Shown here one piece after another: positions 1 to 64,000 of a stretch of 64,000 nucleotides of DNA; position 1 is the first letter of the stretch; each line of letters opens with the position of its first letter. The notes below the pieces were generated by a model that did not search any database, was not told the DNA's origin, and saw only the letters and a program-made list of their open reading frames with translations. The stretch is from an uncultured Phycisphaerales bacterium (GTDB lineage Bacteria > Planctomycetota > Phycisphaerae > Sedimentisphaerales > Anaerobacaceae), in the NCBI GenBank assembly GCA_963718665.1, contig OY970359.1, positions 992,001-1,056,000 of the forward strand, given 5' to 3'. A program made the translations under genes and the position numbers.

Positions 1-118
1 TCTTGTTCAATTGTTTTCTCACGCGCTTGTTTCGTCCAGTACTGGACATGAATCAGCTCTTGTGAAGATCAAAGAAGATATCGTACGACTTAAGCAGATT
101 GCTGGAATCGAGAAATAA
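1..118 (+). CDS. 3' end of an upstream gene (truncated by the window edge), possibly the restriction endonuclease partner of the methyltransferase
   Basis: Open frame from nt 2 (LVQLFSHALVSSSTGHESALVKIKEDIVRLKQIAGIEK*). Its TAA (116-118) overlaps the methyltransferase ATG (TAATG coupling). Identity is inferred from context only. Confidence 0.5.
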   Translation, partial: LVQLFSHALVSSSTGHESALVKIKEDIVRLKQIAGIEK

Positions 119-1251
119 TGGAAGAACTGGCACTAATTCCCGACATTGTTTTGGATGCTCCAGACACAGAGGGCATCAAGTATACTGGATCTAAGCTCAA
201 ATTGTTGCCGTATATCTTGAATCTTGCCAAAAAGGTTCAAGCAAGAAGCGTGTTTGATGGATTCTCTGGAACAACCAGGGTTTCGCAGGCGTTTGCCAAA
301 CGTGGATATCGGGTGATCGCTAATGATTGTTCTGTATGGTCGCAAGTGTTCGGTACCTGTTATTTACTGAATCACAAAAGTCCCTCGGAGTACCGAGATT
401 TGATCAATCACCTGAACACTGTAACTCCTACGGATGGCTGGTTTACGCAGCATTACGGGGGCCTTCCAAATGGAGGATTATCCTCTCAAGTGGATGGGCT
501 GAAAAAACCATGGCAAGTGAAGAATACAAGAAAACTTGATGCCATACGCGATGAGATAGATCGCCTTTCTCTGTCTCCCGTAGACAAAGCAGTGGCATTG
601 ACAAGCCTTATTCTTGCGCTCGATAAAGTTGACAGCACGATGGGCCACTTCGTGTCATATCTTCGCGATTGGTCGCCACGCTCATATAACGACCTTATTT
701 TGGATGTGCCGGCCGTTTTCACTACGACAGAGGAGAATCAGGTTTTGCAGGGTGACATCTTCAACATATTGCCCTCAGTTCAGGCAGACCTAGCGTATTT
801 TGACCCTCCTTACGGATCGAGTAACGAGAAAATGCCGCCGTCCCGTGTTCGATATGCGTCCTATTACCATCCGTGGACTACGATATGCCTCAACGATAAG
901 CCGCAACTCTTTGGCAAGGTTAATAGAAGAGTTGACACTTCAGACACGGTGGCCGGTTCGATCTTCGAGGAATTTCGGCGAAGCTCATCAGGCAGATTTA
1001 TTGTCGTCGAAGCCATTGAGCAGATGCTCAGAAGCGTGAATTCCCAGTGGATTATTCTTTCATACAGTTCCGGTGGCAGGGCAACTTCAGAAGAATTAAA
1101 TGATGCCATTGCTGCAAGCGGTAGAGTTCTTGTCGTTGAAGAAATTGACTACAAGAAAAATGTCATGGCGGGGATGAAATGGACAAATGATTGGATTCGT
1201 GACGCCGAAGAGCCACACCGTGAATTCCTCTTCTTGATTGAGAAGAAATAG
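118..1251 (+). CDS. DNA N6-adenine methyltransferase (D12/FokI-like, alpha class)
   Basis: KYTGSK N-terminal motif, FDGFSGT SAM-binding motif I, catalytic DPPY motif IV, ILSYS motif. Confidence 0.9.
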   Translation: MEELALIPDIVLDAPDTEGIKYTGSKLKLLPYILNLAKKVQARSVFDGFSGTTRVSQAFAKRGYRVIANDCSVWSQVFGTCYLLNHKSPSEYRDLINHLNTVTPTDGWFTQHYGGLPNGGLSSQVDGLKKPWQVKNTRKLDAIRDEIDRLSLSPVDKAVALTSLILALDKVDSTMGHFVSYLRDWSPRSYNDLILDVPAVFTTTEENQVLQGDIFNILPSVQADLAYFDPPYGSSNEKMPPSRVRYASYYHPWTTICLNDKPQLFGKVNRRVDTSDTVAGSIFEEFRRSSSGRFIVVEAIEQMLRSVNSQWIILSYSSGGRATSEELNDAIAASGRVLVVEEIDYKKNVMAGMKWTNDWIRDAEEPHREFLFLIEKK

Positions 1252-1410
1252 AATCCGTTTATTTTTGATATCCACTGCGCTTCGCGTTCAAATCCGCATT
1301 TTTGCTTTTTGCCTTTTGATTTTTGATTTATTGTTGTCTCACTTTACCAACTGTCCAATTGCTAACAGACCGTGTTTATCAGTATTAAAAACGCCATTTT
1401 TGGTCAAAAC

Positions 1411-1438
1411 TTGACTTTTGGCGAATCCCCCCTATAAT
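1411..1438 (+). promoter_or_regulatory. Putative sigma70 promoter for dnaG-rpoD
   Basis: TTGACT (1411-1416), 16-nt spacer, TATAAT (1433-1438). Confidence 0.5.
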
Positions 1439-1471
1439 ATAATGGCTCGATAACCCTTTTCTGATAATTCA

Positions 1472-1682
1472 GCTCCCCAATTTATTAGGGGGGTTTATCG
1501 TTTTACGAAACTTGTCCGCCGTCTTTGTGGCGGATTACCCGCCTAAGGTGGGAGTGGACACGGACGGCCACTAAAATTTAGACACGGATTAACCCCGTGA
1601 GATAGTGAAGCGACATCTCACGGGGTGAACACAGATTTACACTGTTTGTTTTTTACTTTGTAATCTCTGTGTCCTCTGTGGC
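1472..1682. repeat. Cluster of short palindromic (REP-like) elements and short tandem-like repeats upstream of dnaG
   Basis: CCCCAATTTATTAGGGG, GTCCGCC..GGCGGA, CCCGCCTAAGGTGGG, a perfect 12-bp inverted repeat ACCCCGTGAGAT (1592-1603)/ATCTCACGGGGT (1615-1626), and CTCTGTGTCCTCTGTG. Confidence 0.6.
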
Positions 1683-1738
1683 TGAAAAATACGAGGCCTC
1701 AATGGCCAAACTTTTTTGGGGTATATAACACAAGCAAT

Positions 1739-3518
1739 ATGCCGACTTTTGACACAACCTTAATTTCGCGTATTCAGCAGGCCAATGACATTGTCGATGT
1801 CATAGGCGAGCACCTTTCGCTAAAACGCAAGGGACGCGAAATGGTGGGCCTGTGTCCCTTCCACGAAGACCATCGCCCAAGCTTCAACGTCAACCCCACA
1901 AAGCAAATCTTCAAATGCTTCGCCTGCGGCGCGGGCGGCGACGTCGTCAAATTCATCCAGATGCGCGAAGGCCTCTCATTCCCGCAGGCGCTTCATCGCT
2001 TAGCGGACCGCGCAGGAATAAAAATCGAACCCCTTCATCATCGCACGAGCATCGAGAATCGAGAATCGAGTATCGAGGCAGACCCCAACGAGATTGCTCG
2101 CGCCAACGCCTGGGCAGCCAAATACTTCGCAGCCAATCTAGCGCATCCCGAAAAAGGAAAAGACGCGAGGAAATACGTCGCCGAAAGACAGCTCTCCGAT
2201 GAGAGCGTCAGGAATTGGCAAATTGGTCTGGCCCTCGGCGCCGATAATGATTTATTGGCCGCGGCCCGGCAAAAGAAAATACCGGATAAATTGCTTTTGG
2301 CAGCGGGGCTTGTCGTCGGGGCCGGCTCATCGCTCTCCGATAAGTTCGTCTATCGCCTGATGTTCACTATCGCAGACGTTACGGGCAGAATCATCGCATT
2401 CGGCGGAAGGACGCTCACGGGCGAGGGAGCGAAATATATCAATTCGCCTACCACCGCGTTATTCGACAAGAGCAACGCGTTATTCGGCCTCGACCACGCA
2501 CGCCACCAGATGGTCTCATCCGATACGGGCGTCGTCGTCGAAGGTTATACCGATTGCATTATGGCGCATCAATTCGGCGTTTCAAACGTCGTCGCCACTT
2601 TGGGGACAAGCTTCACCGCGGGCCACGCACGCATACTGCGCAGATACGCCAAAAAAGTCGTGCTGCTCTTCGATAGTGACACCGCGGGCCTTGAGGCCGC
2701 AAACCGCGCTGGGCGTTGCGCTTAGTTCGCGAATCGATATCGGCATAGCAAGTGTCCCGCAGGGTAAGGACCCGTGTGATTTCCTCTTAGCCCAGGGCAA
2801 AGAGCCATTTGCGAAACTGATTGCGGATGCGACCGATGTTTTCGAGTTCAAGTGGACCCGCCTCAACGCCAATCTCGGCTCGCAACCCACAATCGCGGGC
2901 AAAAAGCAGGCGGTCGATGAATACTTAGACGCAATCGCCACCGCCATCAACGCGGGCAACCTCTCGCCAATCGAAAAAGGCCTCATCATTAACAGGGTAT
3001 CGAAAGTTATGTCACTCGACGCCAGAGAAATTCACAACGAGCTGAACCGCAGGGCCAGCCGGGTAAGGACCGCCTCATCATATTCCGGCGAGGCAAACGA
3101 GGCGCATGCACCCCTCGATTTAGGCGAAGGGCTTTCCGCGAACGCCCAGCGTGAAATTATTGAAGTGTTGTTGGCGCATCCGTCGATGTTTGACGACGTG
3201 AAAGATAAAATCTCGCCAGCGAATTTCGATATCCCGCCTCTGCGGCAAATCGCGCAGGCGGTTTTCCAGACGCTCGGTGAGCAACCGCGTGCGGCGTTGT
3301 CGGTTATGTGTTCAGCCGTCGAAGACACGCGAATCGCCGGCCTTATGACCACGCTCGAACACGAAGGCGCGGAAAAAGGAAACTTTACCAAGCGATTAGC
3401 CGACGCGCTGGCTGCGTTGGAACACACCGAACAACAGCGGGATAAAACCGCGGCAGGCAAAGGGGATTCTGTTCTGGATGCCTCCAAAGAAAACCGTCGC
3501 AACATGGGAATGATTTGA
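1739..3518 (+). CDS. dnaG: DNA primase, split by a frameshift near 2700-2712 (ORFs 1739-2725 and 2676-3518)
   Basis: Zn-binding CPFH...CFAC, KYINSP, TOPRIM VEGYTD and FDSDTAG in the first frame; GKDPCDF and the C-terminal region in the second frame; directly upstream of rpoD. Confidence 0.93.
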
Positions 3519-3553
3519 TTTTGTAATTTTAGAATTTTTTAAGGATACCGATA

Positions 3554-5395
3554 GTGGCGAAGAAAAAAGACACCCATAAGAGCAAAAATCAGGCCTCAGC
3601 CGATAAAATTCGAGCAGACGGGGCCTCACAGGCAAAACCGCAGACACCGGGCGATGCCGAAGCAAAAATCAAGGCGATGATTGAAAAGGGCAAAAAGAAG
3701 GGCTACCTCACTTATGAGGAAATGAACGCCGATTTGCCCGAAGACCTTGTAAGTCCCGCGCGATTAGATACGCTGCTGACTGCGCTGGATGAAATGGGCA
3801 TCAGTTTGATTGATGAAGCGGACGTCGATAAGCACGGCGCGCCCGCGGAAATCGCCGAGGAGGATTTCGAGCCGGTCGAAGCGGAATTGCCCATCGAGCC
3901 GGTCGCCGAAGAAGAGCCGGTCATCATCGAAGAAGATAAACTCATCGAAAAAGAGATTATCGAATCCGAGCCGAACCGAAGAATCGACGACCCCGTCAGG
4001 ACGTACCTCACGCAAATGGGCGAAATCCCCCTGCTCAACAGGGAAAATGAAATTTCGCTTGCCCGCAAAATCGAGGTTTCGCGAATGACCTTTAGGCGCA
4101 AAATGCTCGAAAACGATTATTGCGCCAAAAACTCCGTCGAAATCCTCCAGCAGGTTCAGCAGGGCGGCCTCTCCTTTGACCGGACAATGAAAATCAGCAC
4201 CGCCGAGAACCTCATCCGAAGCGTCATCAAAAAACGCCTGCCTCAGAATCTCAAGACCATCAACGCCCTGCTTGCGATGAACCAGGCCCTCTTCAAGGAA
4301 TTTCTCCATCTTGGCGATTCCCCCAAAGCCGTTCCCGTCCTGCGACGCCTTACGAGGAACCGCAGGCGTATCGCCACGCTCCTCGAAGAGCTTAGCTTGC
4401 GCACCAGCAGGATTGCGCCAGTCAAAGAAAAACTCCACGGAATGGCAGCAAAAATGCACCAGCTGCAGACCATCATCGCCATCGGCCCGACACAGGATTA
4501 CGTCAGAGAAGATATCGACGCGATGAAGCTGGAGCTTGCCGGCATTCAGGACCTCCTCTGCGAGACACCCGCCCAGCTTGACAAACGCCTCTACGTCATC
4601 GAACGCATCTTCGTCCAGTACGAAAAAACCAAGCGTATCCTCTCCAGCGCAAACCTGCACTTGGTCGTCTCCATCGCCAAAAAATACCGCAACCGCGGCC
4701 TCAGCTTTCTGGACTTGATCCAGGAGGGTAACACGGGCCTTATGCGGGCGGTGGATAAATACGAATACCGGCGGGGGTATAAATTCAGCACATACGCGAC
4801 GTGGTGGATAAGACAGGCGATTACCCGGGCGATAGCGGACCACGCGCGCACGATTCGAATACCTGTGCATATGATTGAAACGATGAGCCGGCTGAGGACC
4901 GCGGGCAAAGTGCTCACACAGCGACTCGGCAGAGAACCAACTATCGAGGAAATCGCCAAAGAAGCCGTGATGAGCATCGACGAGGCACGCAGGGTGCTGA
5001 AAATCTCCCGGCATCCTATCTCCTTAGACAGGCCCATCGGCGACAGCGAAGACAGCAACTTCGGCGACTTCATCGAGGACGACGCCGTCGATTCCCCTGT
5101 CTCAACCGCCACCCAGGCAATGCTAAAAGAAAGAATCGAGTCGGTACTCAAGACCCTGTCATACCGTGAACGGGAAATCATCAAACTCCGCTACGGTATC
5201 GGCGATGGCTATACCTATACCCTCGAAGAAGTGGGCAGAATCTTCAAAGTAACCCGCGAACGCGTCAGGCAGGTCGAGGCGAAGGCAATCAGGAAACTCC
5301 AGCACCCCGTCCGGGCACGTAAACTCGAGGGCTTCCTCGACCATAAAAATCAGGCGCCCATCCGGCCATTATCGAAAGATCTTGTTACGCAGTAA
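3554..5395 (+). CDS. rpoD: RNA polymerase primary sigma factor sigma70
   Basis: Region 1.1 ([11 protein letters not shown]), 1.2 (DDPVRTYL), 2 ([29 protein letters not shown]), 4 ([18 protein letters not shown]); follows dnaG. Confidence 0.97.
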
Positions 5396-5741
5396 ATGAA
5401 ATTGAGGTAAAGAGATCGTTCGTGCGCGCGTAGTCCGCTATCGCGCGGGTAATCGCCTGGCGAATCCACCACGTGGCGTATGTGCTGAACTTATAACCCC
5501 GCCGGTATTCGTATTTATCCACCGCCCGCATAAGCCCTGTGTTGCCCTCCTGATTGGGTTTGTGCCCCCGACTCCCTATCAGGAAGGGGCAGGATGGGTA
5601 AGGCCCTATAAATATGGGCTAAATGACACAGAAATCAGACCTAAGACGCCAGACGCCAGAAACAAGAGGCAGAGCCACAGGATACAAGGGGGTACATAAG
5701 GCGGATTTTTTATTTTTTTTTGTTTGATTTGGGGTGGGTTG

Positions 5742-5750
5742 TGGTATAAT
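5742..5750 (+). promoter_or_regulatory. Extended -10 promoter of the cold-shock gene, giving a ~100-nt 5' UTR
   Basis: TGGTATAAT (TGn-TATAAT) about 110 nt upstream of the csp start; long leaders are typical of cspA-family genes. Confidence 0.5.
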
Positions 5751-5860
5751 ACTAACTTTACAGGGAGGATATCCCAGCGTCCCTCAGGATTATCCTCAAA
5801 TTTAAGAACAGTGAGGGGCAAAATTTTAGTTTGTGGTCCGCAAGGGCCAAAGGAGTTACA

Positions 5861-6064
5861 GTGAGTACAGGCAAAGTAAAGTGGTTTAACGGCAAAAAAG
5901 GGTTTGGATTCATTATCCCCGATGATGGCGGCGAAGAGCTGTTTGTTCATCATTCGGAGATCAAGATGAGCGGCTATGCCGACCTTAAAGAAGGTCAGGC
6001 GGTGCAGTTTGATATCGGACAGGGCAAAAAAGGCCCCTGTGCGGTCAACGTAGTGCCTCAATAA
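5861..6064 (+). CDS. csp: Cold-shock protein (CspA family)
   Basis: [15 protein letters not shown] (RNP1) and LFVHHS (RNP2); GTG start at 5861 preceded by AGGAG. Confidence 0.95.
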
Positions 6065-6087
6065 TTAACCGAAAATTAAACCGGAAT

Positions 6088-6124
6088 AAAGGCCTCGTCC
6101 GAAAAGACGGGGCCTTTTTCTTTT
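6088..6124 (+). terminator. Rho-independent terminator (possibly bidirectional) between csp and the island
   Basis: Stem AAAGGCCTCGTC / GACGGGGCCTTT followed by TTCTTTT. Confidence 0.8.
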
Positions 6125-6139
6125 AATTGGAAAGGCTGA

Positions 6140-7195
6140 TTATATCTTTTTGGGGAGATGAAAAGCTGCGATTATTCCAGCAGCTATTGATGCGAGGAGA
6201 GCAAATGTCGTAATTATAAATTTCGCCTTATCGGGTAATTGTGAATTTGATAGTGTCGTTATTGCCTGAGGAGCCGCCAATAATACTCCGATAAGGAGTC
6301 CAATAAATAAATTACGTACCCACATGCCAGATATTATTAATCGGACATCAAAGTCAAACTTTCCAATTTTATCACTGGATAGGTCGGAACCCCTAAAAAT
6401 GGATAACGCAGCATCCTCAGAAGTTGTCGTAGGAGCAGTCTGAATACGAACAAGTTTAACATCGTATCTTGAATTTACTTCCAATGTTGAATTGCTTGTT
6501 ATTGTAATTGAAGACGTTTCTGTCTGTAATCGAAAAAAAGCGTTACTTTTACCTTCAGAAGGGTGAAAATGATATAGTTCCATCTCATATGTCCTTGCTG
6601 GTTTTAATTTAAATGCTCCATATTCAAGCAAGACATTTTCCTCAGTGCATATGTCTCTAATTCCTTTAAAGATATAAAAGCATTTTTCGGCAACAAAGTC
6701 TGGCCTTTGGGCAACTTGCGTTACAATGCTCTCCCAAGTGGCAAGTTCCTTAGAAGATATAAGTGGAAATGGTTTATTTTCATCAATCTCAAAACAATAA
6801 CGACCGACAGGACGACCATCTTGTCCCCATGTTGGCACATCGTTGCTTGTGAACGTTCTTATTTCATTAGTAAAAGGTTCTAAATTTTCAGCATAAGCAA
6901 ATTCTTGTAGGCAAAGCCCCAATGTAACGGTGGTGCCGTGTATTTTTGCATCACTTATTAAAGCGAATCGACATGGTATGAGATCGGGCGTCTTACTCTT
7001 ATCATGCTGATCAATATAAGAAATCAATGTTCTACTGCCTTCACATGTCCCATTTCTGATTTTATCATGGACTTGGGGGGCAACCCATTTGAGATTATAT
7101 CGGAATTGGAGCCGCGATCCTTCTGGCATTGCCAAAGCAAGGATAATATCTTGTCTATATCTCTCTCTTGCACCTGACGAAAGACAAATGAACAT
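6140..7195 (-). CDS. Hypothetical protein (~351 aa) with two C-terminal transmembrane helices; last gene of the island
   Basis: ATG at 7195 preceded by AAGGAG (the ORF-track start at 7390 overlaps the upstream gene). Hydrophobic segments NLFIGLLIGVLLAAPQAI and FIITTFALLASIAAGIIAAF. Confidence 0.8.
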   Translation of the reverse strand: MFICLSSGARERYRQDIILALAMPEGSRLQFRYNLKWVAPQVHDKIRNGTCEGSRTLISYIDQHDKSKTPDLIPCRFALISDAKIHGTTVTLGLCLQEFAYAENLEPFTNEIRTFTSNDVPTWGQDGRPVGRYCFEIDENKPFPLISSKELATWESIVTQVAQRPDFVAEKCFYIFKGIRDICTEENVLLEYGAFKLKPARTYEMELYHFHPSEGKSNAFFRLQTETSSITITSNSTLEVNSRYDVKLVRIQTAPTTTSEDAALSIFRGSDLSSDKIGKFDFDVRLIISGMWVRNLFIGLLIGVLLAAPQAITTLSNSQLPDKAKFIITTFALLASIAAGIIAAFHLPKKI

Positions 7196-7244
7196 AAATA
7201 ACTCCTTTCTTTCGAGCCTTAACAATAAATAGCTGAATAATATT

Positions 7245-8351
7245 TTATAAAATGGAAAGTTGCCCAACCGAATCGAGAACCTCTCGGAATTTCTTAGTTG
7301 AGCCAAAGTCGATAGTCCATGTTGCCTTGCAACCTTCAGAATATTTCTCAGGATTATATTTTTTAGGTAATGCAAGGTAAGCTGTAACATCGGGCCTTAC
7401 ATAACAAAAAATGCATACACCCAATGATTGCATTTTAGAGCCCAAAGCAGAAATATATATTTGGAAATCAAGATTCCTATCTTTATATATTTGGTCTAAC
7501 ACTTTAATCGTTTCTTTATAATCGAAAGTACATACTTCCCTTGAAATGGTTCTTTCATCTATTTTATTAATTATGCGTAATATTGCCTTACGTTTTTCTT
7601 TATCTACTTTGTTCATATGCGGATCGCCAATTATCCAAATAATTTTCCCAGGTTTCCTTAAAATAGTTTCATCTATGTGTGTTATGATCGCTTTTGTTCT
7701 TTCCGGTTTGAAAGTAGTGAAGGCAATTACAAAAGGGGGATTTTCTCGAGTGCTACCGGGGTATTCAGGGCTTGGAATGACTTTGCCTACTCCTATAGAT
7801 ATTCCGAGTCCTTCTTCTGTTGTCCATTTTTCTGGTTCAGCATCGAATTCATCATTCGTGGGATGATAAATTGCTGCTTCCGAATATACAATCTTTAAAT
7901 CAATATCGTAATCAATTAAAGTTCGAATCACTGAAAGAATTAGCTTTGAAGAAAACACGCTAATGTCTAATAACACTTTAAATTCGCCATTGGACGGGCA
8001 AACAGTATTAAAAAATTCTCTAAACTGCCTTGTGAAGTCGTCGTCGTCGCAAGTAAAGGTTTTATATCTATCGGATTCTGTGAATTTCTTAATAGCACGT
8101 AATAGTCTTTGTTTGTTTGCTGCGTTATCTTCGGTGTTGGTTGAATATTCGAATACTACAGAATATTGACTATTGAACCCTTTTACTGTGGCAAGTTTTT
8201 CCGGTATGACAAGGCATCTTTCTTCAAATCCTAATGCAGAGATAAAAACATCAAATCTCTTTTCTAAAAACATCTTCTCACATTCTAAAGCTTCTATGTC
8301 TGGCAAACGGCTTAGAATATCGATAAATTCATTTTCTTTAATTCGTGCCAT
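7245..8351 (-). CDS. Hypothetical protein, probably tandem Rossmann-like (CARF-related) domains
   Basis: Two repeats of a strand-GF/TF-x-ER unit (ISALGFEERC; IAFTTFKPERT), each followed by a strand-loop-K motif (VLLDISVFSSK; IYISALGSKMQSLG). The CARF resemblance is an inference. Confidence 0.6.
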   Translation of the reverse strand: MARIKENEFIDILSRLPDIEALECEKMFLEKRFDVFISALGFEERCLVIPEKLATVKGFNSQYSVVFEYSTNTEDNAANKQRLLRAIKKFTESDRYKTFTCDDDDFTRQFREFFNTVCPSNGEFKVLLDISVFSSKLILSVIRTLIDYDIDLKIVYSEAAIYHPTNDEFDAEPEKWTTEEGLGISIGVGKVIPSPEYPGSTRENPPFVIAFTTFKPERTKAIITHIDETILRKPGKIIWIIGDPHMNKVDKEKRKAILRIINKIDERTISREVCTFDYKETIKVLDQIYKDRNLDFQIYISALGSKMQSLGVCIFCYVRPDVTAYLALPKKYNPEKYSEGCKATWTIDFGSTKKFREVLDSVGQLSIL

Positions 8352-8362
8352 CGATTGTATCC

Positions 8363-10891
8363 TTATGTATCAAATAAAGATGATTGGTCTGGCTCTTTAT
8401 ACCTATCATATTCTTGCTGACATATTTCTTCTGGATTTGTTAAAAACTGCTTTAATTCACTCGTGTCCCACTTAAAGGCCCATGATTTTTTTAATCCGGC
8501 TCCAAATACTGGGCAATATATTCTTCTCAGTTGCCATCTCCAAGTTGGTCCAAAGGTCATGCGGCCCCTGCTTGGTTCCATCTCAATGAAAATTGACCGC
8601 CTTACAAGCTCCTTCATTAATTCTTGCTGTTCCTGGGCCCAATCTTCTCCGGATTGTCCTGGTATTTGATCGACTTCAATCCTTGTAGTTTCGAGCAAAC
8701 GACCATCATTCATTCTATTAGCTTCAACTAATAGTTTACGACATAAAGTGCCAAAATTAAGAATTATTTTATACATCTCGGTTCCACAGGGATGATAACT
8801 CTTAATTAGTTCAAAGAAACTTCTTGAGACGCTTTGTATTGAGCTATGTTGGGTATGTTTAAGTACACCATTCGTTGTTTCTTTTACAACGCCTCCCTCT
8901 TCAAATATACGGCGATATATTTCTAACAAAGCAGAGACATCTCCAGAGCAAATCTCGGCGATTGTCTCCAGTCCATGATATTGGTCTTTTCGTTTTTTAC
9001 CTTCTTTTAATGCTTCGCCAAGAGAGCTTTCTGAGTATTCGCTATGACCTATTATATCTTCAGCTTTTCCGGAATATAAAGCCAAATTCAGCCTATGATT
9101 TAACAAATCTGTGGCAAATTTTATGAGATCCTTCAAACGCCCTTTATCACTAAGATTTATGTAATATTGACCACAATCAACCTCTCTAAATTCCCTCGTA
9201 ACATCAGCAGTGGATAGTGTTTCGCCACTGAATTCCAGTACACGTTCCGCTCCATATTTCTCAGCGGATAATTTAAATACGTGATTGGCATTTCTAAACC
9301 AGATAATTGGATTTAATATTGTTTGTATGGGCAATGAAATCCGATGGATCGAAAAATCATCTAACAAGAAGACTATTTTTCTTTGTTTACAATAATCGAG
9401 ACTATTATTTAAAAGACCTGTCAAATCATTAAGAAAAGATTCTGGAAGAGTATAAGGAAGATTATATCCTCTCAAAAACTGATCATAGCAAGTATTCATT
9501 TCCATTTCAACAATTTCATGAAGATGTTCCAACGGCGTTACACCTTGCAATCGAAGCTTTTCCTCCGCTCTTAAATCCAATCTACTGGTTACGAAATCAA
9601 ATATCTCTTTTTCTTGAGTTTCCCCTAAACCGAACAATGTTTCTTTGTCTTTTCTTTGTGCAATAAGTAACAAAGAGTGAATTACTTCACGTGTAAGTAA
9701 TAGATTAAAATAGTGTATTATCTCTTTTTGAAACCTTTTGGCAATTACTTCTGATGTTAGGCAACCAAATCGATTGCTAAAATCCGCGCTACAGGAGATA
9801 TAAAAAGCAACGATGACGGAGTTTTTTATTTCTTCTTGGGATTTATATAGAATGGCCTTTAAGCTCATTCTTCTAAAAACCGTCGATTTACCGCATCCTC
9901 TTGGACCAGTTAATAAAACAGGATTAGGGCTTGTAACCTCTTTCACCCATGGACAGGAATCTGCGAAAAGCCTTACCAACAATTGATCACTTGCAATATG
10001 TTCAGCAGAAATATAATCGAAAGGATCATCAAGTTTTAATTCGATTTCTTTGTAAGGATGTAGCACTCTTGTATAAGCATTTTCAAACTGCCTTCGTACT
10101 TTAGAAGGTTCAAAAAGAGCCGCTTGTCTATCTTCATCTAACATCGAATTAATCAAAGGTTTAATTGTATCTCTAAACCTTCGCTCTTTAAATGATAACA
10201 TTTTTCTTTTTTTGTATGAATCAAAGAGCATTGCGTTATACAAGGCAATAAGATGATGACAAAACCATCCATGATCGTCTTTGTCTTTTGTTAGAGTGGC
10301 ATCATAAGATTTAACCGAACCAGTATCTATAATCTTTACTCCCAGTTCTTCGTGAAGCATAGGCGCAATCATTACATTGCCAAGGTGCAAATCGTCGTGA
10401 CGCAATTTCGCACGATCTCTTAAAATGGTGAGGGCGTCACACATCTGCTTGACATAATTACGTATGAAAGACGATGTAATTTCATTATTATGGATGTATG
10501 TCTTTAACGTTTGCCCCTCAACCCATTCTTCGATAAAGCATACGCATTTAATCTTTTTGGATTTCTTGCGCTTTCTGTGTAGTGGAAATTCAATAATATC
10601 TGCGTCATAGAAATGTGCAAAACATGAATATTTACTCAATGAGGCCGCCATTCTTGCCTCGTCAAGGTAAGACCGATGCAGGTAATCTTTATATGTGGCA
10701 AGTTTAATAGCTACATCTCTTCCATATTCATCTGTTCCTTTCCAAACAACAGATTTGACTCCATCCGTAGGTAAACATTCTTTTGGAAAATATTTTGATC
10801 CACGAACAGGTATCTCATCCCCAATAACTTCTCTTGAAGATAACAATTGTTTGTCCTTTTGGGACATTTCTATTTTAACTTTTTTGGCCAT
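8363..10891 (-). CDS. Ser/Thr protein kinase fused to a P-loop NTPase (STAND/ORC-CDC6-like)
   Basis: Kinase: VVWKG..VAIK, alphaC Glu (DEARM), RHDDLHLGN catalytic loop, IIDTG. NTPase: Walker A GPRGCGKS, Walker B IVFLLDD, downstream CSGDV helix. Confidence 0.85.
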   Translation of the reverse strand: MAKKVKIEMSQKDKQLLSSREVIGDEIPVRGSKYFPKECLPTDGVKSVVWKGTDEYGRDVAIKLATYKDYLHRSYLDEARMAASLSKYSCFAHFYDADIIEFPLHRKRKKSKKIKCVCFIEEWVEGQTLKTYIHNNEITSSFIRNYVKQMCDALTILRDRAKLRHDDLHLGNVMIAPMLHEELGVKIIDTGSVKSYDATLTKDKDDHGWFCHHLIALYNAMLFDSYKKRKMLSFKERRFRDTIKPLINSMLDEDRQAALFEPSKVRRQFENAYTRVLHPYKEIELKLDDPFDYISAEHIASDQLLVRLFADSCPWVKEVTSPNPVLLTGPRGCGKSTVFRRMSLKAILYKSQEEIKNSVIVAFYISCSADFSNRFGCLTSEVIAKRFQKEIIHYFNLLLTREVIHSLLLIAQRKDKETLFGLGETQEKEIFDFVTSRLDLRAEEKLRLQGVTPLEHLHEIVEMEMNTCYDQFLRGYNLPYTLPESFLNDLTGLLNNSLDYCKQRKIVFLLDDFSIHRISLPIQTILNPIIWFRNANHVFKLSAEKYGAERVLEFSGETLSTADVTREFREVDCGQYYINLSDKGRLKDLIKFATDLLNHRLNLALYSGKAEDIIGHSEYSESSLGEALKEGKKRKDQYHGLETIAEICSGDVSALLEIYRRIFEEGGVVKETTNGVLKHTQHSSIQSVSRSFFELIKSYHPCGTEMYKIILNFGTLCRKLLVEANRMNDGRLLETTRIEVDQIPGQSGEDWAQEQQELMKELVRRSIFIEMEPSRGRMTFGPTWRWQLRRIYCPVFGAGLKKSWAFKWDTSELKQFLTNPEEICQQEYDRYKEPDQSSLFDT

Positions 10892-12050
10892 GATATTTAG
10901 ATGCTTCGTTTATTGTTCTTTTCGCTTTTTTGAAAAATTTTGTCGATGAGAAATTATTCCAATCCGGCATTCTATCTGCTCTTGGTAAGGCCCATCTTTT
11001 TTTCCAATAGGTTAATAATGCTTCGAAAGGACGATTAAACGAGATGGCTCGTTTTCCATTATGAATAACATTTCTTAAATTTTTAGCCAGAGGAAACAAA
11101 TAAAATTCCCTTTTGATGCCATGGCACTCAAATGAGGGTAATCCTAATCGGCTGAGGCCAAGACTAAGAAGTCTGAGCTTTCTTGACGGGCCATTGCCAT
11201 AACCTCTGGCAATATCAATCCCTTCGCGTTCCAAAAAAATAAGAAGTTCTTCATATAATTTTTCGGGGATATGAAACGACCCCGTTCCCTGCGTATATCC
11301 CAGACAGTCAGCTACAATTTCGCCATTATACTTCAGGCGATTATAAAGGCTACTTTTCCCAAAAGCACTGGTTGTAGTGATAAATAAAAGTTCGGGTTTC
11401 AGCGTCTGTTTTTTAATAATTGATATATAATTGGCATATCTATTTTTGTATGCTTCTCTCACTTCATTGGCTGTTAAAGCAAGAGCGACCATTTTCCCAC
11501 CCAGAAGTTCGTTATAAGGCGGAAGCGCTCCTACTCGTTGAGCATGCATTGATTTGTTTACCCATAAATCTAATTCACTATTGGGAAGGTTAAGTGCCTT
11601 ATCCCGAACAGACATTTTTAGTATGGGACTCTGTAAAGAAATCAAACCAAATGGGCAATCGTGTTTTTTATCCCATAAGAGAAACCGCAGTTGACGTCCA
11701 TAAGGATGCTGGTATGGAATGCTCCACCAGACAAAATTCCACCAGCGAAATATAATCTCCTCAAAAGACTCTGGTTGCACTTCACGTAGTTCCAATTCAA
11801 TTTGTTCAGGGATTATATCTTTCCCATCTCTATTGTATGATCTGACCAAATTAAAGTGTTGCCGTAAGAAATTCGAGTGCAAAGCAATTTGTTCAATCTT
11901 CGCTTTCCTCTGCATCCTTCTGAGAGTGTTTTTGCTGTAACCGGCAGGTCTAAGATGTGGATTGATTTTAAAACCATAATTCTTTAACGCAGCAAGAATT
12001 TTGTTTCGTAGTTTCGCCTTACCAACAATTTTCTTTTTTAGTTCTGCCAC
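10875..12050 (-). CDS. DUF4338 / Druantia DruA-like protein
   Basis: Family-typical motifs WSIPY...GRQLRFLLWD, GLISL.SP, VGALPPYNELLGGKMVAL, ITTTSAFGKSSLYNRL, GYTQGTGSFH. Confidence 0.85.
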   Translation of the reverse strand: MAELKKKIVGKAKLRNKILAALKNYGFKINPHLRPAGYSKNTLRRMQRKAKIEQIALHSNFLRQHFNLVRSYNRDGKDIIPEQIELELREVQPESFEEIIFRWWNFVWWSIPYQHPYGRQLRFLLWDKKHDCPFGLISLQSPILKMSVRDKALNLPNSELDLWVNKSMHAQRVGALPPYNELLGGKMVALALTANEVREAYKNRYANYISIIKKQTLKPELLFITTTSAFGKSSLYNRLKYNGEIVADCLGYTQGTGSFHIPEKLYEELLIFLEREGIDIARGYGNGPSRKLRLLSLGLSRLGLPSFECHGIKREFYLFPLAKNLRNVIHNGKRAISFNRPFEALLTYWKKRWALPRADRMPDWNNFSSTKFFKKAKRTINEASKYHGQKS

Positions 12051-12160
12051 TGCCCCTTCCTTGCCATATTATCTTGAACTAACCTGCGGGTTCTGCGATG
12101 TTTATCCTTCCATTGTCCATCAAAGGTGGTAAGGAGTCAAGGGCGTGCTTCGCGAGAAAG

Positions 12161-12406
12161 TTGAAAGTCGATAGTGGTTAGTCGATAGTCGTTAGTGTTT
12201 AGAAAACTGGGCCCCAGATCGTAGTCTGGGGTCTTCGCCCGCCTTCGTTGACACTATGGCGGGTAAACTGCGCTACGAGGAGAACTTTGGGGGGCTGAGG
12301 GCAGTATAAAGAGCAATACCCCCGCAGTTTTGCTTCGCAAAACTAAGCGCAGGGGTCTTCCCCCTTCGCCAAGGGCTACGGCGGGACAGGTCGCTGCGAT
12401 ACGAGA
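12161..12406. repeat. Heptamer run plus nested palindromic elements at the island boundary
   Basis: TTGAAAG-TCGATAG-TGGTTAG-TCGATAG-TCGTTAG-TGTTTAG (12161-12202); hairpins CCCCAGA/TCTGGGG, CCCGCC/GGCGGG and AGTTTTGC/GCAAAACT; two GGGGTCTTC...TGCG(C/A)TACGAG units. Confidence 0.65.
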
Positions 12407-12503
12407 AAACTACTTGTTGCGGGAGCGAATTTGTGGTATATTTTACTTTTCGAGTAACTTGTTAGTGGGGTTTCAACTCGCTTAATACGCTGTATCAGGA
12501 GAA

Positions 12504-13601
12504 ATGAAAATGAAGAACGGAAGAACGAACTTAATAGCTGGTATCATTGTTTCCGCATTGGTTTTGCAGGGCTGGTTTGCAAGTCAGGCGATTGGTACGC
12601 AGGCACCCGCCTCCAAACCTACGGCTGAAGTCAACGCGGTGAATCCGCAGGTTAAGGCCAAGCCACAGGCAGCGGCTGAACCCAACGGGCCGCCGCCCAG
12701 ACTTGTCTTCGAGCAGCCCACCCATGATTTCGGCGCGGTTGCCCCGGGTTCTTTTAATCCCTGCAAGTTCAAGTTCGCGAACAAAGGCGCGGGGGTTCTC
12801 AAGATAAGCGACGTTACCAAGACCTGCGGCTGCACCGTTTTTACGCTCGACAAGAAGGAATACGCTCCCGGAGAGCAAGGGGTGATTGACGCCGGATACA
12901 ACGCCGACAAGGGCAGCGGCGTCAGGACGAGACATCTTTATGTTATGTCGAATGACCCTGTTGACCCGCGAATAGAGTTGACCATCAAGGCGTCTATCGC
13001 ACAGAAGATTGTTTACGAGCCGGAGAAACTGGAATATACGCTCAAAGGCGAAAAGGCCGGGACTATGGATTTGACCCTGCGAAGCGTCGATGACCAGAAT
13101 TTCGCGATTACCTCGTTCGGCTCCACCGATGACGCTGTCTCAGCGGATTTTGACCCGAACAAGAAAGCTGTAAAATTTATTCTTAAGACCAGGGTGGATT
13201 ACAATAAAATGGCCGCCAACAACAGCGGGCAAATAGAAATTAAGACCAGTCATCCGGAATGCCCCACGGTTAACGTGCCTTTCAGTATTTTACCGAGATT
13301 AAAGGTTGACCCGCCGGCCATCAATATACTCAACGCTGAAGCCGGGAAAGCCACCGAACGGGAAGTATGGCTGCTCAATAATTACAACGAAGATTTTGAA
13401 ATCGCCTCGGCGACATCCAGGGAAGGTATCATAAAAGTTCTCAGCCAGGAAAAAGTCGGAACCCGTTACAAGTTTAACCTTTCGGTGCTCCCTCCGCCGA
13501 CAGCAAACCAGGCGAAGATGTTTACTGATACGTTCACGATAACCACGAAAGACGGCGAAAAAGTAGAAATTGTCTGCCGTGGTTTTTATCAGCGAAAATA
13601 A
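12504..13601 (+). CDS. Secreted DUF1573 (Ig-like) domain protein
   Basis: Signal peptide; HDFG..., F.N.G...L.I..V.KTCGCT and PGEQG motifs of DUF1573. Confidence 0.85.
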   Translation: MKMKNGRTNLIAGIIVSALVLQGWFASQAIGTQAPASKPTAEVNAVNPQVKAKPQAAAEPNGPPPRLVFEQPTHDFGAVAPGSFNPCKFKFANKGAGVLKISDVTKTCGCTVFTLDKKEYAPGEQGVIDAGYNADKGSGVRTRHLYVMSNDPVDPRIELTIKASIAQKIVYEPEKLEYTLKGEKAGTMDLTLRSVDDQNFAITSFGSTDDAVSADFDPNKKAVKFILKTRVDYNKMAANNSGQIEIKTSHPECPTVNVPFSILPRLKVDPPAINILNAEAGKATEREVWLLNNYNEDFEIASATSREGIIKVLSQEKVGTRYKFNLSVLPPPTANQAKMFTDTFTITTKDGEKVEIVCRGFYQRK

Positions 13602-13629
13602 AGGCAACATAAACAAAACCGTGGCGGTA

Positions 13630-15051
13630 ATGACGGGGAAAATAGTTGCTATCTGTCTGATAGCTGCGACAACGGTGCTCGCGGCGCCAGGTTCGGGTAC
13701 GACACTGCAATCTCAGGTTTCTTCAGAGCAGGCTGCTCGGCAAACTATTACTATTTTCTTCACGAGTAACGAGCTTGGCGCGATGCAGCCATGCGGCTGT
13801 TCGGGCGGGCAATTAGGCGGCCTTGACAGACGATATACTGTTTTTAATGCGGTAAGCCCTCAAAACCGTCTCATCATTGATACCGGCTCACTGGTCGAGG
13901 GGGCAACCGACCAGGACCTGATTAAATTCGGCATTATTGTGCAGGCATACACGCAGCTCGGTTACAACGTAGTCAATCTAACCGGGCAGGATATTCTCGT
14001 CGCTCGCGAGGCGGGATTTCTCGATGGTCTCAGTTCGGCCTTCAATTGTATAACTGCCGGCAGCTCCGATGATATAAAAATGCCGGCCAAATTCACCAGG
14101 ACATTTACTTTGAACGGGTCATTTGTTGAAGCGGTCGTTGTTGCCGTGGAAACCGAGGACCAAATTACACGGCTGCCTGACCTGCTGGCGTCGTCCGCGG
14201 GGTCGCCCCTGGCGGTGAAAATCCTGATTCTCAACCAGGCCGACGCAAAAACAATAGCGACCGTTTCGGAAATGAATCTCGTCGATTTGCTGATAGTTCC
14301 TTCGCAGGCCGACGAGCCGACGCTCGTTGGCGACGCCAATAACAGCCCATTAGTAATATCGGCGGGCCGGATAGGCAAATACGTCGGCAAAATCCAGGCA
14401 AGATTTGACAGAGCGAGACAGAAACCTCGATTAGCGTTTTCTTCGGTGCCGGTTACGGAAGATATTGTGCAGTATCAGCCGCTTGTTGAGCTTTATAAGG
14501 ATTACCAGCGATTAGTCAAAGACGCCAATTTAATCGAAAGGTATCCGCGTTTTGTCCTGCCGGACAACCTCGAATACGTCGGCTCGAAATACTGTAAACT
14601 ATGCCACGACTACGAATACGAGAAGTGGATGACAAGCAAGCAGGTTTTCATTTCCGGACTAGATAAACAGGCGTCGCCGGACAGCAGACACGCCGGGGCC
14701 TTTGCCGCACTCGAAAAGGTCGGCTCAGAATACGACCCCGAATGTATCATTTGCCACGTTGTGGGAATGCAATACCAGACCGGCTATGTCTCACCGGCGA
14801 AAACACCTGAAATGAAAGACGTCGGCTGCGAAAACTGCCACGGTCCCGGCTCAGAGCACCTCAGGTCGCTGGGCGCAATCGAAACTGCCGGCCCAATTTC
14901 AACTTGCAGCGACTGCCATACCGCCGAGCAGAGCGGGGAATACGCCTCCAACCAGAAGCAATACTTCGAGAAAATCGTACACTGGAGAGAGCCGGTTTCG
15001 ATGGTCAGGGTCAAAGAACCTAACCAACCCGCAAAACATAACATTCGATAA
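13630..15051 (+). CDS. Secreted degenerate 5'-nucleotidase-like domain fused to a tetraheme cytochrome c (c554-like)
   Basis: Signal peptide from the ATG at 13630; PCGCSGGQLGGL; four CxxCH motifs (CKLCH, CIICH, CENCH, CSDCH). Confidence 0.85.
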   Translation: MTGKIVAICLIAATTVLAAPGSGTTLQSQVSSEQAARQTITIFFTSNELGAMQPCGCSGGQLGGLDRRYTVFNAVSPQNRLIIDTGSLVEGATDQDLIKFGIIVQAYTQLGYNVVNLTGQDILVAREAGFLDGLSSAFNCITAGSSDDIKMPAKFTRTFTLNGSFVEAVVVAVETEDQITRLPDLLASSAGSPLAVKILILNQADAKTIATVSEMNLVDLLIVPSQADEPTLVGDANNSPLVISAGRIGKYVGKIQARFDRARQKPRLAFSSVPVTEDIVQYQPLVELYKDYQRLVKDANLIERYPRFVLPDNLEYVGSKYCKLCHDYEYEKWMTSKQVFISGLDKQASPDSRHAGAFAALEKVGSEYDPECIICHVVGMQYQTGYVSPAKTPEMKDVGCENCHGPGSEHLRSLGAIETAGPISTCSDCHTAEQSGEYASNQKQYFEKIVHWREPVSMVRVKEPNQPAKHNIR

Positions 15052-15278
15052 CAAATCCTTTGTCAGGTTTTTCAACAGCCGCGGAACGGGCATTTATGCC
15101 CTTTTTTTGCTGAAAAACGATGTTTTATAGGACGGTCGCCCCTACAGTTTAACCTTTCTTTTTAGCTTCAGAGAAACCCTGAATCGGCTTCGATAAATCA
15201 GCCAAAAGTCCGGTGCGTAAAGTCAGAAAATGCGGAACTTTGGGGTGATTTCGTTGTCTAATTTAGAGTGGTTATTTT

Positions 15279-18200
15279 ATGCCTGAACCTGCTGGAAATA
15301 TGTGTTTACGGCGGATTGAGGTCGGGCCGGAAAGACAAGTAATGAGAAATATGGAGCGAGCTATGGGATTAAAGCTGAGACCCGCCGGTTGGATTAGCAA
15401 ATTCGGTTTAATCGCGGTCGTAATTTTTGTGGGGTTAGCGCCTGTGGTGTCTTCGCCGGCAGCGGATATGGCTTCACCCAATGAGACGACCATACCCAGT
15501 CCCGACAGATACAGGGCATTTTTACTCAAGTACATCTCGCCTCAGCAGGGCAAGCAATTTCTGGTCGATGCGAATATCACTAATATCTCCCAGGTAAGCG
15601 ACTCCAATACGCTGCTGGTTACGGCGAAGCCCGATGTTCTTGTCAAGGCGGCGGCTTTGCTGGCTATGGTGGATTCACGCGAAAAGTATGCCGTGAAGGT
15701 CTTGCTGCCCGCTTCTGATGCGAATCGGATGCCGTCTGCGGACGAAATGGCTGCCGAAATCGGGAAAATATCCATAGGAACATTTTATAATATACCCGGC
15801 GGGACCGGGTACAAGGCGATTATTGATACCCACGAAGATAAGCTTATTGCTATTGCCCCGGTCGCGGTTATGGATAAGTTTGTTGAGTATGCCGACGTGG
15901 TAAAGCGAGCTGGCACTCTGCCCGACCTTGAGGATGGTCTTGCCTCTGGGGCCGTTGCGGAATCAGGCCCGGCTGCTCCTGATAAAGCGTTCGACGAGCT
16001 TCTCGACTCCATATCCAAAGCTGAAAAAAATCCCAAATCGAGCAATACCGTAAAACAAAAAACCTCACCCAAAGCAGAGAACGTCGCAATACCCCCAAAA
16101 CAGGCGGCTAAAAACGATAAAAAACTAACAGGCAAAGAGAAAAAGGCCGCTGAGCCAAACCTTGAAACAGCGGCGTCGGTGGAGCCAAATAATGAGGAGA
16201 AAGTTCAAAATCAATACGAGCCCATTTATGCCGTCAATGCCGATGAAACTCTCGAGCTTGCGCTTCCCGAAAAGCTCAAAGTCATCGATTTGCTCGACCT
16301 TATTGGTAAATATCTGAACCTCAATTATGTGTACGATGAGAGCAAAATAAAGACCATGGAGGTCAGTTTGAAGGTTCAGGGGCCAATCAAGGTAAGAGAT
16401 TTATACCCGCTTGCCGAATCAGTGCTGAAGTTTACCGGCCTTGCTATGGCCCGCAAGGGTAATCTGGTCACAATAGTCCCTATCGCCGACACTCTGGAAA
16501 TAGACCCCGCCTTGATAGAAACCGACAGCGGCCAGGTTAAGGCGGGCGACGTTGTAGTAACCCGTGTTTTCCAGCTTAACTATATCGATACCGCCAGCGC
16601 CAAGGCACTGCTTGAAGGTATGAAACTCGGTGCGGTAACGGAAATAGCCACGCGGGGAACGATAATTGTTACCGGCTACGCATACCGGATGAACCGTGTG
16701 GAACAGCTTCTTGATGTTGTCGATAAGCCGGGCAACCCAAAGCAATTCAAGTTCCGGCAGTTAAAATACACAATGGCCAGCACGCTTGCCCCGAAGATTA
16801 AGGCACTCGTCGAGCAACTGGGCGATATGTCGATTTCGATAGGCGTAACACCCGCGGCCACTACGCCTCAGCAGCCAAGGCGTCCTTCTGGTGTTCGCCA
16901 GCCGACGCCTCAGCCGACACCGGCAGCGACAGCCGGTTCCACAAAACCGTCGATATATCTCGACTCCGACGAAAGGACCAACCGTATTTTGATGATAGGG
17001 CAGGAGGAAGAATTGGCCGTTGTTGAGAAACTCATCGATACTCTTGACATTGCGCAGCAGGATATCCGTTCACTGCGGGTGTACGAAATCCAGCACGTTG
17101 ACGCCGAAGAGGTAAGAAAGAAGCTTGAAGAGCTTGGCGTTATTGGCCCCAGCCGAACGAGCACGGGCACATCCGGCAGGATTACCTCAAGAACAGCAAC
17201 GCCTGGTGCACCCGGGCAGCCGGCCGCATCGCCGACACCTGCCCCGGCTGTGAGCGCAAGTCCGGAAGGGGAACTGCCCACCGAAGAGATGCAGGTGGTG
17301 GTCATAGAATCAACCAACTCGCTTATGGTCAACGCCTCGCCTGAGCAGCACGCATTAGTTGCGACTATTATTTCTTATGTTGACAGCGAGAGCGAGCAGA
17401 AGTCGATACCTTACAAGGTTTACCCGCTTCAAAATCAGTCGCCTGACCATATCGCGGAGGTTCTCAAGAAGTTACTCGAGGACGTTATCAAAGATAAAGA
17501 AGGCAAAATAGAAAAGGTCGTGAAGAAAACCGAGGATGAAATCATTGTTGTCCCCGACGCCAATACTTTCTCGCTGATAGTTTACGCGAACAAAAAAAAT
17601 CAGGACTGGGTGGCTGATTTGATAAAAACCTTAGACAAAAGAAGGCCTCAGGTTCTTATTGACGTAACACTGGTCGAAATTACAAAAGCAGACTCGTTCA
17701 ACCTCGACCTGGAAATGGCCACCAAGATCCCACAAATGATTCCTGGCGGGAATATGGATTTTCTGCCCGCTCTGATAGGAGGGGCAGGCGACCCTAATAC
17801 TTTTCTGAAGAAGCGTTCAGTTGAAGCGTATGTTTCAGGAGGTCAGGCCCAGGGTTTTTACAGCGACCAGCACATCCAGGCGCTTCTTACTGCGGTACAG
17901 TCAAAAAACTATGGCCGTGTTCTGGCTAAACCCAAAATCTTAGTCAATGACGGGCAGGTCGGCGTAATCAAGACCGCCGATACCGTCAACGTGCAACTAA
18001 CCAGCGGTGCCGTCGTATCGAACGGCGTTACCGTCCCGGGGAGCACCAGTTATCAGCCGTACAATGACGGTATAACGCTTACCATTCAGCCCAACATAGG
18101 CGAGGGCGACCTGCTGTTGCTTATTGTCAAGCTCGAAAGGTCGGATTTCGTTAATGTGACTGCCGGCCAAATAACCCCCCCCGATACAACGTCGAGCACT

Positions 18201-18554
18201 ATTGATACAACAGTAACGGTTCCAAACAACAAAACGATAATTCTGGGCGGTCTGCTGAAGCTTAACCAGACCAAAGGCGGAAGCAAGGTTCCGTTGCTTG
18301 GTGATATTCCTCTTGTGGGCACCCTGTTTCGCAACACCAGCGACTCGGTTAACGATAATAAACTGTATGTTTTTGTAAAAGCCAACATCCTCAGGCCCGA
18401 GATGACATTGGAAGGGTTGTCCGAGATAGAGAAGATTTCCGAAAGAAATCGCGCCGCGTTTGAGAAAAACGAAGAGGAGTTTCAAAAGTACAATGATGTG
18501 CCTGGGATAAAGCCCACGCCGGTGGACCCGGAAAAGGTGCTTGACGCAGAGTAA
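15279..18554 (+). CDS. gspD: Type II secretion secretin (start may lie further downstream, ~15341-15362)
   Basis: Repeated secretin N-domains; QVLIDVTLVE; VLAKPKILV.DG; ILGGL..KVPLLGDIPLVGTLF. Confidence 0.93.
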   Translation: MPEPAGNMCLRRIEVGPERQVMRNMERAMGLKLRPAGWISKFGLIAVVIFVGLAPVVSSPAADMASPNETTIPSPDRYRAFLLKYISPQQGKQFLVDANITNISQVSDSNTLLVTAKPDVLVKAAALLAMVDSREKYAVKVLLPASDANRMPSADEMAAEIGKISIGTFYNIPGGTGYKAIIDTHEDKLIAIAPVAVMDKFVEYADVVKRAGTLPDLEDGLASGAVAESGPAAPDKAFDELLDSISKAEKNPKSSNTVKQKTSPKAENVAIPPKQAAKNDKKLTGKEKKAAEPNLETAASVEPNNEEKVQNQYEPIYAVNADETLELALPEKLKVIDLLDLIGKYLNLNYVYDESKIKTMEVSLKVQGPIKVRDLYPLAESVLKFTGLAMARKGNLVTIVPIADTLEIDPALIETDSGQVKAGDVVVTRVFQLNYIDTASAKALLEGMKLGAVTEIATRGTIIVTGYAYRMNRVEQLLDVVDKPGNPKQFKFRQLKYTMASTLAPKIKALVEQLGDMSISIGVTPAATTPQQPRRPSGVRQPTPQPTPAATAGSTKPSIYLDSDERTNRILMIGQEEELAVVEKLIDTLDIAQQDIRSLRVYEIQHVDAEEVRKKLEELGVIGPSRTSTGTSGRITSRTATPGAPGQPAASPTPAPAVSASPEGELPTEEMQVVVIESTNSLMVNASPEQHALVATIISYVDSESEQKSIPYKVYPLQNQSPDHIAEVLKKLLEDVIKDKEGKIEKVVKKTEDEIIVVPDANTFSLIVYANKKNQDWVADLIKTLDKRRPQVLIDVTLVEITKADSFNLDLEMATKIPQMIPGGNMDFLPALIGGAGDPNTFLKKRSVEAYVSGGQAQGFYSDQHIQALLTAVQSKNYGRVLAKPKILVNDGQVGVIKTADTVNVQLTSGAVVSNGVTVPGSTSYQPYNDGITLTIQPNIGEGDLLLLIVKLERSDFVNVTAGQITPPDTTSSTIDTTVTVPNNKTIILGGLLKLNQTKGGSKVPLLGDIPLVGTLFRNTSDSVNDNKLYVFVKANILRPEMTLEGLSEIEKISERNRAAFEKNEEEFQKYNDVPGIKPTPVDPEKVLDAE

Positions 18555-18592
18555 CCGCGGGAAAATGTTAAAGCGGTAATCGTGAAACGTAA

Positions 18593-20293
18593 ATGAAAGA
18601 GCTTTTAATACAAACCGCGAAGCGGACGGGTATAGTTGACGCCGAAGTTCTGGCCAAATTTCTGGAGGAAAGTTCCGCGGGCCAACGCATCGACGAGGTG
18701 TTGCTTGACTGTCCCAATTTTACCGAGGAGCAGGTTCTGCGTTTGTTCGCGGCGGCGCTGGGAAACGAATTTTTTTCCGAGATACCTGCCAAGCAGGTGC
18801 CGCCGGAATTTATCCAGTCCGTCCCTGCGACATACGCCCAGCACCATTCATTGATTGGGATAAAAAAAGAAGGGGACAACGGCGAGCTGATCGTTGTGCT
18901 TTCCAAGCCATTAGATATTGCCGAGCTCGATAACATATCGAAGATGACTGGTATGTCTGTTCGAGCGGGAGTTGCCACGCGTGCCGCCATAACTTCGGTT
19001 ATCGATGTTGCATACGAGCAGCGGACGACCGTGATAGATGAGGTGGTAGAGGAGCTGGATTCGCAAAATATCGACCAGCTTGCCGATGAAGTAGCCGGCT
19101 CGGACGACCTGCTGGACGTAGTTAATCGTCCGCCCGTTATCCGATTAGTCAATGACGTTCTTTTTCGCGCCCTTCAGTTGAGGGCAAGCGATATTCACGT
19201 TCACCCATACGAGAACAAAATACAAATTCGCTACCGTGTTGACGGTATTCTATACGACACTTTAAGCTTGAACCGCAACGTCCTGCCGCTGATTGTTTCG
19301 CGTATAAAGGTTATGGCCGGTATGGACATAGCCGAACGAAGAATGCCGCAGGACGGGCGATGCAGCGTCCGCCTGGGCCAGCGGGAAATTGACCTTCGCG
19401 TCAGCACCGTCCCCACAAGTTTCGGTGAACGATGCGTCCTGCGTATTTTGGACAAAAGCTCAGGCATACTTACGCTGAATCAACTCGGACTTTGGGAAGA
19501 TGACCTCAAGAGATTTGATACGCTGCTGAATCGCACACACGGCATCATTTTCGTAACAGGCCCGACGGGCAGCGGCAAAAGCACCACGCTTTACGCCTGT
19601 CTCAACCGCATCAATTCCGCGGAAAAAAACGTTATGACCGTCGAGGACCCAATCGAATACCAGCTCGAAGGCATAAGCCAGATGCAGGTCGCCAGCAAAA
19701 AGGGCGTTACCTTTGTTAATGCGCTGAGGCACATTCTGCGACAGGACCCCGACGTGGTAATGGTCGGCGAGGTTCGTGACGCGGAAACAGCGAGAATGGC
19801 GATACAATCATCCCTTACGGGCCACTTAGTTTTCAGCACCCTTCACACCAACGATTCGGCAGGCGCGATAAGCAGGTTGCTGGACCTGGGCGTGGAGCCG
19901 TATTTAGTCAGCTCTTCACTGATTGCCATAATGGCACAGCGGCTACTACGAAAGGTCTGCCCAGATTGCAAAAAGGAATACAAGCCGGCGCCTCACGAAC
20001 TGAGAGAGCTGGGGCTTGGAGATTTGTCTTCGCAGCCCATATTTTATATCGGCGCCGGATGCGACAAATGTTTCCAGACCGGCTACCGGGGCAGGACGGG
20101 TATTTATGAGCTGATGCTGGTTAACGAGGAGATACAGAATCTCATTTATCAAAGAACTACCGCCGGAGCAATAAAAAAGTTCGCGCTGGATGCGGGATTA
20201 CAAACGTTGAGAATGGACGGCGCTCGCAAGGTCCTCGCGGGAACAACGACTATTTCCGAGGTGCTTAGAGTTACTCAGGCCGATGTGATATAG
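18593..20293 (+). CDS. gspE: T2SS assembly ATPase
   Basis: ASDIH, GPTGSGKST, EDPIEY, LRQDPDVVMVGEVRD, TLHTND, and a tetracysteine motif. Confidence 0.96.
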   Translation: MKELLIQTAKRTGIVDAEVLAKFLEESSAGQRIDEVLLDCPNFTEEQVLRLFAAALGNEFFSEIPAKQVPPEFIQSVPATYAQHHSLIGIKKEGDNGELIVVLSKPLDIAELDNISKMTGMSVRAGVATRAAITSVIDVAYEQRTTVIDEVVEELDSQNIDQLADEVAGSDDLLDVVNRPPVIRLVNDVLFRALQLRASDIHVHPYENKIQIRYRVDGILYDTLSLNRNVLPLIVSRIKVMAGMDIAERRMPQDGRCSVRLGQREIDLRVSTVPTSFGERCVLRILDKSSGILTLNQLGLWEDDLKRFDTLLNRTHGIIFVTGPTGSGKSTTLYACLNRINSAEKNVMTVEDPIEYQLEGISQMQVASKKGVTFVNALRHILRQDPDVVMVGEVRDAETARMAIQSSLTGHLVFSTLHTNDSAGAISRLLDLGVEPYLVSSSLIAIMAQRLLRKVCPDCKKEYKPAPHELRELGLGDLSSQPIFYIGAGCDKCFQTGYRGRTGIYELMLVNEEIQNLIYQRTTAGAIKKFALDAGLQTLRMDGARKVLAGTTTISEVLRVTQADVI

Positions 20294-20305
20294 GGATTTT
20301 CGGTT

Positions 20306-21523
20306 ATGCCAAGATATACATATACAGCGATAGCCGCAGACGGGAAAAAAACCAAAGGGACTATAACAGCCGAAAGTCCTTACGCCGCCCGCAAACAGTT
20401 GCGCGTTCGCAACATTCATCCGACCGCAGTAACCGAGCTTGGCGCGGCTGAAGAGGGAAGGTCCGTTATCGCATCAATTTTCAGCAGAACGAGCAAAAAG
20501 AACCTAATCGACTTCACCAGGCAAATGGCCACGCTTATCAATTCGGGCATAAAGCTGACAGAGGCGTTGACTGTGCTGACGATGCAGTCACCTGACCCGA
20601 GATTCAAGGCCGCCCTTTCGGATATCCGCGACCGCGTGATTACGGGCGAATCGCTGACCGACGCTATGAAGGATTACGACGAGTATTTCGACATAATTTA
20701 TGTCAGTATGGTACGAGTGGGCGAGGTTACCGGGTCGCTGGGGCCCGTATTCGCCACCATCGGTAATTTTATGGGCAAACGCCAGAAGGTTGAATCGAAA
20801 ATCATTACCGCTATGGTATATCCGGCGATTCTTATGCTGTTCGCCCTAGTTGTTATTATTATTCTTACCACATTTGTCATCCCCAAAATAGGCGCCCAGC
20901 TTGTGGCAGCCAAACAGGAGCTACCCTGGATAACCAAGCAGTTAATGAACGTAAGCTACATTATGACAAGCTGGTGGGTAGTGCTCGTAATCGCAGGTAT
21001 AGTGGCGGCTATCTGGGGGATAAGGCGGTTCTTCAAGACACCCCGCGGCGCGTTTATGCGGGATAAATTCATTTTGTCGCTGCCGGTATTCGGGCCGCTT
21101 ATCAAGCAGAGAGTGGTTTCGCGTTTCGCATCTACTTTGTCAACGCTTCTCGGTTCCGGCCTGAGTATGGCTGAGTCGTTCCGTGTTGTCGGCGAGGTCA
21201 CGGGCAACACATTGATGAAACGGGCTATTGACCAGGCGAGAGAGAGAATTCTCGCCGGCGCGGATATCGCGACACCTTTGCGCGACAGCGGGGTTATTGA
21301 CCCGTCGATAGCCCATATGGTAACAGTGGGCGAGAAAAGCGGCGAGCTCGAGACGATGCTCAAAAACATTAGCGATTCGCTCGAAGAATCAACGGATATT
21401 GTCATCGAACGGATAAGCGCGGCCGTAGAGCCGGTTGTAATTGTTTTTATCGCGGTAATCGTAGGCATCATCGCCCTTGCGATAATGATGCCGATTTTGA
21501 AAATTTCGCAAATGGCTATGTAA
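20306..21523 (+). CDS. gspF: T2SS inner-membrane platform protein
   Basis: Two GspF domains (FTRQMATL..SGI; VGE..G.L), YP motif, three TM segments. Confidence 0.95.
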   Translation: MPRYTYTAIAADGKKTKGTITAESPYAARKQLRVRNIHPTAVTELGAAEEGRSVIASIFSRTSKKNLIDFTRQMATLINSGIKLTEALTVLTMQSPDPRFKAALSDIRDRVITGESLTDAMKDYDEYFDIIYVSMVRVGEVTGSLGPVFATIGNFMGKRQKVESKIITAMVYPAILMLFALVVIIILTTFVIPKIGAQLVAAKQELPWITKQLMNVSYIMTSWWVVLVIAGIVAAIWGIRRFFKTPRGAFMRDKFILSLPVFGPLIKQRVVSRFASTLSTLLGSGLSMAESFRVVGEVTGNTLMKRAIDQARERILAGADIATPLRDSGVIDPSIAHMVTVGEKSGELETMLKNISDSLEESTDIVIERISAAVEPVVIVFIAVIVGIIALAIMMPILKISQMAM

Positions 21524-21539
21524 AAAACTGGAGACATTT

Positions 21540-22004
21540 ATGACTACGAAAAAATCACGCTCATATTTCCGCGGCGCCGGGCGCCGTTACGCCGCATTCA
21601 CGATTATCGAGGTTATGGCCGTAATTGTGATTATCGGCATCCTGGCGGGTATTGTTGCCGTCAACGTCGTCGGAAGAATTGACAAGGCGCGAGTTATCTC
21701 CACCAAAGCCAATCTCAAAATGCTCCACAGCGCCGTTATTCAGTTCAAGCTCGACACAGGCCGATACCCAACCGAAGAGGCCGGCCTGCAGGAACTTATC
21801 GAGCAGCCCACTGACGTTACCGGCTGGAACCCCGGCGGTTATCTCCAATCAACATCGCTGCCAAAAGACGCATGGGGACACGATTTCATTTATCAGTTAT
21901 CACCCGAAAGCGGCAAAGCATTTGTTATTATCAGCTATGGAGCTGATGGCGAAGAGGGCGGCGAGGGACTCAACGCCGACCTTTACAGCACGGATGCCGA
22001 TTGA
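21540..22004 (+). CDS. gspG: Major pseudopilin
   Basis: A|FTIIEVMAVIVIIGIL prepilin motif; DTGRYPT..GL, PKDAWG, SYGADG..GGEG.NAD. Confidence 0.95.
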   Translation: MTTKKSRSYFRGAGRRYAAFTIIEVMAVIVIIGILAGIVAVNVVGRIDKARVISTKANLKMLHSAVIQFKLDTGRYPTEEAGLQELIEQPTDVTGWNPGGYLQSTSLPKDAWGHDFIYQLSPESGKAFVIISYGADGEEGGEGLNADLYSTDAD

Positions 22005-22021
22005 CAGAGGACAGAAAACGG

Positions 22022-22624
22022 ATGACAGAGGACAGAAGACAGACGACAGATAACAAAGTCGGAAGGACAGAATTCCGTCCTCAGTCATCCGTCTTCCGTC
22101 ATCGGGCGTTTACGCTGGCGGAGGCGATGGTCGTCATCGTTATCATTTCGCTGCTGATAATGATTGCGGCAACCAATCTGAATGGAGTCATTACCAAAAA
22201 TTCCTTTAAAGCCAAAAGTCAGGGGCTTATCTCCGCCCTTGAGGCCGCGGTAACAAGCGCCGGCCAAAGTAACAAAAGATACGAAGTCATTATTGATATC
22301 CCGCAGCAGAGCTATCTTCTGCGTGAGATTTCATCTTCCAATCTGGCCGACGTTCTTGATGAAGAAATAATCGCCCAGGAGGATTTCGGCTACAACTGCA
22401 GGATTTCATACGTTTTGTTTGACGACGGGCAATATACAAACGAGGACAAGGCGAAGTTCCGGGCGAGCCGGGCGGGATGGCAGTTCGGCGGCATAATAGT
22501 GCTTATCGATTCTGACGGGCAGAGCTGGTCGATTATTGTTGACCAGCTGAGCAATATCGTTCGTTTGCAGGAGGGTGAAGCGCAAATCGTCTGGCCAAGG
22601 AGTAAAGATGATCTGCCGTTCTGA
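22022..22624 (+). CDS. gspH: Minor pseudopilin (GspH-like) with a heptamer-repeat-encoded leader
   Basis: A|FTLAEAMVVIVII motif; position after gspG; ATG at 22022 (alternative TTG at 22001). Confidence 0.8.
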   Translation: MTEDRRQTTDNKVGRTEFRPQSSVFRHRAFTLAEAMVVIVIISLLIMIAATNLNGVITKNSFKAKSQGLISALEAAVTSAGQSNKRYEVIIDIPQQSYLLREISSSNLADVLDEEIIAQEDFGYNCRISYVLFDDGQYTNEDKAKFRASRAGWQFGGIIVLIDSDGQSWSIIVDQLSNIVRLQEGEAQIVWPRSKDDLPF

Positions 22625-23510
22625 AAACAGAGGACAGAGGACAGAAGACAGAAGACGGCTGACCGTTCTCCGTCCTCAGTCCTCCGTCTTCCGTCATCGG
22701 GCTTTTACGCTGGTAGAAAGCATGGCCTCAATTACGCTGCTGGCGTTTATCGGCATAAGCGTGTGGGTAATTCTGGGGCGATGCACGGCTTCCGCGGCAA
22801 ACTCGGTTCAGCGTATGCGCGCCTTTGAAATAGCCCGCGAAAATATGGAAAAGCTACTTGGTTTGGATTCCGTTCAGGAAACGACCGAATACGGCACAAG
22901 CGAAAAATTCCCGGACATCCGCTGGCAGACCACCGTCGAGAGTTTTTATGAACCGGCGACATCGCAAATGTGGGTGCGGGCGGTCTGCTCGGCGGAATAT
23001 ACCGATACATCCGGCGAGCCCCAAAATGTCGAGTTAACCAACTGGCTTACCAAGCTTAGCAATACGCAGATGGCGCAGTTGACGCAAAAGTCGGAACTTC
23101 AGAAACAACAGATTGCCAAACATATTATCGCGACCGAGGAGCTTGCGGCGGAATTTGCCGGCGTTACTGTCGAAACCATAAGGCAGTGGGTAAAGAACGG
23201 TATGCCGATGACGGAGGCAGGCGAATATCTTAAGCCCTGGCTGGACCTGTACCTGCAAACCGATGGCAACCCGACGGACGAGGATAAGCAAAGCACATTG
23301 ACAGAATATCCGGAATTGTCAATTACGAGGCCGAAGAAAGCGACTGCGGACAAGACGACAACACCAACACCGGATTCGCAGAACCCAGAGGAGTCCGGGT
23401 CGCAGGCGCAGCCGGGCACCGACTCATCAGGCACCGAACCGACGGCTCCGAACGATAATATAGACCCTGAGCTGAAGAAACAAATAAATGATTTATTGCG
23501 CGGCTCTTAG
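22608..23510 (+). CDS. gspI: Minor pseudopilin (GspI-like) with a C-terminal HTH-like extension
   Basis: A|FTLVES prepilin motif; ATG at 22608 after AAGGAG; position in the cluster. Confidence 0.75.
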   Translation: MICRSENRGQRTEDRRRLTVLRPQSSVFRHRAFTLVESMASITLLAFIGISVWVILGRCTASAANSVQRMRAFEIARENMEKLLGLDSVQETTEYGTSEKFPDIRWQTTVESFYEPATSQMWVRAVCSAEYTDTSGEPQNVELTNWLTKLSNTQMAQLTQKSELQKQQIAKHIIATEELAAEFAGVTVETIRQWVKNGMPMTEAGEYLKPWLDLYLQTDGNPTDEDKQSTLTEYPELSITRPKKATADKTTTPTPDSQNPEESGSQAQPGTDSSGTEPTAPNDNIDPELKKQINDLLRGS

Positions 23511-23529
23511 CGAGCAGTTTGTAACCGAT

Positions 23530-24375
23530 ATGGAATCAGTGAACAATAAAACGTGTTCTTATAAAGGGGCTTTCACGCTCGTGGAGATACTTGCCGCCCT
23601 GACCGTTGGAACAATGGTTCTGCTGGCGGTTCTGGCTTTATATAACAGGGGGCAAAGCGGCTCAGCCGCGGTTATGAACAAGCTGGAAAGCACTCGCCTG
23701 CCTCGTGAGGTTTTTCAGCGAATAGCCGAAGACCTCGACCGGGTTGCCGGGGGAGGTCAGGGGATTCAAATTGATATTTTAAACAAATTGCAGGACGGTT
23801 TATCCGCCGCAAAACTGGAAATATTAAGGCCGATTTACGACGGCAAAGACCAGCAGCAAACGCTTGAAAAAATTGTCTGGCAAAGCAGCACTGACCCGGA
23901 AAGCGGATTGCTAACCTTGTATCGAAGCCATTCCGGAATCGCGATGGAAGACGCACTGCTCGATAACCAGAAAGAACCGTGGCAGCGAGAGCTTTTTGTG
24001 CCTATTTGCAGTGGTATAACTTTTTTCAAAATCGAAGTTCCCAAAGACGAAAACGAAGTGCCATTAGACCGGTGGACGGAAGGTATTCCGCCGGTGGTCA
24101 GGATTACAATGTCATTTGCTCAGCCATATAAGACGGTAAGCGGCACCTTTGACGTTCCCGAAGAGGAAAAGATTGTTCGCACTATTGCTGTTGACAGGAC
24201 CCGCATGCCGACATTTACCATACCTTCGCTTGATGCCAACCAGGCCGCCGATGCCAACGGGTCAGGCGATGCCAATAACCCGGCAGATACAAATACGCCG
24301 GCAGATATCAATACATCAGCAGGTGCCAACAGACCAATAAGAACTGCGACGATACAGCAACGTGAAGATGTGTGA
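23530..24375 (+). CDS. gspJ: Minor pseudopilin (GspJ-like)
   Basis: GA|FTLVEILAAL motif; position in the cluster; D-x-N repeat tail. Confidence 0.78.
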   Translation: MESVNNKTCSYKGAFTLVEILAALTVGTMVLLAVLALYNRGQSGSAAVMNKLESTRLPREVFQRIAEDLDRVAGGGQGIQIDILNKLQDGLSAAKLEILRPIYDGKDQQQTLEKIVWQSSTDPESGLLTLYRSHSGIAMEDALLDNQKEPWQRELFVPICSGITFFKIEVPKDENEVPLDRWTEGIPPVVRITMSFAQPYKTVSGTFDVPEEEKIVRTIAVDRTRMPTFTIPSLDANQAADANGSGDANNPADTNTPADINTSAGANRPIRTATIQQREDV

Positions 24376-25711
24376 GAATGATTTTATGAACGGTAGTTTG
24401 CAAAATCACGATAGCCGAACCACATCAGAGGCCGAACCGTCGGTTCGTACAAGCGGGATTGTGCTTCTGATAACAATGTTAGTACTGCTGGTTCTTGCGA
24501 CGCTTGGATACACTTTAGCCAGCCGGGTGGCTTCTCAGCGGCACAGGGATAGTTACATCATCGATTACACCAACGCCTGTTACGCCCGTGATTCGGCGTT
24601 AAAATACGCATTGGCCGCATTGGAGGACCTTAACGACCTTAAGTTGATTTCCCGTCCCAATGAGCCGGATTTTTCCGACCTTTTCCATCTCAGCGAGGAG
24701 GAGTATAGCCAGTTGATTGAACAATGGGCAATGGAACTTGCCAAAAAACAATCAGAAGGTGAAAGCAACGATGGAAATACGCCCCCCCCTATGTCTGTTC
24801 TTGAAGCCAACGACTCGAACGGGAAACACACGGCTGATTCGAATTTAGCCGAGCCAAACGATAGTAACAATATAAAGATACGGGGTCCTTATGGTCCGTC
24901 CTGGCCTTTTGTGACGGAGCCGGTGGAATTTGATATCGGCTCGACGCACATAAAAATTGAGACCGAAGATGAAAACGCGAAATATCCTGCCGGGTGGGCC
25001 ATCATCGATAATGAAAAAGTCCAGCGTGAGTCACAGGCGGGCATGCAGACCTTCTTTGAGTGGATGGGATACGATTCCGACAGGATAAAAACCGTCGGGG
25101 ACCAGTTGAAGCAAATAGCTTCAATAAAACCGTTCAAGGTTGAGTTCAAGCCGGTTGTACAAAGGGTACCCATAACAACCGAAGTTCAAAATCCCGCCAG
25201 GCGAGGCGCAAAAACGAAGAGAACCGTTTATAAGACGGCAGAGGTTTCACCGACGGAATCTATGGTTGTTCAAACCAGAGATTTTTCGGAACTCTTCCAC
25301 AGCTCCCTGCTCGACCTGCAAATACTCGCCGAACCCACAATTATAAGTGAAACCAGAAAAGAGTCGGCGATGAAGTATATGGGATTATGGGGGGCGACCC
25401 AGGTTAATATAAACTCGGCGCCCAGAAATGTGCTGGAAGCCGCATTTACATTCGGAGGCGATGCCCAGCAAATCGCCGACGGAATCATACAAAAGAGGCG
25501 CGAAAAGCCGTTCGCAGATATTGATGCGGTTAAAAAAGAGCTGTTCCAGTTTTCCGACTCAATCGAGAAATGCAAACCATATATCACCACGAGCAGCAAC
25601 GTGTTTTCGATACACGTTACAGCGGCAAGCGGCGTGGCAAAGGTCTCGGCAGTCGTGGTTGTGATGAAAAATGGCGGCAAGATTCAAAAGGTCGCTGTTT
25701 TGAGCGGGTAA
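24362..25711 (+). CDS. gspK: Minor pseudopilin GspK
   Basis: G|IVLLITMLVL without Glu5; IETEDENAK; VNINSAP..L helix-hairpin-helix; ITTSSNVFSI. Confidence 0.85.
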   Translation: MKMCENDFMNGSLQNHDSRTTSEAEPSVRTSGIVLLITMLVLLVLATLGYTLASRVASQRHRDSYIIDYTNACYARDSALKYALAALEDLNDLKLISRPNEPDFSDLFHLSEEEYSQLIEQWAMELAKKQSEGESNDGNTPPPMSVLEANDSNGKHTADSNLAEPNDSNNIKIRGPYGPSWPFVTEPVEFDIGSTHIKIETEDENAKYPAGWAIIDNEKVQRESQAGMQTFFEWMGYDSDRIKTVGDQLKQIASIKPFKVEFKPVVQRVPITTEVQNPARRGAKTKRTVYKTAEVSPTESMVVQTRDFSELFHSSLLDLQILAEPTIISETRKESAMKYMGLWGATQVNINSAPRNVLEAAFTFGGDAQQIADGIIQKRREKPFADIDAVKKELFQFSDSIEKCKPYITTSSNVFSIHVTAASGVAKVSAVVVVMKNGGKIQKVAVLSG

Positions 25712-25786
25712 ACAGCGCGGCGGATAGCGTAAAATTCACTATACGTTATACGTCGGAGGTTAAACGCAGTAAGGAGCCGACTTAAA

Positions 25787-27277
25787 GTGCAAACTGGGAA
25801 TTTTTTGGGAATATATCTGGCCAAAGACCGCGCGACGGTTGTTTGTCTGGACGTGCAGGGCAGTGAGAGAAAGCTCGTGGGGTGTTTTAGTGTTTCGCCG
25901 GAACAGTCCGAACAGCCGACTTTCCAGGCGCTGGCCCAGCGCATCGCGGCCGTATGCGCCGAAAGGCAGATTAAATTTACTGAGGCGGCGGTTGCCCTGG
26001 ACTGCGCGATGTTTATGCAGCACAGTATCCACAGCGAATTCTCCGACGTCAGGAAAATCACGCAGACGGTTCACTTTGACACGGAAGAGGCCCTCGGCAC
26101 CGACGCGACGGACGTCGCAATCGCGTTCAAAATAAATTCGACCGACCAGACCGGCGCGGACATCAGCGCCTTCACGGCGCAAAAACAGATGCTGTCTGAT
26201 TTGCTCGGCGCGCTGCAAAGCAACAACATAGACCCGTTCAGCGTGGAACCGGACGTGAACTGCCTGGCAAGGTTTGTCTGCCAGAACGCGTCTTTGTCTC
26301 CCGACGTTCGCCCGTTGTTCGCATTTTTGTCCCGGAGAAACGGCTATTTTATCTCGCCAGTTTCTTCGCCCTGGCAGGGGATATCTCCGACGCCGGCAAC
26401 CTCGATGCGAACGTTCCTTCTGAGTCCCTCGCAAAACAGGAATGAGATGCTGACAAAGCAGTTTTCAATGACCACCGCGCTGCTGCAACCAGCCGGGACA
26501 GTGAATTGTCTCGAAATTTTTGATACCACAGATTCGGTGAGCTGCGACGACATCGCTAAAAAAATTACTGTTGAGACCAATCGTATTGACATAACAGGGT
26601 TGGCGAAATTATCTGCCGAGAACCTCGCGGACTGTCCCGATGCCGTCGAATTCGCAATCGCTTACGGTGCGGCGATTGCGCAGCTCGACGGGTCTCACGG
26701 CACCAATTTCCGCGGCGATTTTATGCCCTACCAGGGCAGGAAGATGCGTTTGCAGCAGACGCTTAAGTTTTTTGCGGTTGCGGCGGTCATTCTTATGTTC
26801 GCCGTCGGACTATACGGCCTGATGCAGGCCCTGCAGTTCAACAAATATAGCGCCCAATTGCGGGCGAAATTTGCGAAGGATTTTCCAGCGGTAATGTTCG
26901 GGGAGAAGATGCCTGGCAAAACAAAAGAGGCGACGAGAAAAATCTCCACGGCGCTACGGCGTATCAAGGAGGCGCAAAAGGGCTTTTCTCTTACCGGTGA
27001 AGAAGCCGTCGCGGCCAAACTTGTCCTTGTGCTTCAGGCGTTGAACAAGTGCGCCGCGACCACTGGCCTTAATATCGAGACCGTTTCCATAACCGACAAG
27101 ATGATTACAATCAACGGCGACACGTCCAGCCCGAACAATACCCTGAAGATGTTCGAGGCCCTCAAGCAGACCGGCTTGAACGTTCTCCAGCAGCGCATCA
27201 GCACCGACGGCGGCCGCAGCACCTTCGGCGTAACGGTTGAACCCACCCCAACAAAGCAAGGCGGAGGCAGCCAATGA
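25787..27277 (+). CDS. GspL/PilM-PilN-like alignment protein
   Basis: Actin-like cytoplasmic N-terminus (LGIYL...), one TM segment, periplasmic C-terminus; position after gspK. Confidence 0.7.
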   Translation: MQTGNFLGIYLAKDRATVVCLDVQGSERKLVGCFSVSPEQSEQPTFQALAQRIAAVCAERQIKFTEAAVALDCAMFMQHSIHSEFSDVRKITQTVHFDTEEALGTDATDVAIAFKINSTDQTGADISAFTAQKQMLSDLLGALQSNNIDPFSVEPDVNCLARFVCQNASLSPDVRPLFAFLSRRNGYFISPVSSPWQGISPTPATSMRTFLLSPSQNRNEMLTKQFSMTTALLQPAGTVNCLEIFDTTDSVSCDDIAKKITVETNRIDITGLAKLSAENLADCPDAVEFAIAYGAAIAQLDGSHGTNFRGDFMPYQGRKMRLQQTLKFFAVAAVILMFAVGLYGLMQALQFNKYSAQLRAKFAKDFPAVMFGEKMPGKTKEATRKISTALRRIKEAQKGFSLTGEEAVAAKLVLVLQALNKCAATTGLNIETVSITDKMITINGDTSSPNNTLKMFEALKQTGLNVLQQRISTDGGRSTFGVTVEPTPTKQGGGSQ

Positions 27278-27782
27278 AAGACATAAAAGAAATATATAAA
27301 AACCCGATGTTTTATTACATGCTCGTTCCTGCCCTGGCGGCGTTTTGGCCTGTGATTATATGGGGTGTTTACCTTCCCGGCGCCGCGCAAACTATAATAA
27401 CGACGCGGAGCAGTATCAGAAGTCGCAACCGCTGATGGAGGAGCTTATCGCAGCCGACCCGGAGCGTCTGAACGCAACCAAGGGGAAAGAGGCGTCAGCC
27501 GGATTCGACTACGCGACCGCCGTCCAGAAGGCCGCTGAATTCTGCTCAGTTTCCGCCAACAACTATAAACTGTCTTCAGGCGTGATTCTTAAATCCGAAG
27601 GGCAGAAAACCCAGTCCGCCAACGTTTCGCTGAAGGGCGTAGAAATAGCAAAGGCCGCCAGGTTTCTGTCCTCGATACAGCAACACTGGTCAGGCCTTCA
27701 ATGCACGAAGATAAACTTCAGAAAAAACAAGGGCCAGCCCGACGCATGGGACGTTGATTTGACGTTCAAGTATTATTATTGA
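27274..27782 (+). CDS. GspM-like protein, split by a frameshift near 27390
   Basis: ATG at 27274 overlaps the upstream stop (ATGA) and encodes MKDIKEIYKNPMFYYMLVPALAAFWPVIIWGVYLPGAAQ (TM anchor). The periplasmic part continues in another frame (NYNNDAEQ...FKYYY). Confidence 0.7.
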
Positions 27783-27845
27783 TGGCGGGTTTAAAATCGG
27801 ATGTTGGGTGTTCGACGTTATAATTGATTGACATTATTTTTACAT

Positions 27846-27886
27846 AAAAAAAGCCGAGGCCTGCTTTTTCAAGCAGGCCCCGGTTT
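27846..27886 (-). terminator. Rho-independent terminator of PEP-CTERM gene 1 (may also serve the converging T2SS operon)
   Basis: AAAAAAA-GCCGAGGCCTGCTT / AAGCAGGCCCCGGTTT hairpin. Confidence 0.75.
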
Positions 27887-27922
27887 AATACTACTTTGTA
27901 ACCTTTGCTTTGCCAGCAGAAA

Positions 27923-28573
27923 TTATTTCTTCCTGCGAATCAAAGCAAGACCACCGAGACCGAGCAGCGCCATTGTTGCCGGTTCGGGGGTGCACAATCT
28001 GAGGTTGTCAAAATAGAAAACAGCCGAACTTTGCTGGCCATCGTTCGAATAGACGTTCAGGATGGGGAATATTTGCAGCCAATTCGGAGCAACACCCCCC
28101 AGCGATGCAACAATACTGGCAATACTAACTTTCATGGTATCCATGTCATCTTGTCCAGACAAAGCGCTATACCAGCCGCCTGCCATAACATTGGATGTCT
28201 GCGTCCAGCTAATACCGCCGCCCTGGATGGCAAAGTCCATATTAAATCCAGCATCGCCCGTCCAATCTGCATTAAACGTTGTGACGTCCATCTCAATATA
28301 CGTGCTCTGCATGAAAGCATTCGCAAAGGACGGGATATCCATTTCGCCGACGAAACCCCAGCCAACGCCCGCAACGACGCCGAGGCTCAATAACCCATCT
28401 GAATTGCCAACGGTTTGACCGCCGACAAGCGTCGGACCCCAGCTATTCAAACCATCTATGCCACCGTCTTCCCAGCTTGTAATTTGCGCTACAACAGGAT
28501 CAGTAGAATAGGCAGCATAGGACGTCGAGGCAAGAGCTAACACTAAACAAACAGAAACTATCAATTTACTCAT
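27923..28573 (-). CDS. PEP-CTERM sorting-domain protein 1
   Basis: ATG at 28573 after AGGAGGAG; signal peptide; C-terminal TPEPATMALLGLGGLALIRRKK. Confidence 0.92.
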   Translation of the reverse strand: MSKLIVSVCLVLALASTSYAAYSTDPVVAQITSWEDGGIDGLNSWGPTLVGGQTVGNSDGLLSLGVVAGVGWGFVGEMDIPSFANAFMQSTYIEMDVTTFNADWTGDAGFNMDFAIQGGGISWTQTSNVMAGGWYSALSGQDDMDTMKVSIASIVASLGGVAPNWLQIFPILNVYSNDGQQSSAVFYFDNLRLCTPEPATMALLGLGGLALIRRKK

Positions 28574-28858
28574 ACTCGTACTCCTCCTTCTTCGATTGTT
28601 ATCACTTTCTTCGCTCGTTAATCCTGGCAACAAGCCAGAATTTCGTTGTTCTCGACAAACTCACTCTCTACTTTGCTTTTATCTCGAACAACAACAAGCA
28701 CTACAGTTTGACTTTCACCTTTTACAACCTTGTGCTTGCCTAACGTTAAATAAAGCGACAACTTCTTCACTTCATTTATTCACTTTTCAATTGGCTGCAC
28801 CCTCCTCTCACGAGGGAGCCATATCTACACACGTATGTGGTAACTCTTTACAATAGTG

Positions 28859-28966
28859 AGAATACCACATTTGCCGCCTATATGTCAAGAGAAATTATTA
28901 TAGGATGCAAAAAAAGTTATAGGTCTCGCTATGTTGCGTAACTACTGTATTATCAAGAAGTTATGC
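28859..28966 (-). promoter_or_regulatory. Promoter (TTGACA-N18-TATTCT) and upstream palindrome GCGTAAC-N17-GTTATGC of PEP-CTERM gene 1
   Basis: TGTCAA at 28883-28888 reads TTGACA on the minus strand; palindrome at 28936-28966; the same layout occurs upstream of paralog 2. Confidence 0.6.
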
Positions 28967-29051
28967 GACGCAGCATTGCTGTTAATTTGGGTAATTTTTA
29001 TTATTCCGTAAAATGTCAGTATCAATACTGAAACGCTATCTCTGTTTCCAC

Positions 29052-29089
29052 AAAAAACAAGGGCCTGTCTCGTTTGTGGGACAGGCCCT
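29052..29089 (-). terminator. Rho-independent terminator of PEP-CTERM gene 2
   Basis: AAAAAACA-AGGGCCTGTCTC / GGGACAGGCCCT hairpin. Confidence 0.75.
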
Positions 29090-29115
29090 ATCATTGCTTA
29101 TTGTCTCAGGCCCGA

Positions 29116-29643
29116 TTACTTTTTCCTGCGAATCAAGGCAAGACCGCCTAAACCAAGCAGAGCCATTGTCGCCGGCTCAGGAGTTAACTTCAGGTTGTCG
29201 AGGTACAAAACATACTGTGTATTCTGGCCATCGTTTGAATAACTGTTCTCGATAAGGAATATTTGAACCCAATTGCATGAAGAACCCGGCTTAAGCGCAC
29301 TGTAATCAAATGTGGCCGTAATCGTCCTGTCACCGTCGGCAGAGTTCCACCAGGGAAGAACATCATTATCCTGGGTCCAGGAAATACCATCACCCTGAAT
29401 GGCCCAGCCCATATTGAAGCCGGAATCGCCTGGCCAATCCGCCGTCAATGAGGTGACGTCAATACTTATTTTTGAGTTGGCCGCGAAATCGGCAGCACTG
29501 ATGTCTAGTGGGCCGATGAATCCCCAGCCGATTGGCCCCACAACTGGCCCGCCCGGGTAGGGTTCGGGAGGAATAATTATATTGCTGTAGCCGGTTGAGA
29601 CAAGGAACAATATCAAACAAACAGAAATGAATCCTCTACACAT
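29116..29643 (-). CDS. PEP-CTERM sorting-domain protein 2 (paralog of protein 1)
   Basis: Signal peptide; shared core ADW.GD.GFNM..AIQG.GISWTQ and YSNDGQ; identical TPEPATMALLGLGGLALIRRKK tail. Confidence 0.92.
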   Translation of the reverse strand: MCRGFISVCLILFLVSTGYSNIIIPPEPYPGGPVVGPIGWGFIGPLDISAADFAANSKISIDVTSLTADWPGDSGFNMGWAIQGDGISWTQDNDVLPWWNSADGDRTITATFDYSALKPGSSCNWVQIFLIENSYSNDGQNTQYVLYLDNLKLTPEPATMALLGLGGLALIRRKK

Positions 29644-29745
29644 AATCTACTCCTCCTTCTTCATTAGGTACTCACCCTTTTCCTTATTTTACTGAGTTAC
29701 CCCTGCTCTCTATCAGGGATATATTAACTCATCATTACTCAATCA

Positions 29746-29855
29746 ATTTTAACCACCTTATTCGCTAAATGTCAAGAAAATTATAAGACGAAGCATTTTT
29801 TTTGGGGGGGGCAATGTTGCTATTGTATAACCGTAGTATTACCAATGGGTTATGC
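29746..29855 (-). promoter_or_regulatory. Promoter (TTGACA-N18-TAAAAT) and upstream palindrome GTATAAC-N17-GTTATGC of PEP-CTERM gene 2
   Basis: TGTCAA at 29770-29775; palindrome at 29825-29855. Confidence 0.6.
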
Positions 29856-29938
29856 GTGATAAAGGCGCAAATAAAATTGTCTGTTTTGCCGGCTAACGGC
29901 ACCAAAATTATCTTGCTTTAAGGATTATTCTGCCCGGT

Positions 29939-32377
29939 TTAATCCTGAGGGTAAATAATAATCCTGTCGTGAATAATTGTTACCAGGTCGGCCTTGCCGT
30001 CGCCTGTAACATCGGCAACCTTCATTTGTCGCGGCTCGACGCCTGCCCCTTGTCTGCCTTCGCGGTAGGTCTTGTCTTCGAATGTTTTGAACCGCATCGC
30101 CGGGACGGGTTTGCCTGCCGAATCGAGAGTCAGTATTTCGATATGATTATGTTTGTATTCGACCATTATAATGTCGGTCCTTTTGTCGCCGTTGATATCG
30201 CCGGTGGTGAAATTGCCGTAGGCACCGTCCTTTATCTTTGTTTCATAGCTGAATTTCTGTTCGAGCCGATACCGATTTGTTTTGGCTCCGGGCGGGATAA
30301 CAAGCCCTAATTTTTCGCCGTCGAACAGCAGGATATCATCAGGCCCGCCGCCGGTGAGGGATGCGGTTAACATTTTGACGCCCGATGCCGGGTTCCAGGT
30401 TCCGACGTCCAGCTCTTTGTCGAAGCGGAATGTTTTATCTGTATCCTGGGTAAGAATCTGGAGCCGGCCTTTTTGACCATCCAATAATAATATCGCTTTG
30501 CTGTCTTTTGCGCCGTCAACTTTCATCTTTGCCTCGGCGACAGCCGAAATACGATTCTCTGCGCTCTTGGCGTTATACTGGTCAAGGACTGTCCACTCTC
30601 CGTTTGCGAATGTCATACTTCTGGCGAAATTGTTCTGAGCTACCAAAAGCTCATCACCCGGCTTGCCGTCAACGCCAGCCGAGTAAATCGAGCGAAGGGT
30701 CGCCTCTTTTATCAAGCTGGTCTGTGCCTTTGGGGAATCGACGACCTCGAATTTTCGTTTTTGGGTCTGGCGAACAAGGATGGGCAGCTCGTATTTGACA
30801 AATATAAGCACATCTTTTAAACCATCGTGGTCAACGTCGATGACCTTTATACCCTGCGGATTCGTGGCAAGCTGCGGAAGCTCGACGGCGAGGGTATCGT
30901 TGGCGTCGGCTTTTGCAACATTATAGATTATCCGAAGCGACCTTGTGTCGGACTGTGAGCGGGAGACATATACACAATCAACTGACTTGTCGCCGTCTAT
31001 ATCGCTTAATTCCATAGCAAGCGGCTCACCTGTCAAATCGACGGCCTTCGGGAAGGTCAATCGTCCCGACTCGAATTTACTTATGCCGATTGTTTTTTCC
31101 TTGATGCTCAACACGCCGAGTTCGCTCTTACCGTCGCCGTCAATGTCGGCAGCTGATAAAGCGTCGGTATCTGCCAGGCACGGGAATCTTGCCGGTTCCG
31201 CCAGTCCTACGCCTGGTATTTGCCTGTACAACACGAGTTCCGCCGCACCGGGGTCGCTGATTACGACGTCCGCGAGTTTGTCGCCGTCAAAATCGCCGAC
31301 TACGAGGTCTCGCTTTTCGCTGCCCTGCCCTGCGGCAAGAGGATAAAACAGCACGGGCCAGTCATCGCTCTGCGAGTTGTCCGCGACCAGTTTATAGCAC
31401 ACCAGTCGTCTGCTTATAGCGTCAATCGCAACTATATCCTTACCTTCTTTGCCGCCCATATCAGCAAGCTCCAGCACCAGAGGCATTTCAGATAACAGGC
31501 GCATTTCGGGTCCCAACTGGCCATTTTTCTGCCCGAGGCGGACGTGGATGGGTCTTTCGGCGTCGTCGGTAACAAGCAGCAGGTCGTTTATGCCGTTGCC
31601 GGTGAGGTCGCCGACCTCGGCACCGATGATTCGAGCCGTAGCCGGATACTTGACCGGCTCGCTGAGAGAGCCGTCTTTTTTCTGCAGCAAGACGTATATG
31701 GCGTCTCTGCCGACCACAATCAGGTCTTTTCTGCCGTCGTTGTCTATATCCGCACAGATAAGGGCATTCTCATTAGGTAAGGCATCGTCGATATTGATGC
31801 GTTTCACCGGCTGCCAGGTTAATGTTTTCGATTTGTGTTTTTCCTTTTGCGGTTTTTGTAACAATATATACAGGCCTCGCGGTTCGCCGTAGTATGCCAA
31901 ATCAATCAGCCCGTCGCCATTGAGGTCGCCGGAAACCATACTGTATATCCGCTGCGAGACAGGCACGGTTTGCCTGGCAAATCGGCTCGGACCTACCAGG
32001 GCGTTGATATCGACGTCATTGGGGTCAACCGCCACGTCCTGGTCCTGGGGGCCGATTGAATCCTTTTGAAGCAGAATCTCTATCGCAGCTTTTCGGTTGT
32101 TGGCCACGGCGATGTCGTTTCGGCCGTCGCCGTCAAAATCGGCAATCTGCAAATTCTGAATACCCCAGTCCAGCTTGATGATTTCCATCTCGCCGAATCC
32201 GTAGTATTCGCCGATGCCGTTCGCGTCCGGCTGGTTAACGTCCTGCCCCGGCTGTTCTTTAACGGGTTTGCTTATGCCTGCCGTTGCTATCGTAAGGCAT
32301 AATAATATGATTGTGCCCTTAATCGTTCGCACTGGAAACCTCCACGCAACTGAGTTATCTTCAAATCGTTTACTCAA
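29939..32377 (-). CDS. Secreted FG-GAP/VCBS repeat (beta-propeller) protein
   Basis: Many D(F/L/I)xGDGxxD repeats (ADFDGDGRND, GDLNGDGLID, ADIDGDGKSE, ADVTGDGKAD); N-terminal signal. Confidence 0.88.
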   Translation of the reverse strand: MSKRFEDNSVAWRFPVRTIKGTIILLCLTIATAGISKPVKEQPGQDVNQPDANGIGEYYGFGEMEIIKLDWGIQNLQIADFDGDGRNDIAVANNRKAAIEILLQKDSIGPQDQDVAVDPNDVDINALVGPSRFARQTVPVSQRIYSMVSGDLNGDGLIDLAYYGEPRGLYILLQKPQKEKHKSKTLTWQPVKRINIDDALPNENALICADIDNDGRKDLIVVGRDAIYVLLQKKDGSLSEPVKYPATARIIGAEVGDLTGNGINDLLLVTDDAERPIHVRLGQKNGQLGPEMRLLSEMPLVLELADMGGKEGKDIVAIDAISRRLVCYKLVADNSQSDDWPVLFYPLAAGQGSEKRDLVVGDFDGDKLADVVISDPGAAELVLYRQIPGVGLAEPARFPCLADTDALSAADIDGDGKSELGVLSIKEKTIGISKFESGRLTFPKAVDLTGEPLAMELSDIDGDKSVDCVYVSRSQSDTRSLRIIYNVAKADANDTLAVELPQLATNPQGIKVIDVDHDGLKDVLIFVKYELPILVRQTQKRKFEVVDSPKAQTSLIKEATLRSIYSAGVDGKPGDELLVAQNNFARSMTFANGEWTVLDQYNAKSAENRISAVAEAKMKVDGAKDSKAILLLDGQKGRLQILTQDTDKTFRFDKELDVGTWNPASGVKMLTASLTGGGPDDILLFDGEKLGLVIPPGAKTNRYRLEQKFSYETKIKDGAYGNFTTGDINGDKRTDIIMVEYKHNHIEILTLDSAGKPVPAMRFKTFEDKTYREGRQGAGVEPRQMKVADVTGDGKADLVTIIHDRIIIYPQD

Positions 32378-32471
32378 TCATCAATTATCAAGCATCGGTT
32401 GTCAATACTCTGGCACTTATCAGCCAGCTATGTTATTCTTATTGCGCATTAAACAGTAAGGGATTACAGGT

Positions 32472-33452
32472 ATGGCAGAAAGATACGATTGCATAATAAT
32501 CGGAGCGGGCCCGGCCGGACTGGCGGCCGGGTTATACGCCGCGAGAGACCGGTTTAAAATGCTGCTGCTCGAAAAGTTTGTTCCGGGCGGGCAAATCAAC
32601 AGCACCGACAGAATTGAAAACTACCCCGGTTTCGAGCGCATAAGCGGCTATGAACTTATCGAAAAAATGCAAAAGCAGACCGTCTCCTTCGGCGGCGAAA
32701 TCAAAACGGGGTCGGAAGTAACCGCCCTGAAGAAATTAAGCAACGGCGACATCGAAATTTCCTGCGATAAAGACAAATACCTCGCCCGCGCGGTCATACT
32801 TGCCCCCGGCAGCGACTACCGCAAGCTCGGTATTCCCGGCGAGGACAAGTTTCGCAACGCAGGGGCGGGCGTAAGCTACTGCGGGACCTGCGACGCGCCT
32901 TTCTTCAAAGGTAAATCCGTCGCGGCAATCGGGGGAGGCAATACCGCGCTGGAAGAGACGCTGCACCTGTGCAAATTCGCCGCCAAAGTAACGCTGCTTC
33001 ACCGCAGGAACGAATTCCGCGCGACCAAAGTCCTGCAGGAAGAGCTTATCGCGAAGAGTAAAGAGCCGAATACGAATCTGCTGATTAGATACAGCACCGT
33101 GGCGACCGCCATCGAGGGCAAAGACAAGGTTGAATCCGTCCGGCTGAAAAACGTTAAAACCAATAAAGAAGAAAGTTATCCCTGCGACGGGGTTTTCATT
33201 TTCGTCGGGATGGTTCCCAGCACCGGGTTTCTCAGGGGTTTCGTTGATTTGACCGACGACGGTTTCATCAAGTGTGATTTCGCACACCTAAGGACGAGCG
33301 TCCCCGGCGTATTCGCGGCGGGTGATTGTCGGGTGGGAGCCGCGATGCAGCTCTCGACGGCTGTAGGCGACGGGGCAAACGCGGCGATGATGCTGAAAAA
33401 CTATTTCCGCGATTCAAACTGGTGGAGTCAGCCGGCGGGCGGGGGACTTTGA
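32472..33452 (+). CDS. trxB: Thioredoxin reductase
   Basis: GAGPAG FAD motif, SYCGTCD redox motif, GGGNTA NADPH motif, TSVPGVFAAGD. Confidence 0.95.
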   Translation: MAERYDCIIIGAGPAGLAAGLYAARDRFKMLLLEKFVPGGQINSTDRIENYPGFERISGYELIEKMQKQTVSFGGEIKTGSEVTALKKLSNGDIEISCDKDKYLARAVILAPGSDYRKLGIPGEDKFRNAGAGVSYCGTCDAPFFKGKSVAAIGGGNTALEETLHLCKFAAKVTLLHRRNEFRATKVLQEELIAKSKEPNTNLLIRYSTVATAIEGKDKVESVRLKNVKTNKEESYPCDGVFIFVGMVPSTGFLRGFVDLTDDGFIKCDFAHLRTSVPGVFAAGDCRVGAAMQLSTAVGDGANAAMMLKNYFRDSNWWSQPAGGGL

Positions 33453-33459
33453 GTTTCGC

Positions 33460-33786
33460 TTAAAGCAGCTCGTCGATTGCCGCAGCGAGGTCTTTCTTGC
33501 TGGTCAGGCCGACCCATTTCTTCTGGACCTGTCCGTCTTTGAAAAGGATGATTGTTGGTATCGCGCTGATGCCGAATTCCATAGCGCTATCCCTGGCATC
33601 GTCGGTATTGAGCTTGCAGACCTTCGCCTTGCCTGTGTAGTCCCTGGCGAATTCCTCGATGATTGGCCCCATCATCCTGCAGGGGCCGCACCATGGCGCC
33701 CAGAAATCCACCAGCACGGGCGTGCCCGCTGTATGAATCATTTCATCGAAATCCGCGTCGGTAAGCTCAACTACATTGCCAGCCAT
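33460..33786 (-). CDS. trxA: Thioredoxin
   Basis: VDFWAPWCGPC; ATG at 33786 after GGAAAGGA. Confidence 0.96.
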   Translation of the reverse strand: MAGNVVELTDADFDEMIHTAGTPVLVDFWAPWCGPCRMMGPIIEEFARDYTGKAKVCKLNTDDARDSAMEFGISAIPTIILFKDGQVQKKWVGLTSKKDLAAAIDELL

Positions 33787-33875
33787 TTTTTGATTCCTTT
33801 CCAAAATTGGCCTCAGGTTAACCGGATTTTATAGAGTCGGCCAATAACTGTCAAACGCTTATTACGTTTTTCTGT

Positions 33876-34964
33876 TTATGATTGTTCTTTTATTTGGCCG
33901 TCCAGCGGTTCTGGTTCGTCGGCTGTTTGTTTGGATTTGTCTTTCGGAGGCAATTCCGCAATAGGTATAGGCAGATGCAATTCCGTTTGTGCTTCTTCGA
34001 CGGGCTGCTCGATTGTAGAATTGTCAGCAGGCGGTATTTCTACTATTGGTATAGGCAGTTGCGATTCCTGCTCTGTTTCGGTTATTTCATCAATTGCAAA
34101 ATCCGGCTCCGCGGGTAATTCCTCAGCCGAGGCAGGCATCGGCTGCTGTTCTATTGCCGCCACTGCCTGCTGGCTGGCTGCTTCCTCTGCTTCGATTCTC
34201 ATTATCGCTTTACGAACGGCCTCTTCCGGCGGCGCATCGGTCAGCGCACGAAGGGATATTTTGCCTGTTTCCTGGTTTTGTTCCACCCAGATTAACTGCG
34301 ACCTGATAAGCTCCAGTATGGCCAAAAACAGTCCCACCAGCACCAGCCGGCTGCCTCGCGGCTCGAAAATGCGCTCGAAGCTCATCTGACCTTCTTTTTG
34401 CAGCCGATGCAAAATCTCTATCTGATACAAGTCGATCGGTGTGTCGTCCGTAATGTGACTTATATCGAATTTGGCGCCGGTCGCCTCCATAATTGCGTCG
34501 AAGGCCTCAAGCAGATTCCAGACGCTGACTTGGTCGAGGTCAACCGTTGGCTCGGCATTGGGCTTGAATTGCTCGATAACCGTATCAGGCCTGGCGAACC
34601 GGTCGCCATGTTCCTCGGCTGATGCCGCGAGCATATTTGCCGCGTCTTTGAATCGCTTGTATTCCAAAAGCTGTCTTATAAGCTCAGCACGCGGGTCTGA
34701 CAAATCTTCCGCCCCGATTTCCTCTCCCTGCGTCTTTGGCAGAAGCATAGCCGATTTTATCTGCATCAGCGTCGCCGCCATTACCAGGAAATCTCCCGCC
34801 ACGTCGATATCAAGCTGCTTTAGTATGTCGATATAACGAATGTACTGGTCGGTGATTTTCGCAAGGGGTATGTCATAAATATCAACCTCTTCCTTGCGGA
34901 CAAGGTACAAAAGCAGGTCCAAAGGCCCCGCGAATATCTCAAGATTTACCCGATAATCAGCCAA
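33876..34964 (-). CDS. scpA: Segregation and condensation protein A (kleisin) with an acidic C-terminal extension
   Basis: F.GPLDLLLYL, FLVMAATL..IKS..LLP, FLAILEL. Confidence 0.93.
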   Translation of the reverse strand: MADYRVNLEIFAGPLDLLLYLVRKEEVDIYDIPLAKITDQYIRYIDILKQLDIDVAGDFLVMAATLMQIKSAMLLPKTQGEEIGAEDLSDPRAELIRQLLEYKRFKDAANMLAASAEEHGDRFARPDTVIEQFKPNAEPTVDLDQVSVWNLLEAFDAIMEATGAKFDISHITDDTPIDLYQIEILHRLQKEGQMSFERIFEPRGSRLVLVGLFLAILELIRSQLIWVEQNQETGKISLRALTDAPPEEAVRKAIMRIEAEEAASQQAVAAIEQQPMPASAEELPAEPDFAIDEITETEQESQLPIPIVEIPPADNSTIEQPVEEAQTELHLPIPIAELPPKDKSKQTADEPEPLDGQIKEQS

Positions 34965-35264
34965 TTACAACTCCTCCTCCTTTGGGTCATAGGGCTCATC
35001 CGCCTCGTCCGTTTCATCCATTACTTCATATTTTTCCGGCTCGTGACCTTGTTCCTGTTCCTCAAGTATCTGTTTGGCCTCATCAGCATCCTTTTCCAGC
35101 ACCTGAAGCTTGACCGTTGCGAATGCCGGTACACCCGCAAGCACATCCGCCCCGTGCTGGCCCGCCAGCGTACTCTTTATCCCAAAATCGTCTAAAACCT
35201 GTTTAGCCATCTCGGCCTGCATCGAATCCATATACTCGGCTATTGTAACAAGTTTATCTTCCAT
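34965..35264 (-). CDS. DUF2007-like putative signal-transducing small protein
   Basis: LVTIAEY...AEMAK..L...GI, VKLQV...DA.EA..IL pattern. Confidence 0.75.
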   Translation of the reverse strand: MEDKLVTIAEYMDSMQAEMAKQVLDDFGIKSTLAGQHGADVLAGVPAFATVKLQVLEKDADEAKQILEEQEQGHEPEKYEVMDETDEADEPYDPKEEEL

Positions 35265-36231
35265 AATACTCACCTAACCCTACAGCTTTTCGTGCTTCAA
35301 TCAGCGTCTTTACCGCGACGGCTCTTGCCCGCTGAGCACCTTTCGCCAAAATCTGCCTGAGATAATCAGGGTTACTCTCAAGTTCGGTTCGCTTCTGGCG
35401 GTAAGGCCTGAAGTATTCTACGATAAGCTCGGCCAAGCGTTTCTTCGCTTCGCCGTATCCTGTGCCGCCTTTGTGGTATTTGTCTTCCCACTGTTTGATT
35501 TCTTCGGCTGACGCGAAAAGCTTTAATAGCGCAAATACATTACACTTATCAGGATTTTTCGGCGCCTCAACCGGCGTTGAGTCGGTAACTATTTTCATAA
35601 CTTTACTTTTGATGCTCTTTTCCGGCTCGAACATCTCAATCGTGTTGCCGTAACTTTTGCTCATTTTTCGGCCGTCGATACCCGGCACGACCGCAACCGA
35701 TTCTATAATGTAATCCTTTGGCAGGACAAAAGTTTCGCCGTATGTATTGTTGAAGTAGCCCGCGATGTCGCGTGTAACCTCGATGTGTTGTTTCTGGTCT
35801 GCACCAACGGGCACAACGTCGCTCTTATATATAAGGATGTCCGCCGCCTGCAAAACAGGATACGCGAAAAGCCCATGGTTCGGGCTTATTCCCTGCGCAA
35901 CCTTGTCCTTATAGCTGGTGCACCTTTCTAAAAGCCCCTTCGGCGTAACGCACGACAAAAGCCACGTAAGTTCCGTAACCTCTGGCACATCCGATTGCCG
36001 CCAAAATATCGTTTTTTCCGTATCAAGACCCAGCGCTATGTAATCCATAGCGACGCTGAGGGTGAATTCGGAGACGTCCTTCGGCGAGGGATTGCTCGTC
36101 AGGGCGTGATAGTCGGCGATGAAGAAAAAGCAGTCGTTTCCCTGCTGCATTTGTATATGCTGCCTCATCGCACCGAAATAGTTGCCTATATGCAGCCGAC
36201 CAGATGGCTGAATGCCCGAAAGTACTCTCAT
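35254..36231 (-). CDS. trpS: Tryptophan--tRNA ligase
   Basis: SGIQPSG..HIGN, YPVLQAADIL, VPVGADQ.QH, KMSKS. Confidence 0.98.
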   Translation of the reverse strand: MRVLSGIQPSGRLHIGNYFGAMRQHIQMQQGNDCFFFIADYHALTSNPSPKDVSEFTLSVAMDYIALGLDTEKTIFWRQSDVPEVTELTWLLSCVTPKGLLERCTSYKDKVAQGISPNHGLFAYPVLQAADILIYKSDVVPVGADQKQHIEVTRDIAGYFNNTYGETFVLPKDYIIESVAVVPGIDGRKMSKSYGNTIEMFEPEKSIKSKVMKIVTDSTPVEAPKNPDKCNVFALLKLFASAEEIKQWEDKYHKGGTGYGEAKKRLAELIVEYFRPYRQKRTELESNPDYLRQILAKGAQRARAVAVKTLIEARKAVGLGEYYGR

Positions 36232-36462
36232 AAAGTTGAACCGCCTTCCAAATTCGTCTTGTGCCTTGGGTCTTAGGTCTTATAATAAAAGAGGGTATCT
36301 TTCCCGGCTCCCAAAGTCAAGAGTTTTGCATTCGCAGATGATACCCGGGGTTGCCGCTTTCGGACAATATGCTCACTGGAATGGTCAACAAATGAATGAT
36401 TTCCAAAAGTGGTTGTTAGGAATGGAGGCAGCTTGGATTAAGTATTTGACAGGCGATAAAAA

Positions 36463-37092
36463 ATGAGGGAAATCAATTTAGATAAAAGTCGTTGTATTGG
36501 AGGTATAGTTTTATTTGGCGGCTTCTCCCTCTTTTGGGGATTTGCTTTAATCATGCTCGGCATCTATGACAAAGACGAACCTTTCGATAAGAAGTTAATA
36601 GGAATAGTTTTTGGAATAGGTCTTTTGTTGTGGTTAATAAAAAGCTTCTTCGAATACCTCATAACTTTTCTGAGATTTTACAACTTAAGAATAGAAATTT
36701 TAAGAGACAAATTAATTCTTAGAACTGACACGAAAGAATGCGAAATTCCTATGACTAAAGACACAATTGTAGTGTGTTGCATGGATGGATGGTTAATATT
36801 ATGGCCGTCTAAAAAAAGCGACGGCATAATTTTGCTTCCGAGATTTTTATTGGGAGACGATTTCCTCGAGTTGTGCTTTTATTTTCAGGAAAATACGCAT
36901 TATATCCCGTCTCAAGACATAAGACCTCCTTACCGATCTCCACTCCCATTAGGACTTTTTAATTTAGACTATTATCAGCCTAATGCGGATTATGAGGCGG
37001 CTGAAAAAGAAGAGAATAAGCTATTGGAATCGTTAGAAATTAATAGATTTTGGCCTAACAATCGCCTGAAATATATCAGATGGCCTGCTTAG
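36463..37092 (+). CDS. Hypothetical AT-rich membrane protein (two N-terminal TM helices)
   Basis: 209-aa ORF, visibly more AT-rich than its neighbours, with two hydrophobic segments. Confidence 0.65.
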   Translation: MREINLDKSRCIGGIVLFGGFSLFWGFALIMLGIYDKDEPFDKKLIGIVFGIGLLLWLIKSFFEYLITFLRFYNLRIEILRDKLILRTDTKECEIPMTKDTIVVCCMDGWLILWPSKKSDGIILLPRFLLGDDFLELCFYFQENTHYIPSQDIRPPYRSPLPLGLFNLDYYQPNADYEAAEKEENKLLESLEINRFWPNNRLKYIRWPA

Positions 37093-37327
37093 CAAGAAAG
37101 GAAATGGGGAAATTGATGTGCCGGCCAGACAATCGAGGAATCGAGAACCGGCTCGTATTCCCAATCGTTCAAATAATCCTCAACCAAGACAAAGGTAACG
37201 TAAAGAGCAGAAAGCGAGACAGGGGCCGAGAAAGCCCCTGCCGCGTTTAGGCGCAATCGCATTTGTCTCCCCGGCCTGTCTCAATGCCCTTTACAAGCCA
37301 GGATTTTTCGATGGCTGTTTGCTGGTA

Positions 37328-37702
37328 TCACTCAACTTTTAGAACGGAATTTACTCCGCCGTATGGGTTGGGTTCCGTGGCGTCATTATAAGGGTCCTGC
37401 TGCCAATGGCCGTCCACGATAAATCGGTAGTGGTAAGTCCCTTTTACGAGCGGTACCCTCGCCTGCCAGGTGCCGTCGCCTGCCTTTCTCATAATGGTCT
37501 TTTCGGGCTGCCAGTTGTTGAAATCACCGGCAATCTGAACGCTGTGTGCCTGCGGGTAAGACGCTACGAAAATAACGCTGTCTCCGACCTGGCACGGGCC
37601 AAGCGGTTTAGTGGCGCTTATAGCTGAAGGCCCGGGGTTCATGATTGTTGAAGACATTGTTGTTGATGCCGCTTTGTCTTTTGAAAATTTTGCTGTTTTC
37701 AT
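37328..37702 (-). CDS. Glycogen-binding CBM48 (AMPK1-CBM / isoamylase early-set) protein
   Basis: V.IAGDFNNW, G.Y.YRFIVDG.W..DP.N....NPYGG.NSV. Confidence 0.9.
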   Translation of the reverse strand: MKTAKFSKDKAASTTMSSTIMNPGPSAISATKPLGPCQVGDSVIFVASYPQAHSVQIAGDFNNWQPEKTIMRKAGDGTWQARVPLVKGTYHYRFIVDGHWQQDPYNDATEPNPYGGVNSVLKVE

Positions 37703-37704
37703 AA

Positions 37705-38988
37705 CTAAGTCCTTTCAGAAAAACATAAACTATTTGCAACGTTATCATTACTTGTTCCACTCTGCCGTTCGGCACTGAGTTCGTATATACGGGTCGGTTT
37801 TCTAAGAATCGCTTCAGAGCAGCTACGGTCGAGATTATCCAGAACGTTCATAAAATTTATGTAGGCGTCATAGGGCGAATTATAATGGTTGAAGTATTTA
37901 TGGACGTCGCCGTCTGCGAACCATTTCGTGCACATATAATAGAAATGGTCTGAGGTCTGCAATCTTCTCCAGATGTCGATAATGCCCGGGTTTTCGGTGT
38001 TTTTGACTTTGCCCTCGAGGCGATATAGTTCCGCCAGGGCGTTTTCCTGCATCGAGTTGCCACGCCAGGCGGAGAGGTCTCGCTCGATATCCGCCCAGCT
38101 TATGGTATATGGCACATCGACAGTATCAACGGACGGGTAAGAGCGTATTACCTCCGAAGGCGTTTTGAAATTGTTTTCCGGATACCTGAGGATATATTCG
38201 GGCATATGTCGCAGAAATTCGAAAATGCCCGTGTCCTGCCACTGATGCTCGCCGAAGGTTTCATAATCCATAAAGAGATTGACGACATTTCCGCAGCCGT
38301 TGACTGCGTTAATCCAGGCAGCGAACTTATCGGCGGTAAGCGGCCACTCGCTCCAGTCGCGGTTTGAAAACCGAAACGCGATATCGTCGCTTAGCCGGTA
38401 ATTTTTCAGCAGGAGTTTAAGCCGGGTAGAGGTGGTGGGACGGTAAACAAAATTCGCGTTCCTGTAACCGAGGATGTGGTCGGCACCTTCAGCAATGATG
38501 GCATCGAAGCCGCCAATCTGGTCAACGATGGGAGGTAAGCCGTTGTTATAAATAAGCTCGGTGTTCCTGAAAATACGTGGTGTCTGGCCAAACAATTGTC
38601 TGATAATCCGCCTGTGGGCCTTTACCTGTTCTATAAACTCATCTTTAGAATACAGAAAAGCCAAACTGTGGTGATAAGTTTCGCCGAGAAATTCCACGCA
38701 GCCGGTGTCAGCCAGTTGCTTGAACGTGGTCAATGCCTCCGGCGCAAATTTTTCGAGCTGCTCAAGCAGAACACCGGTGATGCTATAAGATATTTTAAAC
38801 TTTCCCCTGTGTTTGCGGATAAGCTCCAGCATCAGTTTATTTGTAGGGAGGTAACATTTGTTGGCGACCTTCCTGCATATTTCGGCGTTCTTATAATCGT
38901 CTAAGTAGTTATCGCCGCGGTCAAAAACGTTATAATGCCGTAATCTCTGGGGCTGGTGAACCTGAAAATAAAAACATACCGAAGCCAT
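37705..38988 (-). CDS. Glycoside hydrolase family 57 alpha-amylase
   Basis: FQVHQP, ETYHHSL, FRNTELIY, MDYETFGEHQW, LQTSDHFYYM. Confidence 0.93.
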   Translation of the reverse strand: MASVCFYFQVHQPQRLRHYNVFDRGDNYLDDYKNAEICRKVANKCYLPTNKLMLELIRKHRGKFKISYSITGVLLEQLEKFAPEALTTFKQLADTGCVEFLGETYHHSLAFLYSKDEFIEQVKAHRRIIRQLFGQTPRIFRNTELIYNNGLPPIVDQIGGFDAIIAEGADHILGYRNANFVYRPTTSTRLKLLLKNYRLSDDIAFRFSNRDWSEWPLTADKFAAWINAVNGCGNVVNLFMDYETFGEHQWQDTGIFEFLRHMPEYILRYPENNFKTPSEVIRSYPSVDTVDVPYTISWADIERDLSAWRGNSMQENALAELYRLEGKVKNTENPGIIDIWRRLQTSDHFYYMCTKWFADGDVHKYFNHYNSPYDAYINFMNVLDNLDRSCSEAILRKPTRIYELSAERQSGTSNDNVANSLCFSERT

Positions 38989-40277
38989 TATGTCTTCTCC
39001 TTACTTTTGGCCTGCTCGATTACTTCCTCGTAGATATTCTTCACTTTCGCTGCCGAATCTTCCCAGTTGAATTTGCACGATTCATGAAATCCGTTTTTAC
39101 CGAGAGTCGCCTTGAGCTGTGGCCGCTTGAGAACGGCTATCATTTTGTTGGCCATTTCATCGATGTCCCAGAAATCGACTTTGAGGGCGTGCGTTACCAC
39201 TTCGGCGATGCCGCTTTGTTTGCTCATAAGGACCGGGACGTTGCGGTTCATCGCTTCAAGGGAAGAAATTCCAAACGGCTCGGAAACAGAGGGCATGACG
39301 TAGAGGTCGGCCATTTTATACGCCCTGTTAACGTCCTCCCCGGTCAAAAAGCCGGTGAAGAGAACTTTGTTTCCGATACCCATAGAGGCCGCAAGCTCGA
39401 TAATTTTGGGCATCATATCGCCGGAGCCAGCCATAATGAATTTGACGTTGTCAACGACCTGGAGGACTTTTTTGGCGGCGGCGAGGAAATACTCCGGGCC
39501 TTTTTGCATTGTGATTCGTCCGAGGAACAGGACAATTTTGTCTTTCTTTTCCGCCGGGATATGACAGACGCCGTCGCCATTGTGCTCAACGGCATTGTAA
39601 ACGACTTCAACTTTAGCCGGTGGAACACCGTAATGTTTTACTATTGTTTCTTTGGTTAAGTTGCTTACGGCGATTATCTTCGAGGCAGCGTGCATACCCA
39701 TTCGTTCGATGTCGTAAACGGTCTGATTGACGTGCTCGCCGCTTCGGTCAAACTCCGTCGAGTGCACGTGCACAACGAGGGGTTTGTGATTTTGGCGAGA
39801 AACCGCTTCGCCGGCGGGATACGTCATCCAGTCATGCGCGTGGACGACATCGAAATCTTCAGCAGCGGCGATTATGGCCGCCCTGTCGGCATATTGACTT
39901 ACCGCGGAGAGAATATCGCCGGTATAATTGTCAGGGCCGAGCGCCACGCCTACATCGGCTATTTCAAGCAGAGTTCTTCCTGAGTCGTAATTGTTAAAGT
40001 TTTCATGTATATGAGAACCGACGCCGGCATAGGGCCTCAAGTTCGAAGATATGACGTGAAATCTCATGTTGGTGAATTGTTCGGACTGGGTTACAGTCGG
40101 GGTGTCATTCGTGCCGATGGTTCTAATTGAGCCGGCCGGATTGCCTGTGCCCCGCGGCAAAACAAACGTAACTTTTATGCCCAGCTTGTCCATCGCCTTT
40201 GTCAGGCCGTAACAAGCTGTTCCCAACCCGCCGCTTATTTGGGGGGGGAACTCCCATCCTAGCATAAAAGTTTTCAT
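38988..40277 (-). CDS. GT4 glycosyltransferase (probable alpha-glucan synthase)
   Basis: GWEFPP.ISGGLG, HAHDW, HSTEFDR, GRITMQKG, PSVSEPFG..LEA. Confidence 0.9.
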   Translation of the reverse strand: MKTFMLGWEFPPQISGGLGTACYGLTKAMDKLGIKVTFVLPRGTGNPAGSIRTIGTNDTPTVTQSEQFTNMRFHVISSNLRPYAGVGSHIHENFNNYDSGRTLLEIADVGVALGPDNYTGDILSAVSQYADRAAIIAAAEDFDVVHAHDWMTYPAGEAVSRQNHKPLVVHVHSTEFDRSGEHVNQTVYDIERMGMHAASKIIAVSNLTKETIVKHYGVPPAKVEVVYNAVEHNGDGVCHIPAEKKDKIVLFLGRITMQKGPEYFLAAAKKVLQVVDNVKFIMAGSGDMMPKIIELAASMGIGNKVLFTGFLTGEDVNRAYKMADLYVMPSVSEPFGISSLEAMNRNVPVLMSKQSGIAEVVTHALKVDFWDIDEMANKMIAVLKRPQLKATLGKNGFHESCKFNWEDSAAKVKNIYEEVIEQAKSKEKT

Positions 40278-40336
40278 TGCTGCTGTCCTTTCTGTCCCTG
40301 GGCATACGTGCCCCTGTTTTCATTTCATTAATTTTA

Positions 40337-40582
40337 TCAATGTGCATAAACCCTATTTACGGAAAAACCTGGATAGCCGGGCTGCTGCCTCGGGATTTTT
40401 TGCAGCCACTGCCCATTGCAGTTTTTATCGCTGCACCTGAACCATACAAAAGTTGTGCCGTTTTCACATACCCTTTCTGACTCGGTCATTTTGCCCCCAC
40501 ATTCCGGACACAACTGGTGGTTCTGTGCCCGCATAATTATTGGCAACAGCCCGGCGTTATTTTCAGTTTTCATAATCGTCAT
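40337..40582 (-). CDS. Small zinc-ribbon-like protein
   Basis: CPECGG..M ... FRCSDKNC; co-oriented directly upstream of the GT4/GH57 operon. Confidence 0.6.
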   Translation of the reverse strand: MTIMKTENNAGLLPIIMRAQNHQLCPECGGKMTESERVCENGTTFVWFRCSDKNCNGQWLQKIPRQQPGYPGFSVNRVYAH

Positions 40583-40804
40583 CTCCGCTATCCGATGAGA
40601 TCGTAAATTCTTTGATATTACCGGTTAAAACTTATTAACGTTGAGTATAATACTCCTTTGTTCATTCGAAGGCATATAGGCATATTGCTTAATTATGGCA
40701 TCGCAATTGCTCACTATTGCAGGCAGTGATAACAGGGCAATTGAGAACGCGGGATTGCGCTGCTGTGCTCGCAATGACGTTGGAGGTGCGTTTGTGCCTT
40801 AATA

Positions 40805-41458
40805 TTACGGTTCCGGCTGCGTCAAACCTTCCTGAATCGCGTATTTGGTAAGCTGGGCGATGTTATCTATCTTGAGCTTGTTCATAAGATTGAGGCGGTG
40901 GACTTCAACGGTTTTTGCGCTGATGTGAAGGCGTTTTCCGATTTGCTTGGTGGCTTTGCCTTCCGTTAAAAGCTGGAGGACTTCCCGTTCTCTCTGGGAG
41001 AGTATTGAAAAGACGGAATCTTTGGCATTATCGGGCTGTCGCATATAGTTATCGACGACGACATCAGATATGGCGGGGCTGATATAGGTTTTATTGTTCA
41101 TCACCAGCCGGATGGCATTGACCAGCTCGTCGAATTCGCAATCCTTAAGCAGATAACCGGAGGCGCCCGCCTTGAACATTTCGATGATGAAATTCTTGCT
41201 CGAATGCATCGACAGCGCGATAATCTTGACTTTGGGGTTCTCTTTGACAATCTGGCGGGTCGCCTCGATGCCGTTGAGGTCGGGCATACCGATATCCATT
41301 ATTACGATATTTGGAGAAAGCTCTTTGGCAAGCTCGACGGTTGTCCTGCCGTCTTTGGCCTGGGCAATCACTTCCATATCTTTCTCATTTTGAAGAGATT
41401 TGCTGAGGCCGTGTCGCAACATCGCATGGTCATCGGCCAGTATTATTTTAATGCCCAT
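40805..41458 (-). CDS. NarL/LuxR-family response regulator
   Basis: REC domain (LADDH, MDIGMP, GYLLK) plus LuxR HTH (LSQREREVL...ISAKTVEVHR). Confidence 0.95.
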   Translation of the reverse strand: MGIKIILADDHAMLRHGLSKSLQNEKDMEVIAQAKDGRTTVELAKELSPNIVIMDIGMPDLNGIEATRQIVKENPKVKIIALSMHSSKNFIIEMFKAGASGYLLKDCEFDELVNAIRLVMNNKTYISPAISDVVVDNYMRQPDNAKDSVFSILSQREREVLQLLTEGKATKQIGKRLHISAKTVEVHRLNLMNKLKIDNIAQLTKYAIQEGLTQPEP

Positions 41459-41484
41459 AATAATAGTCCCCTTTCATCAGGATT

Positions 41485-44343
41485 TTACTCGATTTTCAAA
41501 GGCGCCGTCAAGATTATATGGGATCCTTTGCCTCTTTTTGATTCAATTTCGAGCTTGCCTCCTATGTGCCTGAGTCGTTCACGAACACTGAAGAGCCCGA
41601 GGCCCTTTGGTTTTTCCGACAGCACTGATGCGTCAAAACCTTTGCCGTCATCCTCAACTGTTACCTGTATATCGTTATTGTTCCTGGTAATAGCGACCCT
41701 GACCAGTTTTGCTTTTGCGTGCTTTGCTATATTTATAAGCATTTCGCGAATTGACCGGTACAGAAGTATTTTTACGGGGGTGGTTAACGGTTTGGGTTCT
41801 TCGCTGTTGCGGAATGAGTATTCCAGCTTGTGCTCTTCGCAAAACCGTTCAAGCAACTCTTCTATCGCGATTTCAAATCCGAGGGTGTAAAGCGTCGGCG
41901 GACTAAGGTCAAAGGTCAGTGTTCTTGTCTGTTTGACCGCCTCGCTGATGTTCTCGCTGATATTTTTCAGGGATTCGGCAACTTGTGGCGGGGCAGATTT
42001 TTGCAGGATTCCCAGCTCTCTTTTTGAGAAGGCGAGTATAGGACCAAGCGAATCGTGCAGGGCCGTGGCGATTTCGTGGCGTTCGCGTTCTTCGGTGAGG
42101 AGAAGTTCGGCGGTAAGAAGCCGGAGCTGTTTCTGGTCGGCGATAACCCTTTCCTGAGCGAGTTTTCGTTCGGTGATATCGCGGAAAACGATTTGCGCAG
42201 CCGGCCTGTTTTCATAGGCAAGCGGCGTGGCGGCAACTTCAACATCTATAGTGGTTCTGTCAACACGCAAAAATATATTTTCCCTGAGGGGCAGGGCCTT
42301 TTGCTTTCTGCGGAGAAACTCCAACTGCCTGTGCGTGCGTTTCCTGTAGTCAGGGTGAACAAAATCAAGAATCGACTTTCCGACAAGCTCCGCGGATTTT
42401 TTTGCGCCGAGCAGTTTGGCCGCGGCGGTGTTTATAAACACTATTTTGTCGTCCCTTTCGACGCCGATGCCTTCGGGAGAAAGCTCTACAAGCTGACGAT
42501 AACGCTCCTCGCTTTGTCGCAATTCCACTTCCACGTCAAACCTGTGGACGGCCTCTCCGATAAGCATCGCCATATTTTCTATAAATTCTACGGTTTGGGC
42601 TGGCGTTTTGTTTTCCTGCTTGTCAGCAAGATGAATCGCCCCGAGCACTTTGTCCCTGTAACGTATGGGAACAACGGCAAGAGAGGCAAAGCCGTAATGC
42701 ATACAATGACCGCGATATCGTGCCTTGTTCTTTTCGGGCAGCGAGTTAAAAAACTCAAGCGTATTATCGCAGCGGAAGGAACCTTTCGATGTCATTACCA
42801 GTGCATCCTGGGGTTCGGATTTCTGCGTAATGACTCGCATACAGGCGCAGGTATCGGTTTTCAAAGAGAGGATGCTTTCTATCGCCAGAAAATCCTTAGT
42901 AAAGCCAATCTGAGATTCGTATGGTATAAGCCCATCGGAATTAGTCAGTCGGATACCTACGCATTGACAACCGCTCCAGTCGCGGACAGCCCTGACAACC
43001 GAATCAAGATATTCCTTTCTTACAGATTTTTGCGCGAACAGTTCGAGCAGGACGTTTGTAATCCGCGAGAGTTTTTCTATTCTGTTGTGCTCGGTAACGT
43101 CACGGGCGACAGCAAAGACACCCTGTACCTGCCCTGCTTCATTTTTATAAAGCGTGGCGTTGTAGAGGACGTCTGTCGTATGGCCCGATATATGCCGGAT
43201 AGTGAGCGGATAATCCTTAACCATACCTTCCGCAAGCGCCTTTTTGTAACTGTCCTTTGCTTTTTGGGGTTCCGTAAAGTAATCCGAGAAATCGCTGCCT
43301 ACAAGATTCTGCTTCTGGACGCCTGTCACCAGCTCGGTTGCCCTGTTGATATCGGTAATTTTTCCTTCCGGGCTGATTGTAACAAAGGGGTCAAGAGCTG
43401 CTTCGAGAAGACCGCGTGCATACAGCGACGCGGAACGGAACGCCTCTTCCGCACGGACCCGCTGCATTATCTGTTTTTGCAGCTCCAGCACCAGTTCGCC
43501 AAGCTCGGCGGTTCGCTCTTTGACCCGCGTATCAAGCTCATCGTGCGCCTTACGGAGCGCCTCCTCGGCCCGTGCGCGGTCCGTGATGTCGCGGATGTTA
43601 CACTGGATTACTTTCGTGTGCTCTACCGTGTACACGTTACTAACGAATTCCACCGCTATACGGCGTCCGTCTTTTGTTTCGAGCGGCAGATTTTCGTAGC
43701 GTACGTATCCCCTGGTTTGCAATTTCAGAAACGCTTCTTTTGATTCTACAATGTCTTTGAAAAGACCAATCTCCCAGAGCTTCTTATCTAAAAACTCCTC
43801 GCGAGAATAGCCCAATATATCTTCTACGAATGGATTAACGTCAACTATCTGCCCGGAGTCCGCATCAAGGATTAGTATCCCATCACGGGCCGCCTCAAAA
43901 AGCCGGCGATAACGGAGTTCGGAAACCAGCATCGCATCCTCGGCGTTTTTTCGCTCGATGGAATAACGAATGACACGGGTTATGGTTCGTCCGTCGGTCT
44001 GGCCTTTTATGAGGTAATCCTGAACGCCTGTTCGCACGGCTTCGACGCCCGTATTCTCGTCATCGACCCCGGTAAGCACCACAATCGGCAAATCAGGAGA
44101 GATGCTCCTGACCTCTCGAACGGTATTAAGGCCCGAGCTGTCGGGCAAGGTCAAATCCAGCAGCATCGCATCGGGATGATTGTTTTTAAGGTGTTCTTTG
44201 GCCTCGTTCAGCGATTGAACCACACTGATGGAAATATCTGTGGTGCCGCTTGACAAAATGTTTTCCTGCAGCAGCACAGCATCTGAAGCGCTGTCTTCGA
44301 CAAGCACTATCTGCAAGGGTTTTATCGATTTTGTATTTTTCAT
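41485..44343 (-). CDS. Hybrid sensor kinase REC-PAS-PAS-GAF-PAS-HisKA_3-HATPase
   Basis: N-terminal REC (LVED..LLDL.LPD), several PAS domains ending RDIT/RDVT, ERHEIATALHD H-box, NIAKHA, DDGKGF, GLGL. Confidence 0.92.
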   Translation of the reverse strand: MKNTKSIKPLQIVLVEDSASDAVLLQENILSSGTTDISISVVQSLNEAKEHLKNNHPDAMLLDLTLPDSSGLNTVREVRSISPDLPIVVLTGVDDENTGVEAVRTGVQDYLIKGQTDGRTITRVIRYSIERKNAEDAMLVSELRYRRLFEAARDGILILDADSGQIVDVNPFVEDILGYSREEFLDKKLWEIGLFKDIVESKEAFLKLQTRGYVRYENLPLETKDGRRIAVEFVSNVYTVEHTKVIQCNIRDITDRARAEEALRKAHDELDTRVKERTAELGELVLELQKQIMQRVRAEEAFRSASLYARGLLEAALDPFVTISPEGKITDINRATELVTGVQKQNLVGSDFSDYFTEPQKAKDSYKKALAEGMVKDYPLTIRHISGHTTDVLYNATLYKNEAGQVQGVFAVARDVTEHNRIEKLSRITNVLLELFAQKSVRKEYLDSVVRAVRDWSGCQCVGIRLTNSDGLIPYESQIGFTKDFLAIESILSLKTDTCACMRVITQKSEPQDALVMTSKGSFRCDNTLEFFNSLPEKNKARYRGHCMHYGFASLAVVPIRYRDKVLGAIHLADKQENKTPAQTVEFIENMAMLIGEAVHRFDVEVELRQSEERYRQLVELSPEGIGVERDDKIVFINTAAAKLLGAKKSAELVGKSILDFVHPDYRKRTHRQLEFLRRKQKALPLRENIFLRVDRTTIDVEVAATPLAYENRPAAQIVFRDITERKLAQERVIADQKQLRLLTAELLLTEERERHEIATALHDSLGPILAFSKRELGILQKSAPPQVAESLKNISENISEAVKQTRTLTFDLSPPTLYTLGFEIAIEELLERFCEEHKLEYSFRNSEEPKPLTTPVKILLYRSIREMLINIAKHAKAKLVRVAITRNNNDIQVTVEDDGKGFDASVLSEKPKGLGLFSVRERLRHIGGKLEIESKRGKGSHIILTAPLKIE

Positions 44344-44347
44344 ATTC

Positions 44348-44794
44348 TCAGGTCTTTGGCGGCAGCGTAACGACCGTCAGCCAGAATTTTTCAATTGTTT
44401 TTACCACGTCGATGAAATGCTCAAAATCAACAGGTTTTGTGATGTAACAATTCGCGTTAAACTCATAGGATTGCAGCACGTCCTTGTCGGCGTGAGATGT
44501 GGTCAACACAATCACCGGGATGGTCTTGAGAGAAGGGTCGTTTTTCATTTCCCTCAGGACATCTCGACCATCCTTGCGGGGCAAATTCAGGTCTAACATT
44601 ATAAGGTCAGGCCTCGTGGCTTTGGCGTATTTACCCTGCCGTCTTAAAAAGTTTATTGCTTCGACGCCGTCTTCGACGTGGTTGAGATTATTGGCTATTT
44701 TGCCTGCCTCAAGCGCTTCCATGGTCAGTTTTGCGTCGCTGGGACTATCCTCAACGAGCAATATTTCGATTGGTTTTGCATCAGACAGATTCAT
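44348..44794 (-). CDS. Single-domain response regulator (Rcp1-like)
   Basis: [35 protein letters not shown]. Confidence 0.93.
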
Positions 44795-45104
44795 CCAGTT
44801 AGACCTCCTTTTATTCTGTTTCTAATGTATCTTTTTCCCATGCCTGTCTTTAAATATCTTTCTCTACGGAAAGAATCGTCTCGATTAAGGCATGCTTCAC
44901 AATACACCAATTTAACGGGTCCCCTGTTTCGCGTACAAAACACTTCTCCTTTTCTATGCTGTTCCAATCTTTCCCTTAAATCACTTGTGGCACCTGTATA
45001 AAATGTTCCAGTTTTTTCACATATAAGGACGTATGTATAAAACCACTGAGTCCCGTTAGAAATCGAAGATTTTCCAACATGAGGAGGTCTAACTGGATTC
45101 ATCC
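44788..45104. mobile_element. Putative miniature GIY-YIG element with 17-bp inverted ends and a 9-bp direct repeat
   Basis: ATCCAGTTAGACCTCCT (44793-44809) is the exact reverse complement of AGGAGGTCTAACTGGAT (45082-45098); GATTCATCC is repeated at 44788-44796 and 45096-45104. Confidence 0.7.
44791..45102 (-). CDS. GIY-YIG nuclease family protein
   Basis: YTYVL, FYTGAT.DL..RL..H, LVYCEAC, RERYLK.G.G. Confidence 0.88.
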
Positions 45105-45178
45105 TGTTATATCTCCTTTATCTGTTTTTAATTTGTAAAAGCCCGGCCATGAGTAATTATACTTCATTTTTAGGCGAT

Positions 45179-47602
45179 TCAAGCCCCTTCTATATCAGGA
45201 ACAGTAAAATAAAACGTGGAACCACGTCCTGGCGCGGATTCTACCCAAATTCTTCCCCCGTGTCGTTCGACAATTTTCTTGCAGATTGACAACCCGATAC
45301 CGGTTCCGGCGTAAGTTTTACGGGTATGCAGCCGCTGGAAAATCATAAATATACGCTCAGCGTATTGCGGCTCAATACCAATACCGTTATCACGAACGGC
45401 AAACCGCCAGCAGGCATCCTGACGGATGGCGCTGACGTGAATTTGCGGGGTCTGGTCGCCGCGGAATTTTATGGCGTTGCCGATGAGGTTCTGGAACAAT
45501 CGTGTAAGCTGTAGGTCGTCGAAATAAACGGTCGGCAAATCATCAGCGGTAATTTTTGCGCCCGATTCCTGTATTCCCGCCTGAAGACGCGCTAATGCCT
45601 CGTCGAAGACCTCCTTGGAATTGACCTTCTGAGGTTTTTTACCTTGTGTGCCGACGCGTGAATATTCGAGCAGGCCGTTGATAAGCGACTGCATTCGTTT
45701 GGCACCGTCTATGGTGAAATTCATATATTCGTTTGTTTTTTCGTCGAGGGATTTTTCAAGGTTTCGCCTGAGCAATTCGACAAAGCCGGAGATCGCCCTG
45801 AGCGGCTCCTGTAAATCGTGGCTGGCCACGTATGCGAACTGTTCGAGGTCCTTGTTCGACCGGGACAACTCTTCCGTTCGATGTTTAACGAGGTCTTCCA
45901 GGTGCAGCCGATATTGTTCCAGTTCTGCTTCGGTTGCCTTTTTCTCGGTTATATCACGTGCGGCGACAAAAACGCCCTGGACCTGGCCTGCCTCGTTTTT
46001 ATAGACAGCGGAGTTACAAATCACGTCTGTCAGCCGGCCGTCATGACGCCGAATCGTCAGCGGATAATCAGTGACAAATCCCTCGGCAAAAACCTGCTGG
46101 TAACCTTCTCTTGCCTTTTGGGGTTCGGTGAAATAGTCGGAAAAGCCCGTTCCAATAAGCTTCTCACGCGCCACGCCCGTTACAAGTTCCGTCGCTTTGT
46201 TGACATCGGTAATTTTCCCTTCGGGGCTGATTGTTACCAGCGGGTCGAGAGATGCTTCAAGCAGGCCGCGTGCATACAGCGATGCGGAACGGGATGCTTC
46301 TTCCGCACGAATTCGCTGCTGGACCTGCTTTTGCAGTTCCGTCACAGTTTTATCCAAGTCGGCGGTTCGCTCTTTGACTCTAATCTCCAGCTCATCACGC
46401 GACTTTCGCAGCGCCTCTTCTGCCTTTTTGCGCTCGATGATTTCTCTGTTCAATTCGTCACGGGAAGCGGTGGTCTGCTTTAAATCGAGTGTCATTTTGT
46501 CAAACGACCTCGAAAGCTGACCTATCTCATCCTTAAGGTTGTTACCGAGTTTATAATCCAGATTACCGCTTCCGATAATCGCGGCGCCTTCGGAAAGTCG
46601 TTTTATTGGCTCAGAAATGGAATGGGCGATGGAAAATGCTGTTATGCCGCTTAGAACAATAACAATAACCAAGATTATAGCTGCCAGATTTCTTAAATTT
46701 GTTACATCGACAAATGCTTCTTTGGTATCAATCTTAGCGACCAATCCCCAATCGAGGGAGGGAATATATCGCCAGGCAGCGATAACTTTCTTTCCCCTGT
46801 AGTCAATTGCCTGGCCGGAGCTGGTTCTGCCCTGAATAGCTTCTTGAATAGGGCGGCCGCTCTCTTCTCCTAAAGATACTCTTCTTTTAAGGGCCGCCTG
46901 TGGGTCATGCCTGAGAGGGTTTAAGAATTCCGCCTGATTGCCGATTCTCCTGGCCACCAGGACCTCGCCCGTATTACCCAGTCCGGTTGTATCCTGTATA
47001 AGGTTATAAATGGGGGTCATATCTATTTCAAAAGCAATGACCCCGATAAAAACACCGTTAAAATCAGAGGCCGGAGCGGCAAGCAGCGTTTCGAATCTTT
47101 TGTCTTCGGCTGTGTCGAAATATACATCCGAAAAGTAAATTCTGCTTTTCCCCTCAGCGAAGGCCTTCTGTTCAGCGTCAAGGCCATTAGGCATATCTTT
47201 TAAGTAATGCCCCGGTCTAAGTGAGTAAACGACCTTGCCTTGCAGATTAACCAGCATAATATCAGCCAGGTCTGAAACCGACTGCATCTGTTGTAATTGC
47301 GCATCGAGCATTTTCCTGGCAGCGAGGAACTCCGGATTATTCGGGTCGTCGGCAAGCCGGATTAGTACAGGAAGATTTTTCTTAATGTCGTAAAAACCCT
47401 GGGCTATCTCCATGCGTGCCTTTAATCCGGCAAAATATGCTTCTATTCTATCCGCTCTAAAAACAGCAAGGTCCCGCAACTGTGAAAAGCGATTGGTCTC
47501 GAGGGAATTTTTATAATTAGTGAAGGTCAAGGCACTTACAAAGATTAAAGGAATCGAGGCAATCGCCAGAAACATGATGGCAAGTTTCAATCTTATAGAC
47601 AT
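45179..47602 (-). CDS. Membrane sensor histidine kinase (Cache-HAMP-PAS-HisKA-HATPase)
   Basis: Two TM helices around a periplasmic domain, HAMP (DEIGQL), PAS, FAYVASHDLQEPLR, NAIKF, DNGIG, GTGIGL. Confidence 0.93.
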   Translation of the reverse strand: MSIRLKLAIMFLAIASIPLIFVSALTFTNYKNSLETNRFSQLRDLAVFRADRIEAYFAGLKARMEIAQGFYDIKKNLPVLIRLADDPNNPEFLAARKMLDAQLQQMQSVSDLADIMLVNLQGKVVYSLRPGHYLKDMPNGLDAEQKAFAEGKSRIYFSDVYFDTAEDKRFETLLAAPASDFNGVFIGVIAFEIDMTPIYNLIQDTTGLGNTGEVLVARRIGNQAEFLNPLRHDPQAALKRRVSLGEESGRPIQEAIQGRTSSGQAIDYRGKKVIAAWRYIPSLDWGLVAKIDTKEAFVDVTNLRNLAAIILVIVIVLSGITAFSIAHSISEPIKRLSEGAAIIGSGNLDYKLGNNLKDEIGQLSRSFDKMTLDLKQTTASRDELNREIIERKKAEEALRKSRDELEIRVKERTADLDKTVTELQKQVQQRIRAEEASRSASLYARGLLEASLDPLVTISPEGKITDVNKATELVTGVAREKLIGTGFSDYFTEPQKAREGYQQVFAEGFVTDYPLTIRRHDGRLTDVICNSAVYKNEAGQVQGVFVAARDITEKKATEAELEQYRLHLEDLVKHRTEELSRSNKDLEQFAYVASHDLQEPLRAISGFVELLRRNLEKSLDEKTNEYMNFTIDGAKRMQSLINGLLEYSRVGTQGKKPQKVNSKEVFDEALARLQAGIQESGAKITADDLPTVYFDDLQLTRLFQNLIGNAIKFRGDQTPQIHVSAIRQDACWRFAVRDNGIGIEPQYAERIFMIFQRLHTRKTYAGTGIGLSICKKIVERHGGRIWVESAPGRGSTFYFTVPDIEGA

Positions 47603-48216
47603 ATAAATCCAATCCCCAAAACAATAAACAAAACGGCCGAGTGCAAGGCGACAGCGGAATTTACTCCTTCAATGAAATAATAAAGAAACGGGGCGTTAAT
47701 GATATAGCCGACCACCGCCATCGCTCCGATTAAGCCAACTATTACGCCAATAATCTTCAGCTTTGACTGTAATTTATCGGGATTCAACGTGGCTAAAATG
47801 CCAGCCGAGGCAATCAATATAAAATTGAATATCGTGGGCAATGACGGCCGGCCGGGGGTCACGGTCTTTACAGTGCCTGATGCCTCTTTAATAAATAAAT
47901 CCTCCGCACCTGTTCGAATCTTGAAAACCGCGGAGAAAAATAACGTTCCCATAAGAAGAATGATTATTAGAGACGTTACGGAAAGTGCCACCTGGGCCTT
48001 GTCGAATTCGCCTTCCGCGACCCTGACAATAAAATAGAGAGTGATGCCGCTCAAAACAAAAGCGATGGCGGTGTCAAATTTCATTGATACCCACGCAGGA
48101 GAAATGCTTTTCAGGAGGCCGACATTAAATATCCAGCCGATCATTACCAAAATCCCGGCAATAGTTACAACCAGTGACAACGCCTTGGCTGTCTTTCTTT
48201 TCTTTTCCGGGGTCAT
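47593..48216 (-). CDS. Polytopic membrane protein resembling a stand-alone membrane sensor module
   Basis: Multiple TM helices; GW...LL......MK..TA..F pattern; ATG at 48216; overlaps the kinase start. Confidence 0.7.
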   Translation of the reverse strand: MTPEKKRKTAKALSLVVTIAGILVMIGWIFNVGLLKSISPAWVSMKFDTAIAFVLSGITLYFIVRVAEGEFDKAQVALSVTSLIIILLMGTLFFSAVFKIRTGAEDLFIKEASGTVKTVTPGRPSLPTIFNFILIASAGILATLNPDKLQSKLKIIGVIVGLIGAMAVVGYIINAPFLYYFIEGVNSAVALHSAVLFIVLGIGFICL

Positions 48217-48638
48217 ATCGTGACCAATATCGCGTAAATAATATAACGTGAGAAGTTTTTCATAAATCCAAATCACCCTGTCTCGGGAAGTCCGGCGGCC
48301 CGTATAAGCTCATAATTGACCCTGGGTGGGGCTTCTTTGCGAAGTGTCTCAACCGCCTCGTTTTCCCGTTTTGTGGCCATAAAGGCAACCTAAATCGTTT
48401 GGCCTGGCGCAGTAAGGCAAAGGATTACTATATTATGCCGAAATACCGCAAATAATCAATAATTTAGCTACAACCCTGCCCCCTAAATACGGGGGGATTC
48501 AGGTGTTAGGGCGTTATCAAACAGCTAACCCTGTTATTGCTATGGCCGGGTGTTTCCAGGCAATTCTGCCGGCAGGATTTATGAAAGCGTTTTCAACTTT
48601 TACCGGAAGCTGTGAACCAGTCATTTCATCAACAATTT

Positions 48639-50177
48639 CTACCCATGGTCAACGGTGCCGTATTCATTCGTTGAATTGGCGGCAATTTCTTTCATTTGAG
48701 GGTAAATATTTTTTAACATCTTACGGAAGTGAACCCCATATATCGAAAGGCGAACAGCCAGAGGCAACCGACGGGGATTTTTGAGCGACCAGAGCATAAG
48801 CATCCAATAGTGCATCTTGCCCTTCTCTATTATGCCAATTCGCCACATTGACCTGAGAAACGCCTTGATGTCGCAATATCTAAATTTAAGTTTTGCCTTG
48901 TCACTGAAATGGTAGTTTTTAAGAAATGTTTTGATGCGTTTGCAATAGTATTTCTGCGAGTAGATGGTGTTCAGCACTTTAATATACCCGCTCAGGAGTT
49001 CGTGAATATCCATCCTGGGAATAAAATTCATTGTGCAGTCCATATTGTCCCCGGTTGCGGGCGTTGTTAATCTGTTTTCGCTCATCAGCTTTTTATAGAG
49101 TTTCGTTCCGGGGGGGGCGTTGAGCAGCCCGACCATCGCCGTAACGACGCCGCTATCCTGAATTAAACTTATCAATTTGTCAAACACACCCGGTTTATCG
49201 TTATCGAAACCGAGAATAAAGCCAGCCTGGACCTGCATGCCAAATCGCTGTATCTTCTTAACCGCCGCCACAATGTCACGTCCGGTGTTTTGTATTTTGT
49301 TGCATTCGGCCAAACTCGACTCATTCGGAGATTCGATGCCGATAAATACACTGTTAAATCCGGCCCTGCCCATCAGGGTCATAAGCTCCTCGTCATCCAC
49401 CAGGTCGATAGAGGTCTGTGTATTGAAGGAGAACGGTTTTTTTCTTTTATCCATCCAGTTGATTATTGCCGGGAGCAATTCGTTTTTAAGCTGCTGGCGT
49501 TTTCCTATAAAGTTATCGTCAACAAAAAAAACGTCGCCTCGCCATTTATGAACATAAAGGTTTTCGAGTTCATCGATTATCTGGCTGGTTGTCTTTGTTC
49601 GCACCTTATGGCCCAGCAGGGCTGTAATATCGCAAAAATCACAATTAAACGGACATCCACGGGAGTATTGAATGCACATCACGGCGTATTTTTTCATATT
49701 AATTAAATCCCACTGCGGGATTGGCGTACTTTTAAGGTCGGGTCTTTCGTGAGCAGTATAAACTGATTTGGGACATCCCTTTTCAAGGTCGCTCAAAAAG
49801 GCAGGCAGCGTGATTTCCGCTTCCTGCAGTATGAGGTGGTCAATATTCGAATAGGACTCGGAAAAAGCAGAAAACAGCGGACCTCCGGCAACGATTTTAG
49901 TGCTCAGTTTTTTACAGCGCTCGATAATCTGGTCAACCGATTTTTTCTGAATCACCATCCCGGTTACGAAAACGTAGTCCGCCCAGGCAATATCCTGGTC
50001 GCGCAGAACGGTTACGTTCATATCAACCAGTTTTTTCTCGAAAGATTCCGGAAGCATAGCGGCAACCGTAAGCAGTCCGAGAGGCGGAAGAATCGCCTTT
50101 TTGGAAACAAACTTTAAGGCGCTTTTCAAACTCCAGAACGTGTTTGGAACTTCCGGATTGACAAGCAAAATTTTCAA
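48639..50177 (-). CDS. B12-binding radical SAM protein (DUF4070-type)
   Basis: PPLGLLTVAAM B12-binding N-terminus; SRGCPFNCDFC; FVDDNF; GIES; GFILGFD.D. Confidence 0.9.
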   Translation of the reverse strand: MKILLVNPEVPNTFWSLKSALKFVSKKAILPPLGLLTVAAMLPESFEKKLVDMNVTVLRDQDIAWADYVFVTGMVIQKKSVDQIIERCKKLSTKIVAGGPLFSAFSESYSNIDHLILQEAEITLPAFLSDLEKGCPKSVYTAHERPDLKSTPIPQWDLINMKKYAVMCIQYSRGCPFNCDFCDITALLGHKVRTKTTSQIIDELENLYVHKWRGDVFFVDDNFIGKRQQLKNELLPAIINWMDKRKKPFSFNTQTSIDLVDDEELMTLMGRAGFNSVFIGIESPNESSLAECNKIQNTGRDIVAAVKKIQRFGMQVQAGFILGFDNDKPGVFDKLISLIQDSGVVTAMVGLLNAPPGTKLYKKLMSENRLTTPATGDNMDCTMNFIPRMDIHELLSGYIKVLNTIYSQKYYCKRIKTFLKNYHFSDKAKLKFRYCDIKAFLRSMWRIGIIEKGKMHYWMLMLWSLKNPRRLPLAVRLSIYGVHFRKMLKNIYPQMKEIAANSTNEYGTVDHG

Positions 50178-50274
50178 TTTATTTTCCTAAGCCGGACACC
50201 GGCACACTGCCTGCGATTAGGTTTTGTACCGTGTCCGAATTATACGGACAGTTCGATGTTATATCCACTTTTTT

Positions 50275-50943
50275 CTAAGGGCGTTTTTTCGTCAATTCGT
50301 CGAGATACTTTGCCGCGGCATCTTTACCGCCTAATCCAAAGGCAAGCGCAAGGGCAAGGACGATACCGCCGAGGATGATATTGAAGGCAGTACCCACCAG
50401 AAGCGGTGCGATACCAAGCTCTTCCATCGCAATAGTCACCGCGAAGATTACAATCGCCCATCGACTTATGCCGGCAATTAGTTCGGGTTTGGGCAGTTTC
50501 GCATTGCCGCAGGCCGTGCGAACTATTTCCGATACAAAACTGGCCAGAAACATTGCGACCACCAGAACAAGCAGGGCCGCTATCACCTTGGGAACATAAG
50601 CGAATAAGCTCGTAAGAACATCCGATGCCTTTGGCAGCCCCAGTGCGTCAACGGTCATCACTAAAACCATAATGATAATAAGCCAATAAACCAGGCCGCT
50701 TACGACCTCACGGGCGTTAATCTTCAAATCGCCTTTTCTGAGGACTTCTGATATACCCGCTTTGTCCGCTATCGCATCGAAGCGTACTGCCTTAAGCAGC
50801 AAGTCAACTGCCCGCCTGATTAACTTGGCCACAATCCAGCCCACTATCAGGATTATCAACGCGCCAAGCAGGATTGGAAGATAGGCCAGTATCCTCGTCA
50901 GCATCTGGCGAATCGGGTCAGTTATAAGTTCGTTCCAGTTCAT
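50275..50943 (-). CDS. TM-helix repeat protein (MscS-TM/CmpX-like)
   Basis: Two repeats of Y(L/V)P.(L/V)..A..(I/V)L; ALAFGLGG. Confidence 0.8.
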   Translation of the reverse strand: MNWNELITDPIRQMLTRILAYLPILLGALIILIVGWIVAKLIRRAVDLLLKAVRFDAIADKAGISEVLRKGDLKINAREVVSGLVYWLIIIMVLVMTVDALGLPKASDVLTSLFAYVPKVIAALLVLVVAMFLASFVSEIVRTACGNAKLPKPELIAGISRWAIVIFAVTIAMEELGIAPLLVGTAFNIILGGIVLALALAFGLGGKDAAAKYLDELTKKRP

Positions 50944-51187
50944 TTTTTTGTCTCCTATTAAATTGTTAACGTTTAGTATTTTGACTCCTTTTTATGTTCT
51001 TATGCTTCCTTTACCGCATAATTATGTACTTACAAAGGTGATTACGCAATAAGAATAAAGCTTAATTGCTTAGTGTCGTCAGTGCCAATGCGCCTGCTTT
51101 TGTTCAACGCGATTGTGAATAGTGATTGACTTCCGGCAAAACCGCGTATGCTTATCCCGGACAAACGTATTGTATGATGACGGATAA

Positions 51188-51505
51188 TCACCTTTTACTA
51201 TTGCCCAGGTACTTGAGATAAATTTCTCTTGCCCAGTTTAATTGCGTGCCTGCGGCTTCAACAGCAGTGATAAGCAGCGCCTCGGTTATTTCTTCTTTTG
51301 TTACGCCCGCCTCAAGAGCCGCCTTTATATGTGATTCGGTGCAATGCGGGCAGCGAAACGCCGAAGCCAGGGACAGCATCAATAATTCGCGTGTCTTTGT
51401 GTCAAGGACGCCTCCTTTGGTACAGGCGTCGTAGAAATTCTGGAACGGCTGGCCTATTTCTGGGGAGTTTAGAACATACCATGGCGTTACTTTTTCAGAA
51501 ATCAT
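51188..51505 (-). CDS. Carboxymuconolactone decarboxylase/AhpD-family protein
   Basis: LD.KTREL, RCPHCTESH, AL..G.TKEEI.EA; ATG at 51505 after GGAG. Confidence 0.85.
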   Translation of the reverse strand: MISEKVTPWYVLNSPEIGQPFQNFYDACTKGGVLDTKTRELLMLSLASAFRCPHCTESHIKAALEAGVTKEEITEALLITAVEAAGTQLNWAREIYLKYLGNSKR

Positions 51506-51580
51506 CTTTATCTCCAAAGGTTCTTTGGCCTTTAAGATTTATATTTGGGCATCCGTGCCCGTTAATAAGCTATATCCCTG

Positions 51581-51814
51581 CTATGCTCTTATGGCCACCG
51601 CGCAGGCAGACCTGCGATACGGGGGCAGATACTGGCTGCCCCTGCCGTCTCTTTCTCGGCAAATGCGACCATACACTTCCTTACGGTAAACAGGTACGGA
51701 TTTAGGAGCGTTTATTCCCAGTTGAATCTCATTGCGCCCGATACCGACAATCATAATCTCAATGTCGTCGCCAACCATAATTGACTCATCCCTGTGTCTG
51801 CTCAAAACCAGCAT
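51581..51814 (-). CDS. csrA: Carbon storage regulator
   Basis: MLVLSR...ESI.VGD.I.I....LGI.AP..V.V.R.EV. Confidence 0.93.
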   Translation of the reverse strand: MLVLSRHRDESIMVGDDIEIMIVGIGRNEIQLGINAPKSVPVYRKEVYGRICRERDGRGSQYLPPYRRSACAVAIRA

Positions 51815-52043
51815 TTTAAAACTCCTTAATATTTAACGCTGTGTTACGGGCTGATAATACCCTTTTTAGACAAGATACACACAAAGCCCTGAATAGGTAA
51901 TTGGGGAAATGCTTAATTGATGCTTCGCAATCGCTTAGTCCAGAGCGGACTCCAAAGCAGCCGATATATAAGAGGAAACAAGAATTTGAAGCAAAACGTA
52001 GAATAAGCGAAGAACTTAGGGTATTATGGACGAGAGGTCAAAA

Positions 52044-54485
52044 ATGGAACACTATGTTTGTATTCACGGACACTTTTACCAGCCGCCGAGAGAGAACCCG
52101 TGGCTGGAAGAGGTGGAGCTGCAGGATTCGGCCTATCCCTACCACGACTGGAACGAGAGGATAACCGAAGAATGCTACAGGCCCAACATGGCCTCGCGGA
52201 TACTCGGCCCCGACCGCAAAATTATCGACATCGTCAACAACTACTCCAAAATCAGTTTCGACTTCGGCCCCACGCTGCTGTCGTGGCTTGAAAGGCACGC
52301 ACCGGATGTTTATCAGGGAGTGATTGATGCCGACAAAAAAAGCCAAGAGCGATTTTCAGGACACGGTGCGGCCATCGCCCAGGCGTATAACCATATCGTT
52401 ATGCCTCTTGCCAACGGCCGGGACAAACGCACGCAGGTTGCCTGGGGGATATACGATTTTGAGCACAGGTTTGGCAGAAAGCCGGAGGGTATGTGGCTTC
52501 CCGAAACCGCCACGGATTTAGAGACGCTCGACATACTCGCCGAGTACGAGATTAAATTCACGATACTTTCTCCTCATCAGGCCAAGCGCGTCCGCAGTAT
52601 TGGCGCAACGGACTGGATAAATATCGAGAAAGATAAAATTGACACAACAAAACCGTATCTTTGCCGGCTTGCCTCAGGACGAACGATAAGTTTGTTTTTC
52701 TACCACGGGCCGGTCGCCAATGAAGTGGCCAACGGCCATATCTTGCAGAACGGCGAGGTTTTCGCTAAAAAACTTAACTGGATTTTCACGGGGAGCAATG
52801 CGGAACACCAGCTTGCCCACATCGCCACCGACGGCGAGACATTCGGCCATCATCACCGTTACACCGATATGGCGCTTGCCTATTGCCTTCATTACGTTGA
52901 GGCCAACAAACTCGCGAAACTAACGGTGTATGGCGAATACCTCGAAAAATATCCCCCAGCCGAAGAGGTTGAGATTTACGAGAACAGCTCGTGGAGCTGC
53001 AGCCACGGAGTGGAAAGATGGAAGGCAAACTGCGGCTGTAATTACGGACGCTTTCCCTCGGGCAAACAGCAATGGCGTGCGCCTCTGCGGGAGGCAATGA
53101 ACTGGCTCAGAGACCGGCTCGCGGAAATTTACGAAAGCAGGATGAAGCAGTTTGTCGCTGACCCGTGGGGACTAAGGGACAAGTATATAGCGGTCATAAA
53201 TGACAGGTCCGCCGAAAACATGGAGAAATTTATAACCGAGTCGGCGGGCAGCGACCTGGATTTCGGCGAGAAGGTGATTTTTCTCAAACTGCTGGAAATA
53301 CAAAGAAACGCCCTGCTTATGTTTACAAGCTGCGGATGGTTTTTTGACGACATCAGCGGCATTGAAACGCTCCAGATAATGCAATACGCCTCGCGGGCGA
53401 TTCAATTAGCTAAAGAAATAGAAAACAGGGATTTTGAACCTGAGTTTGAATCGATACTCAAAAATGCGCCTACAAATGAAAAAGAATTCGCCGACGGAAA
53501 AGCCGTATATGAACGATACATTAAAACCAGCACGGTTGATTTGAACCGTGTGGCGGTGCATTTCGCGATAAGCTCGATATTCACGGAACATCCAAAGGAG
53601 CAGACGAGCATTTACTGCTACTCCGCCAGGACGGAGATATACGAACGGACGGAGGCGGGAATCCAAGTGCTTGTTACAGGCAGGGCCACGGTGCAGTCGG
53701 CCATTGTTCTGGAAGAATACACGGTGGATTTCGCTGCGTTACACCGGGGAGACCCGTATATAATCGCCGCCGGCAAAGGGCGTATGTCCGACAGTTTGTT
53801 TTCAGCCATCCAGCACGATTTGAAAACCGCTTTTCTCAAAGGGGACACCAATGAGGTTATGCGCCTGATGAACGTGGCGTTTGCGGGCCAGAGTTATTCG
53901 CTGTGGCATCTTTTCAAGGATGAGCAAAGGCATATCCTCAACCAGCTGCTCGATACGACCTGGCTTGAGATTGAGGCGTCGTTTCGGCACATTTACGAGC
54001 ACAACTACGCGATAATGCAGGCGATGCGCGGAATGAATATCCCGCTGCCAAAAGCCCTGGCCGGCCCTGCTGAGTTCATACTGAACGAGGCGCTGTGCAA
54101 AATAATCCGGGATGAGCGGGATGAGCACGCCACCCTGCTTGAACATCTTCAAATACTGGCCGACGAAGCAACCAGATTTTCCCTTCAGCTCGATAAAGCC
54201 ACTATCCAGTTCGAGGCGAGCAAGAAGATAAACCGGCTTATGACCCAACTGGAAGAGTCCCCTGAAAATACCGAGCTTCTTGAAGCGATAGAGGCAACGG
54301 TGAGGATTTTACTGTCAATCGTAACGGAGCTTAATCTTCAGACGGCTCAAAACGTATTCTTCGATATCAGCAAAAAGACATATCCGGAAATGAACAAAAA
54401 AGCCCAGGCGGGCGACCAGGTGTCGCAAAAATGGGTTGAACATTTCACGAAACTGGCAAGATATTTGGGAGTTAAGCTGCCATAA
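52044..54485 (+). CDS. GH57-family protein with DUF3536
   Basis: CIHGHFYQPPRENPW, GMWLPETA, ATDGETFGHH, SWSC.HGVERW, MFTSCGWFFD. Confidence 0.92.
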   Translation: MEHYVCIHGHFYQPPRENPWLEEVELQDSAYPYHDWNERITEECYRPNMASRILGPDRKIIDIVNNYSKISFDFGPTLLSWLERHAPDVYQGVIDADKKSQERFSGHGAAIAQAYNHIVMPLANGRDKRTQVAWGIYDFEHRFGRKPEGMWLPETATDLETLDILAEYEIKFTILSPHQAKRVRSIGATDWINIEKDKIDTTKPYLCRLASGRTISLFFYHGPVANEVANGHILQNGEVFAKKLNWIFTGSNAEHQLAHIATDGETFGHHHRYTDMALAYCLHYVEANKLAKLTVYGEYLEKYPPAEEVEIYENSSWSCSHGVERWKANCGCNYGRFPSGKQQWRAPLREAMNWLRDRLAEIYESRMKQFVADPWGLRDKYIAVINDRSAENMEKFITESAGSDLDFGEKVIFLKLLEIQRNALLMFTSCGWFFDDISGIETLQIMQYASRAIQLAKEIENRDFEPEFESILKNAPTNEKEFADGKAVYERYIKTSTVDLNRVAVHFAISSIFTEHPKEQTSIYCYSARTEIYERTEAGIQVLVTGRATVQSAIVLEEYTVDFAALHRGDPYIIAAGKGRMSDSLFSAIQHDLKTAFLKGDTNEVMRLMNVAFAGQSYSLWHLFKDEQRHILNQLLDTTWLEIEASFRHIYEHNYAIMQAMRGMNIPLPKALAGPAEFILNEALCKIIRDERDEHATLLEHLQILADEATRFSLQLDKATIQFEASKKINRLMTQLEESPENTELLEAIEATVRILLSIVTELNLQTAQNVFFDISKKTYPEMNKKAQAGDQVSQKWVEHFTKLARYLGVKLP

Positions 54486-54490
54486 GGGCT

Positions 54491-56014
54491 ATGCCGCCGG
54501 GAAAAACGACTATGACGCAAAAAAGAGCAAGCGGCTTACTTCTGCACATAACTTCGCTTCCATCAAAATACGGCATAGGCGACCTCGGCCCGCAGGCATA
54601 CAGGTTTGCTGATTTTCTCGCACGGGCAAAACAAAAGTTTTGGCAGATGCTGCCCCTGAACCCACTTACTCTCAGGCAAAATCCTTATTCGCCGTATAAC
54701 TGCATCTCCGCCTTCGCGGGCAACTCACTCCTTATCAGCCCGGATTTGTTATATCAACAGGGTCTTTTGCTCAAAGACCAACTTCAGGATTGTCCCCGCT
54801 TTGCAAAGTCAAAGGTTGAATATCCCAAAGTTGTCTCTTATAAGACAAAATTATTGAACGCCGCATACGAACGATTCAAAGTTTCAAAAAAGCAAAGCGA
54901 TTACGAGCGGTTTTGTATCGAGAACGCGACCTGGCTTGATGATTTCGCGTTGTTTGTCGCGCTGCGTCGGCACTTCGGACGCATCTTATGGTGCGACTGG
55001 CCCGCAAAACTGCGCGATAGATATAAGGATGCAATCAAGACTGCTGGAAACGCTTTTGCGGAAGCAATCGGCAGGGAAAAATTTTTTCAATATCTGTTTT
55101 TTAAGCAATTGGTCTCTCTCAAGAGCTACTGCAAACAGCTCGGAATCAAACTGATTGGCGATATTCCGATTTATGTCGCGTATGACAGCGCTGATGTCTG
55201 GAGTAATCCTGAAATCTTCAAACTGACCAAAGCTAAAAAAAACCGTTTTATCGCAGGCGTGCCGCCCGATTATTTCAGCAAAACGGGGCAGTTATGGAGC
55301 AACCCCGTTTATGACTGGGCAGCGTTGAAAAATACTCGGTATCGCTGGTGGCTCGAACGTATAGGACACAATCTTAAACTGTTCGATATAGTCAGAATTG
55401 ACCATTTCAGGGGTTTCTTCGCTTACTGGCAGGTTCCCGCGGATAGCTCAACCGCGGCCAATGGCAAGTGGGTGAAATGTCCCTATGAGGATTTTTTCAA
55501 TACGCTGTTTAAGCGATTGGACCCGCAATCAATCATAGCGGAAGATTTGGGACTTATTACGTCCGACGTCAAAACGTTTATCGAAAAACATCACCTGACT
55601 GGAATGCGTGTGCTTCAGTTCGGCTTCGACGGCAATCTCGCCAAAAATCCGCACTTCCCGGCCAACCACATAAAAAATACGATTGTCTATACCGGCACGC
55701 ACGACAACAATACCGCCGTCGGCTGGTTCACAAAAGACGCGACCGCGGCGCAAAAGAAGATTCTCTTTGCGTGCCTCGGGCGCAAGGTTTCGACCAATCA
55801 GATAAATTGGGGACTTATAAAACTCGCGATGAGCTCCACTGGCAATCTTGCTATAATTCCCGTGCAGGATGTTTTAGGACTGGGCGAATCAGCCCGTATG
55901 AATCGCCCCGCCAGGATAAAAGGCAACTGGCAATGGCGGCTGCATCCGGGCCAGCTTACGCCTCAAATCTCAAAGAAGATTGCAAAGTTGTCTGCTGCCA
56001 GCCGCAGGACATAA
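54491..56014 (+). CDS. malQ: 4-alpha-glucanotransferase (GH77)
   Basis: SGLLLHITSLP, GDIPIYV..DSADVW, GVPPDYFS.TGQLW, RIDHFRG, AEDLG, YTGTHDN. Confidence 0.96.
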   Translation: MPPGKTTMTQKRASGLLLHITSLPSKYGIGDLGPQAYRFADFLARAKQKFWQMLPLNPLTLRQNPYSPYNCISAFAGNSLLISPDLLYQQGLLLKDQLQDCPRFAKSKVEYPKVVSYKTKLLNAAYERFKVSKKQSDYERFCIENATWLDDFALFVALRRHFGRILWCDWPAKLRDRYKDAIKTAGNAFAEAIGREKFFQYLFFKQLVSLKSYCKQLGIKLIGDIPIYVAYDSADVWSNPEIFKLTKAKKNRFIAGVPPDYFSKTGQLWSNPVYDWAALKNTRYRWWLERIGHNLKLFDIVRIDHFRGFFAYWQVPADSSTAANGKWVKCPYEDFFNTLFKRLDPQSIIAEDLGLITSDVKTFIEKHHLTGMRVLQFGFDGNLAKNPHFPANHIKNTIVYTGTHDNNTAVGWFTKDATAAQKKILFACLGRKVSTNQINWGLIKLAMSSTGNLAIIPVQDVLGLGESARMNRPARIKGNWQWRLHPGQLTPQISKKIAKLSAASRRT

Positions 56015-56025
56015 AATCGCCGGCG

Positions 56026-58569
56026 TTACTCACTCCACTTGACCATTTCGGGGTGCAAATCCTGCACCGTCGGGTCGGCGGGCCTTATGCGGGCGCTTAT
56101 ATTCTGCAATCCATATCCCTCGATTTGGGCAGAACATTCGTAATAAGCAATGTTGCCCTGCCTGGATTTAAACGACATCGGAATAATTTTGTAATTCTGC
56201 CTGTCGCCTGGCATATGGAACAGCTCGACGGTAAATAATTCGGTCGGCGCATGCCCCAAATCCACAACGCATTTCGCTTCGAGAGTGTCCCCTTCGCAGA
56301 CGCACTCTTTTTTATCCAGGTTGGTGGTAAGCTCTTTAACCACTATGTAATTCCAGCCTTTGAAAATCTCCTGTTCCCGGCCGATTGCCTCCCGGAGACG
56401 CTGACGGTTATTCTCGCGGAGCAGTTCGTGCTCTTTTGTCGCGGTGGCGTAAAACTTCCTGGAATAATCAACCAGCACCCTGTTCATATTGAAATTGCCG
56501 CAAACCGAGATGATGGATTCTTTCATCATACCCACCCATCGTTTTGGAATACCCGCTTCATTGCGCTCGTAAAACAGCTCCGCCACTTCTTCTTCGAGCA
56601 GGTCGTAAATCTGGTTTGCCTCGGCGGTTTCCTGCAGCTCGGTATGAACGTAGAATTTGCCCGCGGTTATCTGCCAGCCGTTTTTGCCGTTGTAACCTTC
56701 CGCCCACCAGCCGTCGGGGACGCTGAGGTTCAGGATGCCGTTCATCGCCGCCTTCATCCCTGATGTGCCGCTGGCCTCGTTTTCCATTACCGGGGTATTG
56801 AGCCATACGTCGGCTCCCCAGGCAAGATGCCTCGCCACGTCTATATCGTAATTCTCAAGGAAAATCACCCTGTCTTCGAGCTTGCGGTCTCGCGCGAAAT
56901 CCAGGATTTCCTTAATCATATATTTGCCCGCGGCATCGGCTGGATGCGCCTTGCCTGCGAATATAAGCTGAACGGGCCTTTTGGGATTCGTGAGTATTTT
57001 CACTAATCGTTCCTTGTCCTTAAGTAGAAGCGTCGCGCGTTTGTAAGGAGCAAAACGTCTGGCGAAGACAACCGTCAGATACTCCGGGTTAAAGAGGCGC
57101 GTGATATTGGTAATCTTTGGCTGCGAATAACCCCTGGCGATAAGGTCCCCTGCAAGTTTTCTGCGAATGAATTCTATCAGGTTGAGCTTGTTTTTATGAT
57201 GGGCTTCCCAAATCTCCTCATCCGGCGTATCAGCGAGTTTTTGCCATATACGTCCTTTATCGCGGCAATGTATGAAACCGGGGCCGATATGGTGATTGAA
57301 GAGATTCGTAAACGGTTCGCTAATCCACGACCAGTGAACGCCGTTGGTTACGTAATCTATCGGGATTTCTATCTGCTGCATCCCGGGGAACAGCCCCGCC
57401 CACATTTTGCGGGAAACGTCCCCGTGTATCTTCGAGACGCCATTGACGTACCTGGAAAATCTTATCGCCAGCGCAGGCAGCCAGAAGGTGTCCTTGTTAT
57501 TTTCGATAAATGCGTACGCGCTGAATTCGTCGAATGAAAGACCAATCTGTCTTATTTCCGGCTCGAGATATTTTTTTGCCATCTTGGTGTCGAAGTGCTC
57601 GTTGCCGGCTATTACGGGCGTGTGCGTTGTAAAAACGGTAGAAGTTCTAATCAGCGCCCTGGCCTCGGAAAATGATATTTTCTCTTCGGCCATCAGCTTC
57701 TGCAGCCGGGCGATTATCAGAAAAGCGGAATGCCCCTCGTTTATATGATAGATATTCGGCTTGATGTTCAATAACGCAAGTGCTTTTATCCCGCCAAGCC
57801 CAAGCACCACTTCCTGCTGGATTCGTTTATCTTTGTCCGCGACATACAACTCGTTTGTGATGTCCCTGAGGTATTGCGGGTTACTCTCGACGTTGGTATC
57901 GAGCAGAATCAGCTTCGTCCGCCCGACATCAATCTGCCAGAGTTTAATTTCACAATTTTCGCCGAGTATCTTTGTTTCAACAAACGCGGGCCTGCCGTCA
58001 GCGAGACGTATCTCCTTTATCGGCAGGTAATGATTTTCAAGCTCGATGAACAGCTCTTCCTGCCGCCCCTCAAGATTAATGCGTTGAGTGAAATAGCCGA
58101 ACCTGTAAATGAGTCCCACGCCTATAACCTGCATCCCCAAATCCGAGGCGGTCTTAAGGTAGTCCCCGGCCAGAATACCCAGTCCGCCGCTGTATATCGG
58201 CATAGATTCGTGAAGACCGAATTCCATTGAGAAGTAGGCGATAACGTTGTTCTTGCTAATGCCGCAGTCGTCGCCGCCGTTTTGCGGTGTCCCGCTGTAC
58301 TTCATATATTCGTCGAATTTCTGCCAGACTCTGTCAAGTTCGAGCAGAAAAACCCTGTCGCCGGCAAGCTCATTCATTTTTGCTTCAGGGAGGTCCAGAA
58401 GAAATTTTACCGGGTTATGATTGACCGACCTGAACAGGTGGGTATCAATACGGTAAAAAAGATTTACCGCGTCATAGTCCCAGAGACACCACAAATTGTG
58501 AGCAAGTTCATACAGCTTGCCTAAGTTCTCCGGGTAACGCGGATACACGAAAATATTCTTAAAAGCCAT
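56026..58569 (-). CDS. glgP: Alpha-glucan phosphorylase
   Basis: AYFSMEFG, YSGGLG.LAGD, HINEGH, FARRFA.YKR, AGKAHP, EASGTSGMK PLP site. Confidence 0.96.
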   Translation of the reverse strand: MAFKNIFVYPRYPENLGKLYELAHNLWCLWDYDAVNLFYRIDTHLFRSVNHNPVKFLLDLPEAKMNELAGDRVFLLELDRVWQKFDEYMKYSGTPQNGGDDCGISKNNVIAYFSMEFGLHESMPIYSGGLGILAGDYLKTASDLGMQVIGVGLIYRFGYFTQRINLEGRQEELFIELENHYLPIKEIRLADGRPAFVETKILGENCEIKLWQIDVGRTKLILLDTNVESNPQYLRDITNELYVADKDKRIQQEVVLGLGGIKALALLNIKPNIYHINEGHSAFLIIARLQKLMAEEKISFSEARALIRTSTVFTTHTPVIAGNEHFDTKMAKKYLEPEIRQIGLSFDEFSAYAFIENNKDTFWLPALAIRFSRYVNGVSKIHGDVSRKMWAGLFPGMQQIEIPIDYVTNGVHWSWISEPFTNLFNHHIGPGFIHCRDKGRIWQKLADTPDEEIWEAHHKNKLNLIEFIRRKLAGDLIARGYSQPKITNITRLFNPEYLTVVFARRFAPYKRATLLLKDKERLVKILTNPKRPVQLIFAGKAHPADAAGKYMIKEILDFARDRKLEDRVIFLENYDIDVARHLAWGADVWLNTPVMENEASGTSGMKAAMNGILNLSVPDGWWAEGYNGKNGWQITAGKFYVHTELQETAEANQIYDLLEEEVAELFYERNEAGIPKRWVGMMKESIISVCGNFNMNRVLVDYSRKFYATATKEHELLRENNRQRLREAIGREQEIFKGWNYIVVKELTTNLDKKECVCEGDTLEAKCVVDLGHAPTELFTVELFHMPGDRQNYKIIPMSFKSRQGNIAYYECSAQIEGYGLQNISARIRPADPTVQDLHPEMVKWSE

Positions 58570-58750
58570 ATATTCGACTCCTTAGTTTCGCTTCACTGCC
58601 AAACACCCATATACTTATAGTGTTATACGCTGCCGGGTCAAATATAGTTTTGACGATAAATTCAGCGACACGAAAGTAACTCAATAAGCCGCAACCCGGA
58701 CAAAGCAACGCCTGGGGCGGATTAGTGACCTTTATAACCCAACAAGGGTA

Positions 58751-59059
58751 CTACTCTTTCCTGCGACGATACAGCAGGCCGCCCAGTCCCAGCAATGCAA
58801 GAGTCGTCATATCAGGAAGCTGGTGAATAATATCCGCCCCCGCAGAGGCAGTAGCCGGCCCCGGCCTGCCCGCATCGCTTATTTCAAGATATACGATACA
58901 AACCGAGCCGTCGTCGGACTGTATGCTGACCGCAATATCCGGGGACGTCATAACGGGGACATTATCGGCAGCAGAACTGTTGTTAAACGAAAGCCCCGCC
59001 TCGTTCGCGGCGAGGACGGTCAATCCGAGAACCATTATAAGCATCATTAACTTTTTCAT
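58751..59059 (-). CDS. Small secreted protein with a divergent PEP-CTERM-like tail
   Basis: Signal peptide; C-terminal LPDMTTLALLGLGGLLYRRRKE; RBS AAGGAG. Confidence 0.75.
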   Translation of the reverse strand: MKKLMMLIMVLGLTVLAANEAGLSFNNSSAADNVPVMTSPDIAVSIQSDDGSVCIVYLEISDAGRPGPATASAGADIIHQLPDMTTLALLGLGGLLYRRRKE

Positions 59060-59502
59060 TTTTTCTCTCCTTAATACTTTTACTTTTAAACTTTCCTGAT
59101 GCTTGTATTTTCGTCATTGCCGGACAAAAAAGCATATAGGCAATATGCCTAATTTGTGTCTCACAAATGCCTATGGGGTAAGTATGAATAAAGGCAGTTG
59201 CAGGTTTGATTTAACGGACGGAAGGGATAAAAATTCTATCGGCGAAGGAAAACACCGGCGCAAAGCCGGCTCTTCCATAACCTGGCGTTAAAACTAATTT
59301 CGACGCCGTCGTGCTCTTCGACCGGCAGTGAACAAGTTCTTTCGAAATGACCCCGTGATGTCATTTTTGCCGTAATATCTCAGATATATTTGGTCTCTCG
59401 CCCTTTTTGAAAGCAGGTTAGCCCGATATAAAAAGTTATTTACAAACAGCAGCTTTTTTCGTATAATACGATGATTGGCTTTTTTACCGCTGCAAAAGGC
59501 AA

Positions 59503-62169
59503 TTGGCGCGAGGACGGGTGTTAATGCACTGGGTAATCGGAGAATCCTGTTGGAACAGCCGGAGCGTGTTTCGCCTGTTGGCGGCTCTGTCGTTATCTTC
59601 CCTTTTGTGGTGGTCCGGCATAACTTCGGCAGCCCCGATGACCGCCGGGAACGCCAAAAAACTGGCGCAGGCCTGGGTGGCCGCAAATCCGAAACCTATG
59701 GGCGCTCAATTAGGCAGGGAGATTGAAAGCGTTGAAACGTTTACGGATGCCAACAGCCAGCCCATTTACTACGTTGTTTATCTCAGGCCCAACGGCTTTG
59801 TAATCGTCCCGGCGGATGATGAGGTTGAGCCGGTTATTTGTTTTGCCCGGGCGGGCTGTTTCGACCCTTCTCCGGATAATCCCCTCGGCGCCCTTGTAAG
59901 CAGGGATTTGCCAGGCAGAGTAAATGCCGCAAGGACCATACAGAAAATGGTGCGTTCGGGCAAGGCCATCCAGAGTTTCACACAGCAGGAGATGGACATA
60001 AGACATTCGGGCGAGAAGGCCTTCGGCAAATGGTCAAAACTGCTCAACACCGCGGATTCCTGCTCAGTGCTGGCGATGTCTTCCGGCAGTATATCGGATG
60101 TCAGGGTTTCGCCCCTTTTACAAAGCGAATGGAGCCAGACAACCACTTGCTCATCAAACGCCTGCTACAATTATTACACCCCGCCCAATAGCAGCGGCAA
60201 TGTAAATAATTATCCCTGCGGCTGCGTTGCCACAGCGATGGCCCAATATATGCGGTTCTGGCAATACCCGACGACGAGTGTCGGGACAGGACGTTTTACA
60301 ATAAAGGTTGATAGCAGCTACGAATACGCGAATCTGCGGGGGGGCAACGGCTCCGGCGGTCCTTATGACTGGAACGATATGACGCTTGTCCCGGGTTGCA
60401 GCACGACGCTGACACAAATACAGGCCATCGGCGCACTGACATACGACGCGGGTGTGGCGGTGAAAATGCAATACGCGTCAGGCGGTTCAGGTGCGTATAT
60501 GAGCGATGCTGATACGGCGATGACAAGCACGTTTCATTACAGCAACTCGATATATGGCTATAACAACAACAATACCGTCAGCACCGCCGCGTTAAGCACT
60601 ATGCTTAATCCGAATCTTGACTGGGGTAACCCGGTAATACTTGGTATTGAAAATACTTCCAACAACAGCGGGCACGCCGTTGTGGCCGACGGATATGGGT
60701 ACGACAGCTCTACGCTGTATCATCATCTTAACCTTGGATGGGCAGGATCTTACGACGCGTGGTATAATTTGCCGAACATCGATGATTCCTATGATCCATT
60801 CAACGTTGTGGATAGCACAATATATAATATCTATATGAGCGGCTCAGGCGAGATTATCAGCGGGCGGGTAACTATAACGGGTTCGGGAACGCCGGGGACG
60901 CCAATTTCAGGGGCGACAGTAACCGCAACCAGGTCGGGTGGCACAACGTATTCGGCTGCTACAAACAGCAACGGTATTTATGCCATCGCCAAAATCCCGT
61001 CAAACTCAAGCTATACGGTATCCGTCGCGAAAACCGGCTATTCTTTCACAAGCAGACCGGCCTCTACGGGCAAGTCGAAGGATAGTTCGGCGACTTCGGG
61101 TAACTGCTGGGGGATAGATTTCAACGGAACTCAGCTTCAGACCGCCCCGGCAGCGACGGATTCGAATGTGTCCGTCTCGGCAGGAACAAGCCAGGTCATT
61201 ACTCTTCAGGCCACTGACGACGGCCTGCCCAATCCGCCAGGGGCGCTGACGTACATAATAACCTCGCTGCCTAAATACGGGACGCTCTCAGACCCCTGCG
61301 CCGGTCAAATCAACACTGTGCCGTATTCGCTTGTCAATTACGGTAATGATGTCAATTATACCTCGCGTATCTGCTATACAGGCGACGTCAATTTCCATTT
61401 CAAGGCAAACGACGGCGGCACTCCCCCGAATGGCGGCGATTCTAACATCGCAACAGTTAGTATTAACGTTCAGCAGCCCGCTCCCTCGATTATTTACGAA
61501 ACGTATTTTGATACGGGGTTGCCGACCGGCTGGACAATTGTACACGACGGCTCAGGCAGCCCAACGGATACCTGGCGGTCGGATAACCCGGCAGGTCGAA
61601 CAAGTCCTTACTGGACCGGCACATTTATGATTGTTGACAGCAACTACGCCGGCCCGGTCGATATGAATGAGCAGTTGATAACTCAAAATATCGATTGCAC
61701 AAATTTGACTGGCGTTACGCTAAGATTCGAACATGACTTTGAGTATTACGCCGTCGAGATTGGCGACGTCGATATCCAGGTTAACGGCGGCGCCTGGCAA
61801 AATATGGCCAGATACCAGGGGGCCGATTATGCCGGCCTGGTCGAGCTTGACCTGTCTGGTTTTGGAGCCGACGGCGCAGCCAGCGTGCAGATTCGCTGGC
61901 ATTATTACAACGCCAACTGTGACCTTTACTGGGGTGTTGATAACGTCCAGATAATCGCCACTCCTGTTGCAGCGGCACCACCTGGCGACTTCAATTTCGA
62001 TTGCGAAGTTGACTATGACGACCTTGCCATTTTTGCCGACGCCTGGCTAAGCAGCACAGGTCAGGCGAACTGGAACGCCAACTGCGACATCAGCCCGTCG
62101 GCTGACGGCATCATCAATGAGCTTGATTTTGCGGTCTTTGCGCAAAACTGGCTGGTCAATGTCAATTAG
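59503..62169 (+). CDS. Secreted C10 (streptopain/SpeB-like) cysteine peptidase with pro-domain, Ig-like/beta-sandwich domains and a C-terminal dockerin-like module (start uncertain)
   Basis: GFVIV.ADD pro-domain; W.Q; GCVATAMAQ catalytic Cys; GHAVVADGY; HLNLGW.G; C-terminal GDFNFDCEVD..DL / CDI...DG.IN..DF. Confidence 0.9.
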   Translation: MARGRVLMHWVIGESCWNSRSVFRLLAALSLSSLLWWSGITSAAPMTAGNAKKLAQAWVAANPKPMGAQLGREIESVETFTDANSQPIYYVVYLRPNGFVIVPADDEVEPVICFARAGCFDPSPDNPLGALVSRDLPGRVNAARTIQKMVRSGKAIQSFTQQEMDIRHSGEKAFGKWSKLLNTADSCSVLAMSSGSISDVRVSPLLQSEWSQTTTCSSNACYNYYTPPNSSGNVNNYPCGCVATAMAQYMRFWQYPTTSVGTGRFTIKVDSSYEYANLRGGNGSGGPYDWNDMTLVPGCSTTLTQIQAIGALTYDAGVAVKMQYASGGSGAYMSDADTAMTSTFHYSNSIYGYNNNNTVSTAALSTMLNPNLDWGNPVILGIENTSNNSGHAVVADGYGYDSSTLYHHLNLGWAGSYDAWYNLPNIDDSYDPFNVVDSTIYNIYMSGSGEIISGRVTITGSGTPGTPISGATVTATRSGGTTYSAATNSNGIYAIAKIPSNSSYTVSVAKTGYSFTSRPASTGKSKDSSATSGNCWGIDFNGTQLQTAPAATDSNVSVSAGTSQVITLQATDDGLPNPPGALTYIITSLPKYGTLSDPCAGQINTVPYSLVNYGNDVNYTSRICYTGDVNFHFKANDGGTPPNGGDSNIATVSINVQQPAPSIIYETYFDTGLPTGWTIVHDGSGSPTDTWRSDNPAGRTSPYWTGTFMIVDSNYAGPVDMNEQLITQNIDCTNLTGVTLRFEHDFEYYAVEIGDVDIQVNGGAWQNMARYQGADYAGLVELDLSGFGADGAASVQIRWHYYNANCDLYWGVDNVQIIATPVAAAPPGDFNFDCEVDYDDLAIFADAWLSSTGQANWNANCDISPSADGIINELDFAVFAQNWLVNVN

Positions 62170-62268
62170 CACAAGGTAATAATTGCCTGCTTAAAAGAAG
62201 TGGTCTTGCCTTTTTGTCCTGTGAAAAATATCTTGAGTCCGGCGCCTGGCTGTCTTTGGTTTTGTGTC

Positions 62269-62961
62269 TTATTCGGCCATCAGGTCCGCAGTAACTATAC
62301 CGGTCTGGCTGTCGTGCATAAGGTCATCGGTGAAAGTGCCTACAGTTCGCAAATGTGACGTGCCCGCGAATTTCCGTGTTTCGATAAGCCGGGCGCCTTT
62401 GGCCGCTATCTTGCGAAGGGCGTGCTTTGCCTTTTGTTTGTCCTGTGCCCCTACCGCATCGACAATAACCGTTACTCGTTTGCTTCTCTGCAAAAGCCCA
62501 AGCGCGGTCGCCTCAACCGCTCCTTCCGCGCAGGCGCCTATCAGCACAAATTCATTTGCCCGGATTTCGCTAAGCAGCCGGTCTATCCTCGGCTCATCAA
62601 ACGGGTCTAAGCATCTTTTATGAAGAACAATCTGTCGATATTCCCGCAGCAAATCCACCGGCAAATCCGTATTATTGTCCGCCGCGAAACTCGCCCTGTT
62701 GTTCAAAAGCGTATAGTTGATTTTATGCATTCCTTCCGTGCCATCCACACAGAATCCGCCGTTGTTTTCGGGATGAACTTCGCAAATCGATACTACAGGT
62801 ATTTTCTTTGCGCGGGCATACGCCATTACCCGTCTGATGTGGCTTAATACTCTCCTGCGATTGCCCACCCTTGCAATGCCGTTATCGAGGAAAAAATCCT
62901 TCTGAGTGTTGATGTCTATCAGGACCTGCTTACGACGAGTTTTTATCAATTGCCTTATCAT
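62269..62961 (-). CDS. Isochorismatase/nicotinamidase-family protein
   Basis: LIDINTQKDF, H.......C..GT.G, K, IGAC.E..V..TA..L, VIVDAV; ATG at 62961. Confidence 0.82.
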   Translation of the reverse strand: MIRQLIKTRRKQVLIDINTQKDFFLDNGIARVGNRRRVLSHIRRVMAYARAKKIPVVSICEVHPENNGGFCVDGTEGMHKINYTLLNNRASFAADNNTDLPVDLLREYRQIVLHKRCLDPFDEPRIDRLLSEIRANEFVLIGACAEGAVEATALGLLQRSKRVTVIVDAVGAQDKQKAKHALRKIAAKGARLIETRKFAGTSHLRTVGTFTDDLMHDSQTGIVTADLMAE

Positions 62962-63259
62962 TTTCGCGACCCTCTCGTTGTCGCTTCTATCCGGCTTATC
63001 CCTGCGCCTTTGGCCCTTATTAATCCATACGTCCCAACGCCGTCCGTGTTGCAAAAAAAATCTCCAAAAATTTCTTCCTCTCTCACAACCCAGCCATCCT
63101 GAATATCGTTTACCTTCGACACCGACTTTAAACCCTTATTTCGTCGTTTTTAACCCTGCCAGGCACTAAAGTTTGGCAAAACCGCGTCCGTCTCTTATAA
63201 TAGTCTGCCAATTGCCCAAAATGTTACAAAAGTTGGCCTTATACTGGTTGGTTTTCAAA

Positions 63260-63883
63260 ATGTCAAGAAAATTAAATAATTATCCGCAATTCGTCCTGGA
63301 GCACCCAAATCCGCCTGTCAAGCTTAATTTTGGCGATATTTTCGGACGTTTTGCCCCCGTCCACATCGAGATTGGCTCAGGCAAGGGGACATTTTTGGTA
63401 AACCAGGCAAAATCCCAGCCCGACGCCAACTTTATCGGGATTGAATGGACAGGCAAATTTTACCGTTTTGCCGTTGACCGGATTGGCCGGTGGAATCTGG
63501 CCAACGTCCGGATAATTCGCACCGATGCCGTCCCCTATATCGCCGAATGCGTCCCCGATTCCTCCATCGATTGCTTTCACATTTATTACCCCGACCCCTG
63601 GCCCAAAAAACGCCACAACAAAAGGCGTTTCATCAACTCCGCCAACACCGACCAGCTTATCCGCTGCCTCAAACCAGGGGGTGCCATCCGCGTCGCCACC
63701 GACTTCGCAGAATACTTCGAGCAGATAAAATCGGTGTTTGCCTCCAAATCCGACCAGCTTGAACAAATCGATTTTCTCCCCAACGCCGGCGCTCAAATCG
63801 GCGAATGGGTCGGCTCAAACTTCGAACGCAAATACCTAATGGAAAAAAGACCTGTTTACACAATAGCCCTCAGAAAAAAATAA
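63260..63883 (+). CDS. trmB: tRNA (guanine-N7)-methyltransferase
   Basis: EIGSGKG, FIGIE, YPDPWPKKRH.KRR, ATD, FERKY. Confidence 0.96.
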   Translation: MSRKLNNYPQFVLEHPNPPVKLNFGDIFGRFAPVHIEIGSGKGTFLVNQAKSQPDANFIGIEWTGKFYRFAVDRIGRWNLANVRIIRTDAVPYIAECVPDSSIDCFHIYYPDPWPKKRHNKRRFINSANTDQLIRCLKPGGAIRVATDFAEYFEQIKSVFASKSDQLEQIDFLPNAGAQIGEWVGSNFERKYLMEKRPVYTIALRKK

Positions 63884-63955
63884 CCTGGCGGGCTTATTAA
63901 ACTTTGTGCGACTTAGCGGGACATTTCGTAATTATTATTCCAGCTCTCTCCTATT

Positions 63956-64000
63956 GTCATTCCCGCGAAAGCGGGAATCTATTTTTCATCTGGATTCCGG
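63956..64000. repeat. REP-like palindrome (ATTCCC-N8-GGGAAT type), cut by the window edge
   Basis: GTCATTCCCGCGAAAGCGGGAATCT followed by TGGATTCCGG. Confidence 0.7.

Follow-up and report, generated by a model that had tools for sequence, protein, structure and literature searches.

BREX type 2/Pgl is built from the PglW kinase, the PglX methylase, the PglY ATPase and PglZ, and MADS, under its PADLOC names, includes the methylase mad2, the kinase mad6 and the ATPase mad8. Type I Druantia, reportedly described by Doron et al. in 2018, is said to consist of DruABCDE. The sections of PMC7251935 on this system place DruA as its first gene and a helicase as its hallmark component, and a table of defence genes there gives DruA as of "unknown function"; DUF4338, the DruA domain, has been called GNAT by others, in a passage of PMC10853773. 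A family of fusion proteins was described by Makarova et al. (2014, Front Genet), in which a Zn-ribbon, a Ser/Thr/Tyr kinase, an AAA+ ATPase with an Arg in the P-loop, a CARF domain and a wHTH are joined; the passages on this family give a single domain arrangement and name no partner genes (PMC4012209). An excerpt of PMC12839542 places BrxC-type ATPases among the ORC/Cdc6-like AAA+ proteins, HerA-NurA pairs have been linked to type III loci (an excerpt of PMC6546367), and Mom is described as a GNAT-fold, Gly-tRNA-dependent DNA adenine aminoacyl-transferase in the relevant part of PMC13219725.

In the 64,000-nucleotide stretch of DNA analysed here (the window), four tightly packed ORFs on the minus strand, g1 to g4, make up an AT-rich island with csp on one side and a DUF1573 gene on the other; the island has elements in common with each of these systems.

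The island and its chromosomal site

The island extends over positions 6001..12000 and was recognized by its composition, the GC content being 0.34-0.40 as compared with 0.47-0.56 in the left flank and 0.48-0.55 in the right flank. One flank carries csp (CSD, 3.8e-28) and a sigma-70 gene, the opposite one the DUF1573 gene (1.3e-21), and the interval from rpoD-csp to the DUF1573 gene is a variable chromosomal site. The initial annotation had reported four co-oriented, tightly packed genes in an AT-rich block at this place, and this description was accurate: g1 and g2 overlap by 17 nt, g2 and g3 are separated by 11 nt, and the last gap, given as about 50 nt with a ribosome binding site, measures 49 nt with AGGAG 6 nt ahead of the ATG of g4. 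It had also bounded the island by a terminator and a repeat cluster, of which the terminator stands. A hairpin at 6088..6117 on the plus strand (12-bp stem with 7 GC pairs, then a T run) lies between the convergent csp and g4 and scores as a terminator of the plus strand, i.e. of csp; it may also be used by the minus-strand operon. The repeat upstream of g1 (12205..12424) consists of two diverged, gapped copies of an element of about 60 nt, with 47 of 100 aligned columns identical and a 13-nt core at 12228 and 12352. Pieces of it gave 11 further partial matches elsewhere in the 2.61-Mb genome; being dispersed in this way, it was rejected as an integration boundary and is taken as a REP-like intergenic element which does not mark the edge of the island. 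Searches for direct or inverted repeats or att-like sites flanking the island gave nothing convincing, and Rfam across the island returned only a sub-threshold cspA thermoregulator match and a chance ctRNA match.

The same site was intact in three of the five congeners examined, and in these three the interval measures 6.2-8.4 kb and holds three different type I restriction-modification (R-M) systems. The site is an R-M hotspot in the congeners, which supports a defence role independently, by location, and agrees with the defence context first proposed. No close homologue of g2 was found in any of 40 relatives, and the search of 400 other genomes of the phylum gave only 2 true matches; the PADLOC model PDLC01925 matched 66 times in 400 genomes of the phylum, in 64 cases in the kinase domain only. 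This sporadic distribution counts in favour of the reading proposed below.

DruA outside type I Druantia

The g1 gene (10875..12050, minus strand, GTG start) encodes a DruA/DUF4338 protein of 391 aa, which is 67% identical to the orthologue in the related locus L001. DruA is common to the island and to type I Druantia, in both at full length (Pfam PF14236, 8.9e-65; PADLOC DruA1, 3.6e-83) and as the first gene of the operon. The full-length match could be explained by the decay of a type I Druantia system which had lost DruB-E, but such an origin is highly improbable. The DruE-type MZB/DUF1998 domain (PF09369) had no match in the whole 2.61-Mb single-contig genome (94.6% complete), while a control search with PF09369 gave matches in 8 of 14 reference genomes, and the order DruA-kinase-CARF is found in dozens of loci with the genes intact and tightly packed. 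No PADLOC model of DruB-D matched the island proteins at E up to 0.1, and no gene is of helicase size, the largest being that of the 842-aa kinase-ATPase. Since a DruE-type domain is missing from the genome, the island is not Druantia, as had been inferred from the outset.

The kinase-ATPase and CARF-like pair

The g2 product (8363..10891, minus strand, 842 aa) is predicted to be a Ser/Thr kinase joined to an ORC/Cdc6-like ATPase, with a Hanks-type kinase domain at about residues 40-280, an AAA+ ATPase at about 290-622 and a conserved C-terminal region. It matches the ORC-CDC6-like family PF24389 (5.9e-44) in addition to kinase families, and the kinase domain has profile matches to solved Hanks kinases. 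The initial annotation had pointed to STAND-type NTPases as recurrent in abortive-infection systems; the domain here is not of this type but of the ORC/Cdc6-like AAA+ kind with an Arg in the P-loop (GPRGCGKS, residues 329-336), and the STAND-type Pfam matches (NACHT, nSTAND) fell below the cut-off. In 36 homologues, K63, E78, H165, D167, N172, D189 and G191 of the kinase were invariant, as were G329-K335 (GPRGCGK, including the P-loop Arg), D511 and D512 of the ATPase, and the kinase and Walker motifs, GxRGCGK among them, were also invariant in a sister group of 21-25% identity. The conservation of these catalytic residues speaks for active enzymes. The predicted role of g2 in the cassette is that of sensor or switch.

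The g3 product (7245..8351, minus strand, 368 aa) is a predicted tandem Rossmann protein of the CARF6 type. The CARF-like assignment comes from the PADLOC models, with CARF6--CARF_CARF_CARF at 3.1e-17; the Pfam matches HFX_2341_N (2.2e-4) and Csa3_N (0.014) were both below the cut-off, and a PDB sequence search with g3 found no relatives. Whereas the initial annotation had expected PADLOC to return at most an isolated DruA, g2 and g3 both matched PDLC01925 as well, g2 over model positions 118-814 of 1187 (5.6e-38) and g3 over positions 871-1179 (1.3e-14), the C-terminal part of the fused family. Judged by these sequence matches, the pair is a split form of that family, whose PADLOC name, CARF6--CARF_STK_AAA, presumably comes from the 2020 CARF census. 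The order of kinase, AAA+ ATPase with GPRGCGK and CARF-like parts is the same as in the fusion proteins of 2014, but here it is divided between two genes, the CARF part being a separate adjacent gene, and g2 lacks the N-terminal Zn ribbon, having a single Cys in the 45 residues before the kinase domain. A partner DruA or methyltransferase and optional add-ons are not mentioned in the passages of PMC4012209 on the fusion family. The initial statement that the combination was not a recognized one is thus wrong for the kinase-NTPase/CARF pair (described in PMC4012209 and covered by PDLC01925) and holds for the DruA-linked cassette, for which the literature search found no describing paper; the 2020 CARF census lay outside the scope of that search, and the term "DruA" mostly matched "Druantia". 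The portions covered of papers on YprA, CoCoNuT, BREX diversity and EVE contained nothing on the cassette.

Like the island, BREX type 2/Pgl and MADS each bring together a protein kinase, a P-loop ATPase and a predicted or known DNA modifier. In g2, the kinase domain matched mad6 (6.1e-11) and the P-loop mad8 (1.2e-4), which are weak similarities at the level of domains, and PglZ, PglX and BrxC had no PADLOC match among the four island proteins at E up to 0.1. Those systems have six to eight genes, as against a core of three genes with a CARF-like component here; they are larger and harder to dissect, and the three-gene cassette would be a compact model for kinases and ORC-like ATPases in modification-linked immunity.

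Recurrence of the three-gene core

The related loci numbered 82, namely the window, one locus from genomes, the only one given by a single-protein search of genome contigs, and 80 metagenome loci, which are the best 80 of 259 by similarity to g2. A g3 homologue directly follows the g2 homologue in 74 of the 82, and in the remaining 8 the sequence breaks off no more than about 600 nt from the kinase-gene match. DruA occurs in 63 of the 82; in 39 of these 63 it is the next gene upstream and has the same orientation. The 19 loci without it are all either short contigs or truncated at one end. Where at least 1.5 kb is available on both sides of the kinase-CARF pair, DruA was always found (31 of 31 loci), a figure which describes this clade only, since the loci were chosen by g2 similarity as the best 80 of 259. 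The conserved unit is three genes in a fixed order: DruA, kinase-ATPase and tandem CARF-like protein, and it is found again in numerous uncultured microbes. The system had originally been proposed to comprise four genes, but HMM matches to the g4-type protein (T protein) occur in only 15 of the 82 loci (the metagenome loci again being the best 80 of 259), with varying positions and strands. The idea that DruA has been recruited into a different architecture, for which synteny in other genomes had been named as a check, is supported by these counts.

Most loci have no add-on, and some have NurA and HerA in place of the membrane protein. Among the same 31 flank-complete loci (from the best 80 of 259), 9 have a g4 relative and 4 have NurA; 20 have neither. 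The NurA-HerA module, associated with 6 related loci among the best 80 of 259, and the CARF-type Rossmann sensor are features in common with the ancillary CARF effectors of type III systems. No TIGR02578 (Csm1) match for Cas10 was found in the genome, no cas families were found among 116 scanned neighbours of the related loci, and no cyclase or other signal-making enzyme was found in the cassette.

Those 116 neighbours include 15 genes of restriction or defence type (among them GmrSD, EcoRV with methylases, HsdR, TIR, SIR2 and Schlafen-like genes) and 14 mobile-element genes (integrases, recombinases, relaxases and conjugation genes), counts made without a control set, so that any "enrichment" is descriptive. 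The mobile-element genes would also fit a cassette that is not concerned with immunity, i.e. a signalling or maintenance module, for example for epigenetic regulation or addiction, that is borne by mobile elements and travels with defence islands. In line with such a module, three of the distant relatives are on contigs that were classified as viral, and one of the three is next to a CI-type repressor. We consider it improbable, given the R-M systems at the same site in three congeners, add-ons and neighbours typical of defence (NurA-HerA, GmrSD, TIR, SIR2) and the fact that all component families are known from defence contexts; moreover, addiction is compatible with an R-M-like defence.

Methyltransferases in the position of DruA

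Seven distant kinase-ATPase loci were compared with the DruA-type loci. DruA is present in none of the seven, and a DNA methyltransferase of the C5, N6/N4 or Dam type lies directly upstream in six (G006, G013, G201, G090, L093 and L094). In G006, which is from a congener, a single fusion protein of 1228 aa contains both the kinase-ATPase and the CARF part and matches PDLC01925 over its full length (E=0, 1502 bits). In a FastTree phylogeny, all 62 kinase-ATPase rows of DruA-type loci grouped to the same side of a single branch, whose SH-like support is 100%. The common slot shows that DruA and the methyltransferases are analogous in position, but not that their chemistry is identical. The exchange of DruA for a methyltransferase, absent from the initial annotation, is the most informative point of the comparison.

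Predicted fold and role of DruA

An AF2 model of g1 (pLDDT 89) has a GNAT-fold core at about residues 80-340 with extra helical regions N- and C-terminal to it. The best match of the model in VIA-align was phage Mu Mom (8bv8_B; Z 10.1, rmsd 3.7, 171 of 202 residues aligned), and the 49 rows after Mom among the matches listed were all GNAT-fold acyltransferases with Z 8.0-9.3, so that Mom barely exceeds the generic GNAT rows and the likeness is at the level of the fold. Mom itself has the essential residues R111 and S124 and an HTH-like insertion. Foldseek gave weak E-values, and the rows listed were mostly GNAT-fold proteins of the same families. No sequence similarity to Mom was detectable: a DruA sequence profile against PDB sequences did not find Mom or any other relative, and neither did a PDB sequence search with g1. 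DruA, like a modification enzyme, occupies the methyltransferase slot of the sister cassettes, but Mom is a phage counter-defence enzyme and DruA a part of host cassettes. The text of PMC13219725 contains 0 occurrences of DruA, DUF4338 or Druantia.

DruA is the constant partner of the module in this clade, a methyltransferase stands in its slot in the sister cassettes and its modelled fold is Mom-like; together these suggest that DruA may be a modifier of DNA or one that marks self. GNAT enzymes act mostly on proteins or small molecules, and so DruA could equally modify a protein, e.g. the kinase or its CARF-like partner. Since the description of Druantia, DruA has gone without an assigned function, and the cassette hints at one.

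The GNAT fold could also belong to an effector, if DruA were a toxin acting, for example, on aminoacyl-tRNA or a translation component and restrained or triggered by the kinase-ATPase/CARF pair. The GNAT bacterial toxin 7byy was among the structural matches listed (Z 8.4), the best match, Mom, takes charged tRNA as co-substrate (relevant part of PMC13219725), and most loci hold no other obvious effector. The 7byy match is, however, no better than those of dozens of ordinary acetyltransferases, the corresponding slot of 6 of the 7 sister loci is filled by DNA methyltransferases, which are non-toxic, and DruA also heads type I Druantia, of which the helicase is the hallmark (sections on Druantia in PMC7251935). 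A toxic role for DruA is accordingly hard to credit.

Proposed function of the cassette

The context of the loci makes an anti-virus defence role of the three-gene core probable. As to the form of this defence, we give about an even chance to the island being a horizontally acquired, modification-linked cassette directed against mobile elements, where DruA would mark self, sensing and signalling would fall to the kinase-ATPase/CARF pair, and the membrane protein would serve as an optional effector. DruA, as a Mom-like GNAT-fold enzyme, would mark host DNA in the role that the methyltransferases have in the sister cassettes. The ATPase, as a DNA-binding module of the origin-recognition type, and its CARF-like partner would detect unmarked or foreign nucleic acid or a nucleotide linked to infection, and detection would turn the kinase on. 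The phosphorylation of host or phage proteins would then block infection, either directly or via add-on effectors. By gene content the add-on is the membrane-anchored g4 here and the NurA-HerA nuclease-translocase pair in close relatives, with none in most loci; the 20 of 31 loci that lack add-ons contain no nuclease, which leaves only a non-nucleolytic mechanism for a restriction step, if there is one. In a more specific and tentative version, DruA would put a non-methyl mark, e.g. an aminoacyl or acyl group, on host DNA, and the kinase/ATPase/CARF module would read its absence from incoming DNA and phosphorylate rather than cut. If this were true, the cassette would be an R-M-like system with new chemistry on both arms, and the first gene of type I Druantia would have a function.

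The membrane protein and other add-ons

The g4 gene (6140..7195, minus strand, 351 aa) lies within a long ORF (6140-7390). Its start was placed at M66, at 7195. In the alignment, N-terminally complete homologues start at this Met, apart from one that is 15 residues longer, and a length of 342-353 aa was found for 22 of the 28 homologue clusters. The AF2 model (pLDDT 92, pTM 0.83) comprises a cytosolic alpha/beta domain (1-165), an Ig-like beta-sandwich (169-291) and a confidently predicted C-terminal hairpin of TM helices at 292-316 and 322-344. No family was found in Pfam, PADLOC or NCBIfam. Homologues form only 28 clusters among 5.8 billion, the ESM Atlas giving only unnamed "hypothetical protein" clusters, and g4 from this island is a rare but structurally confident membrane add-on. 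Structural matches to the beta-sandwich reached Z of about 9, and Foldseek against the PDB gave only generic Ig-like partial matches. The N-terminal domain (1-152 or 1-159) matched the YTH domain of Mmi1 (Z 8.3) and two EVE-type proteins and THYN1 (Z 7.5-7.7), PUA-like matches in a range that is common for unrelated folds, and hhalign gave nothing when the g4 family was compared with the ASCH and YunG proteins that co-occur with it. A complex prediction of g3 with g4 scored 0.01, which counts neither for nor against binding.

The confident TM hairpin is one of the points in favour of abortive infection, as suggested in the initial annotation, in which the NTPase-gated kinase would be the sensor, the CARF-like protein would bind a nucleotide signal or be a phosphorylation target, the two-TM protein would kill or arrest the cell through damage to the membrane and DruA would be an accessory sensor or regulator that does not mark self. 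The kinase and ATPase motifs are intact, g3 is matched by CARF-type models, the kinase domain matches PADLOC models of single-gene kinase defence (PD-T4-6), and the interchangeable add-ons, T protein and NurA-HerA, resemble swappable effectors. But both add-ons are missing from 20 of 31 complete loci (from the best 80 of 259), so the TM protein is not a general effector; the island has no signal-making enzyme and the genome no Csm1-type Cas10, and the universality of DruA in the clade and its replacement by methyltransferases in the sister cassettes would be left without a reason. We therefore regard abortive infection in this form as rather unlikely. In the modification-linked scheme, g4 is a candidate optional effector.

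Further genes adjoin the core in single loci or small groups. In 4 loci, DruA and the kinase gene are separated by ThyX; in 2, the gene after the T protein encodes an ASCH protein; and GmrSD is inside one NurA-HerA module. A cytidine deaminase adjoins DruA in L027, and its cluster mate is next to the kinase gene in L081, where the contig is short and has no DruA. A modified-base theme is common to these add-ons (ThyX, ASCH, GmrSD and cytidine deaminase).

Organization of the gene cluster

Four co-oriented genes were called on the minus strand between 6140 and 12050 of the window, in an island bordered by rpoD-csp on one side and by a DUF1573 gene on the other. The gene at 10875-12050 encodes a full-length DruA (DUF4338) protein of 391 aa (Pfam PF14236, 8.9e-65; PADLOC DruA1, 3.6e-83), and the next (8363-10891) encodes a protein of 842 aa that combines a Hanks-type kinase at its N-terminus with an ORC/Cdc6-like AAA+ ATPase (PF24389, 5.9e-44), here called the kinase-ATPase. 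The third gene (7245-8351) encodes a CARF-like protein of 368 aa matched by the PADLOC CARF6 tandem-CARF models (3.1e-17). The fourth, for a membrane protein of 351 aa, was assigned a start at 7195, Met66 of a long ORF, because 22 of 28 homologue clusters measure 342-353 aa and, in the alignment, homologues whose N-terminus is complete begin at this methionine. Searches of Pfam, PADLOC and NCBIfam gave no family match for this protein.

The tight packing described in the initial annotation was reproduced (17-nt overlap, 11-nt gap and 49-nt gap, the last with AGGAG 6 nt ahead of the ATG of the fourth gene), as was the AT-rich character of the block, with a GC content of 0.34-0.40 within the island against 0.47-0.56 outside. 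The terminator placed on one side corresponds to a strong hairpin between csp and the fourth gene. The repeat cluster proposed as the other boundary, however, is a pair of diverged REP-like copies, belonging to an element scattered over the genome, and is therefore uninformative on the borders of the island. This intergenic family occupies 12205-12424 of the window and 11 other places on the 2.61-Mb chromosome, its pieces being 84-100% identical. The csp leader and coding region (5740-6119, plus strand) matched the Rfam cspA thermoregulator RF01766 with 45 bits (E 2.8e-9), below the 78-bit gathering score, and could represent a divergent 5' UTR switch responding to cold shock.

The kinase-ATPase and the CARF-like protein

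In the PADLOC scan, the kinase-ATPase spanned positions 118-814 and the CARF-like protein positions 871-1179 of the 1187-position model PDLC01925 (CARF6--CARF_STK_AAA); the two are thus one known family divided between two genes. PADLOC had been expected to return at most an isolated DruA; DruA1 was matched, but so were the CARF6 models on the two following genes. A fused member of 1228 aa in the congener G006 matched PDLC01925 over its whole length (E=0, 1502 bits). Makarova et al. 2014 (PMC4012209) reported it as a small family of proteins that fuse a Zn ribbon, a Ser/Thr/Tyr kinase, an AAA+ domain with an arginine in the P-loop, a CARF domain and a wHTH. The kinase-ATPase of the window shares the arginine-bearing P-loop (GPRGCGKS) but is without the Zn ribbon. 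Every STAND-type match of this protein fell below the cut-off. The kinase residues K63, E78, H165, D167, N172 and D189 and the Walker A/B residues G329-K335, D511 and D512 were invariant across 36 homologues, and the corresponding motifs were likewise invariant in a sister group only 21-25% identical, so both enzymes are probably active.

A conserved three-gene unit

A search of genome contigs with a single protein gave one locus, with proteins 67% (DruA), 64% (kinase-ATPase) and 58% (CARF-like) identical to those of the window; there the trio is followed by NurA and HerA, with no homologue of the membrane protein. A metagenome search with the alignment of kinase-ATPase homologues gave 259 relatives, the best 80 loci being retained. 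ORFs were called and clustered in the related loci, and an HMM was made for each core family (n=82 including the window). In counts that describe only the clade of the kinase-ATPase, by whose similarity the loci were chosen, the CARF-like gene followed the kinase-ATPase gene in 74 of 82 loci, and DruA was present in 63, a protein of the membrane protein family in 15, NurA in six and HerA in five. Three of the loci (L043, L044 and L045), with an identical kinase-ATPase and the same neighbours, are probably one organism met three times and amount to one observation. All 19 loci lacking DruA were short contigs or cut at one end. Where the kinase-CARF pair had 1.5 kb or more of sequence on both sides (31 loci), DruA was present every time (31/31), a member of the membrane protein family in nine, NurA in four, and neither of the latter two in 20. 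DruA occupied the immediately upstream position, in the same orientation, in 39 of its 63 loci, and elsewhere lay farther upstream, inverted or downstream. Every other neighbour cluster occurred in at most four loci.

The conserved unit is three genes. Of the four-gene system proposed initially, recurrent synteny upheld the trio but not the membrane protein. The accompanying abortive-infection model, in which an NTPase-gated kinase serves as sensor or switch and the membrane protein as effector, is consistent with the invariant kinase and Walker motifs; the 20 of 31 loci that have neither the membrane protein nor NurA speak against it, and we consider this model rather unlikely.

Methyltransferases in the position of DruA

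A search of 40 relatives found no close homologue of the kinase-ATPase; two congeners carry versions 24-25% identical. A further 400 genomes of the phylum yielded two more kinase-ATPases, the other 64 matches covering the kinase domain only, and viral contigs yielded three more distant ones. In six of these seven sister loci a DNA methyltransferase is encoded directly upstream of the kinase-ATPase, and DruA was found in none of the seven. The enzyme is of the C5 type in G006 (6540-7646 of its locus; PF00145, 1.7e-63), of the Dam/D12 type in one locus (1.7e-23) and of N6/N4 types in four. Upstream in the seventh locus are a 195-aa protein without known family and a CI-type repressor; the contig, which has a viral classification, stops just past the kinase-ATPase gene. 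The repressor (L092, 6294-7010) carries an S24 peptidase domain and immediately precedes the kinase-ATPase gene, so that certain versions may be carried by prophages.

FastTree analysis of 69 kinase-ATPases placed a branch with SH-like support of 100% between the 62 rows of the DruA-type loci, without exception, and the methyltransferase-linked rows. The tree was midpoint-drawn, gave long-branch warnings on three sister rows and says nothing on the direction of exchange. Druantia systems include type I, with DruA, and type II, with a methylase. The C5 methyltransferase of G006 also matched PADLOC DruM, the Druantia type II methylase (1.5e-75), among many MTase_II models. Given this match in the slot of DruA, an alternation of DruA or methylase may exist in both Druantia and the kinase-ATPase family.

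The fold of DruA

The AF2 model of DruA, built from 43 sequences, had a pLDDT of 89 and a pTM of 0.86. Invariant positions of DruA include R119, R122, S228, S233, Y236 and H310. Among the best 50 rows of a VIA-align comparison with 48,161 PDB representatives, Mom of phage Mu (8bv8_B) ranked first with a Z of 10.1, 171 residues from the 80-331 stretch of the model being aligned at an rmsd of 3.7 Å, and the other 49 rows were all GNAT-fold acyltransferases (Z 8.0-9.3). Foldseek gave weak E-values (best 6.9e-3), mostly to GNAT-fold enzymes, and Mom had the top query TM-score among the matches listed. A DruA profile run against PDB sequences did not find Mom. The model thus points to a GNAT fold closest to Mom, a resemblance at the level of the fold only. 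Mom is an aminoacyl-transferase that acts on DNA adenine and depends on Gly-tRNA, and the paper describing it makes no mention of DruA (PMC13219725); elsewhere DUF4338 was termed a GNAT domain in passing (PMC10853773). The fold would suit a GNAT toxin as well, but the methyltransferases of the sister loci argue against a toxin, which we regard as improbable. That DruA marks DNA is a tentative assignment, falling just short of an even chance.

Genomic context and proposed function

Both flanking genes were located in five congeners. In three of these (G007, G017 and G020) they stand 6.2-8.4 kb apart with a type I R-M system between them, a different one in each genome, and in the remaining two they are not adjacent. 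The rpoD-csp...DUF1573 site is therefore a variable hotspot, which congeners fill with restriction systems. In one of the three systems, a 23S rRNA-intervening-sequence protein is encoded between hsdR and a fused hsdM-S.

The neighbour scan covered proteins of 215 aa or more encoded up to 4 kb from the related loci (the first 116 of 139). Restriction or defence-type proteins numbered 15 of the 116, in a purely descriptive count: GmrSD, EcoRV with two methylases, two HsdR, a DUF1156 methylase, REC-TIR, SIR2, a Schlafen-like protein, a ResIII helicase, further methylases and a diverged NurA+HerA pair. Mobile-element genes numbered 14 (integrases, serine recombinases, transposases, relaxases, TraG/VirB4-type and CagX conjugation genes), in-operon ThyX three, and proteins with no Pfam family 40. 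In the REC-TIR protein (L021, 7176-7970) a CAP12/Pycsar-type TIR domain is joined to a response-regulator receiver domain, and the SIR2_2 protein is encoded at 10568-11914 of L064. The mobile-element genes could speak for a non-immune module of mobile elements; set beside the defence-type neighbours and the restriction systems at the hotspot, such a module seems quite unlikely. A Druantia remnant might account for the single DruA of the genome; a genome-wide search for a DruE-type MZB/DUF1998 domain found none, and this reading is scarcely credible. No Csm1-type Cas10 was found genome-wide either.

The cassette is quite probably a defence system. A modification-linked defence cassette is the explanation with the best support, and we judge this statement, taken as a whole, evenly balanced. 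DruA would mark self, like the methyltransferases of the sister cassettes, the ORC-like ATPase and its CARF-like partner would sense, the kinase would signal or act, and the membrane protein would be an optional effector; the data show the anatomy, synteny, fold and location, and each of these biochemical steps is inferred. The finding belongs with modification-linked defence built on a kinase and an ATPase. The combination had not been recognised as a named system, which holds for part of it: the kinase-ATPase-CARF architecture was published in 2014, but the literature searched, with the 2020 CARF census (which may cover part) outside it, contained no description of DruA as an obligate partner of that architecture, of the exchange of DruA for a methyltransferase, or of optional add-ons including the membrane protein.

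The membrane protein and other optional genes

Only 28 homologue clusters of the membrane protein were present among 5.8 billion, and its nearest ESM Atlas clusters are all unnamed. Its AF2 model (pLDDT 92, pTM 0.83) has a predicted cytosolic alpha/beta domain (residues 1-165), a beta-sandwich (169-291) and two long hydrophobic C-terminal helices (292-316 and 322-344). The beta-sandwich resembles Ig-like/MSP/PapD-type domains (Z about 9), and the N-domain gave Z 7.5-8.3 with PUA-like YTH/EVE proteins, a range common for unrelated folds. The family profile did not match the co-occurring ASCH and YunG proteins. A family of 367-377 aa without Pfam or PADLOC match (L006, 12092-13195; L015, 5464-6597) was matched by the HMM of the membrane protein family at 2e-25 and 7e-25, which suggests that the family is wider than the 28 close clusters. 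Loci bearing the membrane protein are spread across the FastTree tree, and the nine-row group nearest the window has the membrane protein alone, NurA alone, both, or no add-on, pointing to rapid exchange of the add-on.

Other occasional insertions, though few, fit a modified-base theme. ThyX, of the flavin-dependent thymidylate synthase family, is encoded between DruA and the kinase gene in four loci (L022, 9158-9976; L026, 6704-7522; L041, 4994-5812; L080, 1806-2750; about 6e-56) and is possibly a pyrimidine-modifying accessory. ASCH follows the membrane protein in two loci, YunG adjoins the membrane protein or NurA in three, and a GmrSD type IV restriction enzyme lies between NurA and HerA in one (L004, 14839-16623). 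Cytidine/dCMP deaminase-like proteins of 380-451 aa, which also match an AID/APOBEC-type model, are encoded next to DruA in L027 (506-1861) and, as a cluster mate, next to the kinase gene in L081 (253-1395), a short DruA-less contig.
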